A program made the translations under genes and the position numbers. This document shows positions 1 through 44,531 of a DNA stretch of 44,531 nt, piece after piece. The DNA lies in IMG/VR virus record IMGVR_UViG_3300031418_000028. The stretch is one strand, 5' to 3'. Every line of letters starts with the position of its first letter. Positions within the stretch are counted from its first letter, which is position 1. This stretch comes from a virus. The notes below the pieces were generated by a model, which had not been told where the DNA came from, made no database searches, and saw only the letters and a list, made by a program, of their open reading frames with translations.

Positions 1-127
1 CATTGGTGATACGTATGTACCGGCTGTCGCACGCCGCATTCTGGTAGTAGGGGACTTGCACGAACCCTATACGCACCAAGACGCGTATGCCTTCTTGAAG
101 CACATGCGAGACACATACAACCCTGAC
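1..127. repeat. Exact copy of 44405-44531 (127-bp terminal overlap of a circular or terminally redundant assembly)
   Basis: The same 127 nt (cattggtgatacgtatgtaccggctgtcgc...gacacatacaaccctgac) is read at both window ends. The unique genome is therefore 44404 bp. Confidence 0.95.
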
Positions 128-727
128 ATTGTTATCCAGATTGGGGATGAAACGGATGGTCATGCAATCAGCTTCCATGATAGTGATGTAAATCTGGACA
201 GCGCGGGGATTGAGCTTGAGAAAGCAAAGTTGGGTTTAGAAAAGATGCACGAGCTGTTTCCTAACCTGCTTGTTTGTGATTCCAATCATGGTAGCCTCAT
301 CTACCGTAGGGCTAAGGCTCACGGACTACCTGTGCAGTTCATTAAGAAGTACCGCGATATCTTGTTCCCGGAACATGGTTCCCCCGGCTGGAGCTGGTCA
401 GATGCGTGGGACATTACAACGCCGACTGGCGTTGTTCGATTCCAGCATCAAGTTGCAGGTGACCTACTACTGAATGCAGCGCATGAGCGCAAGAGCATGG
501 TGATTGGGCACTTCCACGGTAAATTCGATATCAACTACGCAGCCAGTAGCACAGCACTGTACTTCGGTGCGCACTGTGGCTGTCTCATTGATAACAAAAG
601 CCTAGCCTTCGCTTATGGTAAGCTCTCTCGAAGCAAGCCTATTCTAGGCGTGATGACCATTACGGAAGGGTGCCCAGCACTTGTACCGATGTTAATGAAT
701 GATTCAGGGCGGTGGGTGCACGCATGA
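1..727 (+). CDS. Calcineurin-like metallophosphoesterase, C-terminal part (continues in frame from 44157-44404; about 324 aa in total)
   Basis: The frame is open from window position 2. Motifs present: VVGDLHEPY (GDxH), IGDETDGH (GDxxD), DSNHG (GNH-like) and GHFHG. The TTG at 56 in the ORF track is internal, not the start. Confidence 0.85.
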   Translation, partial: IGDTYVPAVARRILVVGDLHEPYTHQDAYAFLKHMRDTYNPDIVIQIGDETDGHAISFHDSDVNLDSAGIELEKAKLGLEKMHELFPNLLVCDSNHGSLIYRRAKAHGLPVQFIKKYRDILFPEHGSPGWSWSDAWDITTPTGVVRFQHQVAGDLLLNAAHERKSMVIGHFHGKFDINYAASSTALYFGAHCGCLIDNKSLAFAYGKLSRSKPILGVMTITEGCPALVPMLMNDSGRWVHA

Positions 728-1209
728 TTAAAGATATCGTAATTCTAGACCTCGACGGTACACTGGCAGACGGGCGTCACCGTCTGCACCTCCTGCCAAA
801 GAAGGACTATAATCTCACGGCGTCTTGGACCGAGTTCAACCTCGCTGCGATTGATGATACCCCATTCACTGACAACATCACGCTGGGTAACACCCTGTAC
901 GATGCGGGGTACATTGTGATTGTGCTGACCGGGCGCAGTGACATAGCTCGTGAGATTACCGAGGACTGGCTGGAGAAGCACGGGGTTAAGTACCACTCCC
1001 TGATTATGCGCAGTCAGTCGGACAACCGCAAGGATACGCAGATTAAGGAAGAGTATCTACGCAAGATTGGCGTGGAGCGCATCCTGTGCGCCTTCGACGA
1101 CTTACCACATGTAGCTTATCACTTCCGAGCTATGGGTATCACGTGTCACTTAGTGACGCACTATGAAGAATTACGAACCGATTTAATCTCACACGGGGAT
1201 GATAAATGA
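724..1209 (+). CDS. HAD-superfamily phosphatase resembling the 3-prime-phosphatase domain of T4 polynucleotide kinase/phosphatase, with no kinase domain
   Basis: The ATG at 724 overlaps the upstream stop (ATGA). DLDGTLADGRHR is the DxDGT motif I. VLTGR, RKDTQIKEEY and FDDLPHV parallel T4 Pnkp VVSGR, RKDDVVKEE and IDDRTQV. Confidence 0.75.
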   Translation: MIKDIVILDLDGTLADGRHRLHLLPKKDYNLTASWTEFNLAAIDDTPFTDNITLGNTLYDAGYIVIVLTGRSDIAREITEDWLEKHGVKYHSLIMRSQSDNRKDTQIKEEYLRKIGVERILCAFDDLPHVAYHFRAMGITCHLVTHYEELRTDLISHGDDK

Positions 1210-1805
1210 GCAAGCCAGTATTTCAATTTAAAGAAGGCGACCGGGTACAAGACACTCTTGCAGACCACGGCTTAGGTACTGTAGTGCGGGTGAAAGAACA
1301 CCCCAGTAAGTACCCGGTTATCGTGCTGTTCGATTCAGGCTCTGAACGTTCTAGGGGCTTTCATGAACTGAGATTTGTAGCCTCCCCGGAGGAGCCTGTA
1401 CCTAACCCAGTGAACATGCAGCAACGGTCGGAGTACTACGCAGAACCATTCCCCGGCGGTGACACTGCACTCACAGCAGTTATTGACACCACCACCAATC
1501 CAGAACAGAAGGATATGAAATATGATGCCGGTAAGCCTCGCATGGACCTACTCCTATCTGGTTGTCCTATGGCACTGGAAGCTGTCGCGAGCATTCTCAC
1601 GTTTGGTGCTAAGAAGTACGCAGCTCACAGTTGGCAGTCTGTCGAGCGCGGAGAAGAACGTTATCTTGCAGCGTTGCTCCGTCATCTGACAGCGCACGCT
1701 AAGGGTGAGTTGAATGACCCGGAATCGGGTATGCCACACTTGGCACATGCCGCATGTAATGCCATGTTTATTCTTGAATTGGAGCAGCGCAATGCTAACC
1801 TTTGA
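1206..1805 (+). CDS. Putative dNTP pyrophosphohydrolase (DUF5664 / dATP-dGTP diphosphohydrolase-like helical domain) with a roughly 95-aa N-terminal extension
   Basis: ATGA overlap with the upstream gene. The C-terminal half carries KYDAGKPRMDLL...FGAKKY...SW...RHLTAHAKGELNDPESGMPHLAHAACNAMF, a pattern I recognise from phage DUF5664-type proteins. Confidence 0.6.
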   Translation: MSKPVFQFKEGDRVQDTLADHGLGTVVRVKEHPSKYPVIVLFDSGSERSRGFHELRFVASPEEPVPNPVNMQQRSEYYAEPFPGGDTALTAVIDTTTNPEQKDMKYDAGKPRMDLLLSGCPMALEAVASILTFGAKKYAAHSWQSVERGEERYLAALLRHLTAHAKGELNDPESGMPHLAHAACNAMFILELEQRNANL

Positions 1806-1971
1806 GGCTGATAACAAGCCCGATTACGTAGCAGAGATTCAGGCGTTAGTGTCTGAAGGGAAGTACACGGAGGCGCGTGAGCGCCTTCGGCAGTTAGACA
1901 ACCCAGTAGTTAACACAAACATTGAAGCAGTACGCAGAGCAGTGGGTATTAACACCGGCATTTACCTGTGA
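1792..1971 (+). CDS. Hypothetical protein (59 aa)
   Basis: An in-frame ATG with ggag about 9 nt upstream. It overlaps the preceding gene's end by 14 nt. Confidence 0.5.
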   Translation: MLTFEADNKPDYVAEIQALVSEGKYTEARERLRQLDNPVVNTNIEAVRRAVGINTGIYL

Positions 1972-1977
1972 GGAATC

Positions 1978-4422
1978 ATGGACTTAGAGCAGCGTCAGAT
2001 TAAGTTAGAGCAAGAGTACAGCACGCAGGGTGTGCTGGATGCATTTGCGCACTGGGAGAAAGAGCGCGATGCGGGACGCATGGCGGACACGCACATCGGA
2101 CGTACTTTAACTATTCGCCTGTACAAGCTGGTGCAGACCGAATTGGAAACAATCTGTACTGCTGGTACTCGTGGCGTTGGTGGTAAGTACCGCAACTTAA
2201 TCAAGGACGTGGGGTATGACCGCGCAGCTGTGGTCGCTATCCGCACCATCCTGCGACTGATTACCATGAAGCTGCGTGCTGACCGCACTGCACCTATCGT
2301 GCAGGATTTTGTCAGTGCTGCCGGTGAAATCATGAACATGGAGTACATGCACTTCTGCCTGCGTACCGCAGCGCCGGGGTACATGGCGCGTGTTGACCAG
2401 TACATGCAGGACAATAACACACGCTCAATCAATCACCGTAAGCGTACGCTGGTTGCCAGTGCCAATCGCATTGAAGGCGTAGAGCCTGACGACGTGCGTT
2501 GGGGCGTATCCGAGCAGAACGGCGTAGGCGGTATTCTACTGACTGCTATCCTGAATGCCGGTATTGCAGAGGCGCGTCACCTGCCTAAGAGTGGTGGACA
2601 GAGCTGGGTTGCTCTGTACCCAACGCCTGAAGTTGAGGCTAAGCTGCAAGAGCTGCTTCATAACATGCGTGCATTCATGAAGCAGCCACCAATGCTTGTC
2701 ACTCCTAAAGCACACACCCGCGATACATTATTCGGCAATGCATCGTACCTGACAGAGGAATTAGCTGCCTCTGCCCGTACTATCCACCTGCGTACCCGTA
2801 ACCGGCGCGACCTGAAAGATTGGATTCGTGCTAATATCTCGGACAGAGTATTACGTGCCGCTAATAAGGCGCAGAGTCAGCCATACCGTATCAACAAAGA
2901 ATTGGTGGGTATGCTGCGTGATATCTACAGCTCTGGTGTGTACAACGGTATCGCTGGTATCCCCAGCAACACCCCTATTACACCGCCGCCATACCCAATG
3001 TCAGAGGGTTGGGACAAGGAAGACCCGGAGTGTATTGAAGTGCATTCCGCATGGAAAGCTCTGGCTAAGGATGCGTACCGTGCCGAAGTTCAGCGCAAGG
3101 GGCATGTGCTCCAGTTCTCACTTATCACGAAGTATCTCAACACGTTCGGCGATGATACCCTGTACTTCCCCACGTACTTCGACTGGCGGGGCCGTTTGTA
3201 CTTCCGCTCCAGCATTAACCCGCAGGGCGCTGATTTCGTTAAGGCTGCTCTGGAGTTTGCGGATAAGAAGCCACTGGGCAAGCGCGGTCTGTACTGGCTC
3301 AAGGCCCATGTAGCCACTTGTTATGGATTCGACAAAGCGAACTTCGACACTCGCGCTGTGTGGACAGATACCCACATGGACCTCATCAGAGACGCTGTAA
3401 CGCACCACGTTGACTCCGAGTTCTTCCGGGGTGCAGATGCACACTGGTGCTTCTACGTCGCCGCTAAGGAGCTTGTACAGGCCTTAGATTCGGGTTCCCC
3501 AGAGACTTGGGAAACAGGTATTGCAGTAGCTATGGATGCAACATGCTCTGGTCTGCAACACTTGTCAGCTGTAATGCGTGACCCAATCGGAGGTATGTTC
3601 ACTAACCTGATGCCTAACAACGGTGTCGAGAAGGAGGATATCTACGCCGGTGTAGCGGCGCTTGCTGTCGTGAACATCCAAAAGGATAAGGAGAACCCAG
3701 AGCAGGCGCTGTTCTGGACTACGCACGGCATCCCGCGTAGCATGGCGAAGCGTCCGGTGATGACGTACACTTACGGCGGTACGCTCATGAGTTGCACAGA
3801 GTACGTGTACGTTGACATGCAGGACCGGGCACTACCGGGTATCGACAACTACAGCCCGTTCAAACTCGCTGCGTATGCCTCCAAGCATCTGCGTAAGGGT
3901 GTTGAGCAGACTGTACCTGCATCAGCCGAGTGTATGCGCTTCCTGCGCGATATAGCAAGTCGGATGCCGGTTACAGAGCCTCTGCGCTGGATTACACCTG
4001 CTGGATTCCCGGTAGTGCAGCACTACGCAGAAGAGACCTCCAGCGTCATCCGTCTGGATGCGTTGGGCATCACTGTAACTATGCGCCGCTTCGATGAGAG
4101 CCGGTTGCAGCGTAGCAAGTGTGTTAACGGTATCTCTCCGAACTTCACGCACGGGTTGGACTCCAGTCACCTCACTACGGTTATTGATGAGTCCGAGAGC
4201 AGTATCCTGCCAATTCATGATTCCTTTGGTACGTACCCAAGTGATGTGGATGCTATGCACGTAGTGCTTCGCAGGACGTTCTGTGACATGTATACCCAGC
4301 ACACACCATTGCAGAGTCTGGTGCAGTACGCCCAACCGTTCATTGAGGAAGAGATTGAGCTGCCAGCGGTCGGTAAGCTTGACATCTCTAAGGTGAAAGA
4401 CAGTCTATTCTTCATGTGTTAA
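1978..4422 (+). CDS. T7-type single-subunit DNA-dependent RNA polymerase (814 aa)
   Basis: MDATCSGLQH matches T7 DGSCSGIQH. RSMAKRPVMTYTYGGT matches T7 RSVTKRSVMTLAYGS. PIHDSFGT matches T7 HDSFGT. An SD gaggaa lies upstream. Confidence 0.97.
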   Translation: MDLEQRQIKLEQEYSTQGVLDAFAHWEKERDAGRMADTHIGRTLTIRLYKLVQTELETICTAGTRGVGGKYRNLIKDVGYDRAAVVAIRTILRLITMKLRADRTAPIVQDFVSAAGEIMNMEYMHFCLRTAAPGYMARVDQYMQDNNTRSINHRKRTLVASANRIEGVEPDDVRWGVSEQNGVGGILLTAILNAGIAEARHLPKSGGQSWVALYPTPEVEAKLQELLHNMRAFMKQPPMLVTPKAHTRDTLFGNASYLTEELAASARTIHLRTRNRRDLKDWIRANISDRVLRAANKAQSQPYRINKELVGMLRDIYSSGVYNGIAGIPSNTPITPPPYPMSEGWDKEDPECIEVHSAWKALAKDAYRAEVQRKGHVLQFSLITKYLNTFGDDTLYFPTYFDWRGRLYFRSSINPQGADFVKAALEFADKKPLGKRGLYWLKAHVATCYGFDKANFDTRAVWTDTHMDLIRDAVTHHVDSEFFRGADAHWCFYVAAKELVQALDSGSPETWETGIAVAMDATCSGLQHLSAVMRDPIGGMFTNLMPNNGVEKEDIYAGVAALAVVNIQKDKENPEQALFWTTHGIPRSMAKRPVMTYTYGGTLMSCTEYVYVDMQDRALPGIDNYSPFKLAAYASKHLRKGVEQTVPASAECMRFLRDIASRMPVTEPLRWITPAGFPVVQHYAEETSSVIRLDALGITVTMRRFDESRLQRSKCVNGISPNFTHGLDSSHLTTVIDESESSILPIHDSFGTYPSDVDAMHVVLRRTFCDMYTQHTPLQSLVQYAQPFIEEEIELPAVGKLDISKVKDSLFFMC

Positions 4423-4447
4423 TTAGAAGCAGACTTAACAGGGAGAG
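4419..4447 (+). promoter_or_regulatory. Candidate phage-RNAP promoter (copy 1 of a 25-nt exact repeat), with predicted start in GGGAGA
   Basis: ttaattagaagcagacttaacaggg at 4419-4443 is identical to 38633-38657. It is followed by gggagag, like the T7 +1 GGGAGA. It is intergenic, between the RNAP gene and the late genes. Confidence 0.6.
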
Positions 4448-4452
4448 AAGTA

Positions 4453-4719
4453 ATGTCTGCACTAGATGCGGTTACACTCTCCTTAGTACGACAAACCAAA
4501 GAGGTGAAGTACGATATGAGTAAGACGTCAAGAGTTTACTTTTCAGCAGAGCAAGTACAGTACTTACAGAAGACATTCAGTGAGTACTGCGGGACAGGCC
4601 AGTCCTATGCTGAGTTACAGTACCGGGCAGGCCAACGCTCGGTAGTGGAACACATACAACGAATTGCTAACGTAGAGGTGCGTCATGTGCAAAGAGAAAC
4701 TGCACCAGTTGCTAGATGA
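4453..4719 (+). CDS. Hypothetical protein (88 aa)
   Basis: ATG preceded by gggagagaag. First ORF after the candidate promoter. Confidence 0.6.
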   Translation: MSALDAVTLSLVRQTKEVKYDMSKTSRVYFSAEQVQYLQKTFSEYCGTGQSYAELQYRAGQRSVVEHIQRIANVEVRHVQRETAPVAR

Positions 4720-5158
4720 TAGGCTAGCAATCTGCCCAGACAGCCCATCCCACCTAGTGTGGAGAACAGGTAAGTTCACAGGTAAGCCAGCCCTAACATC
4801 CAAGGATGCGGGTGGCTACTTAGTTGGTAAAATTGGTAACAAACATTTCAAAGCACATCGCGCAGTATTCTATCTAGCACAGGGTTTCCTGCCCGAAGCC
4901 GTGGACCATGTGGATGGTGATAGGACGAACAACAACCCAGATAATCTGAGGGCTGCTGATGTTCTGGTGAACCGTCATAATCGTATTTCTAAGGGGTACT
5001 CTTGGAACAAGGCTGACCAATGCTATATAGCATACATATCGACCAACGGCATACGTAGACACTTGGGTTGCTTCAGTAATGAAGACGAGGCTCGTGCGGC
5101 ACACTTAGCCGCGAAACGTACCGAGCACCCAACCGCACCGGAGCGCTGCTATGGTTAA
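4685..5158 (+). CDS. Free-standing HNH homing endonuclease with an AP2-like DNA-binding C-terminal domain
   Basis: VDHVDGDRTNNNPDNLR is an HNH_3-type motif. An AP2-like segment GYSWNKADQCYIAYISTNGIRRHLGCFSNEDEARAAH follows. It is a paralog of 34265-34747. Confidence 0.85.
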   Translation: MCKEKLHQLLDDRLAICPDSPSHLVWRTGKFTGKPALTSKDAGGYLVGKIGNKHFKAHRAVFYLAQGFLPEAVDHVDGDRTNNNPDNLRAADVLVNRHNRISKGYSWNKADQCYIAYISTNGIRRHLGCFSNEDEARAAHLAAKRTEHPTAPERCYG

Positions 5159-5549
5159 CGTGAGATTCTACCCCAGAGGGGATAGGGATTTACTGCTGAC
5201 ACTAGCCAGTCAGCACTGGGACCTCTGTGAGTACAGCCAAGCAGAATTCAGTAAGTTAGAGTACTTGAGAGTGTTCGATACCGAGCTTAGTTTACTCCCA
5301 ATGTACGTAGCCTTTCATGAGGATAAACCGTGTGGTATTGTAATCCTGTCTGAGCCTACTGTGGATATCCACATGAGCGGACTAGGTGTACACATCATGG
5401 GAACACTATCACTCAGGCAGAATACAGTGAGGTACCTATTCCGGGCAGTACGAGACGGCTTAGGGGGTTTGGGGGTGAAGGTCTTGTGGTTCTCAGTACC
5501 TAAGCGAAGTAACCAGAACACAGTAACTATCAAGTACAGGAGATTATAA
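5151..5549 (+). CDS. Hypothetical protein (132 aa)
   Basis: ORF with ATG overlapping the HNH gene's end. No motif recognised. Confidence 0.55.
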   Translation: MVNVRFYPRGDRDLLLTLASQHWDLCEYSQAEFSKLEYLRVFDTELSLLPMYVAFHEDKPCGIVILSEPTVDIHMSGLGVHIMGTLSLRQNTVRYLFRAVRDGLGGLGVKVLWFSVPKRSNQNTVTIKYRRL

Positions 5550-5550
5550 T

Positions 5551-5880
5551 ATGGGCGGAATAGTCAAGAAGGCTATGAAGAAGCTTGTCGGAGTGGAGAA
5601 AATCTTCGGGACCGACAAACTAACAGGCGGTATCTATGACAAGTATTTAGGTACAGATATTTTAGGTGCAAAGGAAGCTCAGGCCAAGGCCAAGGCTGAA
5701 GAGGCACAGCGAAACCAAGAGACATTAAATGCTCAGCTTAACTCCAATATCATTGGGGTAGCGGGTACAGAAAACGTAACACAAGTGGAGGCTGGTGGTT
5801 CAGCGATTGATGCTGCCGCAGCAACTTCGGATATGCGTAAGAAACGTAGCGCTAATATCTCGACGTCACTGGGGTTGTAA
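5551..5880 (+). CDS. Hypothetical protein (109 aa), immediately upstream of the portal gene
   Basis: SD caggag upstream of the ATG. Lys/Ala/Gln-rich, probably helical. Confidence 0.6.
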   Translation: MGGIVKKAMKKLVGVEKIFGTDKLTGGIYDKYLGTDILGAKEAQAKAKAEEAQRNQETLNAQLNSNIIGVAGTENVTQVEAGGSAIDAAAATSDMRKKRSANISTSLGL

Positions 5881-5881
5881 T

Positions 5882-7417
5882 ATGGATTATAACCGGTCGA
5901 GTACTAACTACGAGAATCTGTACACTCGGTACAAAGATGACTCCGCAGTGTTAAAGACCGAATCGTATGCTCACTGGACTATCCCCTCTGTGTTTGCAGA
6001 CCCTGAGCTACGTGATGGCAAGAGAGTATCTGTCCGTAAGGACTATCAGAGTGTAGGTGCACTGTATGTGAACAGCCTGTCTGCTAAACTAGCAAGACTC
6101 CTGTTCCCGTCTAACCAACCATTCTTTAGAATTGATAGCACCGGTAGTATGGCTCAGTTAGCTGAGGCCATGGGTGCGCAGGAAGCAGACCTAGCTAGTG
6201 GATTATCCGAACTGGAGAACACTGCGTATCGGCGTGTGTTCTTAAAAAGTTCATACCACCAACTAGTTCATGCTATGAAGCTACTGATTATCACCGGCAA
6301 CGTGCTACTGTACCGGGATTCAGACTCTGGTAACATGAACGCTTTCAGTATCCGGCAGTACGCTCTCACCCGAGACGGTGGTGGTAAGGTACTGGATATC
6401 GTGCTGAAGGAACGTACTGTGATTCAGGAGCTGCCTCTGGAAGTGCGGCATCTGTTCCGTGGACGCAAGGCTGATGATGCAATCTACATCTACACCCGTA
6501 TCCAGCGCCAGAAGCGCGAAGCTACTGATGTATTCGTAGTGACCCAGCAGTTAGAGGGTGGTATCATGCTCGACAACCGAGCTGTATACCCAGAGGCAAT
6601 CTGCCCGTACATTCCAGCCGTGTGGAACTTAGTAACCGGTGAGAACTACGGACGCGGCCTTGTTGAGGACTATGCTGGCGACCTTGCCAAACTGAGTGCA
6701 TTATCCGAAGCACTGTCCCTGTATGAGATTGAGTCTTGCCGTGTACTGCACCTCGCTAAACCCGGTTCACAAATTGATGTGGACAGCATGGCCTCAGAAG
6801 AGTCCGGCGCGTGGGTTGCAGGCGACCCCGGTCAAGTATCAGCGTACGAGGCTGGTGATTACAACAAGATTCAGGCGCTAGCGGCTGAGGTTGCTAACAT
6901 CGGTGGTCGGTTAGCCCCGGCATTCATGTACTCGCAGAACCAGCGAGATGCTGAACGTGTCACTGCTGAGGAGATTCGGCAGAATGCTGAGGAGGCTGAG
7001 TCCTCACTGGGTGGTGTGTACAGCGTGATTGCAGACACCCTGCATATCCCGATGGCACACATTCTGTGCTGGGAAGTGAATCCTAAGTTTGTTGGTGAGG
7101 TAGTTAAGCGTGGTCTAACCCTGAGCGTGTTAACCGGCGTTGCGGCATTGAGTCGCAGTGCAGATGTGACAGCGTTACTCCAAGCTGCGCAGGCGCTCGG
7201 TGTAATCCTGCCAGTTATACAGGCGAACCCGCGTATCGACCCGGACAAGGTTACGGACATGGTGCTACAAGGCTTTGGTCTGAACACCAAAGAACTGTAC
7301 CGCACAGAAGAGCAGCTCAAAGCATTACAGGCACAGCAACAACCCCTTTCACCTAATGCAGCAGACCCTAGCTTAGCTGGTGTTTCCACTGCAATTGACC
7401 AAGCAGGATTAGCGTAA
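5882..7417 (+). CDS. Portal (head-tail connector) protein, 511 aa
   Basis: The ATG at 5882 follows the upstream TAA by one nt. Size and position before scaffold and capsid match T7 gp8. The track start at 5795 overlaps the upstream gene and is rejected. Confidence 0.8.
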   Translation: MDYNRSSTNYENLYTRYKDDSAVLKTESYAHWTIPSVFADPELRDGKRVSVRKDYQSVGALYVNSLSAKLARLLFPSNQPFFRIDSTGSMAQLAEAMGAQEADLASGLSELENTAYRRVFLKSSYHQLVHAMKLLIITGNVLLYRDSDSGNMNAFSIRQYALTRDGGGKVLDIVLKERTVIQELPLEVRHLFRGRKADDAIYIYTRIQRQKREATDVFVVTQQLEGGIMLDNRAVYPEAICPYIPAVWNLVTGENYGRGLVEDYAGDLAKLSALSEALSLYEIESCRVLHLAKPGSQIDVDSMASEESGAWVAGDPGQVSAYEAGDYNKIQALAAEVANIGGRLAPAFMYSQNQRDAERVTAEEIRQNAEEAESSLGGVYSVIADTLHIPMAHILCWEVNPKFVGEVVKRGLTLSVLTGVAALSRSADVTALLQAAQALGVILPVIQANPRIDPDKVTDMVLQGFGLNTKELYRTEEQLKALQAQQQPLSPNAADPSLAGVSTAIDQAGLA

Positions 7418-8298
7418 TGAATGATACTACCAACCAGAACCCGAACACACTTGCACCGGTACAGTCCGGTCAGAATGCTTTCGGCAATCCGAACCCCGGC
7501 GTGCAAGTAACACCACAGACCCCATCTGAAACACTAGACGGGCACGGTAGCAAACTGGACCAGATTCTTGCTGCACTCCAAAAGGGTGACGGCAAAGCAG
7601 CCGGTGATGTTGTAGATGGTGTGCGCAAGGAACAGGCTGTTCCCGAGAAGCCAGCCGAGAAGCAACCGGAGACTGTGGCAGCCTCTACTACTGAGACTGC
7701 AAAGGTAGAGTCAACGGGCAATAAAGCACTGGATATTGCTGTCCAGACGTTTGTGTCCATGACTGGTACCACAGAGGCAGATGTATCTAAGGCAATGGAG
7801 CTGGCGTACGCTACCGGCGACGTTAACAAGATTGACACCGCGTTCCTTAAAGAGCGCTACGGTGACAAGGCAGACCAAGCCATCGCACTGGTGCAAGCCG
7901 TGTTCGAGGCTGACGTGTCTGCTAAAGAGAGCTTACTGAAGGATGTGTACAGCACAGCCGGTGGTGAGGAGCAGTTCAAGCGCTGTGTGGATTTGTTCAA
8001 GCAAGGGGCAAAGCCAGCATTGCAAGCTGTAGTTAAAAACATGCTGGACTCAGGAGATGCAGAAGCTGTTCGACAGGCTGCTGCGTTAATTGCTGAGTAT
8101 GGCGATAAGTCTGGTGCCTTTGTGCAGAAGCAGGGCGATAGGCTGAATGCTCAGGCTGGTGTCGTAGCCGGTCAGGGATTGTCACGGGATGAGTTCTTGG
8201 CAGCACGCAGACAACTTAACCCAATGTCACGGTCTTACCGTTCGGACTTCGACAAACTGATTGAATTGCGCCAGTTGGGCAAGGCATCAGGTAAATAA
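7417..8298 (+). CDS. Scaffolding protein (293 aa)
   Basis: TAATG overlap with the portal gene. Ala/Glu/Lys/Gln-rich, helical, low-complexity composition. Located between portal and capsid. Confidence 0.75.
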   Translation: MNDTTNQNPNTLAPVQSGQNAFGNPNPGVQVTPQTPSETLDGHGSKLDQILAALQKGDGKAAGDVVDGVRKEQAVPEKPAEKQPETVAASTTETAKVESTGNKALDIAVQTFVSMTGTTEADVSKAMELAYATGDVNKIDTAFLKERYGDKADQAIALVQAVFEADVSAKESLLKDVYSTAGGEEQFKRCVDLFKQGAKPALQAVVKNMLDSGDAEAVRQAAALIAEYGDKSGAFVQKQGDRLNAQAGVVAGQGLSRDEFLAARRQLNPMSRSYRSDFDKLIELRQLGKASGK

Positions 8299-8333
8299 TC
8301 GTACTTAGTAAATTAATCAATTAGGAGATAATA

Positions 8334-9317
8334 ATGGCTGATACCCCTTATGCAAATGACTTGACTCGTATCCACTGGGCTGGTCAGAACTCGGATGTAG
8401 ATATCCACCTCGAAGTGTTTGAAGGCGACCTCGACTCTGGTTTCCTGTACAACTCATTCTTCCGCAGCAACTCTGGCTACATCAGCGTTCAGGACCGCTC
8501 TAACACAGCGCGTATCGACCGCATGAACACCGTGACCATTAAGGGTCGCCAGTCAGGTGAAGCTCTGGAACGTGAGAGCGTGAAGAACGACAAGCTGGTG
8601 GTGCAGGTGGATACCGTTACCTACGCTAGTACCGTAATGGACTGGCAGGATGACTGGACCTCACCAGACCGCTGGGCTGAGATTGGTCAGCAGCACGGTG
8701 CGCAGCATGCTCGTTCGTTCGACCAAGCGCACCTGATTCAGCTCATCAAGGCCCGTAAGTGGATTGCCCCGGCGCATCTGAAGCCAGCATTCTTCGACGG
8801 CAAAGAGTACACCGCTGCGTATGACGCGGACCGCTCTGTGTTCGCGGATAACATCATCGCTGCACACCGTCAGGGTATTGAGGAAATGGTTCGCCGTGAC
8901 CTCGGTGGCTCTCTGACCGAGTTCATCACCGTGGTATCTCCACGTGTGTTCGGTATCCTGCTGGATGCTGAGAAGCTGGTGAACGTGGACTACTCTGCGG
9001 GTAATGCGAACTTCGCACAGCGTCGTGTCGGTATGATTAACGGTGTCCGCATCGTTGAGAGTGCTCGATTCCCGACTGCTGCTGGTACACACCCACTGGG
9101 TGCTGCCTTTACCACTGATGCAGATGATGTTGCGTGCGAACTCGTAACGTACCATCCGAAGCTGACTCTGGTTACTGTTGAGGCCAAACCAATGACCACC
9201 AACAAGTACCCAGACAACCCGAACTTCTCTGACATCATGGACAGCTTCACGCTGTACAACATCGGTCAGCGTCGTCCAGATACCAGCTTCGCAGTGAAGC
9301 TCACCAACCTGCCGTAA
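8334..9317 (+). CDS. Major capsid protein (327 aa)
   Basis: Strong SD aggaga. Position after the scaffold gene. Tandem stops TAATAG followed by a hairpin terminator, as for T7 gene 10. Confidence 0.85.
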   Translation: MADTPYANDLTRIHWAGQNSDVDIHLEVFEGDLDSGFLYNSFFRSNSGYISVQDRSNTARIDRMNTVTIKGRQSGEALERESVKNDKLVVQVDTVTYASTVMDWQDDWTSPDRWAEIGQQHGAQHARSFDQAHLIQLIKARKWIAPAHLKPAFFDGKEYTAAYDADRSVFADNIIAAHRQGIEEMVRRDLGGSLTEFITVVSPRVFGILLDAEKLVNVDYSAGNANFAQRRVGMINGVRIVESARFPTAAGTHPLGAAFTTDADDVACELVTYHPKLTLVTVEAKPMTTNKYPDNPNFSDIMDSFTLYNIGQRRPDTSFAVKLTNLP

Positions 9318-9334
9318 TAGCAGGGGTAATATCA

Positions 9335-9358
9335 AAGGGTCGCCTTATGGTGGCCCTT
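9335..9358 (+). terminator. Stem-loop terminator downstream of the capsid gene (T-phi-like position)
   Basis: aagggtcgcc ttat ggtggccctt forms a 10-bp stem (two G-U pairs) with a tetraloop, followed by gaatattatt. Confidence 0.6.
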
Positions 9359-9374
9359 GAATATTATTAACAAT

Positions 9375-9448
9375 AGCCCCTTAGTATATTGGTATTACAA
9401 CGGCTTCCAAACCCGTTGAAGTGGGTTCGATTCCCACAGGGGCTGCCA
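9375..9448 (+). tRNA. tRNA-Trp (anticodon CCA), 74 nt with encoded CCA end
   Basis: Hand-folded cloverleaf. Acceptor stem AGCCCCT/AGGGGCT. U8 A9. D arm GTAT-ATTGGTA-TTAC. Anticodon arm ACGGC-TTCCAAA-CCCGT, with a C31-C39 mismatch. Variable loop TGAA. T arm GTGGG-TTCGATT-CCCAC. Discriminator G, then CCA. A1-U72, G73 and the CCA anticodon match bacterial Trp identity elements. Confidence 0.8.
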
Positions 9449-9461
9449 AACAGGAGTAAAC

Positions 9462-10019
9462 ATGGAGCTACTAGATGCAGTAAACACCTGTCTCACTGCA
9501 CTAGGTGAGGCCCGTGTTACCAGCACAAGCACCCGACACCCGTCGGTAGACTTGGCTATCCAAAGTATTAACACCAAGAAGAAACTGCTGCAAGAGCGTG
9601 GTTGGTGGTTCAACACCTCGCGTGTGACCATGTACCCGGATACGCTCAAGCGCATTACCTACCCCGCCGGGGCCATAGCCATTAAAGGGGCTGATGGTTA
9701 TACTGTTTACAGTAAGCGCGGTGGGTACTTATTCAACAACACGGATAACACCGAACAGTTCGACGGACCTATCACGCTGTACGTGACCACGAATCTCGAC
9801 TTTGAAGACCTGCCAGAAAGCGCTGCAACAGTAGTGACTTATCAGGCAGCTCGTGAAATGTACGTGGGAGACCTCGGCAATGACTCCTCTGTATCTAACT
9901 TGGTACAGAATGAGCAGCAGGCTTCGTTACTAATGCAGGAACAACATTTACGCAATCAGAAGTACAACACACGCCGCCGCCGTCAATGGGGTCGGTACGT
10001 GGGTGCTCTGAACAACTAA
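9462..10019 (+). CDS. Tail tubular protein A (185 aa)
   Basis: Position and size correspond to T7 gp11. SD caggag. Confidence 0.75.
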   Translation: MELLDAVNTCLTALGEARVTSTSTRHPSVDLAIQSINTKKKLLQERGWWFNTSRVTMYPDTLKRITYPAGAIAIKGADGYTVYSKRGGYLFNNTDNTEQFDGPITLYVTTNLDFEDLPESAATVVTYQAAREMYVGDLGNDSSVSNLVQNEQQASLLMQEQHLRNQKYNTRRRRQWGRYVGALNN

Positions 10020-10028
10020 GGAGACTGT

Positions 10029-12359
10029 ATGGCCCAAGATGGCGCATTAAAGTCAATCATGCAGGGAGTGTCCCAACAAGTTCCCCGTGAGCGTCTGGAT
10101 GGGCAAGTCTCTGCACAGTTAAACAGATTATCAGATGTGGTGAATGGAAACCGCCGTAGGCCGGGTGCTCGTTACTTGGCTGAACTCGGGGTCACGTCCC
10201 AGTACGATAACCGTGTATTCGCAACGTACGCCGACGTAGGCGATGCTGCAAATCACATCATTGTGAACACGGAGACAGGTGAGCTGCGGGTACTAGCCGA
10301 AGATTTCGGCACAGTACTGCATGCATCTACCCAGAGCTATTTGGTGGCCTCTTCTGCGGCAGCATTACAGACGGCATCCCTTCGTGGGCACCTGTACATC
10401 GCTAATACCGAGAAAGCACCCGCCGTACTGCATGGCACAACTAACCAGAAGGACCCCAGTAAAACCGGGTTCCTGTTCGTGCTGACACCCGCCTTTGCAA
10501 AGGATTATGACGTAACTATATCCAATGCGGCGGGTACCTTCACGTACACTTACACTACGCCGAAAGGCACAGACCCGGACGATGCTAACCTAGCTAAACC
10601 CGCCTTTATTATCGGACAGCTGGCGGCGCTAATTAACACACACACGGCAACACGTGGGGTTTCAGCAAACCAGTATGAAGCGTACCTGTTTCTATCATCA
10701 ACTTCCGGGCCACTGGTTGTAAGTACCAACGCAGGTGCTACCTACATGATAGGCAGTAATAACTCCCGTGTGGCCTTGTCTACACAGCTCCCGGCGAGGC
10801 TGCCAGATATAGCAGATGGTATTCTGTGTGCTGTGGGAACATCATCCAAGAATTTTATATGGTATCAGTACTACGCATCCGAGGCAGTGTGGAAGGAGGC
10901 CGGTGCTTACGGCAGTCCAACTGGCTTGTCGAATATGCCCATCCGCATCTCTCTTGACGGTCTGTACACAGTGGAGACCCCCGCTTACGAAGGTAGGCTT
11001 GCTGGCTCAGATGACACGAACGAGGACCCCGGCTTTATCGAGAATGGTCTTACAGGCTTTGGTGCATTCCAAGGTAGGTTGGTCATTCTAGCCGGTCCAG
11101 AGGTCTGTATGAGCGCTGCCGGTAATCCACTACGCTGGTACAGAAGCACAGTCACATCCCTGCTCACCGAGGATAGCATTAATATCTACTCCGGTGCTGC
11201 TACGAGTACGAACTTCAGACATTGCGTGCAGTTTAACAAAGACCTGCTACTGTTCTCCCGGTCTTGTCAGGCAGTAATCCCTAGCGGCAATGCAGCGATT
11301 ACCCCGCAGACCGCACAGATTGTTATCACATCCTCGTACACAACAGATACTTTATCTCAGCCTACACCCGTGGGACGGTCCGTTCTGTACAGCATGCCAC
11401 GCACGGAGTCCTTTGCTGGTGTGCTGGAGCTAATACCGAGTAACACTACGGACTCTCAGTACACGTCCAACGATATTACCGCGCATATTCCCCGGTATCT
11501 TCCGGGTAGTATCCGCAGCATCACGGCAAGTACCACATCGAACTCCAGTCTGTTCATCTGCACCGGGGATAATCGAAGTGTGTTTCTGCAAGACTACTTG
11601 TGGTCCGGTGATGAGAAGGTACAGTCTGCGTGGCATCAGTGGACGCTACCGCACCCTGTGGCATGCGCATGGTTTGTTCGAGACCGCGTGTACATAGCGA
11701 TGAGGGATGGCACAAGTATGTACGTAGTCACCATAGAGCCACAGGCGGGTTTAACGCTGAATGCTCTGACACGACCATTCTCAGATGTGTACACTCAGGT
11801 AACGGTAAGTAACCGTGAGTTCACCCTGCCTCAACATCTACGTTCTATGTACTCAGCGGGAGTTTCTCTCCTACTGACGTTTGCTGATGGAGACATGGGC
11901 GGCATGGCTGCCGGTATCGAATCTGTGGATACTACGACGTGGGTTGTTACCACGGTGCGTAATGTTCCGAATGGACAGTACTTCGTGGGCACCAAGTACA
12001 GCTCTGTGCTTACACCTACGCCACCTCTTGTGCGTGACGCTAACGGCGTGGTGATTGGTACTAGTCGCACTATGCTGACGCGGTATGAGTTGACCCTGAA
12101 GGATTCTGGTGAGTTCCAAGCTACCATCACGGATAGCTCGCGTACACTCACAGATGGGACTTATAACAGTCTGGTGTACAGTAGCACAGAGTTGCTGCCG
12201 AACTCACCTACCGTAGCCTCACTGGGACGCTGTATCATCCCGGTGCGTGCGCAGGCACAGACGACTGTTGCTACCTTTGAAACGGATGAGGATAACGACT
12301 TATGTATCCTTGATATTGAGTACGTGCTACAGTACAGAGCCAGAAGGAGACGAGTATGA
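10029..12359 (+). CDS. Tail tubular protein B (776 aa)
   Basis: Position and size correspond to T7 gp12. TAAGGAG junction upstream. Confidence 0.8.
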   Translation: MAQDGALKSIMQGVSQQVPRERLDGQVSAQLNRLSDVVNGNRRRPGARYLAELGVTSQYDNRVFATYADVGDAANHIIVNTETGELRVLAEDFGTVLHASTQSYLVASSAAALQTASLRGHLYIANTEKAPAVLHGTTNQKDPSKTGFLFVLTPAFAKDYDVTISNAAGTFTYTYTTPKGTDPDDANLAKPAFIIGQLAALINTHTATRGVSANQYEAYLFLSSTSGPLVVSTNAGATYMIGSNNSRVALSTQLPARLPDIADGILCAVGTSSKNFIWYQYYASEAVWKEAGAYGSPTGLSNMPIRISLDGLYTVETPAYEGRLAGSDDTNEDPGFIENGLTGFGAFQGRLVILAGPEVCMSAAGNPLRWYRSTVTSLLTEDSINIYSGAATSTNFRHCVQFNKDLLLFSRSCQAVIPSGNAAITPQTAQIVITSSYTTDTLSQPTPVGRSVLYSMPRTESFAGVLELIPSNTTDSQYTSNDITAHIPRYLPGSIRSITASTTSNSSLFICTGDNRSVFLQDYLWSGDEKVQSAWHQWTLPHPVACAWFVRDRVYIAMRDGTSMYVVTIEPQAGLTLNALTRPFSDVYTQVTVSNREFTLPQHLRSMYSAGVSLLLTFADGDMGGMAAGIESVDTTTWVVTTVRNVPNGQYFVGTKYSSVLTPTPPLVRDANGVVIGTSRTMLTRYELTLKDSGEFQATITDSSRTLTDGTYNSLVYSSTELLPNSPTVASLGRCIIPVRAQAQTTVATFETDEDNDLCILDIEYVLQYRARRRRV

Positions 12360-12970
12360 TTTGGATGTTCGCCCAACTGGCTGCTCAAGCCATTCAGGGC
12401 AGTATGCAGTATCAGCAAGATATTAAGATGCAGAAGTTGCAGAACAAAGCGGACGAGGCCTATAACAAGGCCGTCCGCGCTGCCTCTGCCCGACAGATTA
12501 CCGAGATTAACTTACAGCGTACTGCTGCACGCCAGCAGACGTCACAGGCATTATCTGCGTCCCAGTCTCAAGCACTAGGTGAGCAGTCAAACCGTGGGCT
12601 ACAAGCAGCGGCAACTGACACAATGGGTGCTTCTGTAGCGCAGAACCTACAGGACGTAAATATCCAGCTTGACCAAGTAAGTAGTACCCTGATGCAGAAT
12701 GCTGCATATCAGGAACTCTCATTTGACTCGCAGGTGTACAACACGATTGACTCGGCACGTAATGCTGTCCGCGACCTCACGAGTCCATTAGGCTCGGACT
12801 ACGCGGCGCTGGGACAAGCGGTGGGTGCTGTAGGCACCAGCATGGTATCAAACAAACTATCAGGAAAAGGTTGGTTCGGTGGTGCCGGGGATTCCCAAGC
12901 ACCCGCTCCAGTCAGCCAGAGTACCGGGACTAAGACCCAGTACGGCCTGAGCACACGACTTAATTTATAA
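12356..12970 (+). CDS. Internal virion protein A (204 aa)
   Basis: ATGA overlap with the upstream gene. Gln/Ala-rich. Position and size correspond to T7 gp14. Confidence 0.65.
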   Translation: MIWMFAQLAAQAIQGSMQYQQDIKMQKLQNKADEAYNKAVRAASARQITEINLQRTAARQQTSQALSASQSQALGEQSNRGLQAAATDTMGASVAQNLQDVNIQLDQVSSTLMQNAAYQELSFDSQVYNTIDSARNAVRDLTSPLGSDYAALGQAVGAVGTSMVSNKLSGKGWFGGAGDSQAPAPVSQSTGTKTQYGLSTRLNL

Positions 12971-12979
12971 GGAGACAGT

Positions 12980-15688
12980 ATGCCGGTTAGACAACCAACC
13001 CAAGGTGGGCTGAACATTCCGGGCCTTTCGGGGTATCAGAGTGCCGGTGTTGCCTCCCCGGTGTACCGTGCCCCAGAGGCCCCCACAGAGAACACTTCCG
13101 AATTCTGGTCTGGACTATTACAGTCCGGTATGAAAGTAGCTGACGGTGCCGTACAGCAGGCGAGCGCACGTGCGTACTTACGTGGGCAGCAAGACAGCAT
13201 GCAGGGCCGCGAGAAGCAAGCCCAGAACTTCTTTACACAGGCAATGTATGAGCAGGGTTATAACAGTAGTTCTGTGAATACCGCCTTAGCGAAATTCCAG
13301 TTAGACATTCAGGGTAAGGCGCAGGAGTATGTGAACTCCGGCAAGACCCCCGAAGAATTCAATAGTTACGTATCCGAACAGACGAACGCGTTGCTGACCC
13401 AAGCCGGGTCACAGGGCATGAACCTAAATGATAAGGACTGGCAGAGCTGGTTAGGTCAGGTGGAGAACACGCGCAACACATCCGCGCAGTACTTCCAAGA
13501 CCAGAACTTAAAGCGTGCTAGTGTGTTGCAGGAGCAGAGCTGGGGTGCACGCGGTAACGCCGCACTCACCGAAGCAGGTACTGCCTTCAGTATGGGTAAC
13601 CCGCAGCAGGCTCTGGAGAATGTGAACGGGCATCTGAGCAGCATCTTTGCTGACCAGAGTATCTCCGCTGAGAACAAGATTAAGTTCAGCTCTCAGTTCA
13701 TGGTGAATGCCTTCGCTAACTCCGGTAACACCGGGGACATGACAGCCCTGACGTCATACATCCAGAACCTGAAAGAGTTCAAGGAACTGCCTACGGAGGT
13801 ACAGACAGCGGTCACAAACTCCGCCCAGCAGTACTACAATCAGCGTGCGTCCGATGAGAGTGTACAACTGTATGAGTACAATTCTAAGGTAGGCTCCGTA
13901 TCTGATATCAATGAGCTGAACCAAAGCTACCCTATGCCAGCATACATTAACACTGTGATGCAAGGCGTGCAGCAGCGTAAGCTCGCACCGGGTACTGGGT
14001 ATGCAATGATTGATGCCGAGGCTAACCGCAGGAACAAGTTGCAGAAGGCAGCCGACCAGACCCGTGCTTACACCACAGGTGTGACCATCTCAGATATCGC
14101 TACCCAGACAGGTGCTACGCCTGACAAGGTAGAGACAGAGATGACCAAGTTGTATGCTGCTCAGAACGGGGGTTACTCCGGCGGTGGGCTAGCGCTCATG
14201 CAGCGAGGTCTGCGCTCAGGCGCGCAGGATATGACCGGTGTCGGTATTAAGATGTTACAGCAGGATGCGCAGTCTCTGGCTAGTGTAGACTGGCGTAACC
14301 TCAAGACTGACTCAGAGGGCAAGCCCCTGTACCCGGCTACGGTTGTAGGCTCATTAACGAACTTACAGACCGCGTACAATGCCAGCATTGCTGCCGGTAA
14401 TCAGGTACAAGCGAATCAGCTTCTATCCGGCTTACCAGACCCAGTTGTGTACGGTATCCGACAGAATGTGGATGCCCGTGACTTGGCTGACGTAGTGGGT
14501 AAGCGAGCGAATGACATTGCCTCCGGTAAGGTTCTTGCTATGCCCGCTGATATGCCTAACGATTTGCGTGTGACACAGAGTGATGTGTCCGCCGGTCTGT
14601 TTGACTTTGGTATTGGCAAGGATGCACGCAACAGGAACCTATTAGGTATTCAGTCGTGGGTATTCAGTTCGGATGCAGATGAGAAGGCAGCTCAAGCACG
14701 TGTTACCCAGATTAACAGCGCTATCAGTAATGAGTACGTGTACAACCAGCAGCGTGGGTCTTTACCTGCATTGTCTGGGGATGACATGAAGTCATGGCTG
14801 ATGGGCAAGGTAGCTAGCAGAACCGTACGCGTGAGTGATGGTTCCGATAATGGAGCCTTACTGGTACTTCCAGAAGTGGGAGACAAGCAGAAGGTGTTCG
14901 GTACAGCAGATAACGGTATCATCGGCACTGCCTTGCAGGAGAGCGTTGCTAACTTCCGTAAGCAGTACCCGCAGGCCACTACAGTAAATATGGACTACGA
15001 CCCGTTTACCCAAGAGATTGTGTTCTCTGGTGTAAATGGGGAGAATCAGATTGGCACCGTATCCCAGACAGTAGCAGCAGCGGACTTCCGCAACTCCGTA
15101 CGCGGCGTACAGAACAATCTGACCAACGGTGGCGCTGGTGCTACGCAGGGTAATCTTGCGGTGCCGGGTGCGGGCTTCGTAACGTTTGATGCGGCTAACG
15201 CAGCTGGCGTACAGAAGAACGTGTACATGAATGCTGTGAACCGTCTGGTGTCTTACGAGGGCTATACCCCCGCCAAGGGCTTCAGTATCCTTGATACGCA
15301 TCCGACCACAGGTGCTCCGCTGAATGAGGCGAAGTACGTGAAGCAGCCGGGTGATTCAGCGCAGGTCGCAGCTTCCAAGCTGAGTCTGTACCTGAATGAC
15401 AAGGTACTGCCGCAGGTGATGCCTAAGATGGACCAGTACAAGCAGCTTCCGGGGTACTTGCAGAATGCTATCTTCGACTCTCTGGTGGAGACAACATACC
15501 ACTCAGGGAACTCTGATGCGTTCAATAAGTACGTGAATGAAGCATTGTACGGAGACACTCAGAAACTGGCAGAGTTTAACCAGAGTCCGTTGTTCAAGGA
15601 TGCAGGTGCGAACTCCCGGCGTAACAGAGACCGCTATCAACTACTAGGCGCACTGGTTCAGTACCGTGCTCAGCAAATTAAAAATTAA
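12980..15688 (+). CDS. Internal virion protein B (902 aa) with a C-terminal lysozyme-like domain
   Basis: Position corresponds to T7 gp15 and phiKMV gp36. The C-terminal roughly 150 aa (VSYEGYTPAKGF...ETTYHSGNSDAFNKY) resemble a phage lysozyme domain. Confidence 0.7.
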   Translation: MPVRQPTQGGLNIPGLSGYQSAGVASPVYRAPEAPTENTSEFWSGLLQSGMKVADGAVQQASARAYLRGQQDSMQGREKQAQNFFTQAMYEQGYNSSSVNTALAKFQLDIQGKAQEYVNSGKTPEEFNSYVSEQTNALLTQAGSQGMNLNDKDWQSWLGQVENTRNTSAQYFQDQNLKRASVLQEQSWGARGNAALTEAGTAFSMGNPQQALENVNGHLSSIFADQSISAENKIKFSSQFMVNAFANSGNTGDMTALTSYIQNLKEFKELPTEVQTAVTNSAQQYYNQRASDESVQLYEYNSKVGSVSDINELNQSYPMPAYINTVMQGVQQRKLAPGTGYAMIDAEANRRNKLQKAADQTRAYTTGVTISDIATQTGATPDKVETEMTKLYAAQNGGYSGGGLALMQRGLRSGAQDMTGVGIKMLQQDAQSLASVDWRNLKTDSEGKPLYPATVVGSLTNLQTAYNASIAAGNQVQANQLLSGLPDPVVYGIRQNVDARDLADVVGKRANDIASGKVLAMPADMPNDLRVTQSDVSAGLFDFGIGKDARNRNLLGIQSWVFSSDADEKAAQARVTQINSAISNEYVYNQQRGSLPALSGDDMKSWLMGKVASRTVRVSDGSDNGALLVLPEVGDKQKVFGTADNGIIGTALQESVANFRKQYPQATTVNMDYDPFTQEIVFSGVNGENQIGTVSQTVAAADFRNSVRGVQNNLTNGGAGATQGNLAVPGAGFVTFDAANAAGVQKNVYMNAVNRLVSYEGYTPAKGFSILDTHPTTGAPLNEAKYVKQPGDSAQVAASKLSLYLNDKVLPQVMPKMDQYKQLPGYLQNAIFDSLVETTYHSGNSDAFNKYVNEALYGDTQKLAEFNQSPLFKDAGANSRRNRDRYQLLGALVQYRAQQIKN

Positions 15689-15696
15689 GGAGATGT

Positions 15697-18600
15697 ATGA
15701 TTCACTTACGCCCGGACAGTACAGCTTACGCTAATGTCAAAGAAGCAGCTCCGGCTGTGGGTGGGTTCGTCACTCCCGACAACACTGCGTTGGAGGGGGC
15801 GAACCCCTCCGCGCTGGTGCAGGCAATGCAAACGCCTAAAGCCAGCATTACAGACTCATTCAAAGCCACACTGCAAGAGAGCCTCGCGGCTAAGGCGCTT
15901 CGTGGTATGGATTACCTGAGTATCCCCTCTGAGGACGGCTTCAACGTCAGTCAGGCTTTGGGAGAATCTGTGTCGCAGTACACAGCAGATGAATTAGAGT
16001 TTCTTGCCGACGCACGCAGTAACTCCGAGTTACAGCAGCGCCGTGGGCAGGTACAGTCTACGAGGGACAACTACAGTGCGATGGGACAGAACATGCTTAC
16101 TACCGTGGCTGCATCTATGCTTGACGTGGATATGGTCATCGGGGGTGGTGTTGGTGCACTCAGTAAACTTACCCGTGCTACACGCTTGGCTATTGGCCTC
16201 AGCGCTAACGCTGGGGTACTTAGCTTGGCTTCACAAGGTGGGACTGTTACGCCGCTTGATGTTGTGGGTACGAGCGTTGGTGTAGCCCTTAGTGCTATTC
16301 CCGGCGTCCGTCGCGCAGCGCAAGCAGCGGAACGTGTCAATCCAGAGGCCGCTGTAGCTGCTGAGAAGGCCGCTGTTAACACGGCAGCCGAAGCTACCCC
16401 AACTGTACAGGCAGCGTCTGATGTAGCCGCACAAGTTATCCCAGAGCGCCCTGTGGTACGTACTGTACCAGATGAGGACTATCCTAAGATTAAGTTAGAT
16501 ACGTACTCGAACAAACCGCATGTAGAAGTGGGTGTATCTCGGAAAGCAGGCGATGCTCCTGAGTTAGTCACTACCGTACAGAATGCTGTCCGTGCCGTCG
16601 TTGGCTTAGCTGATGATTTGCCACCGGAAGTACGTGCACTGGGGCGGGCTTTGTCATCTTCACTCGATGCAGAATCGGACATGCCGCTTGTTATTCGCAA
16701 GGCCACTGCTGACGCAAGACGCCCTGCTTCCAAGGCAGAGCGTTCCTTCGCCCGTGCTGAGGTGGATGGTTCCGCATCTGTACAGATTCTGGGTAACACG
16801 CCAGCTAACTCGCTGAGTGAGCACATCCAAGGTCTGAGTACCTACAACAAAACAGTTATTCTCCACGAGGCTTCCCATGCTAAAACCATGCAGAGCATCC
16901 GGGCAGTAGAGGCCGGTCGAGTAACATCCGGTCCCGTGTATGATGCTGTGAAGCGTATTGGTGAAATCCGTGCTCATGTACTAGACAATCTACCCACACA
17001 AACTGGTAAAGCAGCGCGTGACACTGCATATGCTGTGCGGAATGACCACGAGTTCCTATCCCAGTTATTCAACTCTGAGAAGTTCCGTGCTGACCTGAAA
17101 GGCATCAAGATGCAGGGTGGTAACGTGTTCTCTGAAATGGTGCGCCATGTAGTGTCGTTGTTCACTGGCAAAGCTCCAACAGGCTCTGCATTTGATGAGA
17201 CGGTTGCTGCATTTGAGAACCTGCTCTCACTGCCTAGCGTAGGACGTGAAGTGTTTACTCGACAGGCACGTGAGATGCCGGACCTAGCATCCCCTGTGTT
17301 ACATGCACCTGATGTTCAACAGATGAACTCCAAGGTGATGGGTGCGCTGAACCGTAACTTCAGCCTGTACGAGCGCTTAGCATCATACGGCCCTAAAGCT
17401 AGTGTGTTAGCTGACCAGCTCGTTGTGGACGCTACTGGTACCTCAGCGAACTCAGCAGCGCACTATGCGCGTGCTGCACACCTAGCATCGAATACCAGCA
17501 TTGTGCAGGTAGACTCCGCACTGGCGCAAGCCATGAGCGCAGACTGGCCTCTGATGCAGCGTATGCGCCATCCAAAGGCGTATCGTGATGCACAGCGTGA
17601 CCTGAGCGCTAAGGTGTACCAGCAGCTCGCAGATAACCATGAGCGACACCTGTCAGGCAGGGCTATCCAGCCTAACAATGACCCCCGTGTTAATGCCATC
17701 ACCGATGCCTTCCAGAAGTCTGGTTGGGCAGAGCATGAGTTGGCTGCACTACGCGAAGCCGGTGTACCGGGTGCAGCAGATATCCCAAGTTCACCTTGGT
17801 ATCTGCCACGTCGTCACAGCGGTGACAAGCTGAACAACTTCATGCGTGAGAACCCAGATGTAACTGCGGATGATATCCGTGCTATGTACACCGACCAGTT
17901 CCGCACGATGTTTGCCAGTCGTGGTATTGAAGAAGCTACAGCTAAGAAGCTTGGTGCTAAGATGTACCAGAACCTCCAAGATAAAGCCTCCCACGTTGGT
18001 GGGTACCGTCAGAGTATTGTCGGCATGGACTTGGATGAGGTTCAGGATATCCTACGCGCACTCGGTGCAGAAGACAGCACTATTACCAGTTTCATTGATG
18101 ACCTGAGCAATGCAGGAGAAGCGGCTAACAAGGTTCGGAACTTACGTCACCGTGTAGAATTCGACACGACGCGGGAGTACCAGACTAAATCTGGCAAGTT
18201 AATCTCCCCTAGTATGTTCATCAACAATGATGTAATGGGTCTGATGGAAGGCTACAGCCGTAACATGGCTGGCCGTGTTGGTCTTGCTAAAGCAGGCTAC
18301 CCCGACCTCCGCCAGCTCACCAAAGCCATTGACAATGCGGCTGCTGAAAGCCCTAACGCCCGTGAGGCAGTTCGGGACATGGACAACACCGTTAATCAGT
18401 TACTCGGTTATCCTACCGGCGAGGACGTTCCTGACATTCTTCGGAGTGCCAGTATCCTTGGTGGCGCGTTGAACCTTGCTAACTCCGGTGTGTACCAGTT
18501 AGCGGACCTTGGTCTGCAGTTACAGCAGTTCGGCTTTGCCAAGACGTTAAAGGCTCTGACAAGCACCCAGTTCGGTCGAGATGCACTTGAGGTAGCTCGC

Positions 18601-19491
18601 TCAGCTGAGTACGGCTCTCGCCTTAGAGACGTGCTGGAGGCCCGTAACGTGCTTTCTGGCAAGTACCGCAGTGTACTCACGCATTTGGACGACAACCGTG
18701 ATATTGGAAGCATGGGCTTTGCACACCGGTACGTTCAGCATCTGGGACAAAGCACACGCTTTGTGAACGGCATGGAATTCATTCGTCGTGGACAGTCTAA
18801 GATGGTGGCCGGTTTGATTGCTGACTCTGTAGATGACGCTATCGCTGGTAATGCCAAGGCGGTTGAATCTCTACGTCGGTTCGGTCTGCACGACGACCTG
18901 TTGAACCGTTTACGGACGGCTACACAGAGTAACCCTGACATGCGTACGTGGCCTGATAGTGTACGCGTAGAGGTCGAGTCAGTAGCTCACAACATGGCTG
19001 ACGCATTGGTGCTGGAGAATCGTCTGGGTGAGATTCCCGGCTGGATGCAGTTCAGTTCAGTGGGTAAGGTTGTACTGCCGTACATGACATTCGTAGCGGG
19101 TACGTGGAACAAGATTCTACGCCGTACAGCGAAGTTAGACGGGGCGACCGGTGTGGCTATGGCTATGGCATACCAGATGCCACTGACAACCTTAGCAGCA
19201 GCTACAAGCATGGGACTGGGCAACCAGAAGATGACCCCCGAAGCATTGGTGGCTAAGACCATCACGCAGATTCCTATGATGAGTTGGCTGGGTACTGCGG
19301 TTGATATGACCGTTAATGGACCTACCAACAGCATCGCTGCACTGTCCATCGTGGATAAGATGCACTCCGCAATGTCAGGTATCTCACGTGGTGAAGTTAA
19401 TCCAGAGAGCGTAATTAAGGCTGTACCATTCCTGAGCATTCTGCCGGGTATGCGCCTAATGGGTGCGAGTATGGCAGATGATGATGAATAA
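15697..19491 (+). CDS. Internal virion protein C / ejection protein (1264 aa)
   Basis: Largest ORF in the window. Position and size correspond to T7 gp16. Confidence 0.75.
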   Translation: MIHLRPDSTAYANVKEAAPAVGGFVTPDNTALEGANPSALVQAMQTPKASITDSFKATLQESLAAKALRGMDYLSIPSEDGFNVSQALGESVSQYTADELEFLADARSNSELQQRRGQVQSTRDNYSAMGQNMLTTVAASMLDVDMVIGGGVGALSKLTRATRLAIGLSANAGVLSLASQGGTVTPLDVVGTSVGVALSAIPGVRRAAQAAERVNPEAAVAAEKAAVNTAAEATPTVQAASDVAAQVIPERPVVRTVPDEDYPKIKLDTYSNKPHVEVGVSRKAGDAPELVTTVQNAVRAVVGLADDLPPEVRALGRALSSSLDAESDMPLVIRKATADARRPASKAERSFARAEVDGSASVQILGNTPANSLSEHIQGLSTYNKTVILHEASHAKTMQSIRAVEAGRVTSGPVYDAVKRIGEIRAHVLDNLPTQTGKAARDTAYAVRNDHEFLSQLFNSEKFRADLKGIKMQGGNVFSEMVRHVVSLFTGKAPTGSAFDETVAAFENLLSLPSVGREVFTRQAREMPDLASPVLHAPDVQQMNSKVMGALNRNFSLYERLASYGPKASVLADQLVVDATGTSANSAAHYARAAHLASNTSIVQVDSALAQAMSADWPLMQRMRHPKAYRDAQRDLSAKVYQQLADNHERHLSGRAIQPNNDPRVNAITDAFQKSGWAEHELAALREAGVPGAADIPSSPWYLPRRHSGDKLNNFMRENPDVTADDIRAMYTDQFRTMFASRGIEEATAKKLGAKMYQNLQDKASHVGGYRQSIVGMDLDEVQDILRALGAEDSTITSFIDDLSNAGEAANKVRNLRHRVEFDTTREYQTKSGKLISPSMFINNDVMGLMEGYSRNMAGRVGLAKAGYPDLRQLTKAIDNAAAESPNAREAVRDMDNTVNQLLGYPTGEDVPDILRSASILGGALNLANSGVYQLADLGLQLQQFGFAKTLKALTSTQFGRDALEVARSAEYGSRLRDVLEARNVLSGKYRSVLTHLDDNRDIGSMGFAHRYVQHLGQSTRFVNGMEFIRRGQSKMVAGLIADSVDDAIAGNAKAVESLRRFGLHDDLLNRLRTATQSNPDMRTWPDSVRVEVESVAHNMADALVLENRLGEIPGWMQFSSVGKVVLPYMTFVAGTWNKILRRTAKLDGATGVAMAMAYQMPLTTLAAATSMGLGNQKMTPEALVAKTITQIPMMSWLGTAVDMTVNGPTNSIAALSIVDKMHSAMSGISRGEVNPESVIKAVPFLSILPGMRLMGASMADDDE

Positions 19492-19500
19492 GGAGAGAGC

Positions 19501-21024
19501 ATGTATTCAGTACAGATTCAAGTATCCGATGGCACGTTGTCAGTAATCAACGTGTCTATTGAGTACTTTGCTCGGGAAGACATTACACTGTACAAGAACT
19601 TGGGGACCACTCCCCTCGTTCTTGGGACAGATTGGGAATGGGATACCGACACACGCATTAACCTATTGACTAGTGTTCCTGTGCCCGAAGATGAGTACAT
19701 CACTGTGCGCAGGAACACTAACAAAGACCGGGCATATAACATCTACGATGGTAATGCCCCGTTCAGCCGAGAAACGTTGGACGAGAACTTTAAGCAGATG
19801 ATTTATCTTGCTCAGGAGTTCACCGAGGGCAACGGACTTACAGGCCTGTTCTTCCCGCTGGACATGAACGGGTTCCAGATTCATAACTTGGGTAAAGGCA
19901 CCGCAGCAGCGGATGCTGTGAACAAAGGGCAGTTAGACGTGGTGGACAACCGTGTATCCAGCTTGGAGAATGCGGTGGACACTACCAGTACCAGTTATCC
20001 GTGGTACACGATTGTTACTGGTACAGCACAGGATACGTTCACCCCACCCGTACCATTCGTGAAGGCATCCGTATATCTTGATGGCATCTGTCAGGTGCCA
20101 GATTACAGCTTCGTTGTGGTCGATGACAAAATTATGCTGGCAGAGGCTGTCCCAGTTGGTACGGTAGTATTTGCCCGGCTCGGTGAAGAGTTTGAGAATG
20201 CTTCCGATGTAGCAACTGCTGAGGCACTAATGCAGGTGCGTGCTGAGTTGCTAGCTAGGATTGAGTTGCTTGAAGAAGAGTACGATAATCTTGGTCCCAG
20301 AGTTACTACTGCTGAGTCGGATATTGATGCACTACAAACTGGGCAGACAACCCTACAGAGTAGGGCTAGTGCACTGGAGCTACGGGCGACTAACCTTGAG
20401 ACCCGTATGACCATAGAGGAGAATGCAGTGCAATCGGTAGCCCTTGGTGGTACCGGAGGCACTACTGCTGCACAGGCGCGCACCAACTTAGGAGCGGCAC
20501 CCGTAGCATCTCCGACATTCACCGGTATTCCTGCAGCGCCAACAGCAAGTGCAGGAACCAACACCACACAACTGGCTACTACCGCATTTGTAACATCTGC
20601 CATCACGGCTGCCGACACCGGTGTTGTTAATGGCTCCAATGCCGCCGCCGGTAGGGTTGGTGAGTACGTTGAGGCGCTGGGTACAGCAGGCATCACACTA
20701 GCAAATGGCACAGTCACTAACATGGTGAGCCTTACGTTGGGGGCAGGTGACTGGGAAATTGATGGCATGATTGCAACTGATACCACTAACGCTGCTTATG
20801 CTTCTGTCGTCAGTGGTATCAGTACAACCGCCACAACAATCCCAACATTCCCGAACCGTTGGCAATTGGCAGTTGGATTAACCGCTATCGCCCAGCACTT
20901 TCCGGTGCCAAAACGCAGGGTCAGTATAACTGCAAGCACCACTTATTACCTAACACTGTCAGTGGGCTTCACTTCCGGCTCCTGTACAGGACAGGGTTTC
21001 ATTAGAGCACGTCGCATTCGTTAA
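19501..21024 (+). CDS. Tail fiber protein (507 aa), mosaic
   Basis: The N-terminal roughly 110 aa follow the T7 gp17 adaptor pattern. A coiled-coil middle follows. The motif SPTFTGIPAAPTASAGTNTTQLATTAFV is as in P2 H and lambda Stf-type fibers. Confidence 0.85.
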   Translation: MYSVQIQVSDGTLSVINVSIEYFAREDITLYKNLGTTPLVLGTDWEWDTDTRINLLTSVPVPEDEYITVRRNTNKDRAYNIYDGNAPFSRETLDENFKQMIYLAQEFTEGNGLTGLFFPLDMNGFQIHNLGKGTAAADAVNKGQLDVVDNRVSSLENAVDTTSTSYPWYTIVTGTAQDTFTPPVPFVKASVYLDGICQVPDYSFVVVDDKIMLAEAVPVGTVVFARLGEEFENASDVATAEALMQVRAELLARIELLEEEYDNLGPRVTTAESDIDALQTGQTTLQSRASALELRATNLETRMTIEENAVQSVALGGTGGTTAAQARTNLGAAPVASPTFTGIPAAPTASAGTNTTQLATTAFVTSAITAADTGVVNGSNAAAGRVGEYVEALGTAGITLANGTVTNMVSLTLGAGDWEIDGMIATDTTNAAYASVVSGISTTATTIPTFPNRWQLAVGLTAIAQHFPVPKRRVSITASTTYYLTLSVGFTSGSCTGQGFIRARRIR

Positions 21025-21033
21025 GGAGGTACT

Positions 21034-21321
21034 ATGGCAGCATCACAGGGTGCTTTAGGTGAACTTCACCAGATGTTAGCAGAGGTGCTGCTAGATGACT
21101 TGAAACAATCCAAGGCGGAGGGTATTCCATTGCCCGCCGCTAACTTGGGTGTCATCAGACAGTTCCTTAAGGATAATGAGATTACAGCTACCGTGGACGC
21201 AGATGATATGCGCAGACTGCGCGAGGAATTCCAGACGGACCTAGCTGGTAAGCGTGCAGAGCGCAGGGCGAACTTAACGCAGGCATTGGATGATGACGCG
21301 TACTCAGTGATTCTACAGTAA
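21034..21321 (+). CDS. Terminase small subunit (95 aa)
   Basis: Position directly before the large terminase gene, and size comparable to T7 gp18. Confidence 0.65.
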   Translation: MAASQGALGELHQMLAEVLLDDLKQSKAEGIPLPAANLGVIRQFLKDNEITATVDADDMRRLREEFQTDLAGKRAERRANLTQALDDDAYSVILQ

Positions 21322-21330
21322 GGAGATACA

Positions 21331-23148
21331 ATGCAGGAGCGTAAGCTGCGAAGATTAACCATGATTGCAAACAGCATTCGTGAGTGGGCAGACCGCCCTG
21401 CTAGTATGCCCGCTGATTTACGGGAAGAGTACGGGTACATGATGCAGGCCGTGTTCAGTGAGTTTGAAGACTTCGCTGACCTCGGTATGCGCTTCCTCGG
21501 ATTTGACCTCACTGATATGCAGCGGGACATTGCCCGGTACATGCAGTACGGTCCGCGGCTGAGCATGGTGGCAGCCCAGCGTGGTGAGGCAAAGAGTACC
21601 CTAGCAGCACTGTTTGCTGTGTGGTCACTCATTCAAGACTGGGACCATCATATACTGATTGTGTCCGGAGGTGAGGCTCAGGCATCTGAGGTCGCATCGT
21701 TGGTCATCCGTATCATTGAGCAGTGGAGTATCCTGTGCTACTTACGGCCTGATAAGAGCCGCGGTGACCGTACATCGTATGAGCACTATGATATCCACGT
21801 AGACCTCAAGCCTATCAACAAATCACCTAGTGTGGCTTGTGTAGGTATTACAGCATCATTGCAGGGTAAACGTGCTAAGCTGCTTATCCCGGACGATATT
21901 GAGACTACGAATAACGGACTTACTGCATCCAGCCGTGAGACGCTGCTGTTACGCTCGAAGGAGTTCGCGGCAATCAACACGCACGGCAAGATTCTGTACC
22001 TCGGTACACCCCAGACTAAGGACAGTATTTACCGCACACTGGTGGGCCGTGGTTACGAGATGCGTATCTGGCCCGGACGTGTACCTACCCCAGAGGAAGA
22101 GCAGCGCTACGGTGCTACACTGGCCCCGTATATTCTGGATATGATTCAGGCGGGTGTTGCTCGGACTGGCTTCGGTATAGATGGTAAGCGTGGCCCAGTG
22201 ACAGACCCGCAGCGCTACTCTGAGAAAGATTCGGATGAGAAGGAACTGGACTTTGGACCGGAAGGCTATCAACTACAGTACATGCTGGATACCAGCCTGT
22301 CTGATGCCCAGCGTACCCGCATTAAGCTCTCAGACGCTATTGTAGCGGCATTAGGGACCGATGCTGCACCAGACACCTTGTATTATGCAGCGGCCCCACA
22401 GAATCGCGTACAGAGCGTTCCTGACGTTATTAGTCAGGAGATTCTGTATAATGTAGCAGGCACCGGTAGTATGATGCTTCCGTACCAGCACAAGGTTATG
22501 ATTGTGGACCCGGCAGGTAATGGTGGGGATGAGGTAGCATTCGCATGTGGCGGAGCACTGAACTCGTACATACACCTGTTCGGGGTGGGTGGATTACAGG
22601 GTGGGCTGATTGAAGAGAACTGTAATCAGCTTATTGACTACTGTGAAGAGTTCGGCATCACCGATATCGTTATGGAATCGAACATGGGTCACGGTACAGC
22701 AAGTATGGTCTTGCTGAACGTACTGGCTAAAAGGAAGTTACCCGGCATAGGTGTGCGTGATATCTATGCTAAAGGACAGAAGGAGCGGCGTATCATTGAT
22801 ACACTGAGCCCAGTGTTCCGACGTCATAAGTTCGTAATCCACGAGCGAGCTATTGAGATGGATGCGGAATACTACAACCGCTACAGTCGAGATAAGCGCG
22901 CACTGTACTCACTGTTCTTCCAGTTGGCTGGCATCACCTACGACCGCGGTTCCCTTGCTAAAGATGACCGCGCTGATGCTGTTGCACATCTGGTTAATGA
23001 ACTCAAAGGCTTCATCAGTGTTGATGAAGATAAGGAGGCACAGAAAGAACAGGATAAACTCGTCAAGGCGTTCCTCGCCAACCCTATGGGGTACACCAAC
23101 CAGAATACCCGTAGGCCCATCCGGGGCACACGGCACAGACTACACTAA
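21331..23148 (+). CDS. Terminase large subunit (605 aa)
   Basis: ATPase-like AAQRGEAKST and LLIPDDIE (Walker B-like). Size and position correspond to T7 gp19. Confidence 0.85.
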   Translation: MQERKLRRLTMIANSIREWADRPASMPADLREEYGYMMQAVFSEFEDFADLGMRFLGFDLTDMQRDIARYMQYGPRLSMVAAQRGEAKSTLAALFAVWSLIQDWDHHILIVSGGEAQASEVASLVIRIIEQWSILCYLRPDKSRGDRTSYEHYDIHVDLKPINKSPSVACVGITASLQGKRAKLLIPDDIETTNNGLTASSRETLLLRSKEFAAINTHGKILYLGTPQTKDSIYRTLVGRGYEMRIWPGRVPTPEEEQRYGATLAPYILDMIQAGVARTGFGIDGKRGPVTDPQRYSEKDSDEKELDFGPEGYQLQYMLDTSLSDAQRTRIKLSDAIVAALGTDAAPDTLYYAAAPQNRVQSVPDVISQEILYNVAGTGSMMLPYQHKVMIVDPAGNGGDEVAFACGGALNSYIHLFGVGGLQGGLIEENCNQLIDYCEEFGITDIVMESNMGHGTASMVLLNVLAKRKLPGIGVRDIYAKGQKERRIIDTLSPVFRRHKFVIHERAIEMDAEYYNRYSRDKRALYSLFFQLAGITYDRGSLAKDDRADAVAHLVNELKGFISVDEDKEAQKEQDKLVKAFLANPMGYTNQNTRRPIRGTRHRLH

Positions 23149-23157
23149 GGAGATACA

Positions 23158-23346
23158 ATGGCTATTGCAACAGGTACCACTGCCGCTCAGGCTAAGAACG
23201 TAGACATGCGCAATGCATGTGTTAAGGTTAGCATCGGCTTGCAGAAGCTCGTGCAGAACTCCAGCAACCTCACAGCTGCTGAGATTACTGCAATCCAGAC
23301 TGATATCACGGCGCTGAAGGCAGCCTTCACTGCGGCTGGTGCATAA
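23158..23346 (+). CDS. Hypothetical Ala-rich protein (62 aa)
   Basis: TAAGGAG junction with the ATG at consensus spacing. Confidence 0.55.
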   Translation: MAIATGTTAAQAKNVDMRNACVKVSIGLQKLVQNSSNLTAAEITAIQTDITALKAAFTAAGA

Positions 23347-23356
23347 GGAGAAGTAA

Positions 23357-23773
23357 ATGAGTTTAATCTCAGTAACAGCGGCACAGCGGTTAACCCTGCG
23401 TGACCGTGCAGTACAGCTGGCTACCGTGTCTCAGGACTACGCTGAAAGCTTCCGTACGCCTACCACGGCTGAAGCAGCAGTAGTACAGGCTGCTATTGAT
23501 GCTATGACCGCTGCTATTGCGGTAATCAACGGTACAGCGGGTTCTGCTTCTGTGGCTAATGGCGCTACCGTAGCGGTGCGTAACTCAGCCGGTGCAGACT
23601 CCCACAATGCTACTGCTGTCGTGGCTAGCAATGCCCTTACAGGAGTTAATTTGGCGGCTACTGTAGCCCTCGTAGACAACGGCGACAAGGTTGCCGCTAC
23701 CGGTACTGGTGCATTCGCAACCGCCGTAGTAGCTAATGGCGTACTCACTGGCGTTACACTATCCGCCTCTTAA
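23357..23773 (+). CDS. Hypothetical Ala/Val/Thr-rich protein (138 aa) with an internal duplicated motif
   Basis: TAAGGAG junction. ATAVVASNALTGVNL and ATAVVANGVLTGVTL repeat within the protein. Confidence 0.55.
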   Translation: MSLISVTAAQRLTLRDRAVQLATVSQDYAESFRTPTTAEAAVVQAAIDAMTAAIAVINGTAGSASVANGATVAVRNSAGADSHNATAVVASNALTGVNLAATVALVDNGDKVAATGTGAFATAVVANGVLTGVTLSAS

Positions 23774-23782
23774 GGAGATAAT

Positions 23783-24205
23783 ATGAAACGGATGTTACTG
23801 GCAGGTTTTGTAGCCCTGTCTCTGTCGGGCTGTGCGGGTACAGGTGTACTCGGAGCGGTAACATCCGCTATCTCACCTAGCAAACCTGAGCTAACTGCTC
23901 AGGTTGGTGCGGAGAATACCAAACAAGGTATCGGCATCAACGCTAAGACAGAGGACAAGAATGAAACTACAGTTAAAGACAGCTCGGTTGGCACGGTTGA
24001 TTCGAGCAAAGGTAAAGCGACGCGTGCGCAGAACCTACAGACAGGCAGTATTACTGCTGATACAATTACAGTTAAAAATAACGACTCTTGGGATTTAATC
24101 TGGGCATTCCTCGCCGGGTTGCTGCCACTACTACTAGTAGTTGCTGCTCTCGTATGGTGGTCTCTCAAGAACCGGAGAGCATCAAAGGAGGATAACAATG
24201 CCTGA
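23783..24205 (+). CDS. Unimolecular spanin (u-spanin): lipoprotein with a C-terminal transmembrane anchor
   Basis: N-terminal lipobox LSLSGC after a signal sequence. The single C-terminal TMD is WDLIWAFLAGLLPLLLVVAALVWW. This is the same architecture as T1 gp11. Confidence 0.75.
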   Translation: MKRMLLAGFVALSLSGCAGTGVLGAVTSAISPSKPELTAQVGAENTKQGIGINAKTEDKNETTVKDSSVGTVDSSKGKATRAQNLQTGSITADTITVKNNDSWDLIWAFLAGLLPLLLVVAALVWWSLKNRRASKEDNNA

Positions 24206-24419
24206 GAAAACTACACAAGCAGCTTATGGTATGGCCGCCGTCCTGTTATGGTTGGGGCAACTTGATTGGGCTACCATCAGTATGGTCGGAGGTCTGTTAC
24301 TTGGTATCTTGACCTTCTTTGTTAACTGGTACTATCGTAGGAAAGCCATCAAGATTTACGAGGCTGCTGCGAACAAGGCCGCAGAGAAAGGATACATAAT
24401 GAATGAACCTAAACAATAA
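24198..24419 (+). CDS. Holin (73 aa, two TMDs; likely pinholin partner of the SAR endolysin)
   Basis: SD aaaggagg before the ATG at 24198. Two hydrophobic helices (AAYGMAAVLLWLG and MVGGLLLGILTFFVNWYY) and a charged C-terminus. Confidence 0.7.
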   Translation: MPEKTTQAAYGMAAVLLWLGQLDWATISMVGGLLLGILTFFVNWYYRRKAIKIYEAAANKAAEKGYIMNEPKQ

Positions 24420-25020
24420 CCTACTCACGCGTGGCAAGATTGCCAGCCGCATCATGGGTGCATTGTTCGGTGTCCTCGCGGGTGTCGTCGTAGTGAATGA
24501 GGGCTACAAGGACACCGCGTACAAGGATAGTGCAGGCGTATGGACCATCTGCTACGGTGAGACAAAGGGCGTCAAGAAGGGCGATACAGCCACTCCTAGC
24601 GAGTGCTCTGCCCAGCTAGCCAAATCCCTAGATGCGCACTCAAAAGCTCTGTACGGGCTTCCTGAGAGCACCAGTGACGTCGCTCTGGTAGGCAGCATGG
24701 ATATGGCGTACAACGTCGGTGTGACTGCGTTCGCGAACTCTCGTGTGAAGCGTGAGCTGGCCGCCGGGAACTACAAGGCTGCGGGTGAGGCTGTACTCGA
24801 CTGGCGTTACATCAGCAAAGCACAAAAGAACAACCCCGGTACCGGTTGGGTTTGGAATGCTAGTAAAGGAAAGTGGACGTTTGATTGTTCACAGTATATT
24901 AATGGGAAGCGTAATACGGTATGCTGGGGTCTGTGGCAACGCAGACAGTGGCAGAGTGCCGCCATCGGGAATCAGTACCCGTCGGCATCTGTAGCGTTAT
25001 CCGAACTTAAAAGATTCTAA
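24403..25020 (+). CDS. SAR endolysin (T4-lysozyme-like, GH24)
   Basis: Catalytic triad spacing E-x8-D-x5-T in NEGYKDTAYKDSAGVWT. An N-terminal Gly/Ala-rich weakly hydrophobic helix IASRIMGALFGVLAGVVVV is typical of signal-arrest-release domains. Confidence 0.85.
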   Translation: MNLNNNLLTRGKIASRIMGALFGVLAGVVVVNEGYKDTAYKDSAGVWTICYGETKGVKKGDTATPSECSAQLAKSLDAHSKALYGLPESTSDVALVGSMDMAYNVGVTAFANSRVKRELAAGNYKAAGEAVLDWRYISKAQKNNPGTGWVWNASKGKWTFDCSQYINGKRNTVCWGLWQRRQWQSAAIGNQYPSASVALSELKRF

Positions 25021-25029
25021 GGGGAATAA

Positions 25030-26502
25030 ATGATTAGTCTAGTGAAGGTGCATGCAGCGTTTGTGCGCTTTAAGTCCGCACTGTCAGGTGCGGTGGAAAG
25101 GACGTTAGCCAGCATTCTGGGTGAGCGTCCCTCCCTCAAAGACTTTGGCGCAGTAGGCGATGGTGTAGCGGACGACACTGCGGCTTTACAGGCGGCAGTG
25201 AATGCTTGTCTGGGCAAGGACGTTACGCTGTACGTTCCCGCTGGCAAGTACAAGATTACGAGCAAGGTTAATATCCCACTGGGTTCGGTGACGCACCTGT
25301 GCATCGCCGGGGCTGGTACACATCAGAGTACGTTCCAAGTGTATGGCGCGCAGGAACTATTCAACATCACTGGTGACTTCGGGAACTACTGGCTAAACAC
25401 CGTTACTCCGAATGGTAGCTTCGAGATGAATGATGTGACCATTTCCTGCTTCGGTGGTAAAGATAACGTAGGGACAGCCCTTCGCTTCGATATGGGTAGT
25501 CAGCTAGGTCGCCCTAACCACGGCCTGCGGTTCCGTAACGTAACCATCAAGACAGAGGTTGGGTACTTCGCGTACGGTATCCTGTTCAGTAACTGTGCCC
25601 AGATTAACTTGGATAGCTGTCGATTCTTCTCTGGTAATGGTGTGCAGTCTGGTATCGGTATCCTCGGTCAGTGTAGTGAGGGTCAGGATGGCGGCGGTAT
25701 GTTCGTGAACAACTGTGAGTTCTTCTTCTACGAGCACGGTATCTACGTGAAAGACCGCTTCGAAGGGACGTACATCACAAGCTCCGCGTTCATTAACTGC
25801 AAGTACGGTACAACTGCGGTCGAAGCTGGTTCTGAGTCTGGTATGCTTATCACGAACTCTGAGTACGACTGCATGAGCGAAGGCATCCACTTCGAGGGCA
25901 TGTTTGACTTCGTTATCACCGGTAACTGCTTCTTGGGTATCGACTCCGACTCACAGATTGCCATCTTCATTAAGAACGGCGCTGGGTTCACGATTACCGG
26001 GAATAAGATTCAGGGTGTGCTGCCTACGAATGGTAGTGGTATTGTACTGGAAGATACGAACGATTCGCTTGGTCGCGCATCATACGTCGGTGGTAACGCC
26101 ATCGGTACAGTGAACATCGGCATGAGTATCAAAGATTGTAAGAACATCACGTTCGGTCCTTGGGCGTGGAAAGACTGCACCTCGGATACACAGGCGTTCG
26201 GTACGAACACGTTCATCCAGCAGAGCTGCTACGAGAAGACAACTTCACTTGTCCAGACACTCAGTGCAAGCACAAGCGCATGGACTATCTCTATCGATAT
26301 CTCTGATATGCGTCTGAGCCGTATTCCGAAGTTCGCTACTCTGGTAAGTAACAGTGCGAACAACATGAATGCTAGGTATGATTACTCAAGCAGCTCTGTG
26401 AACACGGTTGTGTTCGTGGTGACGCTGGGTACTGGTGCAGCACTTACTCCGAACCCGTACCGGTTCAGCCTGAGTGTGCGTCAGCCATTCTTTGATATCT
26501 AA
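25030..26502 (+). CDS. Tailspike / putative polysaccharide depolymerase with a pectate-lyase-3-type beta-helix (490 aa)
   Basis: LKDFGAVGDGVADDTAALQAAVNA is the hallmark N-cap of pectate_lyase_3 and tailspike beta-helices. Repetitive N/G/I/T-rich beta-helix rungs follow. It is the last late gene, as in KP34-like phages. Confidence 0.8.
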   Translation: MISLVKVHAAFVRFKSALSGAVERTLASILGERPSLKDFGAVGDGVADDTAALQAAVNACLGKDVTLYVPAGKYKITSKVNIPLGSVTHLCIAGAGTHQSTFQVYGAQELFNITGDFGNYWLNTVTPNGSFEMNDVTISCFGGKDNVGTALRFDMGSQLGRPNHGLRFRNVTIKTEVGYFAYGILFSNCAQINLDSCRFFSGNGVQSGIGILGQCSEGQDGGGMFVNNCEFFFYEHGIYVKDRFEGTYITSSAFINCKYGTTAVEAGSESGMLITNSEYDCMSEGIHFEGMFDFVITGNCFLGIDSDSQIAIFIKNGAGFTITGNKIQGVLPTNGSGIVLEDTNDSLGRASYVGGNAIGTVNIGMSIKDCKNITFGPWAWKDCTSDTQAFGTNTFIQQSCYEKTTSLVQTLSASTSAWTISIDISDMRLSRIPKFATLVSNSANNMNARYDYSSSSVNTVVFVVTLGTGAALTPNPYRFSLSVRQPFFDI

Positions 26503-26648
26503 GGGTAGGCTCTGAGGGGTGGGAGGTGCACGTTCTATGGGCTAGTGAATTTTACTTCACCCACCCGAGTGCCTCCCTCCACTCAACAACGCCCCCTTTC
26601 CCCCGTGGCCCTCTGCGCTGCACTGTGTGGCTGGGGAGGGGTTGGGCC

Positions 26649-26663
26649 TCCTCTCTCTCTATA
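26649..26663 (+). repeat. 15-nt direct repeat TCCTCTCTCTCTATA, copy 1 (copy 2 at 27092-27106)
   Basis: Exact match read by eye. A 12-nt version TCCTCTCTCTCT also lies at 26716-26727. Confidence 0.9.
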
Positions 26664-27091
26664 GCGTGCGCGTGCGGTGTAGCTCGCGTGCGTGCTGCGC
26701 GTTCATCTCCTCGGCTCCTCTCTCTCTCACTGTGTGTGTGTCCACTCCTCGCCCTCGCACCTGTCGGTGCTCGTGCTCGTCGTGTCGTGCTCGCCTGCTC
26801 TCTCTCTCTCGTGTGTGCTTCGCTGCGTTCGGTGGTGTGTGCTGGGTGTGCTCTCGTGTGCACTTGCTTTCTTCGCGTACTGGTACTGGCTTGCTTTGTT
26901 TGCCTCCTACGTGTGGCTTGCTTCTCTCACTGTATCATCCGGTCTCTCTCTCTACGCTCTGACTCTCTCCTCCTGTCGGTTCATCCTCTTAGGTTCCTTC
27001 ACCGGTCGTCGTTCGTCGCTCTCTGCGTTCGTGCTCAGCACTCGCTCTGTCGTCACTTGCTCTGGCTCTCATTCTTCTAGCCTTCGTTCGT

Positions 27092-27106
27092 TCCTCTCTC
27101 TCTATA
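27092..27106 (+). repeat. 15-nt direct repeat TCCTCTCTCTCTATA, copy 2
   Basis: Exact match to 26649-26663, 443 bp downstream. It marks the right edge of the A-depleted tract. Confidence 0.9.
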
Positions 27107-27178
27107 TAGTCTGCTTTTAAATGAACACTAGGTAAATCATATACTTACCAATTTCTTTGAATATTCTTTTAAAAGTGC

Positions 27179-27207
27179 TTGCGTTCCTAGTTTGGTTAGT
27201 CCAATAT
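27179..27207 (+). promoter_or_regulatory. Candidate host sigma70 early promoter P1
   Basis: TTGCGT-N17-CAATAT, preceded by the AT-rich atttctttgaatattcttttaaaag (UP-element-like). Confidence 0.45.
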
Positions 27208-27285
27208 GTATCTCAACGGGGCAGCACTGAGAAGTGTAGCCGGTTGGATAGGTAGATGGGTTGACGGTCTGATTCAACAAGTGTG

Positions 27286-27315
27286 TTGACAGATGCTAAG
27301 AAACTAAGTTACCAT
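27286..27315 (+). promoter_or_regulatory. Candidate host sigma70 early promoter P2
   Basis: Consensus -35 TTGACA, an 18-nt spacer, then TACCAT. Confidence 0.5.
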
Positions 27316-27345
27316 CCACTCCTAGTAGTACAGAAGGAAAGCAGT

Positions 27346-27534
27346 ATGCAGATAACGTGTAAGCAACGTAGGTTGTTCAAGCGGTTAAGAAAGGAATTGC
27401 AAGGGTTAGAAAATAAATCCTTGACAGTTCAGCAAGCAAGACGTAAGCTGAGTATCAAGTTAACACTGAGCGGTACAGAGCCTTACTACGGTAAGCTTCG
27501 CGGTGATAACAAGGTACAAAGTGTTTGGAAGTAA
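27346..27534 (+). CDS. Possible first early protein (62 aa, very basic)
   Basis: ATG with gaaggaaag 5 nt upstream, just downstream of P2. It contains P3 internally, so coding status is uncertain. Confidence 0.35.
   Translation: MQITCKQRRLFKRLRKELQGLENKSLTVQQARRKLSIKLTLSGTEPYYGKLRGDNKVQSVWK
27421..27449 (+). promoter_or_regulatory. Candidate host sigma70 early promoter P3
   Basis: Consensus -35 TTGACA, a 17-nt spacer, then TAAGCT. Confidence 0.55.
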
Positions 27535-27774
27535 CCAGCTTTGCGGTGACTTACTAGCTCCTTAATCGGTGCCATGATGTGAGAATCCTAGATAAGCCGG
27601 GTAGTACTCGAAAGCCCACAGCGTTAAGTCGTGAGCTGGCGCGCTGAAACCCTGCGCCATAATAGAATAGGGTTGAGCGGTGAACCACACCGTCCACGGT
27701 TGTGCAGTGGGAGACAAGGTTAAGCGTGAGTATCTCATACTGGGGTACTCACCATTAACTTTACAGGTGATAGC

Positions 27775-27966
27775 ATGGGATACGCTAAGAAGCTACAGAG
27801 ACAGTTCGACGGGTTAGCAGCACTAACCGGAGGCACACTTCAGAAGCGCCGGGATAAGTTGAACCGGGCAGGTGTTCATCACAAGGTAGAGACAGCCACC
27901 TTCAGCACTCATGTGAAGGGCGTACAGAAGCGCAAAGGCTCAAGCAAGCCACCACGTCCACTTTAA
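27775..27966 (+). CDS. Hypothetical early protein (63 aa, Lys/Arg-rich)
   Basis: ATG after aggtga. Preceded by a roughly 230-nt structured leader. Confidence 0.55.
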   Translation: MGYAKKLQRQFDGLAALTGGTLQKRRDKLNRAGVHHKVETATFSTHVKGVQKRKGSSKPPRPL

Positions 27967-28046
27967 GATTAAACAGCCTACAGCGTCTTACAGGGCGCTG
28001 TGTGAAGTTCAATCCGAAGCAACTAAATCAACCAATGAGGTGTACC

Positions 28047-28601
28047 ATGACTTTTAAATTAATCGCTCTTAAATCAATCCGTAGCCAGCTCACTAAGGCT
28101 GTCACCCTGAAACGTGAAGTGACTATCTCTGCATTGTTCCATGGCTTAGTAGCCAGCAACGTAGCATTCGCTTTCGATATGAAACGCGAAGATGCGGCGG
28201 ACTTTGATACCGTGCTGCGTCAACTCCTGCCTATCAGCTTCGATAAGAAGATGAATGGGTACAAGTTCGACGATAAGAAAGCATTCAAGTCTGCTGAAGG
28301 GCTGGGCGTGGACTTACAGGCTGTGCGTGCTGCTTTCAAAGCAGCCGATGAAGCAGGCCGCGCTGTGCTGGTGCAGGCGTTCTACGACAGCGTGATGGCG
28401 TACTACAACGCTAATGCAGCGGCTAAGAAGGCAGACGACCTCACCTCCGATGATAAGCGCATGAACGCCCTGAGCAAGATTAAAGCAGGCGTTAAGGCCG
28501 CGAAAGACAACGGCGCTACCGACCGCGATATCGTGGATATGCTGCTGGGCATGGGCGTTGATGTGTCTGGCGCACTGGTTATCATGCCGGTGGCCGCATG
28601 A
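28047..28601 (+). CDS. Hypothetical early protein (184 aa, Ala-rich, helical)
   Basis: ATG with the gaggtg SD shared by neighbouring early genes. The track start at 28002 is a GTG without an SD. Confidence 0.65.
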   Translation: MTFKLIALKSIRSQLTKAVTLKREVTISALFHGLVASNVAFAFDMKREDAADFDTVLRQLLPISFDKKMNGYKFDDKKAFKSAEGLGVDLQAVRAAFKAADEAGRAVLVQAFYDSVMAYYNANAAAKKADDLTSDDKRMNALSKIKAGVKAAKDNGATDRDIVDMLLGMGVDVSGALVIMPVAA

Positions 28602-28794
28602 TACTAATTACTGTATCAACCTTATTACGCTGGCATTATCGGATATCAGAGGAGTGCTGCGCAATCCTGCTAGTTTTCGGTCTGTGCGAACTTGCTCCTG
28701 AGCTTATCGGTTTATACCGGTTGATTTAACAGGGTTAGACTCGAAGGTGTTCTCTGAGCACCTTCCGTGATTAATCCTAATCTGAGAGGTGTAC

Positions 28795-28887
28795 ATGATT
28801 ATCCTAGCCCTGCCTTACATTGCTAGTGTAGCGTTCATCGTTGGGGTTTTTGTGTACGCTGGCGTAATGTCCCTGTTTAACAAGTAG
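28795..28887 (+). CDS. Small hydrophobic membrane peptide (30 aa)
   Basis: gagaggtgtac ATG. MIILALPYIASVAFIVGVFVYAGVMSLFNK is a single TMD. It is below the ORF-track size cutoff. Confidence 0.5.
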   Translation: MIILALPYIASVAFIVGVFVYAGVMSLFNK

Positions 28888-28896
28888 AGGTGTGTC

Positions 28897-29139
28897 ATGA
28901 TTGCTACAATTACTATTACCATCAAGTCTGCTGTGCTGCTGTTTGTGAGCGCCACCACCCAAGCTCCTGAGCAGTACTGTGTTGTATCTGACAGTATGTC
29001 AGGTCAGGAAAGCATGTACCGCAACCCGGATGGCGGCTGCAAGGCGCTGGGACGTGCTATTGAGTCAGATATCAAAGAACAGTTCCCAAGTGTTCCTGTG
29101 ATTTTGGTAGTGGATGGCGTCAGCACAAACGACGTGTGA
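28897..29139 (+). CDS. Small putative secreted early protein (80 aa)
   Basis: gagaggtgtgtc ATG. Signal-peptide-like N-terminus MIATITITIKSAVLLFVSATTQA. The mature part has two Cys. Confidence 0.6.
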   Translation: MIATITITIKSAVLLFVSATTQAPEQYCVVSDSMSGQESMYRNPDGGCKALGRAIESDIKEQFPSVPVILVVDGVSTNDV

Positions 29140-29201
29140 TTGACTTTGTAGGGTTTCATACGAGACTCTACAGGGGCAATCATGCCATAAAGGAGAGTAC
29201 C

Positions 29202-29345
29202 ATGAAGAAGTCAGTAAAACGTATGTCACGCCCTTCCCGCCAGCTCTCAATCGCAGTAGGTGAGAGCCTTGTGCGTGCATTCTGGGGCACCCGTCTTGTC
29301 CTGCTGGCTGACAAGTTCCCAGCACGTAATCAGGTAAACGCATAA
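29202..29345 (+). CDS. Hypothetical early protein (47 aa, basic)
   Basis: Strong SD aaaggagag before the ATG at 29202. The track start at 29136 lacks an SD. Confidence 0.5.
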   Translation: MKKSVKRMSRPSRQLSIAVGESLVRAFWGTRLVLLADKFPARNQVNA

Positions 29346-29422
29346 TGAAACAAGCCCTGACTAGCCCGTGGTTTATCATCGGTGTAGCCCTGCTAGTGTG
29401 GGGCTTTGTACAGTACCTGTGA
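29345..29422 (+). CDS. Small membrane peptide (25 aa)
   Basis: TAATG overlap with the upstream gene. MKQALTSPWFIIGVALLVWGFVQYL is a single TMD. Confidence 0.4.
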   Translation: MKQALTSPWFIIGVALLVWGFVQYL

Positions 29423-29474
29423 TTCACTCATGTATCCTGCGGGGTACATGCTTGTTCTCATCGGAGACAGTACA

Positions 29475-29813
29475 ATGAAAGTACCAAAAGAAGTCGTGCG
29501 AGAAGCACAAATGCTGGCGTTGAACCTGCTTAAGTCCGGCGTAATCAGCCGTGATGAACAGCTCTGGACTCACGCCATGTTAACCATGAAAATGCGCTAC
29601 CATAGTGCGAAGATTAAGGCGGTAAATTATGGTTTTATCAATCAGCCCGGAGAGACTGTTAGCGCAGTCACGGGCAGCAATCGAGTGCAATCAGCTTGCG
29701 GTACGGGCCGAGCTAAAGACCATGTACATTCGCAAAGCATGGCGCGTCGGGCTTTCGCTGGACGCTTACTGCGTTCGCTTCGGAATCCAAAAGGTTTGGG
29801 AGGTGCAGCATGA
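29475..29813 (+). CDS. Hypothetical early protein (112 aa); the C-terminal half looks off-frame
   Basis: SD ggagacag before the ATG. The stop overlaps the next ATG (ATGA). After about 29630 the composition turns G/R/A/S-rich, while the +1 frame looks more protein-like. Confidence 0.45.
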   Translation: MKVPKEVVREAQMLALNLLKSGVISRDEQLWTHAMLTMKMRYHSAKIKAVNYGFINQPGETVSAVTGSNRVQSACGTGRAKDHVHSQSMARRAFAGRLLRSLRNPKGLGGAA

Positions 29814-29835
29814 ACGGACTGACGCCAGTTCTTGA
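29629..29835 (+). CDS. Alternative-frame ORF (68 aa) overlapping 29475-29813
   Basis: ATG after aaggcgg. The translation MVLSISPERLLAQSRAAIECNQLAVRAELKTMYIRKAWRVGLSLDAYCVRFGIQ looks like a genuine helical protein. Confidence 0.35.
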   Translation: MVLSISPERLLAQSRAAIECNQLAVRAELKTMYIRKAWRVGLSLDAYCVRFGIQKVWEVQHERTDASS

Positions 29836-30280
29836 GTGTATCAAGAATGCTGGCGACGCCATTGCTAAGCATGGCTTTCGTCCGGTATTCCGGGAAGAGA
29901 ACAGTATCGGCGTACTCACTAAGAACCTGTTGGCGTACATGCCTTATCCGGCGGAGTACCACCAGATTTCTGAAAGTGAAGCGGATGCTGTACTCGCACG
30001 CGGCTATGCTAAAGTATTCTCTGAGGTCGTATCTTGTCAGGATGAGCAGACGCACGCTGTTGACGTGACAGTGTGTCTACTCCCGGACACGAATTTCAAT
30101 ACTGAGCAGATGCTTAGCATTAGTACCCGGCAATTGCAAGACTCACACCATGCTGTTGTGTGGTGCGTTAGAACGAACAAGTGTGCATGGCGCACAGCAT
30201 TGAATCCCGACTTCGCCTTTGAATTTGGCGATAACAACGAACTTACCTGCCTGTTATGGCTCAAGCACTGGAGTAATTAG
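29810..30280 (+). CDS. Hypothetical early protein (156 aa)
   Basis: SD ggaggtg before the ATG. Confidence 0.65.
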   Translation: MNGLTPVLECIKNAGDAIAKHGFRPVFREENSIGVLTKNLLAYMPYPAEYHQISESEADAVLARGYAKVFSEVVSCQDEQTHAVDVTVCLLPDTNFNTEQMLSISTRQLQDSHHAVVWCVRTNKCAWRTALNPDFAFEFGDNNELTCLLWLKHWSN

Positions 30281-30281
30281 A

Positions 30282-31949
30282 ATGTTTGATATCATTGAAC
30301 CACAAGAGAACTCTGTTGAAGGTTTCACCATGCAGATTGCAGATGAAACCCGCCGTGCACTGTCAGAAATGCTCCCAGCGCCAGTGGAGCAGGAAAATAA
30401 AACCCCTACCGCACCAGCAAAAGAGGAAATCAAGGCGGCCCGTGATAGTGGTAAGGCAGTATTTGCCGCCGCACTATCTGCAATTACTCCTACCATGGTA
30501 ATTGAGGCAGGAGTACACTTGCGACGCAGCTTCGACTTGTCTATTGGCGAGTTAGAGCCGCACATCAAGCTGGTGGGTGCGCTGAACTCAGCAACGCGAG
30601 AGGTTGCTCGCGGGGGTGTATCTAACCGTCCGTACGTACTAGACGGTATTTTCAATGCGGCTAAGGCGCACATGTTCCAACAGGGCATTAAGTTTGATAC
30701 CCCACAAAAAGTAAATCTGCTGGTGGGTATGGGTTCCGCACCACGCGCGACAGCACACCCCACGGATGTCGCAAATTCAGTGCTGTCACCGCAGGGTAGA
30801 AGTGCCGGTTTCCTGTACAATATGCGCGAAATTACAGAAGACGCATTTGAAGGCTACCGGTATGTGCGTTATGCTGAAGGCTGTCTATTCGCTTTAGAGG
30901 GCGTGCATTCTACAGAGGCGGATACAGCCATGTTTCACGGCTTTGTTGGGGTGGATAACCTCACGCAATTACGCTGGCAGAATCTGCGTATGGGTGTGGC
31001 AGTAAAGCAGGCCACAGGTTCCGATGAGGAGGCACGCCGTGCGGCTGACCTCTTCCGTGATGTGAAATCTTACACGTTCAAGCTTTACCCGAATGATGTA
31101 GCGTTCGGCCCGGTGTATGTTGACTTCGATGATGATACTAAATCGAGTGGGCTTGGCTCGTGCATGAGTGGTGACGATTGCAGTAACGTCCCATACGGCG
31201 TACACCCATGTGACGCGTATTCATCAGCGCACTTCGGTGCCGGTGATAATGGGCTGGTTCTAGTCGTCGCATACAAGGGTGACTTAGCCGTAGGGCGCGG
31301 CATACTGAATGTACAGAACAAGCAGGTCGTGCGGTGGTATGGTAACTACAGGGCGTCAGTGCAGTTCTTTGCAGCTACCGGCACGGAGGATGAATCTGCT
31401 GCGCTTGAAGGCTCGTGGTTGGCGCTGATTGAACAGGATGGTAGATTCGCACACCCGTACATCGACAGCGATTCTGAGTATGGCAGCCTTGATAGAGACG
31501 CTGGGCGTGTAGTACTGTTTGAGGGAACGTTTGACCTCCAGAACACGAGGGGCTACAGCCATGCAGTAGAAACGCGTATATGCTGTTACGATGATGAATG
31601 GTATCCTGAATCGGAAATGACATACCAAGAGCACACGGACACTTGGATTGCTGACCGTAACATCCGACGCGCATACACCTGTGCTATTACGGGTGAGCAT
31701 CTTCATCGGTACAGTATGCACAAGGGTACTGTAGACGGTGATGTTGTATGGGTGGCAGACGGCATCGACCCAGAAGATTTCGGCTATCAGCGTCTGTGTG
31801 GTGACATCGGTTGGACTAATGATTTAAGCCAGTACACATACGATGACGTCTCCGAGCGCTGGTACACAAACAGCGATTACGAAGAACTTATGGAAGCACG
31901 AGAAGAGGAAGGGCAGAATGACGAAGATTCAAACGCTAACGCAGCCTGA
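30282..31949 (+). CDS. Large orphan early protein (555 aa), acidic C-terminal tail
   Basis: The ATG at 30282 has ggag upstream, one nt after the upstream stop. No catalytic motif recognised. Cys/His cluster CMSGDDCSNVPYGVHPCDAYSSAH. The tail is EELMEAREEEGQNDEDSNANAA. Confidence 0.7.
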   Translation: MFDIIEPQENSVEGFTMQIADETRRALSEMLPAPVEQENKTPTAPAKEEIKAARDSGKAVFAAALSAITPTMVIEAGVHLRRSFDLSIGELEPHIKLVGALNSATREVARGGVSNRPYVLDGIFNAAKAHMFQQGIKFDTPQKVNLLVGMGSAPRATAHPTDVANSVLSPQGRSAGFLYNMREITEDAFEGYRYVRYAEGCLFALEGVHSTEADTAMFHGFVGVDNLTQLRWQNLRMGVAVKQATGSDEEARRAADLFRDVKSYTFKLYPNDVAFGPVYVDFDDDTKSSGLGSCMSGDDCSNVPYGVHPCDAYSSAHFGAGDNGLVLVVAYKGDLAVGRGILNVQNKQVVRWYGNYRASVQFFAATGTEDESAALEGSWLALIEQDGRFAHPYIDSDSEYGSLDRDAGRVVLFEGTFDLQNTRGYSHAVETRICCYDDEWYPESEMTYQEHTDTWIADRNIRRAYTCAITGEHLHRYSMHKGTVDGDVVWVADGIDPEDFGYQRLCGDIGWTNDLSQYTYDDVSERWYTNSDYEELMEAREEEGQNDEDSNANAA

Positions 31950-32916
31950 GATGGCTGAGATTAAAGTTCTACTGGCGCTACTGCGTCTGCGCCGTCCTCA
32001 TGGCGGTATGAATGAGACACTGGCAGGTAAAGTTGTTGAGCAGGTTGTAGGTGAGATTGCTAACAACGCCGACTTTGATGTATTCTTAGAGCAGGACCGC
32101 CACGGTAACTTGATTGTGGCCGTCGGTGAAGACTCTGGTGTAGTGTTCACAGCACATCTTGACACAGTGCACCGGACGGATGGCATCAATAATATCACAC
32201 TGGTTAAGCCATCCGGTAATCAACGCTGGCTTGTAGCAGACGATAGTATTACCGGTATGCCTGATGTGCTGGGTGCAGATGATGCAGCGGGTGTGTTCCT
32301 TCTCACTGAGTTAATCAAGGCCGGGATGCACGGGAAGTACTTGTTCTTTGTTGGTGAAGAGGTTGGCGGTGTGGGTTCAAGCGCGTTCATTCAGGACAAT
32401 CCGACGTTCAGTGCGAACATGGCGATAGCGTTCGACCGCCGTGGGTACAGCGACGTAATCACACATCAGGGCTTCGGTGCCCGTACTGCATCGGATGAGT
32501 TCGGTACAGCACTGGCTAACGCACTGAACAAGCAGAACCCCGACTTCGAGTACAAGGCATCCAACCGGGGCGTGTACACCGATACGAAGGAGTTCGCCGG
32601 TCTTGTACCTGAGTGTACTAACATCTCCGTCGGGTACTTCAATGAGCACACGAACCGCGAGGAGCTGGACCTGAATCATCTGCTGGCGCTGCGTGATGCT
32701 GTACTTGCAATTGAATGGGCGAAGCTGCCGGTTATGCGTGTTCCTGAGCCGGACATTGACTGGTTCAGTACATACCGGGACTTCACCGACGATGCACCGG
32801 TTGATTACATTGGGCTGGGTGAGCGTGCTGCCCGCCTACTGGATAAACACTTTGCGGAGTTGCCTACTGAGGTAACTAAGTTCCTGCGTGATGTAGAGGA
32901 GATGTACGATGCCTAA
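31918..32916 (+). CDS. M28-family (clan MH) zinc aminopeptidase-like protein (332 aa)
   Basis: A complete metal-ligand series: FTAHLDTVH, GADDAAGV, GEEVGGVGS, YTDT, GYFNEHTNREELD. The ATG with gaggaaggg SD lies 32 nt inside the upstream gene. Confidence 0.75.
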   Translation: MTKIQTLTQPEMAEIKVLLALLRLRRPHGGMNETLAGKVVEQVVGEIANNADFDVFLEQDRHGNLIVAVGEDSGVVFTAHLDTVHRTDGINNITLVKPSGNQRWLVADDSITGMPDVLGADDAAGVFLLTELIKAGMHGKYLFFVGEEVGGVGSSAFIQDNPTFSANMAIAFDRRGYSDVITHQGFGARTASDEFGTALANALNKQNPDFEYKASNRGVYTDTKEFAGLVPECTNISVGYFNEHTNREELDLNHLLALRDAVLAIEWAKLPVMRVPEPDIDWFSTYRDFTDDAPVDYIGLGERAARLLDKHFAELPTEVTKFLRDVEEMYDA

Positions 32917-33079
32917 ACTTAAAGTAATCGCTATTGAGAACAGCCCTGAGAACTTCCTGATTGCAGATGGGCGGCAGTGCACCGTGTTGTTCTCACGGGA
33001 TGACCGCCTTACCCTGCGTTGTCCGCTGACTAACATGACTACGGTCGTCAAGCGTAGTCGCGTGCTGGTAGTCAAGTAA
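32909..33079 (+). CDS. Hypothetical protein (56 aa)
   Basis: The ATG overlaps the peptidase gene's end by 8 nt. MPKLKVIAIENSPENFLIADGRQCTVLF... It is below the ORF-track cutoff. Confidence 0.45.
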   Translation: MPKLKVIAIENSPENFLIADGRQCTVLFSRDDRLTLRCPLTNMTTVVKRSRVLVVK

Positions 33080-33180
33080 TGTTGGCTAAAACGTACGAGG
33101 AATACCTCGCTGAGATGTTCAAGTACCACCAGTTTGTCAAGCCCATGACCAGAGCGGAGTGGAGTATCTATTATGCGTAA
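33079..33180 (+). CDS. Hypothetical protein (33 aa)
   Basis: TAATG overlap with the upstream gene, and 8-nt overlap with the next gene. Confidence 0.35.
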   Translation: MLAKTYEEYLAEMFKYHQFVKPMTRAEWSIYYA

Positions 33181-33478
33181 TATTATCAGTGATAAAACAC
33201 TGCTTGAGGCAGTGCAGGAGCGTGGTATTGTAGGCGCAAAGGAATTCACAACCCGTTGCACTGGCAAGACAACAGCCACCGCCTTGCACTACATCTCAGA
33301 GGTTATGAGTAAGGCGAGCGAGTACGAGGGTGAGCCTGTCGTTGTGTACACTAGTGACAGTGAGGTGTACGCAGCATGTAAGAAGGTTGTAATCAAACTC
33401 GGGTTTATAGGTTTTACATTCGATAACAACCTTTATGGTGGCGGTTATGTTAAGTACTGCCCATTCGAAGGTACATAA
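33173..33478 (+). CDS. Hypothetical protein (101 aa)
   Basis: ORF linked by overlaps to both neighbours. No function assigned. Confidence 0.55.
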   Translation: MRNIISDKTLLEAVQERGIVGAKEFTTRCTGKTTATALHYISEVMSKASEYEGEPVVVYTSDSEVYAACKKVVIKLGFIGFTFDNNLYGGGYVKYCPFEGT

Positions 33479-34299
33479 TGCGTGAGCGCCTTCCACCTGA
33501 TGAATGGCTAGGCGCTGCCAAATCCCTGAGCATAGGGCAGAAGCGCCGCATTAATCACGGTTGTGGTAGCACTGCGGCCTGTGATGTGTTCAATCAAGCA
33601 GAGTGCTGGTCTGCTTATTGCCACCGTTGTCATCTACCCGGCTGGGTTCCGAAGGAGCACCAGCAACTGAGGTCGCTTGTACAGGAAGACCCCACGCGAG
33701 TGTCGCCTGTACCTGCGGATGCTTTACATCTGTCCCAAACGAGCACGTTCTTGCAACGTAGGATTTGGGATTTACTAATTCAGAAGGGTTGCCCACCGGG
33801 CGTCATACCCGAGGAGTTTGTATGGTACAGTCAAAGTACGAACCGGATATTACTGCGGCAGGGATTGCGCGCATTAGGGCGAGCGTTGAGCGCTGCCCAA
33901 CAACCGAAGTGGATGGCGTATGGCAACTGGACGAGCCAGCCCCGCCTGTTCTGGACGAGATTCCGGGATGCAGGGCCAATGGTACTTGTCGAAGATGCTT
34001 TGAGCGCCTTCAAGGTGGCGAAAGCGGTCGAGGTTTATGCGCCGACAAGCTCATTCTCGGTCGTAGCGACACTCGGAACGGTCGTAACGTCCGCATCCTT
34101 GAAGTACGTTCAGGGTCGTGATGTGTTGTGTATGTATGACCCAGATAAGGCGGGTCGTGACGGCTTAGCGGGGTTACGTAAGCGCCTAAACGTTTTTGGC
34201 GGTGTAGTAATAGATGCAATACCCAAGCAAGGGGACCCGAAAGATAACACACTGGAGAACTTGTATGGACTTATTACAGCGGCTGCGGGCCGCATCTGA
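33478..34299 (+). CDS. DNA primase (zinc-finger + TOPRIM), 273 aa
   Basis: Cys/His cluster CGSTAACDVFNQAECWSAYCHRCH. TOPRIM motifs VLVEDALSAFK and MYDPDKAGRDG. Confidence 0.85.
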   Translation: MRERLPPDEWLGAAKSLSIGQKRRINHGCGSTAACDVFNQAECWSAYCHRCHLPGWVPKEHQQLRSLVQEDPTRVSPVPADALHLSQTSTFLQRRIWDLLIQKGCPPGVIPEEFVWYSQSTNRILLRQGLRALGRALSAAQQPKWMAYGNWTSQPRLFWTRFRDAGPMVLVEDALSAFKVAKAVEVYAPTSSFSVVATLGTVVTSASLKYVQGRDVLCMYDPDKAGRDGLAGLRKRLNVFGGVVIDAIPKQGDPKDNTLENLYGLITAAAGRI

Positions 34300-34747
34300 A
34301 AGAGTTTATGTAGACCCATACAGTCAAACTGGACTGTCGTGGAAAGTAGACGGGCCGAGAACAAAAGCAGGCTCACCTGCGTTCATATCAAAGGACAAGG
34401 GTGGGTACTACACGGGCACCATTAATAAGGTGCGTTGGAAAGCACACCGCCTAGTGTTTGCCCTTGAGCATGGCTACCTGCCTGAGTTCATTGACCATAT
34501 TGATGGGGACCCAAGCAATAACAAAGTGGATAATCTAAGGGAGTGTACTCGAACAACTAACAACCAAAATCATGTTAGGGTTGATGTTCGACAGAGGCGC
34601 AAGACCGGCGGGTGGCAAGCCCGTATCCAAGCAAACGGAAAACGTTTAAGTCTGGGAACGTTTGCTACAAAAGAGTTGGCGGAGGCTGCCTATTATGCAG
34701 CAAAAGTGAAGCTACATCCAACAGCGCCGGGGAGGTGTTATGTTTAA
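34265..34747 (+). CDS. Free-standing HNH homing endonuclease with an AP2-like domain (paralog of 4685-5158)
   Basis: IDHIDGDPSNNKVDNLR. The C-terminus KVKLHPTAPGRCYV compares with KRTEHPTAPERCYG in the paralog. The start lies 35 nt inside the primase gene. Confidence 0.85.
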   Translation: MDLLQRLRAASERVYVDPYSQTGLSWKVDGPRTKAGSPAFISKDKGGYYTGTINKVRWKAHRLVFALEHGYLPEFIDHIDGDPSNNKVDNLRECTRTTNNQNHVRVDVRQRRKTGGWQARIQANGKRLSLGTFATKELAEAAYYAAKVKLHPTAPGRCYV

Positions 34748-34895
34748 AGGTCGCAGCCGTAAAGAATTAGCGTGGATTATCCCACGTATTCTAATCCTCG
34801 GACCGCTGGCGGCATTGATTGTGCTAGGCCAGTGGGCTGAGGAAGCGTTCGAGTACCTCGACGATAACATGCCAAAGGAGAGTAAAGATGATTGA
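34740..34895 (+). CDS. Small membrane protein (51 aa)
   Basis: The ATG overlaps the HNH gene's end. The TMD is LAWIIPRILILGPLAALIVLG. Confidence 0.45.
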   Translation: MFKGRSRKELAWIIPRILILGPLAALIVLGQWAEEAFEYLDDNMPKESKDD

Positions 34896-35349
34896 GTTTA
34901 ATACAGGTGAACGCGTACAGTACTCTACAAGCGGCGGTCTTTATCCTAATTATGGATTTGCTGGTCTCACGGGTACGGTTAAGCCGACCCCACACAACAG
35001 AACAGGTGTTTCTGTTTTGTGGGATAATGGTACTACTGGTCGCCACGCCCCGCGTTATTTAATTCCACTGAAAGGGCTGGTGTTACCACCCGCGCCGGAA
35101 AGCGTTATGTACTTCAACTCAAACGCTCAACCCGGAAATGACCAGCGTCTCAGTGTGCAGGGTCGAGAAGACCCTACGGGAGAAGACTGCTTGTTTGTGG
35201 CTGTAAAAATCCGCACGGGGTCCAACTATAATCACGTAATAGACTTTAATCGGTATGGTATTGGTGTAAATCTGGATGCGGACGCAGCACTCCAGCTCGC
35301 ATCTGACTTAACCCGCATGGCTATGGAACTAAAACGTAAGGGGAAATAG
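34888..35349 (+). CDS. Hypothetical protein (153 aa) with an N-terminal SH3 / MIB-HERC2-like module
   Basis: SD aaaggagag. GERVQYS...GLTGTV...VSVLWDNGTTGRH resembles the N-terminus of the 1206-1805 protein. Confidence 0.6.
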   Translation: MIEFNTGERVQYSTSGGLYPNYGFAGLTGTVKPTPHNRTGVSVLWDNGTTGRHAPRYLIPLKGLVLPPAPESVMYFNSNAQPGNDQRLSVQGREDPTGEDCLFVAVKIRTGSNYNHVIDFNRYGIGVNLDADAALQLASDLTRMAMELKRKGK

Positions 35350-35350
35350 T

Positions 35351-35563
35351 ATGGCTGATTTCTGTAAGAAGTGCAGTATTGATATGTGGGGACGTGATAC
35401 CAAGGACCTCGCAGATTTGATTACGCCGGAGCAGGCAGCAGATGGTTTCGCCGCCACAGGTATTTGTGAGGGGTGTGGCAGTGTATACTTTGATATTGGA
35501 GGTAATGCAGTTACGCCTTCTGAGGACTACTCACAGTGGTTAAAGGTTCACCCGGAGGACTAA
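35351..35563 (+). CDS. Small zinc-ribbon protein (70 aa)
   Basis: CKKC...CEGC, a pair of CxxC motifs. Confidence 0.55.
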   Translation: MADFCKKCSIDMWGRDTKDLADLITPEQAADGFAATGICEGCGSVYFDIGGNAVTPSEDYSQWLKVHPED

Positions 35564-36826
35564 TTGGACAGACTAATACTTAGCGTACTACGTGACCGCA
35601 GCAAGTACCGGCAGTTACGCGGCGCAGTGCCTGATGATTTAGTCGGGCAGGAAACTGTGTCTATGCTGGCTTGGTTTAATGTGTACTTCGAGGCCAATCC
35701 AGACAGCAACTACGTGGATACAGAAGCGCTACGTAGCCTGTTCAATCTGCGTGTTGGTCAGAGCATTGATGCGAACCAGCGTGCCATGATGAGCGTGCTG
35801 TTCCGCAAGCTGGATGAGCCAGTGGATGAGCACGCCGCCGCAGGTATCCAGCAGCAATTGTACGAGCGTGACTTCAAGGGCAAGGCAGCAGCACTCATCA
35901 ACCGGTATGATGCAGGTGAGGAGGTTGACCTAACGTTTGAGTTGAACCGCCTAGCACATGAGAACATGCGGCGTATGTCTGCATCATCCCCGGCCAGCTA
36001 TATCGATGCACCAATTGAGGAAATCCTTGCAGACTTCGAAGGAGACCGTGGACTGAAGCTGCCAACAGAACTCCTGAGAAGCTCTGTGGGAGGACTTCAG
36101 GGTGGGGATAGTATAGCGGTAGCGGGTCGCCCCGATAAGGGCAAGACGAGCCTCCTAGCAGCGTGTATGGTGAACTTCGCACCGCAGCTAGATGCATTCG
36201 GTTGGTCAGGTCGTCCGATGCTGTGGCTGAACAACGAAGGCTCCGGTCGTCGTATCATCCCACGAATCTATCAGGCTGCGTTGAAGTGTACGTTCGCTGA
36301 GATGGTGGGCATGAGCAATGACAAGACGCTCACGCAGAAGTACAACGCGGCAATGCGGAATGAGCGTATTCTTGTGAAGGATATGCACGGAGCTACACTG
36401 GGCCAGCTTGAGCAGGTTATTGAAGAGCTGAACCCATGTGTGGTAGTGTTCGATATGCTGGCTAACTTCCGTATGCCCAGCGCAGGTGGCGGGAACAAGA
36501 CAGATGCACTTGAGCAGATGTGGCAAGAAGTCCGCGAGATGGCTGTGCGGCATGACTTTGTGGCTATGCCTACAATTCAGATATCCGCCGACGGTGATGA
36601 CCAACTCTACCCACCCTACTCGGCCTTAAAAGATAGCCGTACTGGCGTACAGGGTGCTGTAGATGTGATACTCATGATGGGTGCCCTTAACTCCATAGAG
36701 ATGGACTCAGTACGTGGTTTTAGTACACCTAAGAACAAACGTCAAATGGTGGGTAAGCCCAGCAACACGCCCGGTCAGGTATTCTTCGACAAAGCGAGGT
36801 GCTTATTTGAAGATGGAACTCCTTGA
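35564..36826 (+). CDS. DnaB/gp4-type replicative DNA helicase (420 aa)
   Basis: Walker A GRPDKGKTS and Walker B VVVFDML. The apparent TTG start lies directly after the upstream TAA, with ggagga upstream. The start codon is uncertain. Confidence 0.85.
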   Translation: MDRLILSVLRDRSKYRQLRGAVPDDLVGQETVSMLAWFNVYFEANPDSNYVDTEALRSLFNLRVGQSIDANQRAMMSVLFRKLDEPVDEHAAAGIQQQLYERDFKGKAAALINRYDAGEEVDLTFELNRLAHENMRRMSASSPASYIDAPIEEILADFEGDRGLKLPTELLRSSVGGLQGGDSIAVAGRPDKGKTSLLAACMVNFAPQLDAFGWSGRPMLWLNNEGSGRRIIPRIYQAALKCTFAEMVGMSNDKTLTQKYNAAMRNERILVKDMHGATLGQLEQVIEELNPCVVVFDMLANFRMPSAGGGNKTDALEQMWQEVREMAVRHDFVAMPTIQISADGDDQLYPPYSALKDSRTGVQGAVDVILMMGALNSIEMDSVRGFSTPKNKRQMVGKPSNTPGQVFFDKARCLFEDGTP

Positions 36827-37289
36827 TAAATTAGAGTACCTACAAGACGGCACCCTGCGGTGGGGTGCTTCCGCCTACCACAATTGTAGGGGTAAGCTTG
36901 CGGGCACTTTATCAGGCTGTGGGTATCACTATATAAATGGTCAAAAGAGAAGCCGTATAGTGTGGGCAATGCACAACGGTAGCATCCCGGTAGGTTATGT
37001 CATTGACCATATTAATGGGGTTCGTAATGATGACCGTATTGAGAATTTAAGGCTTACGAACCAGCAAGATAATATAATGCTGGGTACACCCGACCTTTAT
37101 AGCAGCAATACCCACGGCTTTACCGGAGTGTATTTTATCCCCAGCCGTAAAGTAGGGAAGCAGTACCAAGCAAGCGTCAGAATCAACGGGCGCAATAAAT
37201 CATTCGGCTACCACGCCACTCCCGAGATAGCAGCGCAAGCTAGGGCGTATGGTTTGGCAGCACTCAACATAGAATCTAGGAGGCCATAA
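36813..37289 (+). CDS. Free-standing HNH homing endonuclease with an AP2-like domain
   Basis: IDHINGVRNDDRIENLR. An AP2-like segment GFTGVYFIPSRKVGKQYQASVRINGRNKSFGYH follows. The ATG at 36813 lies 14 nt inside the helicase gene. Confidence 0.8.
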   Translation: MELLDKLEYLQDGTLRWGASAYHNCRGKLAGTLSGCGYHYINGQKRSRIVWAMHNGSIPVGYVIDHINGVRNDDRIENLRLTNQQDNIMLGTPDLYSSNTHGFTGVYFIPSRKVGKQYQASVRINGRNKSFGYHATPEIAAQARAYGLAALNIESRRP

Positions 37290-37561
37290 TGGCACCACGT
37301 AAGAAAGCAGCACCAACGACTACCCCAGATGCGGACTCAGCAGATGTAGTGCTGAACCAACTGGACGCTAAACAGGTCACTGAGAGCGTGCCTGCTGTAC
37401 TTGCAACGAGTTCTGCACTCGACAAGCGTACGACTATCTTCGCCGCACTACTCGGCGGGGCTGGGCTGCACGGAGCGTTGGAAGATGCAGTGATTGAATC
37501 TCGTATGAACCGGCTGCTGCGTATCACTGATATCGCTGTTAATCTGTTAGATAAGGGGTAA
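37289..37561 (+). CDS. Hypothetical protein (90 aa)
   Basis: TAATG overlap with the HNH gene. Confidence 0.55.
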   Translation: MAPRKKAAPTTTPDADSADVVLNQLDAKQVTESVPAVLATSSALDKRTTIFAALLGGAGLHGALEDAVIESRMNRLLRITDIAVNLLDKG

Positions 37562-37565
37562 GAGA

Positions 37566-38027
37566 ATGAGTGACGGATTAACAATGAACGAGCTCGCAGA
37601 AAAGAATGCAATTCTGGTGACTGAAAACGAGGCCCTCAAGGAGCAGTTAGCAGCTTTAACTGGAGGGTTCGCTGAAGTAATCATGCACAAAGATAAGCTG
37701 GCAGATGAACTTAACGCACTGGCAAAGATAGCGCCAGTGGCATGCAAAAAACGCCTTGTTAATCATCGTAGCGGAGTTGAACACCATTGGACTTATCATG
37801 GTGAGGTAGACCGGGCATCATCCGGAGACATATTCCGCGTTGAAGTGGTGCCACTGTTTGAACGCCCCGCGCCCGCCGTCAGCCTGGCTGAGCTAGTGCC
37901 TAAACGCAAACCAATCTCTATGGATGCGCCAATAAGTGCTGATTGGGCCGCAAGAACAGCAGGGTATCGTAATGGGTTCAATGACTGTGTGGATGAGGTA
38001 CTGCGCAACATTGAGGAGGTGAAATGA
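37566..38027 (+). CDS. Hypothetical protein (153 aa) with an N-terminal coiled coil
   Basis: NELAEKNAILVTENEALKEQLAAL shows a heptad-like pattern. SD ggggtaagag. Confidence 0.6.
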   Translation: MSDGLTMNELAEKNAILVTENEALKEQLAALTGGFAEVIMHKDKLADELNALAKIAPVACKKRLVNHRSGVEHHWTYHGEVDRASSGDIFRVEVVPLFERPAPAVSLAELVPKRKPISMDAPISADWAARTAGYRNGFNDCVDEVLRNIEEVK

Positions 38028-38332
38028 CAGACAGAGCGAAGTTTGAGGCGTGGTTTGAATTTTACACCGGGATCGCCGTAGAAGAACATCCGAGTTCAAA
38101 TATTATAGAGTTAGTATGGCAGAGTTGGCAGGCCGCACTAGCCTCACAGCAATCAGCAGATGAGGGTTGGATTGAGTGGCCAGGAGGCGAGCGACCTGTA
38201 GCCCGCGAGCAGCGAGTAGAGACGAGATATCGCAGGCAGGGAATCGTTGAGAATGATGAGGCTCGATTCTTTGACTGGTCTCATAATGATATAGCATCTG
38301 ACATCATCGCCTATCGGATGGTGAAGCCATGA
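38024..38332 (+). CDS. Hypothetical protein (102 aa)
   Basis: ATGA overlap with the upstream gene. Confidence 0.55.
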   Translation: MTDRAKFEAWFEFYTGIAVEEHPSSNIIELVWQSWQAALASQQSADEGWIEWPGGERPVAREQRVETRYRRQGIVENDEARFFDWSHNDIASDIIAYRMVKP

Positions 38333-38502
38333 AACCAGCAATGTACAAACGCCTGTTGCTTTTGCCAGTGTACTTGGTCATCTGGCTGGCCGAGCACTCT
38401 CTGGGGTTCATTGGCGAGGCATGCATTAATGCAGAGCGAAAGGTTATGGATTTACGCTGGCGTCTTGATGACTGGTCATGGGGTCGCGGAGAAGATAAAT
38501 GA
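38329..38502 (+). CDS. Small membrane protein (57 aa)
   Basis: ATGA overlap with the upstream gene. The TMD is LLLLPVYLVIWLA. It is below the ORF-track cutoff. Confidence 0.4.
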   Translation: MKPAMYKRLLLLPVYLVIWLAEHSLGFIGEACINAERKVMDLRWRLDDWSWGRGEDK

Positions 38503-38636
38503 CAACCAAATGCACTGGCCTGATGGGGCGCATCTTCGGGCATAAGTGGCAGTTTAGATGGTGGGATACATCAAAACGTAGTTCGTATGTCTGCCAGCGC
38601 TGCGGCGAGGTGCTGGGAGAGAAGCCGCCCACTTAA
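38499..38636 (+). CDS. Small DUF1660-like zinc-ribbon protein (45 aa)
   Basis: ATGA overlap with the upstream gene. GHKW...CQRCG resembles the prophage DUF1660 signature. Confidence 0.4.
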   Translation: MTTKCTGLMGRIFGHKWQFRWWDTSKRSSYVCQRCGEVLGEKPPT

Positions 38637-38661
38637 TTAGAAGCAGACTTAACAGGGGAGA
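38633..38661 (+). promoter_or_regulatory. Candidate phage-RNAP promoter (copy 2 of the 25-nt exact repeat)
   Basis: 38633-38657 is identical to 4419-4443 and is followed by ggggaga. It lies upstream of the DNA polymerase gene. Confidence 0.6.
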
Positions 38662-38705
38662 TGATATACTTTCTCTATTAGTCATATAATCTAAGAGATT
38701 ATACT

Positions 38706-41033
38706 ATGTATAAGATATTAGTTTGGGATATTGAAACTCAGACACATCCTTGGTATGGAAATGTAGCAAGCTCCTTTAATCCAGATAACTATATAGTAGC
38801 CTCTGGTTATAGGTTAGACACTGTTGATGATGCAGGGCAGGTACATGTAGGTAATACGCAGTATGTGTACTACAACTCTAAGGAAGAGTTCTTATCCGCA
38901 CCAGTAACTCAGTGGTTACCAATTGAACCTAACGTGAACGTGGTAGTAGCCCATAATAGCCAGTTTGAGATTAAGTGGGCATTAACACACGGGCGCAATG
39001 TGCTCGAAGAGTTCCTCAAGCGTGGTGGGCGTATTGCATGTACTGCTATGGCTGAGTACCTGCTGAGTCACCAGCAGGAGCTGTACCCGTCATTGAGTGA
39101 AACCGCTGTTAAGCATGGCGGTACGCACAAGGTAGACGGTGTTAAAGTTCTATGGGAAGCGGGTGTACTAACCTCCGAGATTGACAAGGACCTGCTGATT
39201 GAGTACCTCGCCGGACCTAGCGGTGATATCGACAATACAGCGATTAGCTTCTACGACCAGCAGCGACAGCTTGCAGAAGCCGGTATGTCGAGCATGTACT
39301 GGGAGCGTTGTGACGCGCTGCTAGCCTTTGCGTACTGTGAGTGGTTCGGCCTGTACGTCAACCGTGATGTAGCGGAACGTAACCTAGCGGCACAGGAAGC
39401 AGAGATTGCTGATCTTCAGAAGGAGCTGTACAAACTGCTGCCTACGGACTTACCAGAAGCGCTGGAGTTCAACTGGGGTAGTGATTACCACATGTCAGCG
39501 CTGGTGTATGGTGGACCTGTTAAGTACCGGCACCGTGTGCCGTATGACCCGCCACAGTATGTAAAAGCTGACTTCTACAAAGGCTGTGCGGATAAGTTAA
39601 TCCCGGTTGGGGAAGAACAAGAGTGGGACTTGCCGTACCTCACCCGATATGCATCTGGCAAGAACAAAGGTCAGCTCAAGGTGTTCCGGGAGGACACTGA
39701 TGAAGAGAAACTCAAGTGGGAAGAAACCTCTGTGCAGCTTCCGGGACTGGTCAACCTTAGTGCGTTGCCAGACGGAGTGCGTGAGAAGTACATCGGTAAG
39801 CGCGCAGAGTTCAAAGGAGCACGTACGCTGTGTGATGGTGTCACGCCTGTGTACAGCACATCAACAGATGCGCTCAAGGGTCTCAAGAACTTTGTGCCTG
39901 AAGTTGCTCTCATGGTTAAGCTCGCGAGTTTAGAAAAGGATACGGGAGCTTTCTATCGGCGTGTAGAGTACAACGCCGACGGTTCAGTCAAGAAGGAGAG
40001 CGGCCTCCTACAGTACGTAGGCCCGGATGGTATTGTACATCACAGCTTGAATGCAACGGCAACAGTTACCACCCGACTGAGCGCATCTAAACCGAATATG
40101 CAGCAGATACCGAGGGACGGTACATCCAAGGTGAAGGAAATGTTCAGCTCTCGGTTCGGTGCAGGCGGTCGGGTAGTTGAGGTAGATTATTCCGCACTAG
40201 AAGTGGTTATGTTGTGTGCTATCACCAAGGACACAGACCTACTGAATCTGCTTCTGAACAATACAGATATGCACTGCTATCGCCTCGCCTTCCAGTTAGG
40301 TGAGGAGTACTCCGATGTGTATGAGAAGTGTCACAATGAGAGCCACCCAGAGCATAAGCGATACAAGCAGATGCGTACTGATGTGAAACCTCTATCCTTC
40401 GCCGACCAGTACGGAGCTTCTGCTGAGGGTATCGCATTCAACGTAGGTTGTACTGTGGAGTTTGCTCAACAGTTCCAAGAGAACGAGATGAAACTCTTCC
40501 CTATATCTCGTGGTTATCGCAAGGTTATTGCAGATGAGGTTGAGCGTACAGGTAATCTACCGGGTAGTATACATCGGGAACAGACTGATGGTGGACTATG
40601 GCGCGTGTACAGGAGGGGTTATTTCACTGGCCCAAGTACAACCCGCTATAGCTTCAGACAACACCCCGTATGGGATAAAGAAACTCGACAAGAAGTAATG
40701 TCTTATAAAGCTACTCAGATGGCGAATTACCCCATGCAAGGTGACGCCAGCTTTATGATGAGTACAGCTATGGGACGTATCTGTAGGTGGTTAATTCAGA
40801 ATGATTGGTTTGGGGGCACTGTGTGCTTGATTAACAACGTCCATGACTGTTGTCACCTAGACTGTGCTAACCCGGATATAGCTCTGACAGCAGGCCGTGG
40901 TATCAAGTCCATTATGGAGGATATGCCTAGGTACCTTACAGAGAAATTCCCAGCATTTGATATGGCGGATGTTCCGTTCCCGGCAGCGATGGAGATAGGA
41001 ACGAACTTAATGGATAAGGCACATGCAGAGTAA
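38706..41033 (+). CDS. Family A DNA polymerase with 3-prime-5-prime exonuclease domain (775 aa)
   Basis: Exo motifs VWDIETQT and HNSQFEIKW. Pol motif A VEVDYSALEVV, motif B KPLSFADQYGAS, NYPMQGD, and motif C NNVHDCC. Confidence 0.95.
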   Translation: MYKILVWDIETQTHPWYGNVASSFNPDNYIVASGYRLDTVDDAGQVHVGNTQYVYYNSKEEFLSAPVTQWLPIEPNVNVVVAHNSQFEIKWALTHGRNVLEEFLKRGGRIACTAMAEYLLSHQQELYPSLSETAVKHGGTHKVDGVKVLWEAGVLTSEIDKDLLIEYLAGPSGDIDNTAISFYDQQRQLAEAGMSSMYWERCDALLAFAYCEWFGLYVNRDVAERNLAAQEAEIADLQKELYKLLPTDLPEALEFNWGSDYHMSALVYGGPVKYRHRVPYDPPQYVKADFYKGCADKLIPVGEEQEWDLPYLTRYASGKNKGQLKVFREDTDEEKLKWEETSVQLPGLVNLSALPDGVREKYIGKRAEFKGARTLCDGVTPVYSTSTDALKGLKNFVPEVALMVKLASLEKDTGAFYRRVEYNADGSVKKESGLLQYVGPDGIVHHSLNATATVTTRLSASKPNMQQIPRDGTSKVKEMFSSRFGAGGRVVEVDYSALEVVMLCAITKDTDLLNLLLNNTDMHCYRLAFQLGEEYSDVYEKCHNESHPEHKRYKQMRTDVKPLSFADQYGASAEGIAFNVGCTVEFAQQFQENEMKLFPISRGYRKVIADEVERTGNLPGSIHREQTDGGLWRVYRRGYFTGPSTTRYSFRQHPVWDKETRQEVMSYKATQMANYPMQGDASFMMSTAMGRICRWLIQNDWFGGTVCLINNVHDCCHLDCANPDIALTAGRGIKSIMEDMPRYLTEKFPAFDMADVPFPAAMEIGTNLMDKAHAE

Positions 41034-41511
41034 GTACAGGCGTTTAAATGATACAGATAAATTATACCTGAACGAGTTGTGGTCTATAGATGGTTTAAGC
41101 ATAAATGATATGCAAGAACTATCCGGCTTTACACGTAGGACAATACGTATGTACTTCCAGCGAGTATACGGAAAGGAGGCACTTAGTGCGCGTAGGTCTA
41201 GGGTACACTCATTAGCTATAGTTGGTGAGAAGCATCCACAGTATCGTGGCGGTCGTAAGATGCACAAAGACGGTTACGTCTACATACTACAACCTTATGA
41301 TAATAGGGCTGTTAGATATGTACTAGAGCACCGCTTAGTTATGAAATGTCCGCGAGATATGGTAGTGCATCACTGTGATGGTGTACGACATAATAATTGT
41401 GTATCCAATTTAGTAGTGATGAATGAGCAGCAACACAATAAGCTTCATCTAGTTATGGGTGATACTTATTGGAATAAAGAATCAGTTCTTAACTGGTTAG
41501 AAACCCATTAA
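41023..41511 (+). CDS. Free-standing HNH homing endonuclease (162 aa), AT-rich
   Basis: HHCDGVRHNNCVSNLVVMNEQQHNKLH is an HNH motif. The start lies 11 nt inside the DNA polymerase gene. It is visibly AT-richer than its surroundings. Confidence 0.8.
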   Translation: MQSKYRRLNDTDKLYLNELWSIDGLSINDMQELSGFTRRTIRMYFQRVYGKEALSARRSRVHSLAIVGEKHPQYRGGRKMHKDGYVYILQPYDNRAVRYVLEHRLVMKCPRDMVVHHCDGVRHNNCVSNLVVMNEQQHNKLHLVMGDTYWNKESVLNWLETH

Positions 41512-41528
41512 TTATTGAGAGATTAAAT

Positions 41529-42359
41529 ATGAGCTTAGATATCCTGAACGGCCTGATTGACGACGTAATTGACACCCAAGCAGTTGACATGACCGAGACC
41601 AGCACTGGCGGTGGCGGTGGCCTGCTGCCAGAGGGTTATGCACTGGCTCGTATGGTTACGTACATCGAGCTGGGTGTGCATCCGCAGGAGTTCGACGGAA
41701 AAGCCAAAGCACCTGCACCAGAAGTTACTATTGGCTTCAAGCTGTTCGGCGGCCCAGATAACTGCTATGACGGTCGTTTTATCTCAGTGCGTGACATGGC
41801 GCTGGGTAACAACGAGAAGTCAAACGCCAAGAAGTTCTTTGATAAGCTGAACTGGGCGGGTGACATGCGACATTTCGCACAGGGTTTAGGCAAGGCGTAC
41901 TTGCTGCCAATCAAAGTACAGACTGCTAAGAAGTCTGGTAAGCAGTACAACAAGGTGCAGGTGGATGCAATCCTCCCACCAATCGACCCGGTAAGCAAGA
42001 GCACGTACAACGTACCGGCTGTGACTGCTGAAGACCTGAAGTACTTCTTCTTTGATAAGCCGACCAAGGAGACTTGGGATAGTCTGTTCATTGAGGGGCA
42101 GTTCGACGACGGCAACGCCAAGAACAAAGTACAGGAGAAGATTCTGGTCGCTCTGAACTTCCCCGGCTCTGCACTGGAGCAGCTCATCTCTGGCGTAGTC
42201 CTGCCTGACCAGCCGGGCGCGGCGTCTGTACCTGCAACTGATTCAGCACCTCAGCAGCAAGCGCAAGCTCCGGCAGTACCTGCTGAAGTAGGCCCATCGT
42301 CCGCACCAGCACAACCCGCTGCACCGGTAATGCCTGCGATGCCTCCAATACCACAGTGA
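41529..42359 (+). CDS. Hypothetical replication-module protein (276 aa), possibly ssDNA-binding; Pro/Ala/Gln-rich tail
   Basis: Located between the DNA polymerase and exonuclease genes. The N-terminal pattern LPEGYALARMVTYIELG...EVTIGFKL is reminiscent of DUF669-type phage proteins. The functional call is weak. Confidence 0.6.
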   Translation: MSLDILNGLIDDVIDTQAVDMTETSTGGGGGLLPEGYALARMVTYIELGVHPQEFDGKAKAPAPEVTIGFKLFGGPDNCYDGRFISVRDMALGNNEKSNAKKFFDKLNWAGDMRHFAQGLGKAYLLPIKVQTAKKSGKQYNKVQVDAILPPIDPVSKSTYNVPAVTAEDLKYFFFDKPTKETWDSLFIEGQFDDGNAKNKVQEKILVALNFPGSALEQLISGVVLPDQPGAASVPATDSAPQQQAQAPAVPAEVGPSSAPAQPAAPVMPAMPPIPQ

Positions 42360-42363
42360 GCCG

Positions 42364-43440
42364 ATGATTGGGACAGTTATGCAACTATCTGACATATTAG
42401 CGGAGCTGCCCGAGCAGTTCCCGCCTGCAGTGCCGGGGCGGGTTCTGCTTCTCGATGCAGACTTTCCTGCTTATCAAGCAGCAGCAACAGTAAAGAACTT
42501 GGACACGGCAGTACGCCGCTTCCAAACCCTATCCGAAACGCAAAGGTTCCTTGTAAATGCAGAAACAATCCGCGTACATCTTACTAGCGCAGGCAATCAG
42601 AAATGCCGCCGATTTGACTACCCAACGGTTAAGCCGTACCAAGCGAACCGAGATGGCAAGCCGAAACCGCCGCTCCTTGCACCCCTTCGACGCGCAATCC
42701 CTGAGCACCCGTGGGACCCACACTGGTCCGTGCATCTATGGCGGGACAGGGAAGCCGATGATGGTCTGATGATGGATGCCCTTGTGTACGGTGACAACGC
42801 TGTCATGGTATCCGGGGATAAAGACCTGAACATCACACCCGGCCCCCTGTGGTTGGACTACGAGGGGCGTGTTGATATCATCCCGGACCGGTTCGGGTGG
42901 ATTAAGACTAAGCAGTTAACATCACAAACGAAGGTGGTTGGTCATGGTACTAAGTTCTTTTGGGCACAGATGCTCATGGGGGATACCGCCGATAACGTTG
43001 CCGGTCTCACCAGACTACATGGGAAGCTCTGTGGGGCGGTCGGAGCCTTCAAGGTACTCAATGGTATTACCTCCGAAGCAGACGCCGCAGAGTTCGTCCT
43101 ACGAGCTTACATTGCGAACAAACAGAATCCACTAGCCGAGGCAGAGTGCCTGTGGCTACGTCGGTCATTGCAGGACTCTGGATACAGGTACTTGTGTGAG
43201 CTGGGCTTACCAGACTTTATCCAGCAGTGGCTTGACCAGTTGAATCAGTATCATGAAGAAGTTCTATCATTTAAAGCGCAAGAGCGCGAGGAAGAGAAGT
43301 ATGGCGAAATCGAATCGAGCCACAGCCCGCGAACTCAAGCACTTGGGTCTGACAATTCAGACGGGGCCAGTACGCCGCCGTGGTCAGGAGGATGCGATGC
43401 AGGCTGCTCAGGCTGTGCGGGACATGTTTCATGGGGGTGA
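42364..43440 (+). CDS. 5-prime-3-prime exonuclease / flap endonuclease (T7 gp6 / T5 FEN family)
   Basis: LLLDADFPAYQAA, KPYQANR, EADDGLMMDA, VSGDKDL and GDTADNVAGL are FEN family motifs. The last roughly 45 codons look off-frame. Confidence 0.85.
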   Translation: MIGTVMQLSDILAELPEQFPPAVPGRVLLLDADFPAYQAAATVKNLDTAVRRFQTLSETQRFLVNAETIRVHLTSAGNQKCRRFDYPTVKPYQANRDGKPKPPLLAPLRRAIPEHPWDPHWSVHLWRDREADDGLMMDALVYGDNAVMVSGDKDLNITPGPLWLDYEGRVDIIPDRFGWIKTKQLTSQTKVVGHGTKFFWAQMLMGDTADNVAGLTRLHGKLCGAVGAFKVLNGITSEADAAEFVLRAYIANKQNPLAEAECLWLRRSLQDSGYRYLCELGLPDFIQQWLDQLNQYHEEVLSFKAQEREEEKYGEIESSHSPRTQALGSDNSDGASTPPWSGGCDAGCSGCAGHVSWG

Positions 43441-43546
43441 GGTGCCACTTGCACTGGTTGAACACGAGCTTCTGAAGCTGCGCCGCAGAAGCCCGCAGGT
43501 GTTCCGCGAGCTGTGTGAAGAGTTTGGCATGGAATACTTGGTATGA
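43301..43546 (+). CDS. Hypothetical protein (81 aa)
   Basis: ATG with gaggaagag SD. It overlaps the exonuclease ORF tail by about 140 nt. Its stop overlaps the next ATG. Confidence 0.5.
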   Translation: MAKSNRATARELKHLGLTIQTGPVRRRGQEDAMQAAQAVRDMFHGGEVPLALVEHELLKLRRRSPQVFRELCEEFGMEYLV

Positions 43547-43971
43547 TTCGAAAGCTAACTCGCAGTCAGCTCAGGCCCTTCGCTCTACGTATGCTCCAGA
43601 TGCAGGGCGGGGTGTGTGCCCTATGCCGTAAGCCTATCGACTTGAAGATTAAGGGCGAGCTAGTCGTTGACCATGACCACGTGACCGGTCAGATTCGTGG
43701 CGCACTGCACCGCTCATGCAATGCGGCAGAAGGCAAGGTGGCTAACGCCGCCGGACGCTGGGGCGCTAAGAGTATGGAGTACGCCGCTATCGTACCGTGG
43801 CTGGAGAACTTGCTGGAGTACTTACGACAGCCTGCCCACGAAGCATTGTACCCAACCCACAAGACAGCAGATGAGCTGCGTCTTCAACGTAACGCCACGG
43901 AGCGCAAGCGTAGGGCTGAGCGCAAGGCTCGCACATTAGTAAGGGCAACCCGTGCTACTCCAAAAGACTGA
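43543..43971 (+). CDS. Recombination endonuclease VII (Holliday junction resolvase)
   Basis: CALCRKPID...VVDHDHVTGQIRGALHRSCNAAEG matches the T4 endo VII family signature. Confidence 0.85.
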   Translation: MIRKLTRSQLRPFALRMLQMQGGVCALCRKPIDLKIKGELVVDHDHVTGQIRGALHRSCNAAEGKVANAAGRWGAKSMEYAAIVPWLENLLEYLRQPAHEALYPTHKTADELRLQRNATERKRRAERKARTLVRATRATPKD

Positions 43972-44164
43972 TTACCACGCCGAGGGCAAAGGTGAGTTCT
44001 ACGAGACACACCTAGAACAGAAGGGCGATGAGTATCACCTGTACCAATCCCACGGTGGGTACGGGCATCTCTCCAAGGATGAAGAGTCTGTAGTGATGAA
44101 CCGTGACCAAGCCATTGAAATTGCTAAAACAATTCTACGTAATGAAGGACTCCTTGATGCCTAA
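43952..44164 (+). CDS. Hypothetical protein (70 aa)
   Basis: ORF with an apparent GTG start. The stop overlaps the next ATG. The start is uncertain. Confidence 0.45.
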   Translation: MLLQKTDYHAEGKGEFYETHLEQKGDEYHLYQSHGGYGHLSKDEESVVMNRDQAIEIAKTILRNEGLLDA

Positions 44165-44531
44165 GATTTCAGCCAAAGCACTATTCACCCGTGACCAACA
44201 TGTTGCTATCCTTGAGCAGTTTAAGGATGATGCTACTGCGGCCAATCAGTATAATGTACTCGGTGGGTTTGAAGAGCAAGTAGTATACCGGCAGATGGTG
44301 CGATACTGGCGCAGCATTTACCTAGACAACAACGGCAGCAAGGCCAAAGCGGACAACGCAATCAAGGAAGCGCGTAAGCTGATTCAGCCATCGCCTACGG
44401 ATGACATTGGTGATACGTATGTACCGGCTGTCGCACGCCGCATTCTGGTAGTAGGGGACTTGCACGAACCCTATACGCACCAAGACGCGTATGCCTTCTT
44501 GAAGCACATGCGAGACACATACAACCCTGAC
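44157..44531 (+). CDS. Calcineurin-like metallophosphoesterase, N-terminal part (runs off the window and continues at 1-727)
   Basis: The ATG at 44157 overlaps the upstream stop. The frame stays open to the window end and is in frame with 2-727 through the 127-bp overlap. Confidence 0.8.
   Translation, partial: MPKISAKALFTRDQHVAILEQFKDDATAANQYNVLGGFEEQVVYRQMVRYWRSIYLDNNGSKAKADNAIKEARKLIQPSPTDDIGDTYVPAVARRILVVGDLHEPYTHQDAYAFLKHMRDTYNPD
44405..44531. repeat. Exact copy of window positions 1-127
   Basis: See the feature at 1-127. Confidence 0.95.

Follow-up and report, generated by a model that had tools for sequence, protein, structure and literature searches.

Genomic setting

The window is the whole stretch of viral DNA that was analysed, 44,531 nt in length. 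The source genome is a new, small Corkvirinae-like podophage. The major capsid protein shares 84-88% amino acid identity with Corkvirinae capsids (tblastn), and the tail tubular protein A shares 63-69% with its Corkvirinae counterparts. The tailspike yielded no tblastn match among GenBank phages, and Pfam assigned a pectate-lyase-like fold only. Further assemblies of this phage, obtained independently in Logan and ENA, agree at 100% identity, the tRNA-Trp gene described below included, and thus offer no within-lineage variation or covariation. In the relative CB5, integrase, excisionase and repressor are all absent (PMC6115819).

The locus under study lies between the genes for the major capsid protein and the tail tubular protein A (Table 1). 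The latter is the leading gene of a dense operon for tail and internal virion proteins. A terminator-like hairpin behind the capsid gene has a folding energy of -18.5 kcal/mol (z -5.2), and none of 200 shuffled sequences was as stable. It is kept in all relatives, where changes in the stem are compensatory. The terminator is probably leaky, so that termination is only partial.

Table 1. Features of the capsid-to-tail interval, positions counted from the first nucleotide of the window
Feature	Position	Strand	Description	Basis
Major capsid protein gene	8334..9317	+	ends TAA TAG; upstream neighbour of the slot	ORF list and tblastn
Terminator-like hairpin	9335..9358	+	stem of 10 bp, loop of 4 nt; U-rich tail GAAUAUUAUU behind it, reaching about 9368	
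Spacer / 5' leader	9359..9374	+	16 nt; its end TTAACAAT is common to other tRNA-occupied slots	slot sequence comparison
tRNA-Trp(CCA)	9375..9448	+	74 nt, CCA encoded	ARAGORN, Rfam RF00005, MFE fold
Shine-Dalgarno AGGAG of tail tubular protein A	9452..9456	+	begins 4 nt past the CCA end of the tRNA	read from sequence
Tail tubular protein A gene	9462..10019	+	downstream neighbour of the slot	PF17212 Tube match

The tRNA-Trp gene

ARAGORN reported exactly one tRNA in the window, a tRNA-Trp with the anticodon CCA. Rfam RF00005 matched positions 9375-9445 over its full length (1-71/71) with 59.0 bits (gathering score 29, E-value 2.3e-10). The minimum free energy structure is a cloverleaf of -27.6 kcal/mol (z -2.97), a stability reached by 1 of 200 shuffled sequences. 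The T arm reads GTGGG-TTCGATT-CCCAC, and the anticodon (9407-9409) is located in the loop TTCCAAA. The acceptor end comprises an A1-U72 pair, the discriminator G73 (9445) and an encoded CCA (9446-9448). The D stem contains U11-A24 (9385/9397), while the anticodon stem carries C31·C39 (9404/9412), flagged by cmscan as a non-pair, next to U32 (9405). The universal tertiary nucleotides U8, A14, G18, G19, A21, U33, G53, T54, T55, C56, A58 and C61 are all present in a numbering with position 17 absent. The gene is complete and not a 3' fragment.

A first-pass annotation had proposed a tRNA-Trp(CCA) at this place, between the capsid terminator and the tail genes, and its account of the gene holds. 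The ARAGORN run it suggested returned the same isotype and anticodon, all structural details it listed (T arm, CCA end, anticodon loop, G73, A1-U72, C31-C39, U11-A24) are present, and the flanking genes are confirmed by their Corkvirinae identities and the PF17212 match. The tRNA had been placed 17 nt past the terminator, in agreement with a last stem base 16 nt before it. Three traits were missed: a second non-pair in the D stem, U13·U22 (9387/9395), a variable loop of 4 nt, and a possible A26-U44 pair that lengthens the anticodon helix at its top.

Identity for the E. coli tryptophanyl-tRNA synthetase (TrpRS) is determined mainly by G73 and the CCA anticodon, with the first acceptor pairs A1-U72, G2-C71 and G3-C70 as minor elements (PMC2965240). 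The anticodon, G73, A1-U72 and G2-C71 of the window tRNA match this set, as had been claimed for the bacterial tRNA-Trp identity elements in general; the third acceptor pair deviates, being C3-G70. By fold, Rfam score and identity elements, the feature is a genuine tRNA-Trp gene. Its type is seen chiefly in phages.

A cargo slot behind the capsid gene

The gap between the capsid and tail tubular protein A genes is 144 nt in the window. PhiM1 has a gap of 172 nt with an atypical Ile(UAU)-like tRNA, and IMGVR_UViG_3300003973_000004 one of 155 nt with a tRNA-Tyr. An HNH endonuclease occupies the gap of Peat1, and a structured 51-nt insert that of BF25/12, possibly the remnant of a decayed cargo. 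About 25 Corkvirinae relatives have an empty gap of 53-71 nt, and 54-56 nt were found in three environmental relatives. A further environmental relative (L193) shows a Phimunavirus-type empty slot on a contig that stops short of the full gap. A metagenome scan with the capsid protein yielded three loci, with a tRNA in none of them. The AT-rich junction 16-mer TGAATATTATTAACAA was uninformative as an IMG/VR slot probe, hitting 119 unrelated contigs.

Elsewhere in the late operon the spacers measure 8-10 nt; the gap behind the capsid terminator is its one large spacer and its sole permissive non-coding gap. The mutual identity of the three slot tRNAs (Trp, Ile-like, Tyr) is only 47-58%. Each of them is bounded precisely by its mature 5' end and its CCA end, and the leader is common to all three. 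A recent tRNA swap between the tRNA-Tyr contig and PhiM1 was considered and rejected: the two share only about 80% identity over 5.5 kb, and the close flank extends over about 35 nt. Because related phages have a homing endonuclease, different tRNAs or an empty slot here, the post-capsid gap is, across the genomes compared, a cargo hot-spot, and the window tRNA a swappable accessory cargo and not a core gene.

Such a slot might also collect near-neutral passengers. The tRNA would then have come from a co-infecting large phage via illegitimate recombination, without meaningful function, or would do no more than give RNase P a chance site at which to cleave the late transcript. The cargo is indeed unrelated from phage to phage (three dissimilar tRNAs, an HNH endonuclease, the possible remnant in BF25/12), and occupancy is sporadic, most relatives having an empty slot. 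However, a decaying passenger would gather damage, as the BF25/12 insert may have done, whereas the window tRNA is intact in its tertiary nucleotides, TrpRS identity set and encoded CCA. The compactness of the packaging-limited T7-like genomes and the precise ends and common leader of three tRNA cargos speak against a passenger as well, which makes this origin unlikely. If the tRNA were a mere passenger, the finding would be ordinary.

Codon demand

The late genes contain 9.6 UGG per 1000 codons in the window, 10.1 in PhiM1 and 10.4 in PP16, and the capsid protein has five Trp residues in the window phage and in both compared relatives. Codon-usage compensation had been regarded as no obvious rationale for the gene, and these densities agree. 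A boost of UGG decoding late in infection, offered as an option, left no usage signature, the UGG density being as in the relatives.

The tRNA-Trp of E. coli is encoded by a single-copy gene. A phage might simply add this scarce tRNA for a faster decoding of late UGG codons, with no depletion or defence involved. tRNA-Trp is frequent in the tRNA arrays of large phages, and the location in the late operon implies expression while structural proteins are made. Yet the late genes are poor in Trp compared with the early and middle genes of the window (16.2 UGG per 1000 codons), orthologues in tRNA-less relatives have an equal Trp content, and about 25 relatives of the same proteome composition manage without the tRNA. 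A supply boost also leaves the conserved non-host anticodon arm unexplained, and its probability is rated as low. AUA occurs 5.1 times per 1000 late codons in PhiM1 and 1.7 times in PP16. The Ile(UAU) cassette of PhiM1 could be an ordinary codon compensation, so the slot cargos need not share one function.

UGA read-through

The U11-A24 pair had been pointed out as the state created by the Hirsh G24A mutation of E. coli tRNA-Trp, with UGA read-through as a conceivable consequence. In bacterial tRNA-Trp, U11-A24 is common (PMC13092985). Among viral tRNA-Trp it is the majority state (58/92) and thus nothing special about the window gene; it appears mutant-like only against E. coli, and a Hirsh-type criterion does not discriminate. 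UGA stops amount to 19/53 (36%) in the window, and to 18/55 and 18/56 in relatives. The late genes of the window phage and two relatives use UAA almost exclusively. The sole UGA of a structural gene, tail tubular B, is conserved in the tRNA-less PP16, and the in-frame extensions past it (72, 10 and 49 codons) are not conserved in length. UGA represents 32.8% of the stops in contigs with a mismatched-stem tRNA-Trp vs 33.8% in those with a paired stem (p 0.67). Treating UGA as a sense codon in tRNA-Trp contigs added no ORF coverage.

A role of the window tRNA as a UGA decoder was considered, in which A24 and a 4-bp anticodon stem would let CCA read UGA, so that UGA codons are read through or tolerated in frame. 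UGA read-through by tRNA-Trp(CCA) is increased by the Hirsh mutation and by an anticodon stem that is open at its top, and the C27A variant of E. coli tRNA-Trp raises it about 2.5-fold (PMC13092985). The window tRNA resembles these decoders in its CCA anticodon, A24-U11 and a canonical anticodon stem of just four Watson-Crick pairs. It differs in the position of the mismatch, which adjoins the loop (31·39) and does not lie at the top of the stem (27·43); the bottom class was left unstudied (PMC13092985). In addition, A26-U44 may restore a 5-bp helix. The Blastocrithidia-like 4-bp-stem tRNA-Trp(CCA) is characterized by an unpaired 27·43, a 7-nt loop and the absence of A9C and G24A (PMC13092985). 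The window tRNA falls outside this definition, with A27-U43 paired, the non-pair at 31·39 and A24 present. Since A24 prevails in viruses, UGA stops are not avoided, extensions are not conserved and contigs with mismatched stems behave like those with paired stems, UGA decoding is very improbable.

The anticodon arm

The C31·C39 mismatch, flagged earlier as a notable detail, is present, but it is not peculiar to the window gene: it is a recurrent trait of a viral class, neither a defect nor an oddity. The exact 17-nt anticodon arm was found in 48 tRNA-Trp calls on 46 of 49 matching IMG/VR contigs with unrelated backbones. In the genomes of 185,579 species, the arm occurred in only eight tRNA-Trp genes, seven of them within 500 nt of another tRNA. 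The 65 genome hits to the 17-mer were rejected as a sign of bacterial presence, since about 69 chance hits are expected (596 Gb, two strands) and tRNA-Trp genes account for only 8 of the 65. In a search that did not constrain positions 31 and 39, the pairs in real tRNA-Trp genes were A-U (35), A·C (26), C·C (15), U-A (3) and U·G (1), and G-C or C-G in none of them.

A sample of 92 viral tRNA-Trp genes is less biased than this set. It contained a 31·39 mismatch in 12 genes vs 267 of 38,615 bacterial ones (PMC13092985), an odds ratio of 21.5 (p 3e-12) from the comparison of an ARAGORN-based viral sample with a published tRNAscan-based bacterial census. C39 is present in 10 of the 12 mismatched genes, and U32 tends to accompany the mismatch (odds ratio 27). 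The state of 73% of the viral tRNA-Trp genes is U31-A39 with C32; the window copy has C31·C39 with U32. U31-A39 with C32 is also the host state, as in the tRNA-Trp sequences of E. coli and B. subtilis. The distribution suggests that the 31·39 mismatch is under selection, and the enrichment of the U32-linked, mismatched arm argues for a selective agent with the anticodon arm of tRNA-Trp as its target. The class represented by the window gene fills the "bottom-unpinned" group that was set aside by the 2026 survey of 4-bp anticodon stems.

Nearest relatives of the tRNA

At 79-81% identity, the window tRNA is closest to the tRNA-Trp encoded by PM2, a T4-like Pectobacterium phage (Mosugukvirus). 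The D arm is the same in both, U13·U22 and U11-A24 included; A1-U72, G73 and the encoded CCA also recur, and the T arms are similar. In contrast, the anticodon stem of the PM2 tRNA is fully paired (G31-C39), with C32·C38 and a G27·U43 wobble, and its gene adjoins other tRNA genes. A blastn search against 5,426 E. coli genomes gave no match, which favours a phage-type over a host-derived gene. A Tyr-Ile(UAU)-Trp array, as in contig L164, and Pectobacterium phages of the Ounavirinae (Arno162) were considered as direct donors and not confirmed; Arno162 has a homologue of the Ile-like tRNA. The search for near-identical donors ended at 81% identity for the tRNA-Trp and 89% for the tRNA-Tyr. A horizontal gain of the window tRNA-Trp from the phage tRNA pool is presumed.

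PhiM1, of the same subfamily as the window phage, carries its sole tRNA, annotated as tRNA-Ile, in the same slot between phiM1-38 (capsid) and phiM1-39 (tail tubular A). The boundaries agree, with ...TTAACAA[T/C] before the tRNA, CCA at its end and A..CAGGAG behind it. The T arm GTGGGTTCGATTCCCAC is identical, and 31·39 is mismatched too (A·A). The PhiM1 tRNA differs in its UAU anticodon, discriminator A73 and 29-nt variable arm and is 58% identical to the window tRNA. ARAGORN misses it, and its Rfam tRNA score lies below the gathering threshold. Published descriptions give no function for it (PMC5377504, PMC6115819).

Expression and proposed function

The 16-nt spacer is too short for a promoter, so expression of the tRNA would result from terminator read-through, as the first-pass annotation had supposed; the tail genes depend on it as well. 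A phage-encoded RNA polymerase performs the late transcription of T7-like and phiKMV-like phages. The anatomy of the locus suggests that late transcription partly passes the capsid terminator, which would place the tRNA on the same transcripts as the tail genes. RNase P would cut the 5' end of the tRNA, and trimming would halt at the encoded CCA to release the 74-nt tRNA. The excision would leave a tail tubular protein A mRNA starting just upstream of its Shine-Dalgarno sequence. The model for this processing is the tRNA-mRNA co-transcript, as known from the E. coli tufB operon.

The host TrpRS would be expected to charge the phage tRNA on account of its G73, CCA anticodon, A1-U72 and G2-C71, and the charged tRNA would read UGG. 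The decay of host RNA, or a defence or toxin directed at tRNAs, may deplete or cut host tRNA-Trp during infection; the phage copy could then sustain Trp decoding. A factor that recognises the host arm would plausibly act poorly on the non-host arm of this copy (C31·C39 and U32). Replacement of a depleted or cleaved host tRNA-Trp is the best hypothesis for the candidate function, strengthened by the variation of the slot between Trp, Tyr and Ile and by the virus-enriched anticodon arm. That the gene provides a functional accessory tRNA, an insurance for UGG decoding upon loss of the host tRNA-Trp, is a tentative reading with a little less than an even chance. Most relatives thrive without a tRNA, hence any benefit should be conditional or small.

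Comparison with counter-defence tRNAs

For Enterobacterales, a Trp-specific anti-phage tRNase is not known. Phage tRNAs are now reinterpreted as a counter to tRNA-targeting immunity, the known cases being Lys and Tyr in large arrays. A phage tRNA-Tyr rescues infection from retron-Eco7 and a phage tRNA-Lys from PrrC (PMC11555353), and a tRNA-Lys variant of T5 is reported to neutralise PARIS (PMC11464382). Anticodon-loop mutations have been proposed as an escape of phage tRNAs from anticodon nucleases (PMC10264068). An eLife paper on the evasion of anticodon nucleases nowhere mentions Trp. M. tuberculosis toxins have been reported to deplete tRNA-Trp. DNA damage in Salmonella leads to a RecA-dependent cleavage in the anticodon loop that depletes tRNA-Trp and tRNA-Tyr, by a nuclease not yet named (PMC7790460). 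Since A36-A37-A38, where the Salmonella activity cuts, is retained in the window tRNA, an escape from this activity is not obvious.

More specifically, the slot might represent an exchangeable single-tRNA counter-defence cassette, with the mismatched 31·39 arm as an adaptive escape from nuclease or modification-dependent recognition. This extension is doubtful. If true, the slot identity (Trp, Tyr, Ile) would follow which tRNA-targeting nucleases the local host strains possess, and the arm would be defined by A·C, C·C or C·U at 31·39, mostly with C39 and usually with U32. One candidate agent would be the SOS-induced activity of Salmonella that cuts tRNA-Trp and tRNA-Tyr after A36. The phage offers a minimal lytic system with one tRNA in one slot of a 44-kb genome and natural relatives with Trp, Tyr, Ile or an empty site. 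Exchange or removal of some 75 nt would directly show the worth of a single phage tRNA across hosts.

The T5-type counter-defence tRNAs, Tyr against the PtuAB of retron-Eco7 and Lys against PARIS and PrrC, are isoacceptors that restore decoding. Some of them are described as differing in the anticodon arm and thereby avoiding cleavage (PMC11555353, PMC11464382, PMC10264068). They belong to large arrays with their own strong promoters, whereas the window has a single tRNA behind a terminator in a 44-kb podophage. The likeness to the T5 type consists in the tRNA-Tyr that a relative carries in the same slot, and in the arm of the window tRNA, which with C31·C39 and U32 departs from the host state where recognition by a nuclease would take place.

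Identity and setting of the tRNA gene

All genes of the window lie on the + strand. The amino acid identities of its capsid and tail tubular A proteins to Corkvirinae phages (see table), together with a nucleotide identity that reaches ~80% only in the capsid gene, indicate a new lineage of phiKMV-like podophages. Judging from its relatives, the phage probably infects a member of the Enterobacterales; the tailspike, which has a pectate-lyase fold, matched no GenBank phage. The phage was recovered again in independent Logan and ENA assemblies, where a 4-kb stretch that contains the tRNA is 100% identical.

ARAGORN detected a single tRNA in the 44,531-bp window and assigned it to the Trp isotype, in agreement with the first-pass annotation. 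The Rfam tRNA model matched 9375-9445 over its full length with 59 bits (gathering score 29, E 2e-10), and the proposed full cloverleaf is the minimum-free-energy fold of the gene (z -3.0). The T-arm motif GGTTCGATTCC, the encoded CCA end, the anticodon loop UUCCAAA, G73, the A1-U72 pair, the C31·C39 mismatch and the U11-A24 pair are present as annotated. A U13·U22 non-pair, a variable loop of 4 nt and the full set of universal tertiary nucleotides were also read. This is a genuine tRNA of an ordinary kind in an informative context, and the gene is very probably functional.

Features of the window and of the slot, the gap from the capsid-gene stop to the tail-tubular-A start, in related phages (L numbers denote sequences used for comparison)
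Feature	Location	Strand	Gap (nt)	Remarks
RNA polymerase gene, window	1978-4422	+		just upstream of structural genes, as in PhiM1
Capsid gene, window	8334-9317	+		84-88% amino acid identity to Pectobacterium/Dickeya Corkvirinae phages
Terminator-like hairpin, window	9335-9358	+		10 bp, z -5.2; U-rich tail next
tRNA-Trp(CCA), window	9375-9448	+	144	called by ARAGORN
Tail tubular protein A, window	9462-10019	+		63-69% amino acid identity to Corkvirinae counterparts
Slot, PhiM1	L002 3503-3603 (PhiM1 25840-25940)		172	single published "tRNA-Ile" exactly in slot
Slot, IMG/VR contig 3300003973_000004			155	tRNA-Tyr(GUA), 56 bits
Slot, Dickeya phage BF25/12	L001 3521-3562		130	structured 51-nt insert, z -3.2
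Slot, Pectobacterium phage Peat1	L487 1441-2201			HNH homing endonuclease gene, then short duplicated N-terminal tail-tubular-A fragment
Slot, Pseudomonas phage Ep4 (more distant)	L488 2297-2850			~554 nt, no annotation
Slot, 13 or more Phimunavirus species			59	
Slot, Ekidair			53	
Slot, Kotilavirus			65-71	
Slot, three of four environmental relatives			54-56	contig of the fourth, L193, ends early

The terminator hairpin reported just before the tRNA ends 16 nt upstream of it. All relatives keep it, and compensatory changes in its stem mark it as a real RNA structure. The remaining late-operon spacers measure 8-10 nt, and almost all genes between 10019 and 25030 end with a TAA inside the next Shine-Dalgarno sequence (TAAGGAG); PhiM1 and PP16 share this layout. 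Genes downstream of the hairpin have no room for an own promoter, so transcription must pass through it, as had been supposed. The tRNA would ride on this read-through transcript together with the tail genes, and RNase P, along with 3' trimming as far as the encoded CCA, would free it. Charging by the host TrpRS is expected, since the identity set of G73, CCA anticodon and first acceptor pairs (PMC2965240) is present.

Occupancy of the slot

The Trp, Ile and Tyr slot tRNAs are only 47-58% identical in pairwise comparisons. Their boundaries are common, with ...TTAACAA(T/C) before the mature 5' end and A(A/TT)CAGGAG...ATG after the CCA. The BF25/12 insert (-20.1 kcal/mol) folds into a 9-bp outer stem that encloses a second hairpin; AACAATAACAAG precedes it, and its 3' end reads ...GCACCA. 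It matched no RNA family and may be an internally deleted relic of a former slot tRNA. The Ep4 stretch holds a 102-aa ORF (2448-2756) and no tRNA. In Peat1, the annotation splits the capsid gene into two overlapping CDSs. The core of T7-class promoters is TAATAC...CACTATAGG; GATAATACTAACTATAGGAGGCACA, found right after the hairpin in CB5 (L128 1875-1904) and other empty Phimunavirus slots, loosely resembles it, perhaps by coincidence, as neither the window nor Kotilavirus has the motif.

Because the other spacers are so short, the slot is the one insertion-tolerant place in the late operon. This tolerance alone can explain recurrent occupancy without a site-specific mechanism. A rival reading of the tRNA as a near-neutral passenger is considered unlikely.

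In the slot tRNA-Tyr the topmost anticodon-stem position, A27·G43, is unpaired (L003 2429-2445, flagged by cmscan), and in the PhiM1 tRNA A31·A39 is. With C31·C39 in tRNA-Trp, all three slot tRNAs thus have only four Watson-Crick pairs in the canonical anticodon stem; among bacterial tRNAs, 5.6% have an anticodon stem of 4 bp (PMC13092985).

A blastn search of 5,426 E. coli genomes with the window tRNA-Trp yielded zero matches; the gene is no duplicate of a host gene. It most closely resembles the tRNA-Trp gene of PM2, a T4-like Pectobacterium phage, with 79-81% identity and the same D arm including U13·U22. The PhiM1 "tRNA-Ile" has the anticodon UAU. Its variable arm is 29 nt long, and the stem of this arm covaries between PhiM1 (AACAC/GTGTT) and the Pectobacterium phage Arno162 (GTCAC/GTGGC; L202 2495-2596) around a constant CAGATAA loop. 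It was not called by ARAGORN, and Rfam gave a sub-threshold match to tmRNA ends only. It represents an atypical but conserved family of phage tRNAs, with homologues of 73-83% identity in phages of Vibrio, Escherichia, Klebsiella and Pectobacterium that are unrelated.

The anticodon-arm class

The exact anticodon arm of the window tRNA-Trp, ACGGC-UUCCAAA-CCCGU with its mismatch, was found in 48 tRNA-Trp calls from 46 of 49 matching IMG/VR contigs, most within multi-tRNA arrays and with unrelated acceptor, D and T arms. In the genomes of 185,579 species the 17-mer occurred 65 times, about the chance expectation; only eight occurrences were tRNA-Trp genes, seven of them in tRNA arrays. With positions 31 and 39 left free, real tRNA-Trp genes carried A-U (35), A·C (26), C·C (15), U-A (3) or U·G (1), and never G-C or C-G. 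A less biased viral sample, fixing only U33-A38 and the T loop, comprised 92 distinct tRNA-Trp. A 31·39 mismatch was present in 12 (A·C 8, C·C 2, C·U 2) and was linked to U32 (odds ratio 27). Fakih et al. 2026 counted 267 "bottom-unpinned" tRNA-Trp among 38,615 in bacteria (PMC13092985); the viral excess over this figure (odds ratio 21.5, p 3e-12) compares own patterns plus ARAGORN with a tRNAscan-SE census. C31·C39 is thus notable as a recurrent, virus-enriched trait of a tRNA-Trp class and not as a peculiarity of the window tRNA. U11-A24, singled out earlier as suppressor-like, is the majority state (63% of the viral sample) and carries no special meaning.

In viral arrays, mismatch-type tRNA-Trp often adjoins tRNA-Tyr(GUA) and/or tRNA-Ile(UAU) (L164, L145, L137, L173, L143), for example as Tyr-Ile(UAU)-Trp with 1-nt spacers (L164 1000-1239). 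Each of these three identities also occurs alone in the Corkvirinae slot. A 362,763-bp IMG/VR contig (L172 1220-1475, L179 2525-2779; L249) holds, in adjacent positions, a tRNA-like gene whose anticodon has four bases (taag), an 84-nt tRNA-Trp(CCA) that combines a long variable arm with a host-type anticodon arm, and a mismatch-type tRNA-Trp; a tmRNA gene is also present. The Candidatus Paceibacterota MAG scaffold JBAZIW010000001.1 in GTDB, equally 362,763 bp, may be the same contig, classed both as virus and as bacterium.

Tryptophan demand and UGA read-through

The view that codon compensation is no obvious rationale for Trp is borne out by codon usage in the window, PhiM1 and PP16: Trp makes up 1.27, 1.40 and 1.27% of codons, respectively, late-gene UGG amounts to 9.6, 10.1 and 10.4 per 1000, and each capsid contains five Trp residues. 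No sign of extra Trp demand relative to PhiM1 and PP16 was seen, which argues against a boost of late UGG decoding; a plain increase in tRNA-Trp supply is improbable. Late-gene AUA (3.3, 5.1 and 1.7 per 1000) is about threefold higher in PhiM1 than in PP16, so that codon compensation may apply to the Ile(UAU) cassette; to Trp it does not.

Decoding of UGA by the window tRNA, biochemically possible, yet without sequence support, is highly doubtful. UGA terminates 19 of 53 genes in the window, no lower a share than in PhiM1 (18/55) and PP16 (18/56), and late genes of all three end almost exclusively in UAA. Among the structural genes only tail tubular B ends in UGA, as part of an ATGA overlap; tRNA-less PP16 keeps this stop, and the in-frame extensions behind it (72, 10 and 49 codons) are not conserved. 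UGA stops account for 32.8% in viral contigs with mismatched-stem tRNA-Trp vs 33.8% with paired stems (p 0.67); treating UGA as sense gave an equal gain in ORF coverage in both. Published work ties read-through to stems that are open at the top, at 27·43 (PMC13092985), whereas 27-43 is paired in the window tRNA and A26-U44 may lengthen the helix. The tRNA falls outside the definition of Blastocrithidia-like tRNA-Trp and shares with Hirsh-type suppressors only a sequence feature that does not discriminate.

Function and comparison with known systems

The gene is best explained as an accessory tRNA-Trp of a kind encountered chiefly in phages, acquired from the phage tRNA pool. The lack of a demand signature, the polymorphism between Trp, Tyr, Ile and no cassette, and the non-host, virus-enriched anticodon arm point to insurance against depletion of host tRNA-Trp. 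This replacement role, suggested earlier, is the best-rated reading, though a tentative one: context and arm favour it, and host tRNA-Trp could be lost through general host-RNA decay or a tRNA-targeting defence or toxin. The mismatch class points to some pressure on the tRNA-Trp anticodon arm. The window phage offers a compact, experimentally tractable case for the worth of a single phage tRNA.

Phage tRNAs are common and the PhiM1 slot tRNA is already published; the window tRNA is therefore not new in kind. In the literature examined, no prior description was found of the slot polymorphism (tRNAs of three identities, an HNH endonuclease, perhaps a remnant, or no cargo), of the strong viral enrichment of 31·39-mismatched, U32-linked tRNA-Trp arms, or of the controls on UGA and Trp usage, both negative; the "bottom-unpinned" class was set aside by Fakih et al. 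2026 (PMC13092985). Among known systems, a phage tRNA-Tyr rescues infection from retron-Eco7 and a phage tRNA-Lys from PrrC (PMC11555353). PARIS is neutralised by a T5 tRNA-Lys variant (PMC11464382). Phage tRNAs have been proposed to escape anticodon nucleases through loop mutations (PMC10264068). In Salmonella, DNA damage leads to RecA-dependent anticodon-loop cleavage and depletion of tRNAs, tRNA-Trp and tRNA-Tyr among others, by a nuclease (PMC7790460).

Follow-up and report, generated by a model that had tools for sequence, protein, structure and literature searches.

In T7, the concatemer junction is made up of a 160-bp repeat, the SRL and SRR short-repeat arrays, the phiOL and phiOR promoters and the pause site CJ, and the rightward promoter phiOR and the junction pause site are linked to end processing and packaging. 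The locus described here bears on how such repeats are duplicated and cut, on the arrays that flank them, and on the leader of about 500 nt found in T7-family phages. In LUZ19, an antisense promoter, P001, was reported together with antisense reads and an experimentally determined start site (Putzeys et al. 2024, PMC10914365). P001 transcripts reach the late genes, the promoter is conserved in 15 further species of Phikmvvirus, and the antisense RNA was proposed to block read-through into the early genes; no mention of leader base composition was found in the parts searched (PMC10914365). A leader promoter of KP34, located at 475-490, was validated in vitro (Lu et al. 2019, PMC6834552), and the 287-bp terminal repeat of CB5 was documented by a read depth of more than 2x (PMC6115819).

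The window, i.e., the whole stretch of DNA that was analysed (44,531 nt; IMG/VR virus record IMGVR_UViG_3300031418_000028), is the circularly assembled genome of a phiKMV-type autographivirus belonging to the subfamily Corkvirinae. Its gene order is phiKMV-like, and its nearest relatives are Corkvirinae. The tract of interest is located at the late/early junction, between the tailspike gene (end at 26502) and sigma-70-like sites (from 27116). A near-identity DNA search retrieved no close relative, and a search for further relatives by an IMG/VR protein scan and a DNA-pattern scan yielded only known isolates plus one chance hit. Contig ends were rejected as a proxy for the physical ends, as the only other assembly found (Logan SRR8871578_40575) was this circular contig again, opened within the endolysin gene.

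Positions 26591-27100 contained 26 A, 176 C, 129 G, and 179 T (510 nt; 5.1% A), against a genome mean of 25.3% A, and the count of about 26 A (about 5%) given in the initial annotation was thus exact; 28 A were counted over 26591-27106. A whole-sequence composition scan, which that annotation had proposed, placed the lowest A content of all 500-nt segments at this tract (start at 26590, 5.2% A, z = -6.7), and the minima of the relatives were likewise found at their left ends. The whole A-poor zone had 6.3% A over 537 nt. Its limits were sharp: A counts per 100 nt from 26576 were 9, 5, 1, 8, and 7, then 27, 20, and 37, the latter values being normal, as had been claimed for the flanks. At a finer scale, counts per 25 nt up to the early-promoter region were 2, 2, 1, 2, 2, and 1, then 8, 10, and 8. 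The zone ended exactly at this AT-rich region (27116..27315, plus strand), which contains sigma-70-like candidates at 27116-27145 and 27286-27315.

The 102 nt at 26760..26861 (plus strand) lacked A altogether, again as first counted, and were built of GTGCTCG, GTGTGC, and (CT)6 words; the longest A-free run elsewhere in the window was 29 nt. This filler could not be aligned among relatives, yet it was A-poor in every one of them. All five (CT)≥4 runs of the window were inside the tract (26651, 26718, 26798, 26944, and 27094), whereas the scan found a single (GT)≥4 run (26732-26741): the CT runs of the initial annotation were confirmed, but its plural "(GT)4-5 runs" was slightly overstated. A genome-wide mutation bias was rejected as the cause, as 4-fold degenerate sites had 22.9% A and every other intergenic gap 21-28% A; the depletion is therefore local, and far beyond chance. 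We also rejected the idea that A is kept only in functional motifs, since conserved alignment columns held 6 of the 34 A versus 160 of the 503 other bases, conserved and variable columns being alike A-poor.

To place the tract within the genome, its edges were aligned with those of relatives. Both were homologous to the annotated terminal repeats of CB5, PhiM1, PP16, and PPWS1 (287, 293, 366, and 247 bp, respectively), Phimunavirus/Kotilavirus phages in which the repeat sits after the tailspike gene, as in the window. The left edge (GCCTC, then CCTCCACTCA) and the right-edge motif CTTGCTTTCTTCG were common to these four repeats, and a homologous leader-end block, CTCATTCTTC...TTCGTTCGTTCCTCTCTCT-TATAG, was also found. 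The plus strand was A-poor in the whole group (6.6-11% A). The interior, in contrast, was unalignable, the window was the most extreme member, and its ends are predicted by homology. On this basis, the tract is predicted to correspond to the direct terminal repeat, collapsed to one copy, followed by an untranslated leader of about 230 nt that extends up to the candidate host-type early promoters. The initial annotation had compared its position with that of the terminal repeat of T7-like phages; this holds for the part whose two edges match the repeats of relatives, but not for the leader, which lies outside the repeat.

From left to right, the right-unique end of the genome runs from the tailspike stop codon to the repeat (26503..26575, plus strand; alignment with CB5, PhiM1, PP16, PPWS1, and BF25/12) and closes with a conserved pre-repeat junction motif, ending in CCCGAGTGCCTC in the window and in ACTCAAGCGAGGGCCTC in the relatives. 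A hairpin in this segment (GGGGTGGG...CCCACCC) was not significant compared with shuffles (z -1.1). The direct terminal repeat, predicted from edge homology as a single collapsed copy without strand (26576..26875), would start with CCTCCACTCAAC at 26576, or at 26574 if cut in the PhiM1 fashion, and would end between 26863 and 26879, so that it would measure about 288-304 bp. Some 25 nt from the left terminus, the CCCCC-NNN-GGGGG hairpin that is conserved in relatives was degenerate in the window (CCCCCGTGGCCC), and the fold of 26576-26660 was no better than that of shuffles (z +0.6). At the right edge, the motif CTTGCTT(T/C)... was present in three copies on the plus strand (26863-26875, 26890-26902, and 26917-26933). 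When repeat boundaries were compared among PhiM1, CB5, PP16, PPWS1, KP34, phiKMV, LIMElight, LKA1, T7, and SP6, the right edge was in or beside a CTTGCTT-type motif in every phiKMV-type lineage; in T7 and SP6, the equivalent place is occupied by (T)ATCTGTT, a polymerase pause signal, in place of the CTTGCTT-type repeats of the window. These likely physical ends can serve to re-orient circular assemblies. The repeat accounts for only about 300 nt of a tract of roughly 530 nt. The remainder, present at the left genome end only, is the leader (26876..27102, minus strand), delimited by composition, folding, and alignment. Its plus strand is C/T-rich and low in A and G, it would be transcribed first in the predicted leftward RNA, and it contains a conserved block at 27067-27102, which reads GAGAGAGAGGAACGAACGAAGG...GAAGAATGAG on the minus strand.

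A promoter of the phage RNA polymerase was recognised only by aligning the DNA downstream of polymerase genes. The reference for the class is a forward element, TAGAAGCAGACTTAACAGGGAGAGAAGTA (4424..4452, plus strand), located directly after the RNA polymerase stop codon, two bases past the end of the gene (1978-4422), and conserved and co-varying in five Corkvirinae. A second forward copy, TAGAAGCAGACTTAACAGGGGAGATGATA, was found upstream of the DNA polymerase gene (38638..38666, plus strand). At the right border of the tract, a motif match on the minus strand (27103..27127) reads TGTTCATTTAAAAGCAGACTATATA, then GAGAGAGAGG; this border element matched the element following the polymerase gene at 22 of 29 positions, as compared with at most 20 for shuffled queries. 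In the whole window, the promoter core AAGCAGACT occurred only at 4427 (+), 38641 (+), and 27116 (-). Moreover, the post-polymerase element and the minus-strand element of the tract border co-varied by lineage (PP16, PPWS1, BF25/12, and PhiM1). In six out of six genomes, the sole minus-strand copy of the core was at the leader border, each genome having the core of its own lineage (window 27116, PP16 521, PPWS1 466, BF25/12 10302, LIMElight 538, and phiKMV 728), for a chance expectation of 0.01-0.7 per strand. We therefore predict that the conserved minus-strand block at the right edge of the tract is the phage's own leftward promoter, with a start at about 27102, within a few nucleotides of the end of the A-poor zone. 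This reading of the border is new for this phage, and the work defines a promoter consensus for the phage group. The sharp A edge does not by itself single out a start site, because the AT-rich host-promoter region begins there too.

A second, weaker promoter-like element is a candidate inside the repeat (26647..26680, minus strand; CGCACGCTATA and GAGAGAGAGGAGG); it has the TATA-GAGAGAGAGG part of the border promoter without the upstream specificity region. Two other motifs were rejected as promoters: CTCTCTCTATAG, considered as a genome-wide promoter, was confined to the tract, and the plain ACTATA core, a T7/SP6 look-alike, did not recur in the forward direction.

As judged from motif matches, the same reverse-promoter arrangement is present in phiKMV, LIMElight, LUZ19, and all the Corkvirinae examined. 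In LUZ19, the phiKMV-type promoter motif was found at 748 on the minus strand, which is consistent with P001 (PMC10914365). LUZ19 and phiKMV resemble the window in having one reverse copy that borders the A-poor zone on its inner side (748 and 728, respectively) and forward copies directly after the polymerase gene. The promoter sequences themselves are unrelated (GGTTATGTCACACACA against TAGAAGCAGACTTAACAGGG), and the leftward transcript over the repeat, documented in LUZ19, is a prediction in the window phage. A recently reported antisense promoter is thereby tied to a measurable sequence property.

Several traits are also common to the locus and T7. A motif with an AATTTT-type stretch precedes the repeat, a hairpin (degenerate in the window) lies about 25 nt into it, and its right edge carries (CT)n(GT)n sequence. 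Short words are over-represented beside the repeat, the leader extends for about 500 nt ahead of the host promoters, and the phage polymerase transcribes the junction in connection with packaging, which in the case of the window is a prediction. The initial annotation had mentioned a short stretch comparable to the tract at the T7 left end; GTGTCTCTCTGTGTCCCT is indeed present in T7, but at the right edge of the repeat (about 143-160) and not at the extreme left. T7 differs in that its junction is transcribed rightward, its leader promoter phiOL points right, and the leader itself is rich in A and low in G (16.8%). KP34 has a related genome organisation, an early protein family in common with the window (PHROG phrog_5277), and, a few hundred nucleotides past the repeat, a phage promoter copy within the leader; in KP34, however, this promoter is forward, and the depletion is weak (14.7% A) and mainly within the repeat.

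The adenine bias is a lineage-wide trait and is not peculiar to the window phage. In all seven complete late-RNA-polymerase genomes scanned (PhiM1, PP16, PPWS1, BF25/12, phiKMV, LIMElight, and KP34), the genome-wide A minimum was at the left end, and 11 of 12 late-RNA-polymerase genomes, including LKA1, LUZ19, and RSB1, had A-poor leaders. The window phage was the most extreme of the 17 genomes compared, and thus represents the extreme case of late-polymerase autographivirus leaders that are nearly free of adenine on one strand. No prior description of this bias was found in the open-access literature, which is weak evidence of novelty. In KP34, T7, and T3, which have a forward promoter in the leader, depletion was weak or absent, although the KP34 repeat is nonetheless the A minimum of that genome. 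Promoter orientation and A depletion form a gradient with no clean split: LIMElight (13.2% A) and BF25/12 (14.8% A) have reverse promoters, versus a forward one in KP34 (14.7% A). SP6, K1-5, and RSB1 were moderately A-poor, with no reverse promoter found, RSB1 offering no motif to search with, and in the strongly A-poor LKA1 (7.6% A), none of the annotated putative promoters was found in reverse orientation within the 8 kb searched. This comparison of orientations has low statistical power because only about three independent lineages have a reverse promoter.

Overall, we give about an even chance (roughly 0.5) to the reading in which the tract is a phiKMV-type left genome end, repeat plus leader, bounded by a leftward promoter whose transcript covers it. 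Backward transcription is the best available explanation of the one-strand bias, as a prediction. Since the border promoter faces left, positions 27102 down to 26576 would be the template of the leftward transcript, against the direction of all genes. A unit-length genome would yield a run-off RNA of 527 nt; with a concatemer as template, transcription would continue past the junction into the late genes. Because the plus strand is depleted of A, the leftward RNA would contain 5.9% U and 70% purines, with no U-run longer than 2. Single-subunit polymerases need U-tracts for pausing or termination. A left-moving polymerase would thus meet no U-tracts and would form an unusually stable RNA:DNA hybrid, whereas right-moving read-through from the late genes would yield a U/C-rich RNA and a weak hybrid; the junction would thereby be directional for transcription. 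The likely purpose would be to recruit the phage polymerase to the concatemer junction, perhaps together with a hybrid that persists there, in support of end processing and packaging, and the arrangement would also shield the early genes from late read-through. We infer that the promoter fires in this phage and that the composition was selected for the transcript, and the role proposed for the transcript has the same standing.

Calculated energies agreed with this directionality. For the leftward RNA, the hybrid minus duplex energy over the tract was -30 to -42 kcal/mol per 200 nt, which is the genome extreme (z -4.4), as compared with +4 to +19 for the rightward RNA, as estimated with nearest-neighbour parameters. 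The same extreme was found in phiKMV. These hybrid results, like those of folding, cannot show selection, because they are an automatic consequence of composition. Two concrete predictions follow from the leftward-promoter reading, namely a 527-nt, U-poor run-off RNA and a strongly directional hybrid stability.

Among the alternatives, a packaging platform is possible, though unlikely as the origin of the tract: A-free asymmetric words would form an array comparable to the CCTAAAG arrays on either side of the T7 repeat and would bind the small terminase subunit or an end-processing protein, and depletion would be a by-product. The edges of the repeat carry conserved motifs, and lineage-specific leader words were over-represented compared with dinucleotide shuffles, including CTCTCT (18 versus 5.3) and TGTGTG (6 versus 0.8) in the window, CCTGGT in LKA1 (8 versus 0.4), GCTGGG in LIMElight (8 versus 1.0), and CCTAAA in T7 (11 versus 0.7). 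The enrichment of CTCTCT involved neither a single heptamer nor a regular spacing, as compared with the SRL/SRR type of T7, which is defined by about ten or more copies of one heptamer packed beside the repeat. However, no regular array was detected (no match in Tandem Repeats Finder, weak repeat families), and the unalignable filler between the motifs was equally A-poor (6.8-16% A). Nor does such a platform explain why one base is avoided, always on the same strand, by lineages whose words differ. It is plausible that the conserved blocks serve packaging or terminase binding, a role that leaves the composition unexplained and that is compatible with, and not exclusive of, leftward transcription.

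A more specific form of leftward transcription, which we regard as quite unlikely, is that a persistent RNA:DNA hybrid of the U-poor, purine-rich antisense RNA across leader and repeat opens the repeat, physically signals or primes its duplication, and recruits the terminase at concatemer junctions. If true, transcription-driven end maturation would be common to late-polymerase autographiviruses, as a mirror of phiOR/CJ in T7.

The skew could instead keep single strands free of structure, by preventing self-folding at ssDNA stages such as the annealing of 3' tails into concatemers or strand displacement during duplication of the repeat. On either strand, positions 26876-27112 were less structured than any other stretch of the window (-11.0 and -13.5 versus about -31 ± 5.5 kcal/mol), the repeat folded about 22 kcal/mol more weakly than a symmetric sequence of equal G+C, and a similar extreme was found at or just past the repeat in phiKMV, LKA1, and T7. 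The low structure of T7 comes through depletion of G, not of A. We consider this explanation decidedly improbable, since low structure is a mathematical consequence of any strand skew, dropping G or C would reduce it more than dropping A, the property was missing from KP34, SP6, VP93, and RSB1, and it peaked beyond the repeat, in a region that has no known single-stranded intermediate.

A neutral origin, in which the (CT)n and (GT)n seeds of T7-family repeat edges expanded by slippage under a local strand-specific mutation bias, without selection on composition, would account for the microsatellite-type differences among close relatives (in place of the GCGTGTG variants of CB5, PhiM1 carries about 30 nt of (GT)n) and for repeat lengths ranging from 247 to 472 bp among relatives. 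It is nevertheless very unlikely, as the tract is mostly not pure microsatellite, and neutral decay of (GT)n or (CT)n should produce A (through G-to-A transitions) and C at about equal rates, whereas C is abundant and A rare. Moreover, neutral sites elsewhere in the genome had 21-28% A, and the bias holds across lineages whose sequences can no longer be aligned.

The initial annotation had also suggested that the first DNA to enter the cell avoids restriction sites. Stripped of A, this DNA would offer no targets to adenine-dependent restriction-modification or related systems until the anti-defence genes come on, and the A-poor zone does span the terminus to the first promoter, in a family in which T7 admits about 850 bp before transcription takes over; an A-free strand also puts all asymmetric A-containing sites in one orientation. 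Site counts argued against this suggestion, to which we attach very little credence: 4-mer palindromes were at the level expected from composition (11 versus 8.8 ± 2.8), 6-mer palindromes containing A/T were not depleted (4 versus 2.5 expected; genome mean 4.9), and 11 GC-only 4-mer sites were present in the tract. The accompanying remark that GATC is excluded was true but uninformative, because this site is avoided genome-wide anyway, with just two occurrences in 44.5 kb. In addition, the promoters and first genes, exposed equally early, are A-rich, and T7 and T3 enter alike yet have A-rich leaders. Least credible of all are triplex or Z-DNA structures formed by (CT)n.(AG)n and alternating purine-pyrimidine runs for replication or packaging: although six of the eight homopurine/homopyrimidine runs of at least 12 nt were in the tract, with pyrimidines all on the plus strand, and CB5 and PhiM1 have alternating GT/GC runs of about 50 nt, the runs of the window were short (at most 14 nt), alternating runs of at least 10 nt were not enriched (3 of 49 in the tract), and a free linear end does not retain the negative supercoiling on which such structures depend.

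Other readings of the tract were also evaluated. A tandem array was not supported, as Tandem Repeats Finder returned nothing. A structured RNA was discarded, given the absence of any Rfam match at E ≤ 1 over 26300-28100 and the unusually unstructured state of both tract strands, folded as ssDNA. The conserved minus-strand ATG in GAAGAATGAG opened no conserved ORF, with a stop at codon 4 in PhiM1 (by eye). The three forward ORFs that the initial annotation had listed (26526-27080, 26627-26962, and 26692-27120) do exist, together with one on the minus strand (26552-26863), and its view of them as composition artefacts was upheld: none of the four had a match in Pfam, the product was of low complexity and rich in Leu, Ser, Cys, Arg, and Val, and the relatives differed in the tract by non-triplet indels, which are incompatible with a kept reading frame. 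A protein-coding reading was thus rejected, and gene calls of this kind, which recur in such leaders, are to be regarded as false.

ORF order and PHROG matches identify the window as a circularly permuted autographivirus with a late-lying RNA polymerase gene, as in phiKMV. The gene order starts with the DNA polymerase (38706-41033), followed by the RNA polymerase (1978-4422), the portal, capsid, tail and internal virion proteins, the terminase (21331-23148), the lysis genes and the tailspike (25030-26502), after which the adenine-poor tract precedes the small early genes. The nearest annotated relatives, phages of Pectobacterium and Dickeya, belong to the Corkvirinae subfamily (identities of about 81% for the terminase and about 70% for one early protein); no close DNA relative was found in the phage collection.

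The adenine depletion reported in the initial annotation was confirmed by counting: positions 26591-27100 contained 26 A, 176 C, 129 G and 179 T, or 5.1% A versus a window mean of 25.3%. Among all 500-nt windows, the A minimum began at 26590 (5.2%, z = -6.7), and a left-end minimum was also found in relatives. The stretch 26760-26861, said to lack A, is indeed A-free over exactly 102 nt; the longest A-free run beyond the tract measured 29 nt. All five runs of at least four CT units in the window, as well as its sole run of at least four GT units, were located inside the tract, and the AT skew (-0.69) and purine content (31%) of this region were extreme among the 17 genomes compared. Since A was close to normal at four-fold degenerate sites (22.9%) and in all other intergenic gaps (21-28%), the depletion is local and does not reflect the mutational equilibrium of the genome.

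Judged by sequence homology, the tract consists of a terminal repeat and its leader, both of autographivirus type and with homologues in CB5 and PhiM1; we assign a probability of about 0.9 to this two-part composition. It is more interesting than an ordinary repeat, yet not a new kind of system. In CB5, a 287-bp terminal repeat was annotated by its authors, who inferred it from a more than twofold read depth and gave 293 bp for PhiM1 (PMC6115819); the annotated repeats of PP16 and PPWS1 are 366 and 247 bp long, respectively. The left repeat edge was nearly invariant among relatives (...ACTCAAGCGAGGGCCTC|CCTCCACTCA), and its counterpart in the window (...CCCGAGTGCCTC|CCTCCACTCAAC) puts the left end of the repeat at 26576. 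On the right, the repeat boundary fell within or adjacent to a recurring CTTGC(T/C)T motif in all late-polymerase lineages examined (PhiM1, CB5, PPWS1, PP16, KP34, phiKMV, LKA1 and LIMElight); in T7 and SP6, this place is taken by (T)ATCTGTT, the polymerase pause signal. The three copies in the window (26863, 26890 and 26917) point to a repeat end between 26863 and 26879, and therefore to a length of about 288-304 bp. The remaining ~230 nt, up to 27102, were homologous to the post-repeat DNA of relatives and ended in CTCATTCTTC...TTCGTTCGTTCCTCTCTCT-TATAG, the sole block conserved enough for detection by blastn; sigma-70-like promoter candidates follow it directly, from 27116 and 27286. The proposal that the tract occupies the T7-family terminal repeat and junction thus held for its position but not for its extent, as the repeat represents only about 300 of the ~530 nt.

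Two further observations concern the repeat limits. The PP90 record (KX278419) is terminally redundant over about 392 nt (1-392 and record end); the redundancy begins 14 nt before and stops about 90 nt after the CB5/PhiM1 limits and is probably an assembly overlap rather than a physical repeat. Moreover, Chi-like words (GGTGGTG, GCTGGGTG) were present near the right repeat edge, at 26826-26848, and just upstream of this edge in phiKMV, BF25/12, PP16 and PPWS1, the BF25/12 word GCTGGTGT being one mismatch from GCTGGTGG. Their orientation suits RecBCD entry from the right genome end.

The bias extended to other lineages. The genome-wide A minimum was located at the left end in PhiM1, PP16, PPWS1, BF25/12, phiKMV and LIMElight, and more weakly in KP34; A-poor leaders were also found in LKA1, LUZ19 and RSB1. 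Leader A content was 6.3% in the window (baseline 25.1%), 6.6% in PP16, 7.6% in LKA1, 7.8% in both PPWS1 and phiKMV, 8.2% in LUZ19, 11.0% in PhiM1, 12.5% in RSB1, 13.2% in LIMElight, 14.7% in KP34 and 14.8% in BF25/12, with 16.8% in SP6 and 18.2% in K1-5 (baseline 29%). The T7 and T3 leaders were G-poor, not A-poor, and those of gh-1 and VP93 showed no composition bias. The repeat interior could not be aligned across genera, and near relatives differed by microsatellite-type changes; composition is kept where sequence is not. The over-represented short asymmetric words also differed by lineage: CTCTCT, GTGTGC and GCGTGC in the window, CCTGGT in LKA1, GCTGGG and GGCTAT in LIMElight, and CCTAAAG in T7. 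Each word-rich leader recalls the short-repeat arrays of T7, but a regular array was absent. In LKA1 (1-474), eight CCTGGT copies, inside a longer CCCTGGT-type word, surround the right repeat edge.

In the phiKMV-type phage LUZ19, cap-selective long-read RNA sequencing (PMC10914365) assigned five promoters of host type to the left end and placed phage-polymerase promoters, which share a 20-bp motif, shortly downstream of the polymerase gene and within the structural region. A single promoter, P001, has the opposite orientation; its transcripts proceed towards the genome end and across it into the late genes, and its conservation extends to 15 other Phikmvvirus species. A minus-strand copy of this 20-bp motif lies at the inner border of the A-poor zone in both LUZ19 (748) and phiKMV (728). 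When the sequences immediately downstream of the RNA polymerase stop codon were aligned for five Corkvirinae, a conserved element resembling a T7 promoter emerged. From lineage to lineage, it co-varied with the conserved block at the right edge of the tract, read on the minus strand: in the window, TAGAAGCAGACTTAACAGGGAGAG follows the polymerase gene and TAAAAGCAGACTATATAGAGAGAG stands at the tract border; the corresponding pairs are CCATAGAACGACACTTATAAGGGGAG and CCATAGAACGACACTATAAGAGAGAG in PPWS1, and TTAGAATATCACTTGGAAGGGGAG and TTAGAATATCACTATAGGAGAGAG in BF25/12. A reverse phage promoter at the tract border is considered likely.

The forward consensus, TAGAAGCAGACTTAACAGGG(A/G)GA, was located at 4424-4452, directly after the RNA polymerase gene, and at 38638-38666, upstream of the DNA polymerase gene; relatives had two to five forward copies in lineage-specific versions. 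The cores proved highly specific, with a single reverse occurrence in every genome listed here: in the window (AAGCAGACT; forward 4427 and 38641) at 27116, in PP16 (ACGACACT; five forward copies) at 521, in PPWS1 (five) at 466, in BF25/12 (AATATCACT; four) at 10302, in LIMElight (ACGTTATAGAG, its annotated promoter; three) at 538, and in phiKMV (three) at 728. BF25/12 has a divergent pair at its leader border (10302 minus, into the leader; 10391 plus, into the early genes), whereas the window has the leftward promoter alone. A second promoter-like element, CGCACGCTATA|GAGAGAGAGGAGG, was noted inside the repeat (26647-26680, minus strand); it has the start region in common with the border promoter, whereas the upstream specificity region is not shared.

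For Phikmvvirus, such a reverse promoter has been reported before. No promoter is named in the CB5 paper (PMC6115819), and none was found described for this phage group. Within the open-access literature, the promoter consensus of this group, the lineage-wide adenine depletion of leaders and its coincidence with a reverse promoter in three lineages appear to be undescribed.

The predicted leftward start is a G at about 27102, where the A-poor zone stops (A per 25 nt: 2, 2, 1, 2, 2, 1, then 8, 10, 8). The predicted run-off RNA to 26576 would be 527 nt long (185 G, 182 A, 129 C, 31 U), starting with GAGAGAGAGGAACGAACGAAGG and containing U-runs of at most 2 nt. Single-subunit phage polymerases rely on U-rich RNA in order to pause or terminate, as at the class I and class II signals of T7, so that an A-free template would let a leftward polymerase proceed unimpeded to or across the junction. 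At the concatemer junction, the tract could act as a one-way gate for transcription, and the reverse promoter may provide junction transcription as a mirror image of the T7 arrangement. The LUZ19 authors proposed that the antisense promoter blocks read-through into early genes (PMC10914365); the two roles are compatible.

A functional tie between adenine depletion and leftward transcription is conceivable, at slightly less than even odds, with a reverse promoter in only about three independent lineages. A specific role in junction processing, or one exerted through a persistent hybrid, seems unlikely. The phages with a forward leader promoter, namely KP34 (475-490, validated in vitro; PMC6834552), T7 and T3 (phiOL), showed the weakest depletion or none; KP34 was nevertheless no less depleted than LIMElight or BF25/12, making the link with orientation a gradient. 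The strongly A-poor LKA1 stands as an exception: within the 8 kb examined, its annotated putative promoters had no reverse counterpart. The mildly depleted SP6, K1-5 and RSB1 likewise yielded no reverse promoter, the search in RSB1 having no known promoter motif to start from.

The asymmetry of the proposed gate is reflected in RNA:DNA hybrid minus DNA duplex energies (nearest-neighbour; Sugimoto 1995 and SantaLucia 1998 parameters), which were -30 to -42 kcal/mol per 200 nt for leftward RNA over the tract, the most hybrid-favouring site of the genome in either direction (z -4.4), versus +4 to +19 for rightward RNA; phiKMV showed the same extreme. In single-stranded form, the post-repeat part showed less self-structure than any other stretch of the window, on either DNA strand (-11.0 and -13.5 versus about -31 ± 5.5 kcal/mol), and folding of the repeat was weaker by about 22 kcal/mol than that of a symmetric sequence with the same G+C. 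A similar low-structure extreme at or just after the repeat was observed in phiKMV, LKA1 and T7 (in T7 via G depletion); it was weaker in PhiM1, PP16, PPWS1 and LIMElight, and absent from KP34, SP6, VP93 and RSB1. Folding and hybrid results both follow from composition itself and cannot identify the selected property.

Restriction-site avoidance, one of the roles initially suggested, was not supported: A/T-containing 4-base palindromes were at half the genome level, yet matched composition (11 versus 8.8 ± 2.8), 6-base palindromes were at the genome average (4 versus 4.9), and GC-only sites were plentiful. The absence of GATC from the tract is uninformative, since the whole 44,531 nt contain just two GATC sites (about 170 expected), a genome-wide avoidance known for T7-type phages. 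Retention of A in functional motifs only was rejected, as conserved (3.5-7.8% A) and variable columns (6.8-16%) were alike A-poor in all six Corkvirinae. A structured RNA was not supported, there being no Rfam match, nor was a coding function, given the lack of Pfam matches, a Leu/Ser/Cys/Arg/Val-rich product and frame-breaking indels between relatives.

The forward ORFs 26526-27080, 26627-26962 and 26692-27120 do exist, along with one minus-strand ORF, and are composition artefacts, as initially annotated. Public gene calls in such leaders, including 26526-27080 and 450-617 (minus strand) of the CB5 record, are of the same nature; the CB5_01 call spans the reverse promoter. On the early side of the tract, an ORF-free gap (27535-27774, 240 nt) contains a strong stem-loop (27716-27762, z -2.5) with no Rfam match. 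Positions 27635-27759 share 85.6% identity with unannotated DNA at 1729-1852 of the otherwise unrelated record OR067835 (Salmonella phage KKP 3828), and the element may be a conserved regulatory RNA or terminator.

What the first reader, a model, noticed from the sequence alone, without database searches (positions are those of the whole stretch)
30282..32916. Translationally coupled early pair: 555-aa orphan protein plus an intact M28-type zinc peptidase
This pair is the largest coding investment of the early region, about 2.6 kb of about 6 kb. The 555-aa protein has no motif I can place. It carries a Cys/His cluster and a strongly acidic tail. The downstream gene starts 32 nt inside it, behind a good SD. 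That gene retains the full M28 metal-ligand series (HxD, GADD, EE, D, H), so it looks catalytically competent. A cytoplasmic aminopeptidase-like enzyme is not part of the canonical T7, SP6 or phiKMV core gene sets as I know them. Its early position suggests host takeover or counter-defence, for example proteolytic inactivation or trimming of a host factor, or processing of a peptide signal. The large orphan could be a partner, substrate adaptor or regulator.
Basis: partly seen in the sequence, partly recalled or inferred. Interest (0 to 1): 0.65.

Follow-up and report, generated by a model that had tools for sequence, protein, structure and literature searches.

The report
Conserved phage peptidase and partner gene pair
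The two genes are real and are a new copy of a tightly linked pair (a large protein of unknown function plus a zinc exopeptidase) that many phages carry just before their DNA-replication genes; nobody has shown what the pair does.

Summary
Gene A (30282-31949, 555 aa) and gene B (31918-32916, 332 aa) overlap by 32 nt, and a GAGGAAGGG Shine-Dalgarno sequence precedes B.

B matches Pfam Peptidase_M28 above the curated cut-off. All metal and catalytic residues are invariant across its family.

A is not an orphan. It belongs to PHROG 13313, and B to PHROG 4191. The same pair is KP34 gp10/gp11, PhiM1 gp09/gp10 and Vibrio KF2 gp16/gp17. Two papers list both genes as conserved, with A's function unknown and B only a putative peptidase.

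In 80 viral contigs fetched with the peptidase alone, every locus with enough upstream DNA (73 complete, 2 cut at the contig end) has an A relative immediately upstream. Junctions lie between -17 and +33 nt in 64 of 66 cases. No third gene is shared.

A has no Pfam or PDB sequence match. Its core model has no significant Foldseek hit (best E 0.042). However, the top 50 hits are nearly all GNAT-fold aminoacyl-tRNA transferases (ATE1, Leu/Phe-transferase, FemX, MprF) or acetyltransferases.

43% of A relatives end in -AA, which resembles the end of the ssrA tag.

Best reading: a co-translated two-protein module acting on peptide or protein termini. The mechanism is unproven.

The parts
30270..30273 (+). 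Shine-Dalgarno sequence (GGAG) of gene A, 8 nt before the ATG
   Evidence: Sequence read.
30282..31949 (+). Gene A, 555 aa. It is the partner protein (PHROG 13313; homologue of PhiM1 gp09, distant homologue of KP34 gp10).
30282..30887 (+). A residues 1-202: helical N-terminal domain. It varies between clades, apart from a conserved N-terminal motif (A20, T23, R24, L27).
   Evidence: AF2 model; alignment A1. Distant relatives share only the core.
30888..31541 (+). A residues 203-420: conserved alpha/beta core with GNAT-like strand/helix order. Superfamily-invariant residues are S293-C294-M295, H308-P309, Y313, R339, Y353-G354 and P392-Y393-x-D395.
   Evidence: Alignment A2; domain model with pLDDT 88; Foldseek top 50 dominated by GNAT-fold transferases, none significant.
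31158..31208 (+). Codons of the SCM...HP motif (S293 to P309).
31542..31871 (+). A residues 421-530: beta-hairpin-rich region. In distant relatives it carries CxxC...CxxC zinc-ribbon modules. Here it is degenerate (CC433-434, C467) and internally repeated.
31872..31949 (+). A residues 531-555 plus stop: acidic C-terminal helix and tail ending in -NAA.
31905..31913 (+). Shine-Dalgarno sequence of gene B (GAGGAAGGG). It lies inside A's tail codons (E-E-G).
31918..32916 (+). Gene B, 332 aa. It is an M28-type (clan MH) binuclear metallo-exopeptidase (PHROG 4191). An alternative start is at 31951.
32155..32649 (+). Catalytic core of B. It runs from H80 (32155) through D121 (32278), E147-E148 (32356-32361) and D173 (32434) to H244 (32647). 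There is no lid or dimerisation domain between the EE motif and the last His.
   Evidence: Alignments to PepT-like 3gb0 and 3rza; invariant columns.

Best explanation
A and B form a dedicated two-protein module, made together from one mRNA by coupled translation. It acts in the host cytoplasm before or during phage DNA replication.

B is an active two-metal exopeptidase or amidohydrolase of clan MH. It has a single M28-type domain.

A is B's obligate partner. It has four parts: a variable helical N-domain, a conserved core that most resembles the GNAT fold of aminoacyl-tRNA-dependent transferases, zinc-ribbon-derived hairpins, and an acidic tail ending in -AA.

The mechanism I think most likely is remodelling of peptide or protein termini. 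B trims terminal residues. A either transfers an acyl or aminoacyl group onto the exposed amine or presents the substrate to B. This would change the stability or activity of host or phage proteins.

Shown:
- the gene coupling
- the intact ligand set of B
- the family-wide conservation of the pair

Inferred:
- physical complex formation
- the GNAT-like fold of A
- any transferase activity
- the identity of the substrate
For: Synteny:
- In 80 IMG/VR loci found with B alone, all 73 loci with at least about 1.3 kb upstream carry a complete A-family ORF directly upstream on the same strand. Two more carry a copy cut by the contig end. The 5 loci without A have less than 650 nt upstream.
- The same arrangement is seen in PhiM1, KP34 and Vibrio KF2.
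- It is also seen in 3 of 3 contigs looked up from distant A relatives.
- Only A and B are shared by all 81 loci.

Junctions: 64 of 66 distinct junctions lie between -17 and +33 nt, and 16 are ATGA overlaps.

B:
- PF04389 scores above its cut-off.
- 28 of 32 relatives match M28.
- H80, D121, E147, E148, D173 and H244 are invariant and align to the PepT ligands.

A:
- Nine invariant or near-invariant polar residues suggest an active or binding site.
- The domain model has pLDDT 88 and the order b1-a1-a2-b2-b3-b4-a3-b5-b6.
- Foldseek's top 50 PDB hits are almost all ATE1, Leu/Phe-tRNA-protein transferase (probability 0.60, 130 columns), FemX, the MprF C-domain and GNAT acetyltransferases.
- Weaker hits of the same kind came from the full-length model and from BFVD.
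Against: - No Foldseek hit for A is significant (best E 0.042; TM 0.16-0.29).
- A has no Pfam, NCBIfam or PDB sequence match.
- hhalign of the A profile against E. coli Aat gives probability 0.2%.
- The acetyl-CoA loop motif is only half present (R351-x-x-G354-x-Y).
- No catalytic residue of a known transferase could be mapped.
- More distant peptidases of the family occur without a detectable A. Examples are Thermus P23-45, Bacillus Chewbecca and about 20 bacterial contigs. B can therefore work alone.
- No experiment on any member was found.
Confidence: 0.4

Rival explanations
1. A is not an enzyme. It is an adaptor, regulator or pro-inhibitor of B. Its core binds the target, and its acidic -AA tail has one of two roles. 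It may dock in B's active site as a pseudo-substrate or processed substrate. Alternatively it may act as an ssrA-like degron, so that ClpXP limits A's lifetime or degrades cargo bound to A.
For: - 71 of 166 family representatives end in -AA, against 1.15 expected.
- 24 of 86 distinct AA tails read ALAA, AVAA or LAA, like the ends of ssrA tags.
- The last 20 residues are 27% acidic, against 16% overall.
- The strict synteny and coupling fit a stoichiometric complex.
- No transferase signature is detectable by sequence.
Against: - Nine invariant polar residues in a folded core look more like an active site than a docking surface.
- Many family members end in E, GE or EN, not AA.
- Part of the tail conservation is explained at the DNA level, because its codons supply B's Shine-Dalgarno sequence.
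- The window tail has N, not a non-polar residue, at position -3.
Confidence: 0.25
2. The pair acts on a small molecule rather than on proteins. For example, it might hydrolyse or re-acylate an amino-acid- or peptide-containing host metabolite or immune signal. It would then be a counter-defence or metabolic takeover module.
For: - Clan MH includes many deacylases and dipeptidases acting on small amides (established knowledge).
- B's invariant R26, R174 and Q184 could bind a carboxylate (inference).
- GNAT-fold enzymes often act on small amines.
- The pair sits among early genes of unknown function.
Against: - There is no similarity to any PADLOC defence or anti-defence model.
- No defence-linked variability was seen. 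The pair is a stable core gene pair rather than an accessory gene.
- A's large size, zinc-ribbon modules and variable N-domain suggest a macromolecular partner.
Confidence: 0.15
3. The pair serves phage DNA replication or transcription. For example, it might mature or remodel a replication protein. That would explain its position directly upstream of the primase and helicase genes.
For: In the window, PhiM1, KP34 and KF2 the pair is followed within about 0.6 kb by the primase and helicase genes. 17 of 81 loci share that primase.
Against: In the other 64 loci the neighbours differ, and no replication gene is shared. No nucleic-acid enzyme motif was found in A or B.
Confidence: 0.08

Closest known systems
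KP34 gp10 + gp11 (Drulisvirus), PhiM1 gp09 + gp10 (Phimunavirus) and Vibrio KF2 gp16 + gp17 / VP93 gp6 + peptidase (Maculvirus)
   Same: The gene order is the same: a large protein, then the peptidase abutting or overlapping it, then small ORFs, primase and helicase. The PHROGs match (13313/6980 and 4191). The window proteins are 36% (A) and 49% (B) identical to the Pectobacterium phage copies.
   Different: There is no nucleotide-level match to any GenBank phage. The KP34 and KF2 partners are longer (655-711 aa) and share only the core with A. None of them has a known function.
Clan MH metallopeptidases: M28 aminopeptidases, PepT-like M20B tripeptidases (PDB 3gb0, 3rza), M42 TET aminopeptidase (2cf4)
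   Same: The metal and catalytic motifs HxD, GADD, GEE, D and H are all present, with spacing matching PepT (EE to D is 25 residues, against 23 in 3gb0)..
   Different: There is no lid or dimerisation domain (about 75 residues between EE and the last His region, against about 190 in PepT). The family has extra invariant motifs (RPH, FDRR, THQ, YTDT, PECTN) and a helical C-terminal extension. It is encoded in an obligate pair.
Aminoacyl-tRNA-protein transferases of the N-degron pathways (E. coli Aat/LFTR, ATE1, Bpt) and other GNAT-fold aminoacyl transferases (FemX, MprF C-domain)
   Same: These are the best, though non-significant, structural neighbours of A's core, and the strand/helix order is similar. 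Like them, A sits next to an enzyme that acts on protein termini, which would make functional sense.
   Different: There is no sequence or profile similarity. Catalytic residues could not be mapped. A has an SCM...HP motif, zinc-ribbon modules and an acidic AA tail that those enzymes lack. No known member is paired with an M28 peptidase, to my knowledge.
ssrA degradation tag (ClpX C-motif 1)
   Same: A ends in -AA-COOH, preceded by an acidic or polar stretch. The window tail NDEDSNANAA can be compared with E. coli ANDENYALAA. Many relatives end in ALAA or AVAA.
   Different: The tail is genetically encoded, not added by tmRNA. The window has N at -3, where ssrA has L. Many relatives have other endings. 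Degradation has not been tested.

Membership tests
Peptidase family M28 / clan MH (gene B) | Profile match above the curated threshold | tested here: met
   PF04389 scores 29.7 bits against a cut-off of 21.3. 28 of 32 relatives match M28, 10 match M20 and 5 match M42.
Peptidase family M28 / clan MH (gene B) | Two-metal ligand set His, bridging Asp, Glu, Asp/Glu and His, plus the catalytic Glu | tested here: met
   H80, D121, E148, D173, H244 and E147 are invariant in A3. They align to the corresponding PepT-like residues of 3gb0 and 3rza.
Peptidase family M28 / clan MH (gene B) | Single catalytic domain without a lid (M28), as opposed to catalytic plus lid domains (M20, M42) | tested here: met
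   About 75 residues lie between the EE motif and the C-terminal His motif, against about 190 in PepT.
Peptidase family M28 / clan MH (gene B) | Metal-dependent exopeptidase activity | not testable with these tools
   This needs an enzyme assay.
GNAT-fold aminoacyl-tRNA transferases (Aat PF03588, ATE PF04376/PF04377, FemAB, DUF2156) (gene A) | Sequence or profile similarity | tested here: not met
   A has no Pfam family at E <= 1. There was none for 10 + 22 distant relatives either. hhalign against E. coli Aat gives probability 0.2%.
GNAT-fold aminoacyl-tRNA transferases (Aat PF03588, ATE PF04376/PF04377, FemAB, DUF2156) (gene A) | GNAT fold (b1-a1-a2-b2-b3-b4-a3-b5-a4-b6) | tested here: inconclusive
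   The predicted secondary-structure order fits, except for a missing a4. Foldseek's top 50 hits are nearly all of this superfamily, but the best E is 0.042 and TM is 0.16-0.29.
GNAT-fold aminoacyl-tRNA transferases (Aat PF03588, ATE PF04376/PF04377, FemAB, DUF2156) (gene A) | Known catalytic residues (for example Aat D186/Q188) | not testable with these tools
   No model coordinates or structural superposition were available.
GNAT acetyltransferases (gene A) | Acetyl-CoA loop Q/R-x-x-G-x-G/A after strand b4 | tested here: not met
   Only R351-x-x-G354 is present, and the last position is Y or variable.
ssrA-like ClpX degron (C-motif 1) (tail of A) | C-terminal Ala-Ala-COOH | tested here: met
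   The window protein ends ...NANAA. 71 of 166 relatives end in AA.
ssrA-like ClpX degron (C-motif 1) (tail of A) | Non-polar residue at position -3, and ClpXP-dependent turnover | tested here: not met
   The window has N at -3. Only 24 of 86 AA tails have L, I, V, M or F there. Turnover cannot be tested here.
Known defence or anti-defence protein families | Match to a PADLOC model | tested here: not met
   There were no hits for A or B at E <= 1.
KP34 gp10-gp11 / PhiM1 gp09-gp10 module | Both families present, same order and strand, abutting | tested here: met

The most novel reading that the evidence does not exclude
The pair could be a phage-encoded writer of protein N-termini. In this reading the M28 exopeptidase trims host (or phage) proteins to expose an acceptor residue. 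The GNAT-like partner then appends an amino acid from aminoacyl-tRNA. This would create or erase N-degrons, so that host Clp proteases destroy or spare chosen proteins. The partner's own ssrA-like -AA tail would tie the module to ClpXP. No such viral system has been described in the papers I could search.
Probability: 0.12. Interest if true: 0.85.

Novelty: new member of a known kind. Interest (0 to 1): 0.55.

Why it matters
The pair occupies about 2.6 kb of a 44.5-kb genome. It is kept, always together, in hundreds of phages. These include the KP34-like Klebsiella phages and the Pectobacterium phages, which are studied as antibacterial agents. No function has been assigned to it.

This work adds four points:
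- The pair is a strict two-gene unit.
- The peptidase can only be an exo-acting enzyme.
- The partner has an enzyme-like conserved site and a possible aminoacyl-transferase fold.
- The partner often ends like an ssrA tag.

Together these turn an annotation of 'hypothetical protein + peptidase' into a few direct experiments. If the terminus-remodelling idea is right, it would be a new way for a virus to control host protein stability. It would also bear on an open question: which peptidases create bacterial N-degrons.

Tried and rejected
- Megablast of the region against GenBank phages found no match.
- Pfam, NCBIfam, PADLOC and PDB sequence or profile searches for A found nothing meaningful. 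The adiponectin single-chain trimer hit at E 5.6e-6 is taken as spurious: it is a short match to a repeated construct.
- Pfam scans of 32 distant A relatives gave only scattered sub-threshold hits (C1_1, Tad6 at E 0.005, Cupin_2). All fall in the Cys-rich hairpins and none recurs.
- Foldseek of full-length A against PDB was dominated by chance helical matches (MutS, SltB3, Nurr1). I therefore modelled the core alone.
- The third homologue search, run with a core-fragment alignment, returned only 5 proteins.
- The search for related loci failed with the A alignments (no conserved 7-mer). It found nothing with three single distant A proteins. The A-to-B direction of co-occurrence therefore rests (51 versus 51 Pectobacterium records).
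- I looked for a third conserved gene and found none. Six recurrent flank ORFs have no Pfam match.
- Rejected: a secreted or cell-wall peptidase. B has no signal peptide, and its hydrophobic N-terminal stretch is a conserved part of the fold.
- Rejected: a virion maturation protease. The pair is far from the structural genes, and clan MH enzymes are not endopeptidases.
- Rejected: 'DNA mimic'. This is one GenBank annotation of a KP34-type partner. It rests only on the acidic tail.
- Literature searches found no functional study. The Iyer et al. 2009 amidoligase paper could not be read.
Full report
**1. What is in the sequence**

The window is a circular permutation of a complete phage genome of about 44.5 kb. 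All long ORFs lie on the + strand. The single-subunit RNA polymerase (1978-4422) is 68% identical to that of the Pectobacterium Phimunavirus phages. The finding's region has no nucleotide-level match in GenBank phages.

The finding's coordinates are right.
- Gene A starts at ATG 30282, behind GGAG at 30270-30273 and one base after the stop of the preceding ORF. It runs to 31949 (555 aa).
- Gene B starts at ATG 31918, 8 nt after GAGGA within GAGGAAGGG (31905-31913), 32 nt inside A. It ends at 32916 (332 aa).
- A second ATG at 31951 has a poor Shine-Dalgarno sequence. Close relatives keep the longer N-terminus.
- The Cys/His cluster and the acidic tail are present.
- Sigma-70-like promoters at 27116 and 27286 mark the start of the early region. 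The primase gene begins at 33478. The pair therefore takes about 2.6 of about 6.3 kb.

**2. The peptidase (B)**

- B matches Pfam Peptidase_M28 above the gathering score (29.7 versus 21.3 bits). It matches PHROG 4191 'peptidase' at E 1e-88.
- Of 32 diverse relatives, 28 match M28, 10 match M20 and 5 match M42.
- The nearest solved sequences are PepT-like tripeptidases (3gb0, 3rza), TET1 and PepD.
- H80-x-D82, D121-D122, E147-E148, D173 and H244 are invariant in the family alignment. They align with the PepT ligand positions.
- The lid domain of M20 and M42 enzymes is missing. The architecture is therefore M28-like.
- The family adds its own invariant motifs: RPH, FDRR, THQ, YTDT and PECTN.
- Clan MH enzymes are exopeptidases or small-amide hydrolases (established knowledge). 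Internal cleavage of a host factor is therefore not the expected chemistry.

**3. The partner (A) is not an orphan**

- A matches PHROG 13313 (E 2.7e-115) and, through its core only, PHROG 6980, the KP34 gp10 type.
- tblastn finds it in 131 GenBank phages: 73 Klebsiella, 51 Pectobacterium, plus Dickeya, Pseudomonas and Escherichia.
- An exhaustive profile search finds 46 clusters at E < 1e-30 and 425 at E < 1e-3.
- Distant members share only residues about 275-480.
- Superfamily-invariant or near-invariant residues are Y279, S293-C294-M295, H308-P309, Y313, R339, Y353-G354, P392-Y393-x-D395 and T422-x-G424.
- Downstream of the core, distant members carry CxxC...CxxC zinc-ribbon modules. In the window protein these are degenerate and internally repeated.

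**4. The two genes are one unit**

- PhiM1 gp09/gp10, KP34 gp10/gp11 and Vibrio KF2 gp16/gp17 have the same order and abut or overlap.
- Two comparative papers list both genes among the conserved genes of their groups. A is listed as hypothetical and B only as a putative peptidase (PMC6115819, PMC4411677).
- I fetched 80 IMG/VR loci with the peptidase alignment alone. I then searched their six-frame ORFs with an HMM of A's core.
  - All 73 loci with about 1.3 kb or more upstream have a complete A relative directly upstream on the same strand.
  - Two have a copy truncated by the contig end.
  - The five without A have less than 650 nt upstream.
- Contig lengths range from 43-45 kb to 60-85 kb, so several phage groups are involved.
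- Three of three contigs looked up from distant A relatives also have the peptidase next door.
- All-against-all clustering of flank ORFs shows that only A and B are common to all 81 loci. The next most frequent flanking cluster (outside the pair itself) is in 32.
- Of 66 distinct junctions, 64 lie between -17 and +33 nt, and 16 are ATGA overlaps.
- The coupling is not universal at greater distance.
  - Thermus P23-45 and Bacillus Chewbecca have the peptidase alone.
  - In bacterial assemblies, 22 of 49 loci have A within the fetched flanks. It lies directly upstream in 20, about 1 kb upstream in one and about 1.7 kb downstream in one.
  - About 20 loci with more divergent peptidases have no detectable A.

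**5. What A might be**

- The full-length AF2 model (pLDDT 82.5) gave no significant PDB match. It did give repeated weak hits to arginyl-tRNA-protein transferase ATE1, VipF and MprF.
- BFVD returned only uncharacterised phage proteins, plus weak acetyltransferase and amidoligase hits.
- A model of residues 203-530 alone (pLDDT 88.1) has the element order b1-a1-a2-b2-b3-b4-a3-b5-b6 of a GNAT fold.
- The PDB search with this model again has no hit at E <= 0.001 (best 0.042). However, the top 50 are almost entirely of one superfamily:
  - ATE1
  - Leu/Phe-tRNA-protein transferase (2z3k, probability 0.60, 130 columns, rmsd 5.7 Å)
  - FemX
  - the MprF C-domain/DUF2156
  - GNAT acetyltransferases
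- Sequence-level tests fail. A has no Pfam match. hhalign against E. coli Aat gives probability 0.2%.
- I therefore treat 'GNAT-like, closest to aminoacyl-tRNA transferases' as a lead with roughly even odds, not as membership.

**6. The tail**

- 71 of 166 family representatives end in -AA, where 1.15 are expected from composition.
- Among 86 distinct AA tails, 24 read ALAA, AVAA or LAA, like ssrA tags. Most others read [E/D]AA.
- The last 20 residues are enriched in acidic residues (27% versus 16%).
- Part of this is explained at the DNA level. The tail codons supply B's Shine-Dalgarno sequence, as in GAGGAGTAAnnnATG and GAGGCAGCATAATG. ALAA-type endings cannot be explained that way.
- The window tail, NDEDSNANAA, loosely resembles E. 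coli ANDENYALAA. I did not test whether that exceeds chance.

**7. Explanation and rivals**

- Best reading (confidence 0.4): a co-translated two-protein module acting on peptide or protein termini. B trims. A either transfers an acyl or aminoacyl group or presents the substrate.
- Rival 1 (0.25): A is a non-catalytic adaptor or regulator whose tail plugs B or recruits ClpXP.
- Rival 2 (0.15): the pair acts on a small-molecule target, possibly as counter-defence.
- Rival 3 (0.08): the pair has a replication-linked role.
- The most novel reading not excluded is a viral N-degron writer, at about 0.12.

**8. Novelty**

The window's pair is a divergent new member (36% and 49% identity to the nearest GenBank copies) of a catalogued but uncharacterised module. 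I found no functional study of any member. The strict pairing, the exo-only chemistry, the enzyme-like conserved site, the possible fold and the ssrA-like tails make it a well-defined experimental target.

Noticed in passing
window 31872-31949; family-wide in P0001-P0288 and L001-L139: 43% of partner-protein relatives end in -AA (71 of 166, 1.15 expected). 24 of 86 distinct AA tails read ALAA, AVAA or LAA, like ssrA tags. The window tail NDEDSNANAA loosely resembles E. coli ANDENYALAA.
   Followed up: partly
window 31905-31920; junctions in L001-L089: The last codons of gene A double as the Shine-Dalgarno sequence of gene B in many loci (for example GAGGAGTAAnnnATG and GAAGGAGAATG). Part of the acidic C-terminal conservation may therefore be a nucleotide-level constraint.
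   Followed up: partly
window 34214-34747: An HNH endonuclease ORF (PHROG 99, E 9e-46) sits between the primase (33478-34299, which it overlaps by 86 nt) and the helicase (35564-36826). It is probably a homing endonuclease insertion.
   Followed up: no
LR756503.1 (uncultured phage, 735 kb), around 440994-441656: This very large phage record has five separate places matching the peptidase (hit H173).
   Followed up: no
L091-L139 (bacterial genome contigs): The pair also occurs in assemblies of Mesorhizobium, Aureimonas, Novosphingobium, Sphingomonas, Pasteurella testudinis and Pseudomonas fluorescens C2. These are probably prophages or co-binned phage contigs. About 20 more divergent peptidases (Chromatiaceae, Methylococcaceae, Fimbriimonadales) have no detectable partner within 4 kb.
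   Followed up: partly
window 27116-27315 and 27726-27752: Two sigma-70-like promoter matches (one TTGACA-18-TACCAT, 10 of 12) and a 12-bp hairpin lie just before the first early ORFs. This is probably the left end of the genome's early region. The count of promoter-like sites is not above the shuffle expectation.
   Followed up: no
L008 4681-5745 and 322-798; L009 167-643: In marine metagenome contigs the pair is flanked by a DUF7448 protein directly upstream, and in L008 also by a DUF932 protein about 1.6 kb downstream.
   Followed up: no
window 31542-31871 (A residues 421-530): The hairpin region shows weak internal repeats. The core HMM positions of about 150-208 match again about 90 residues further on in many relatives. 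In distant relatives the region holds intact CxxC...CxxC zinc ribbons. One relative gives a sub-threshold Pfam Tad6 hit (E 0.005).
   Followed up: partly
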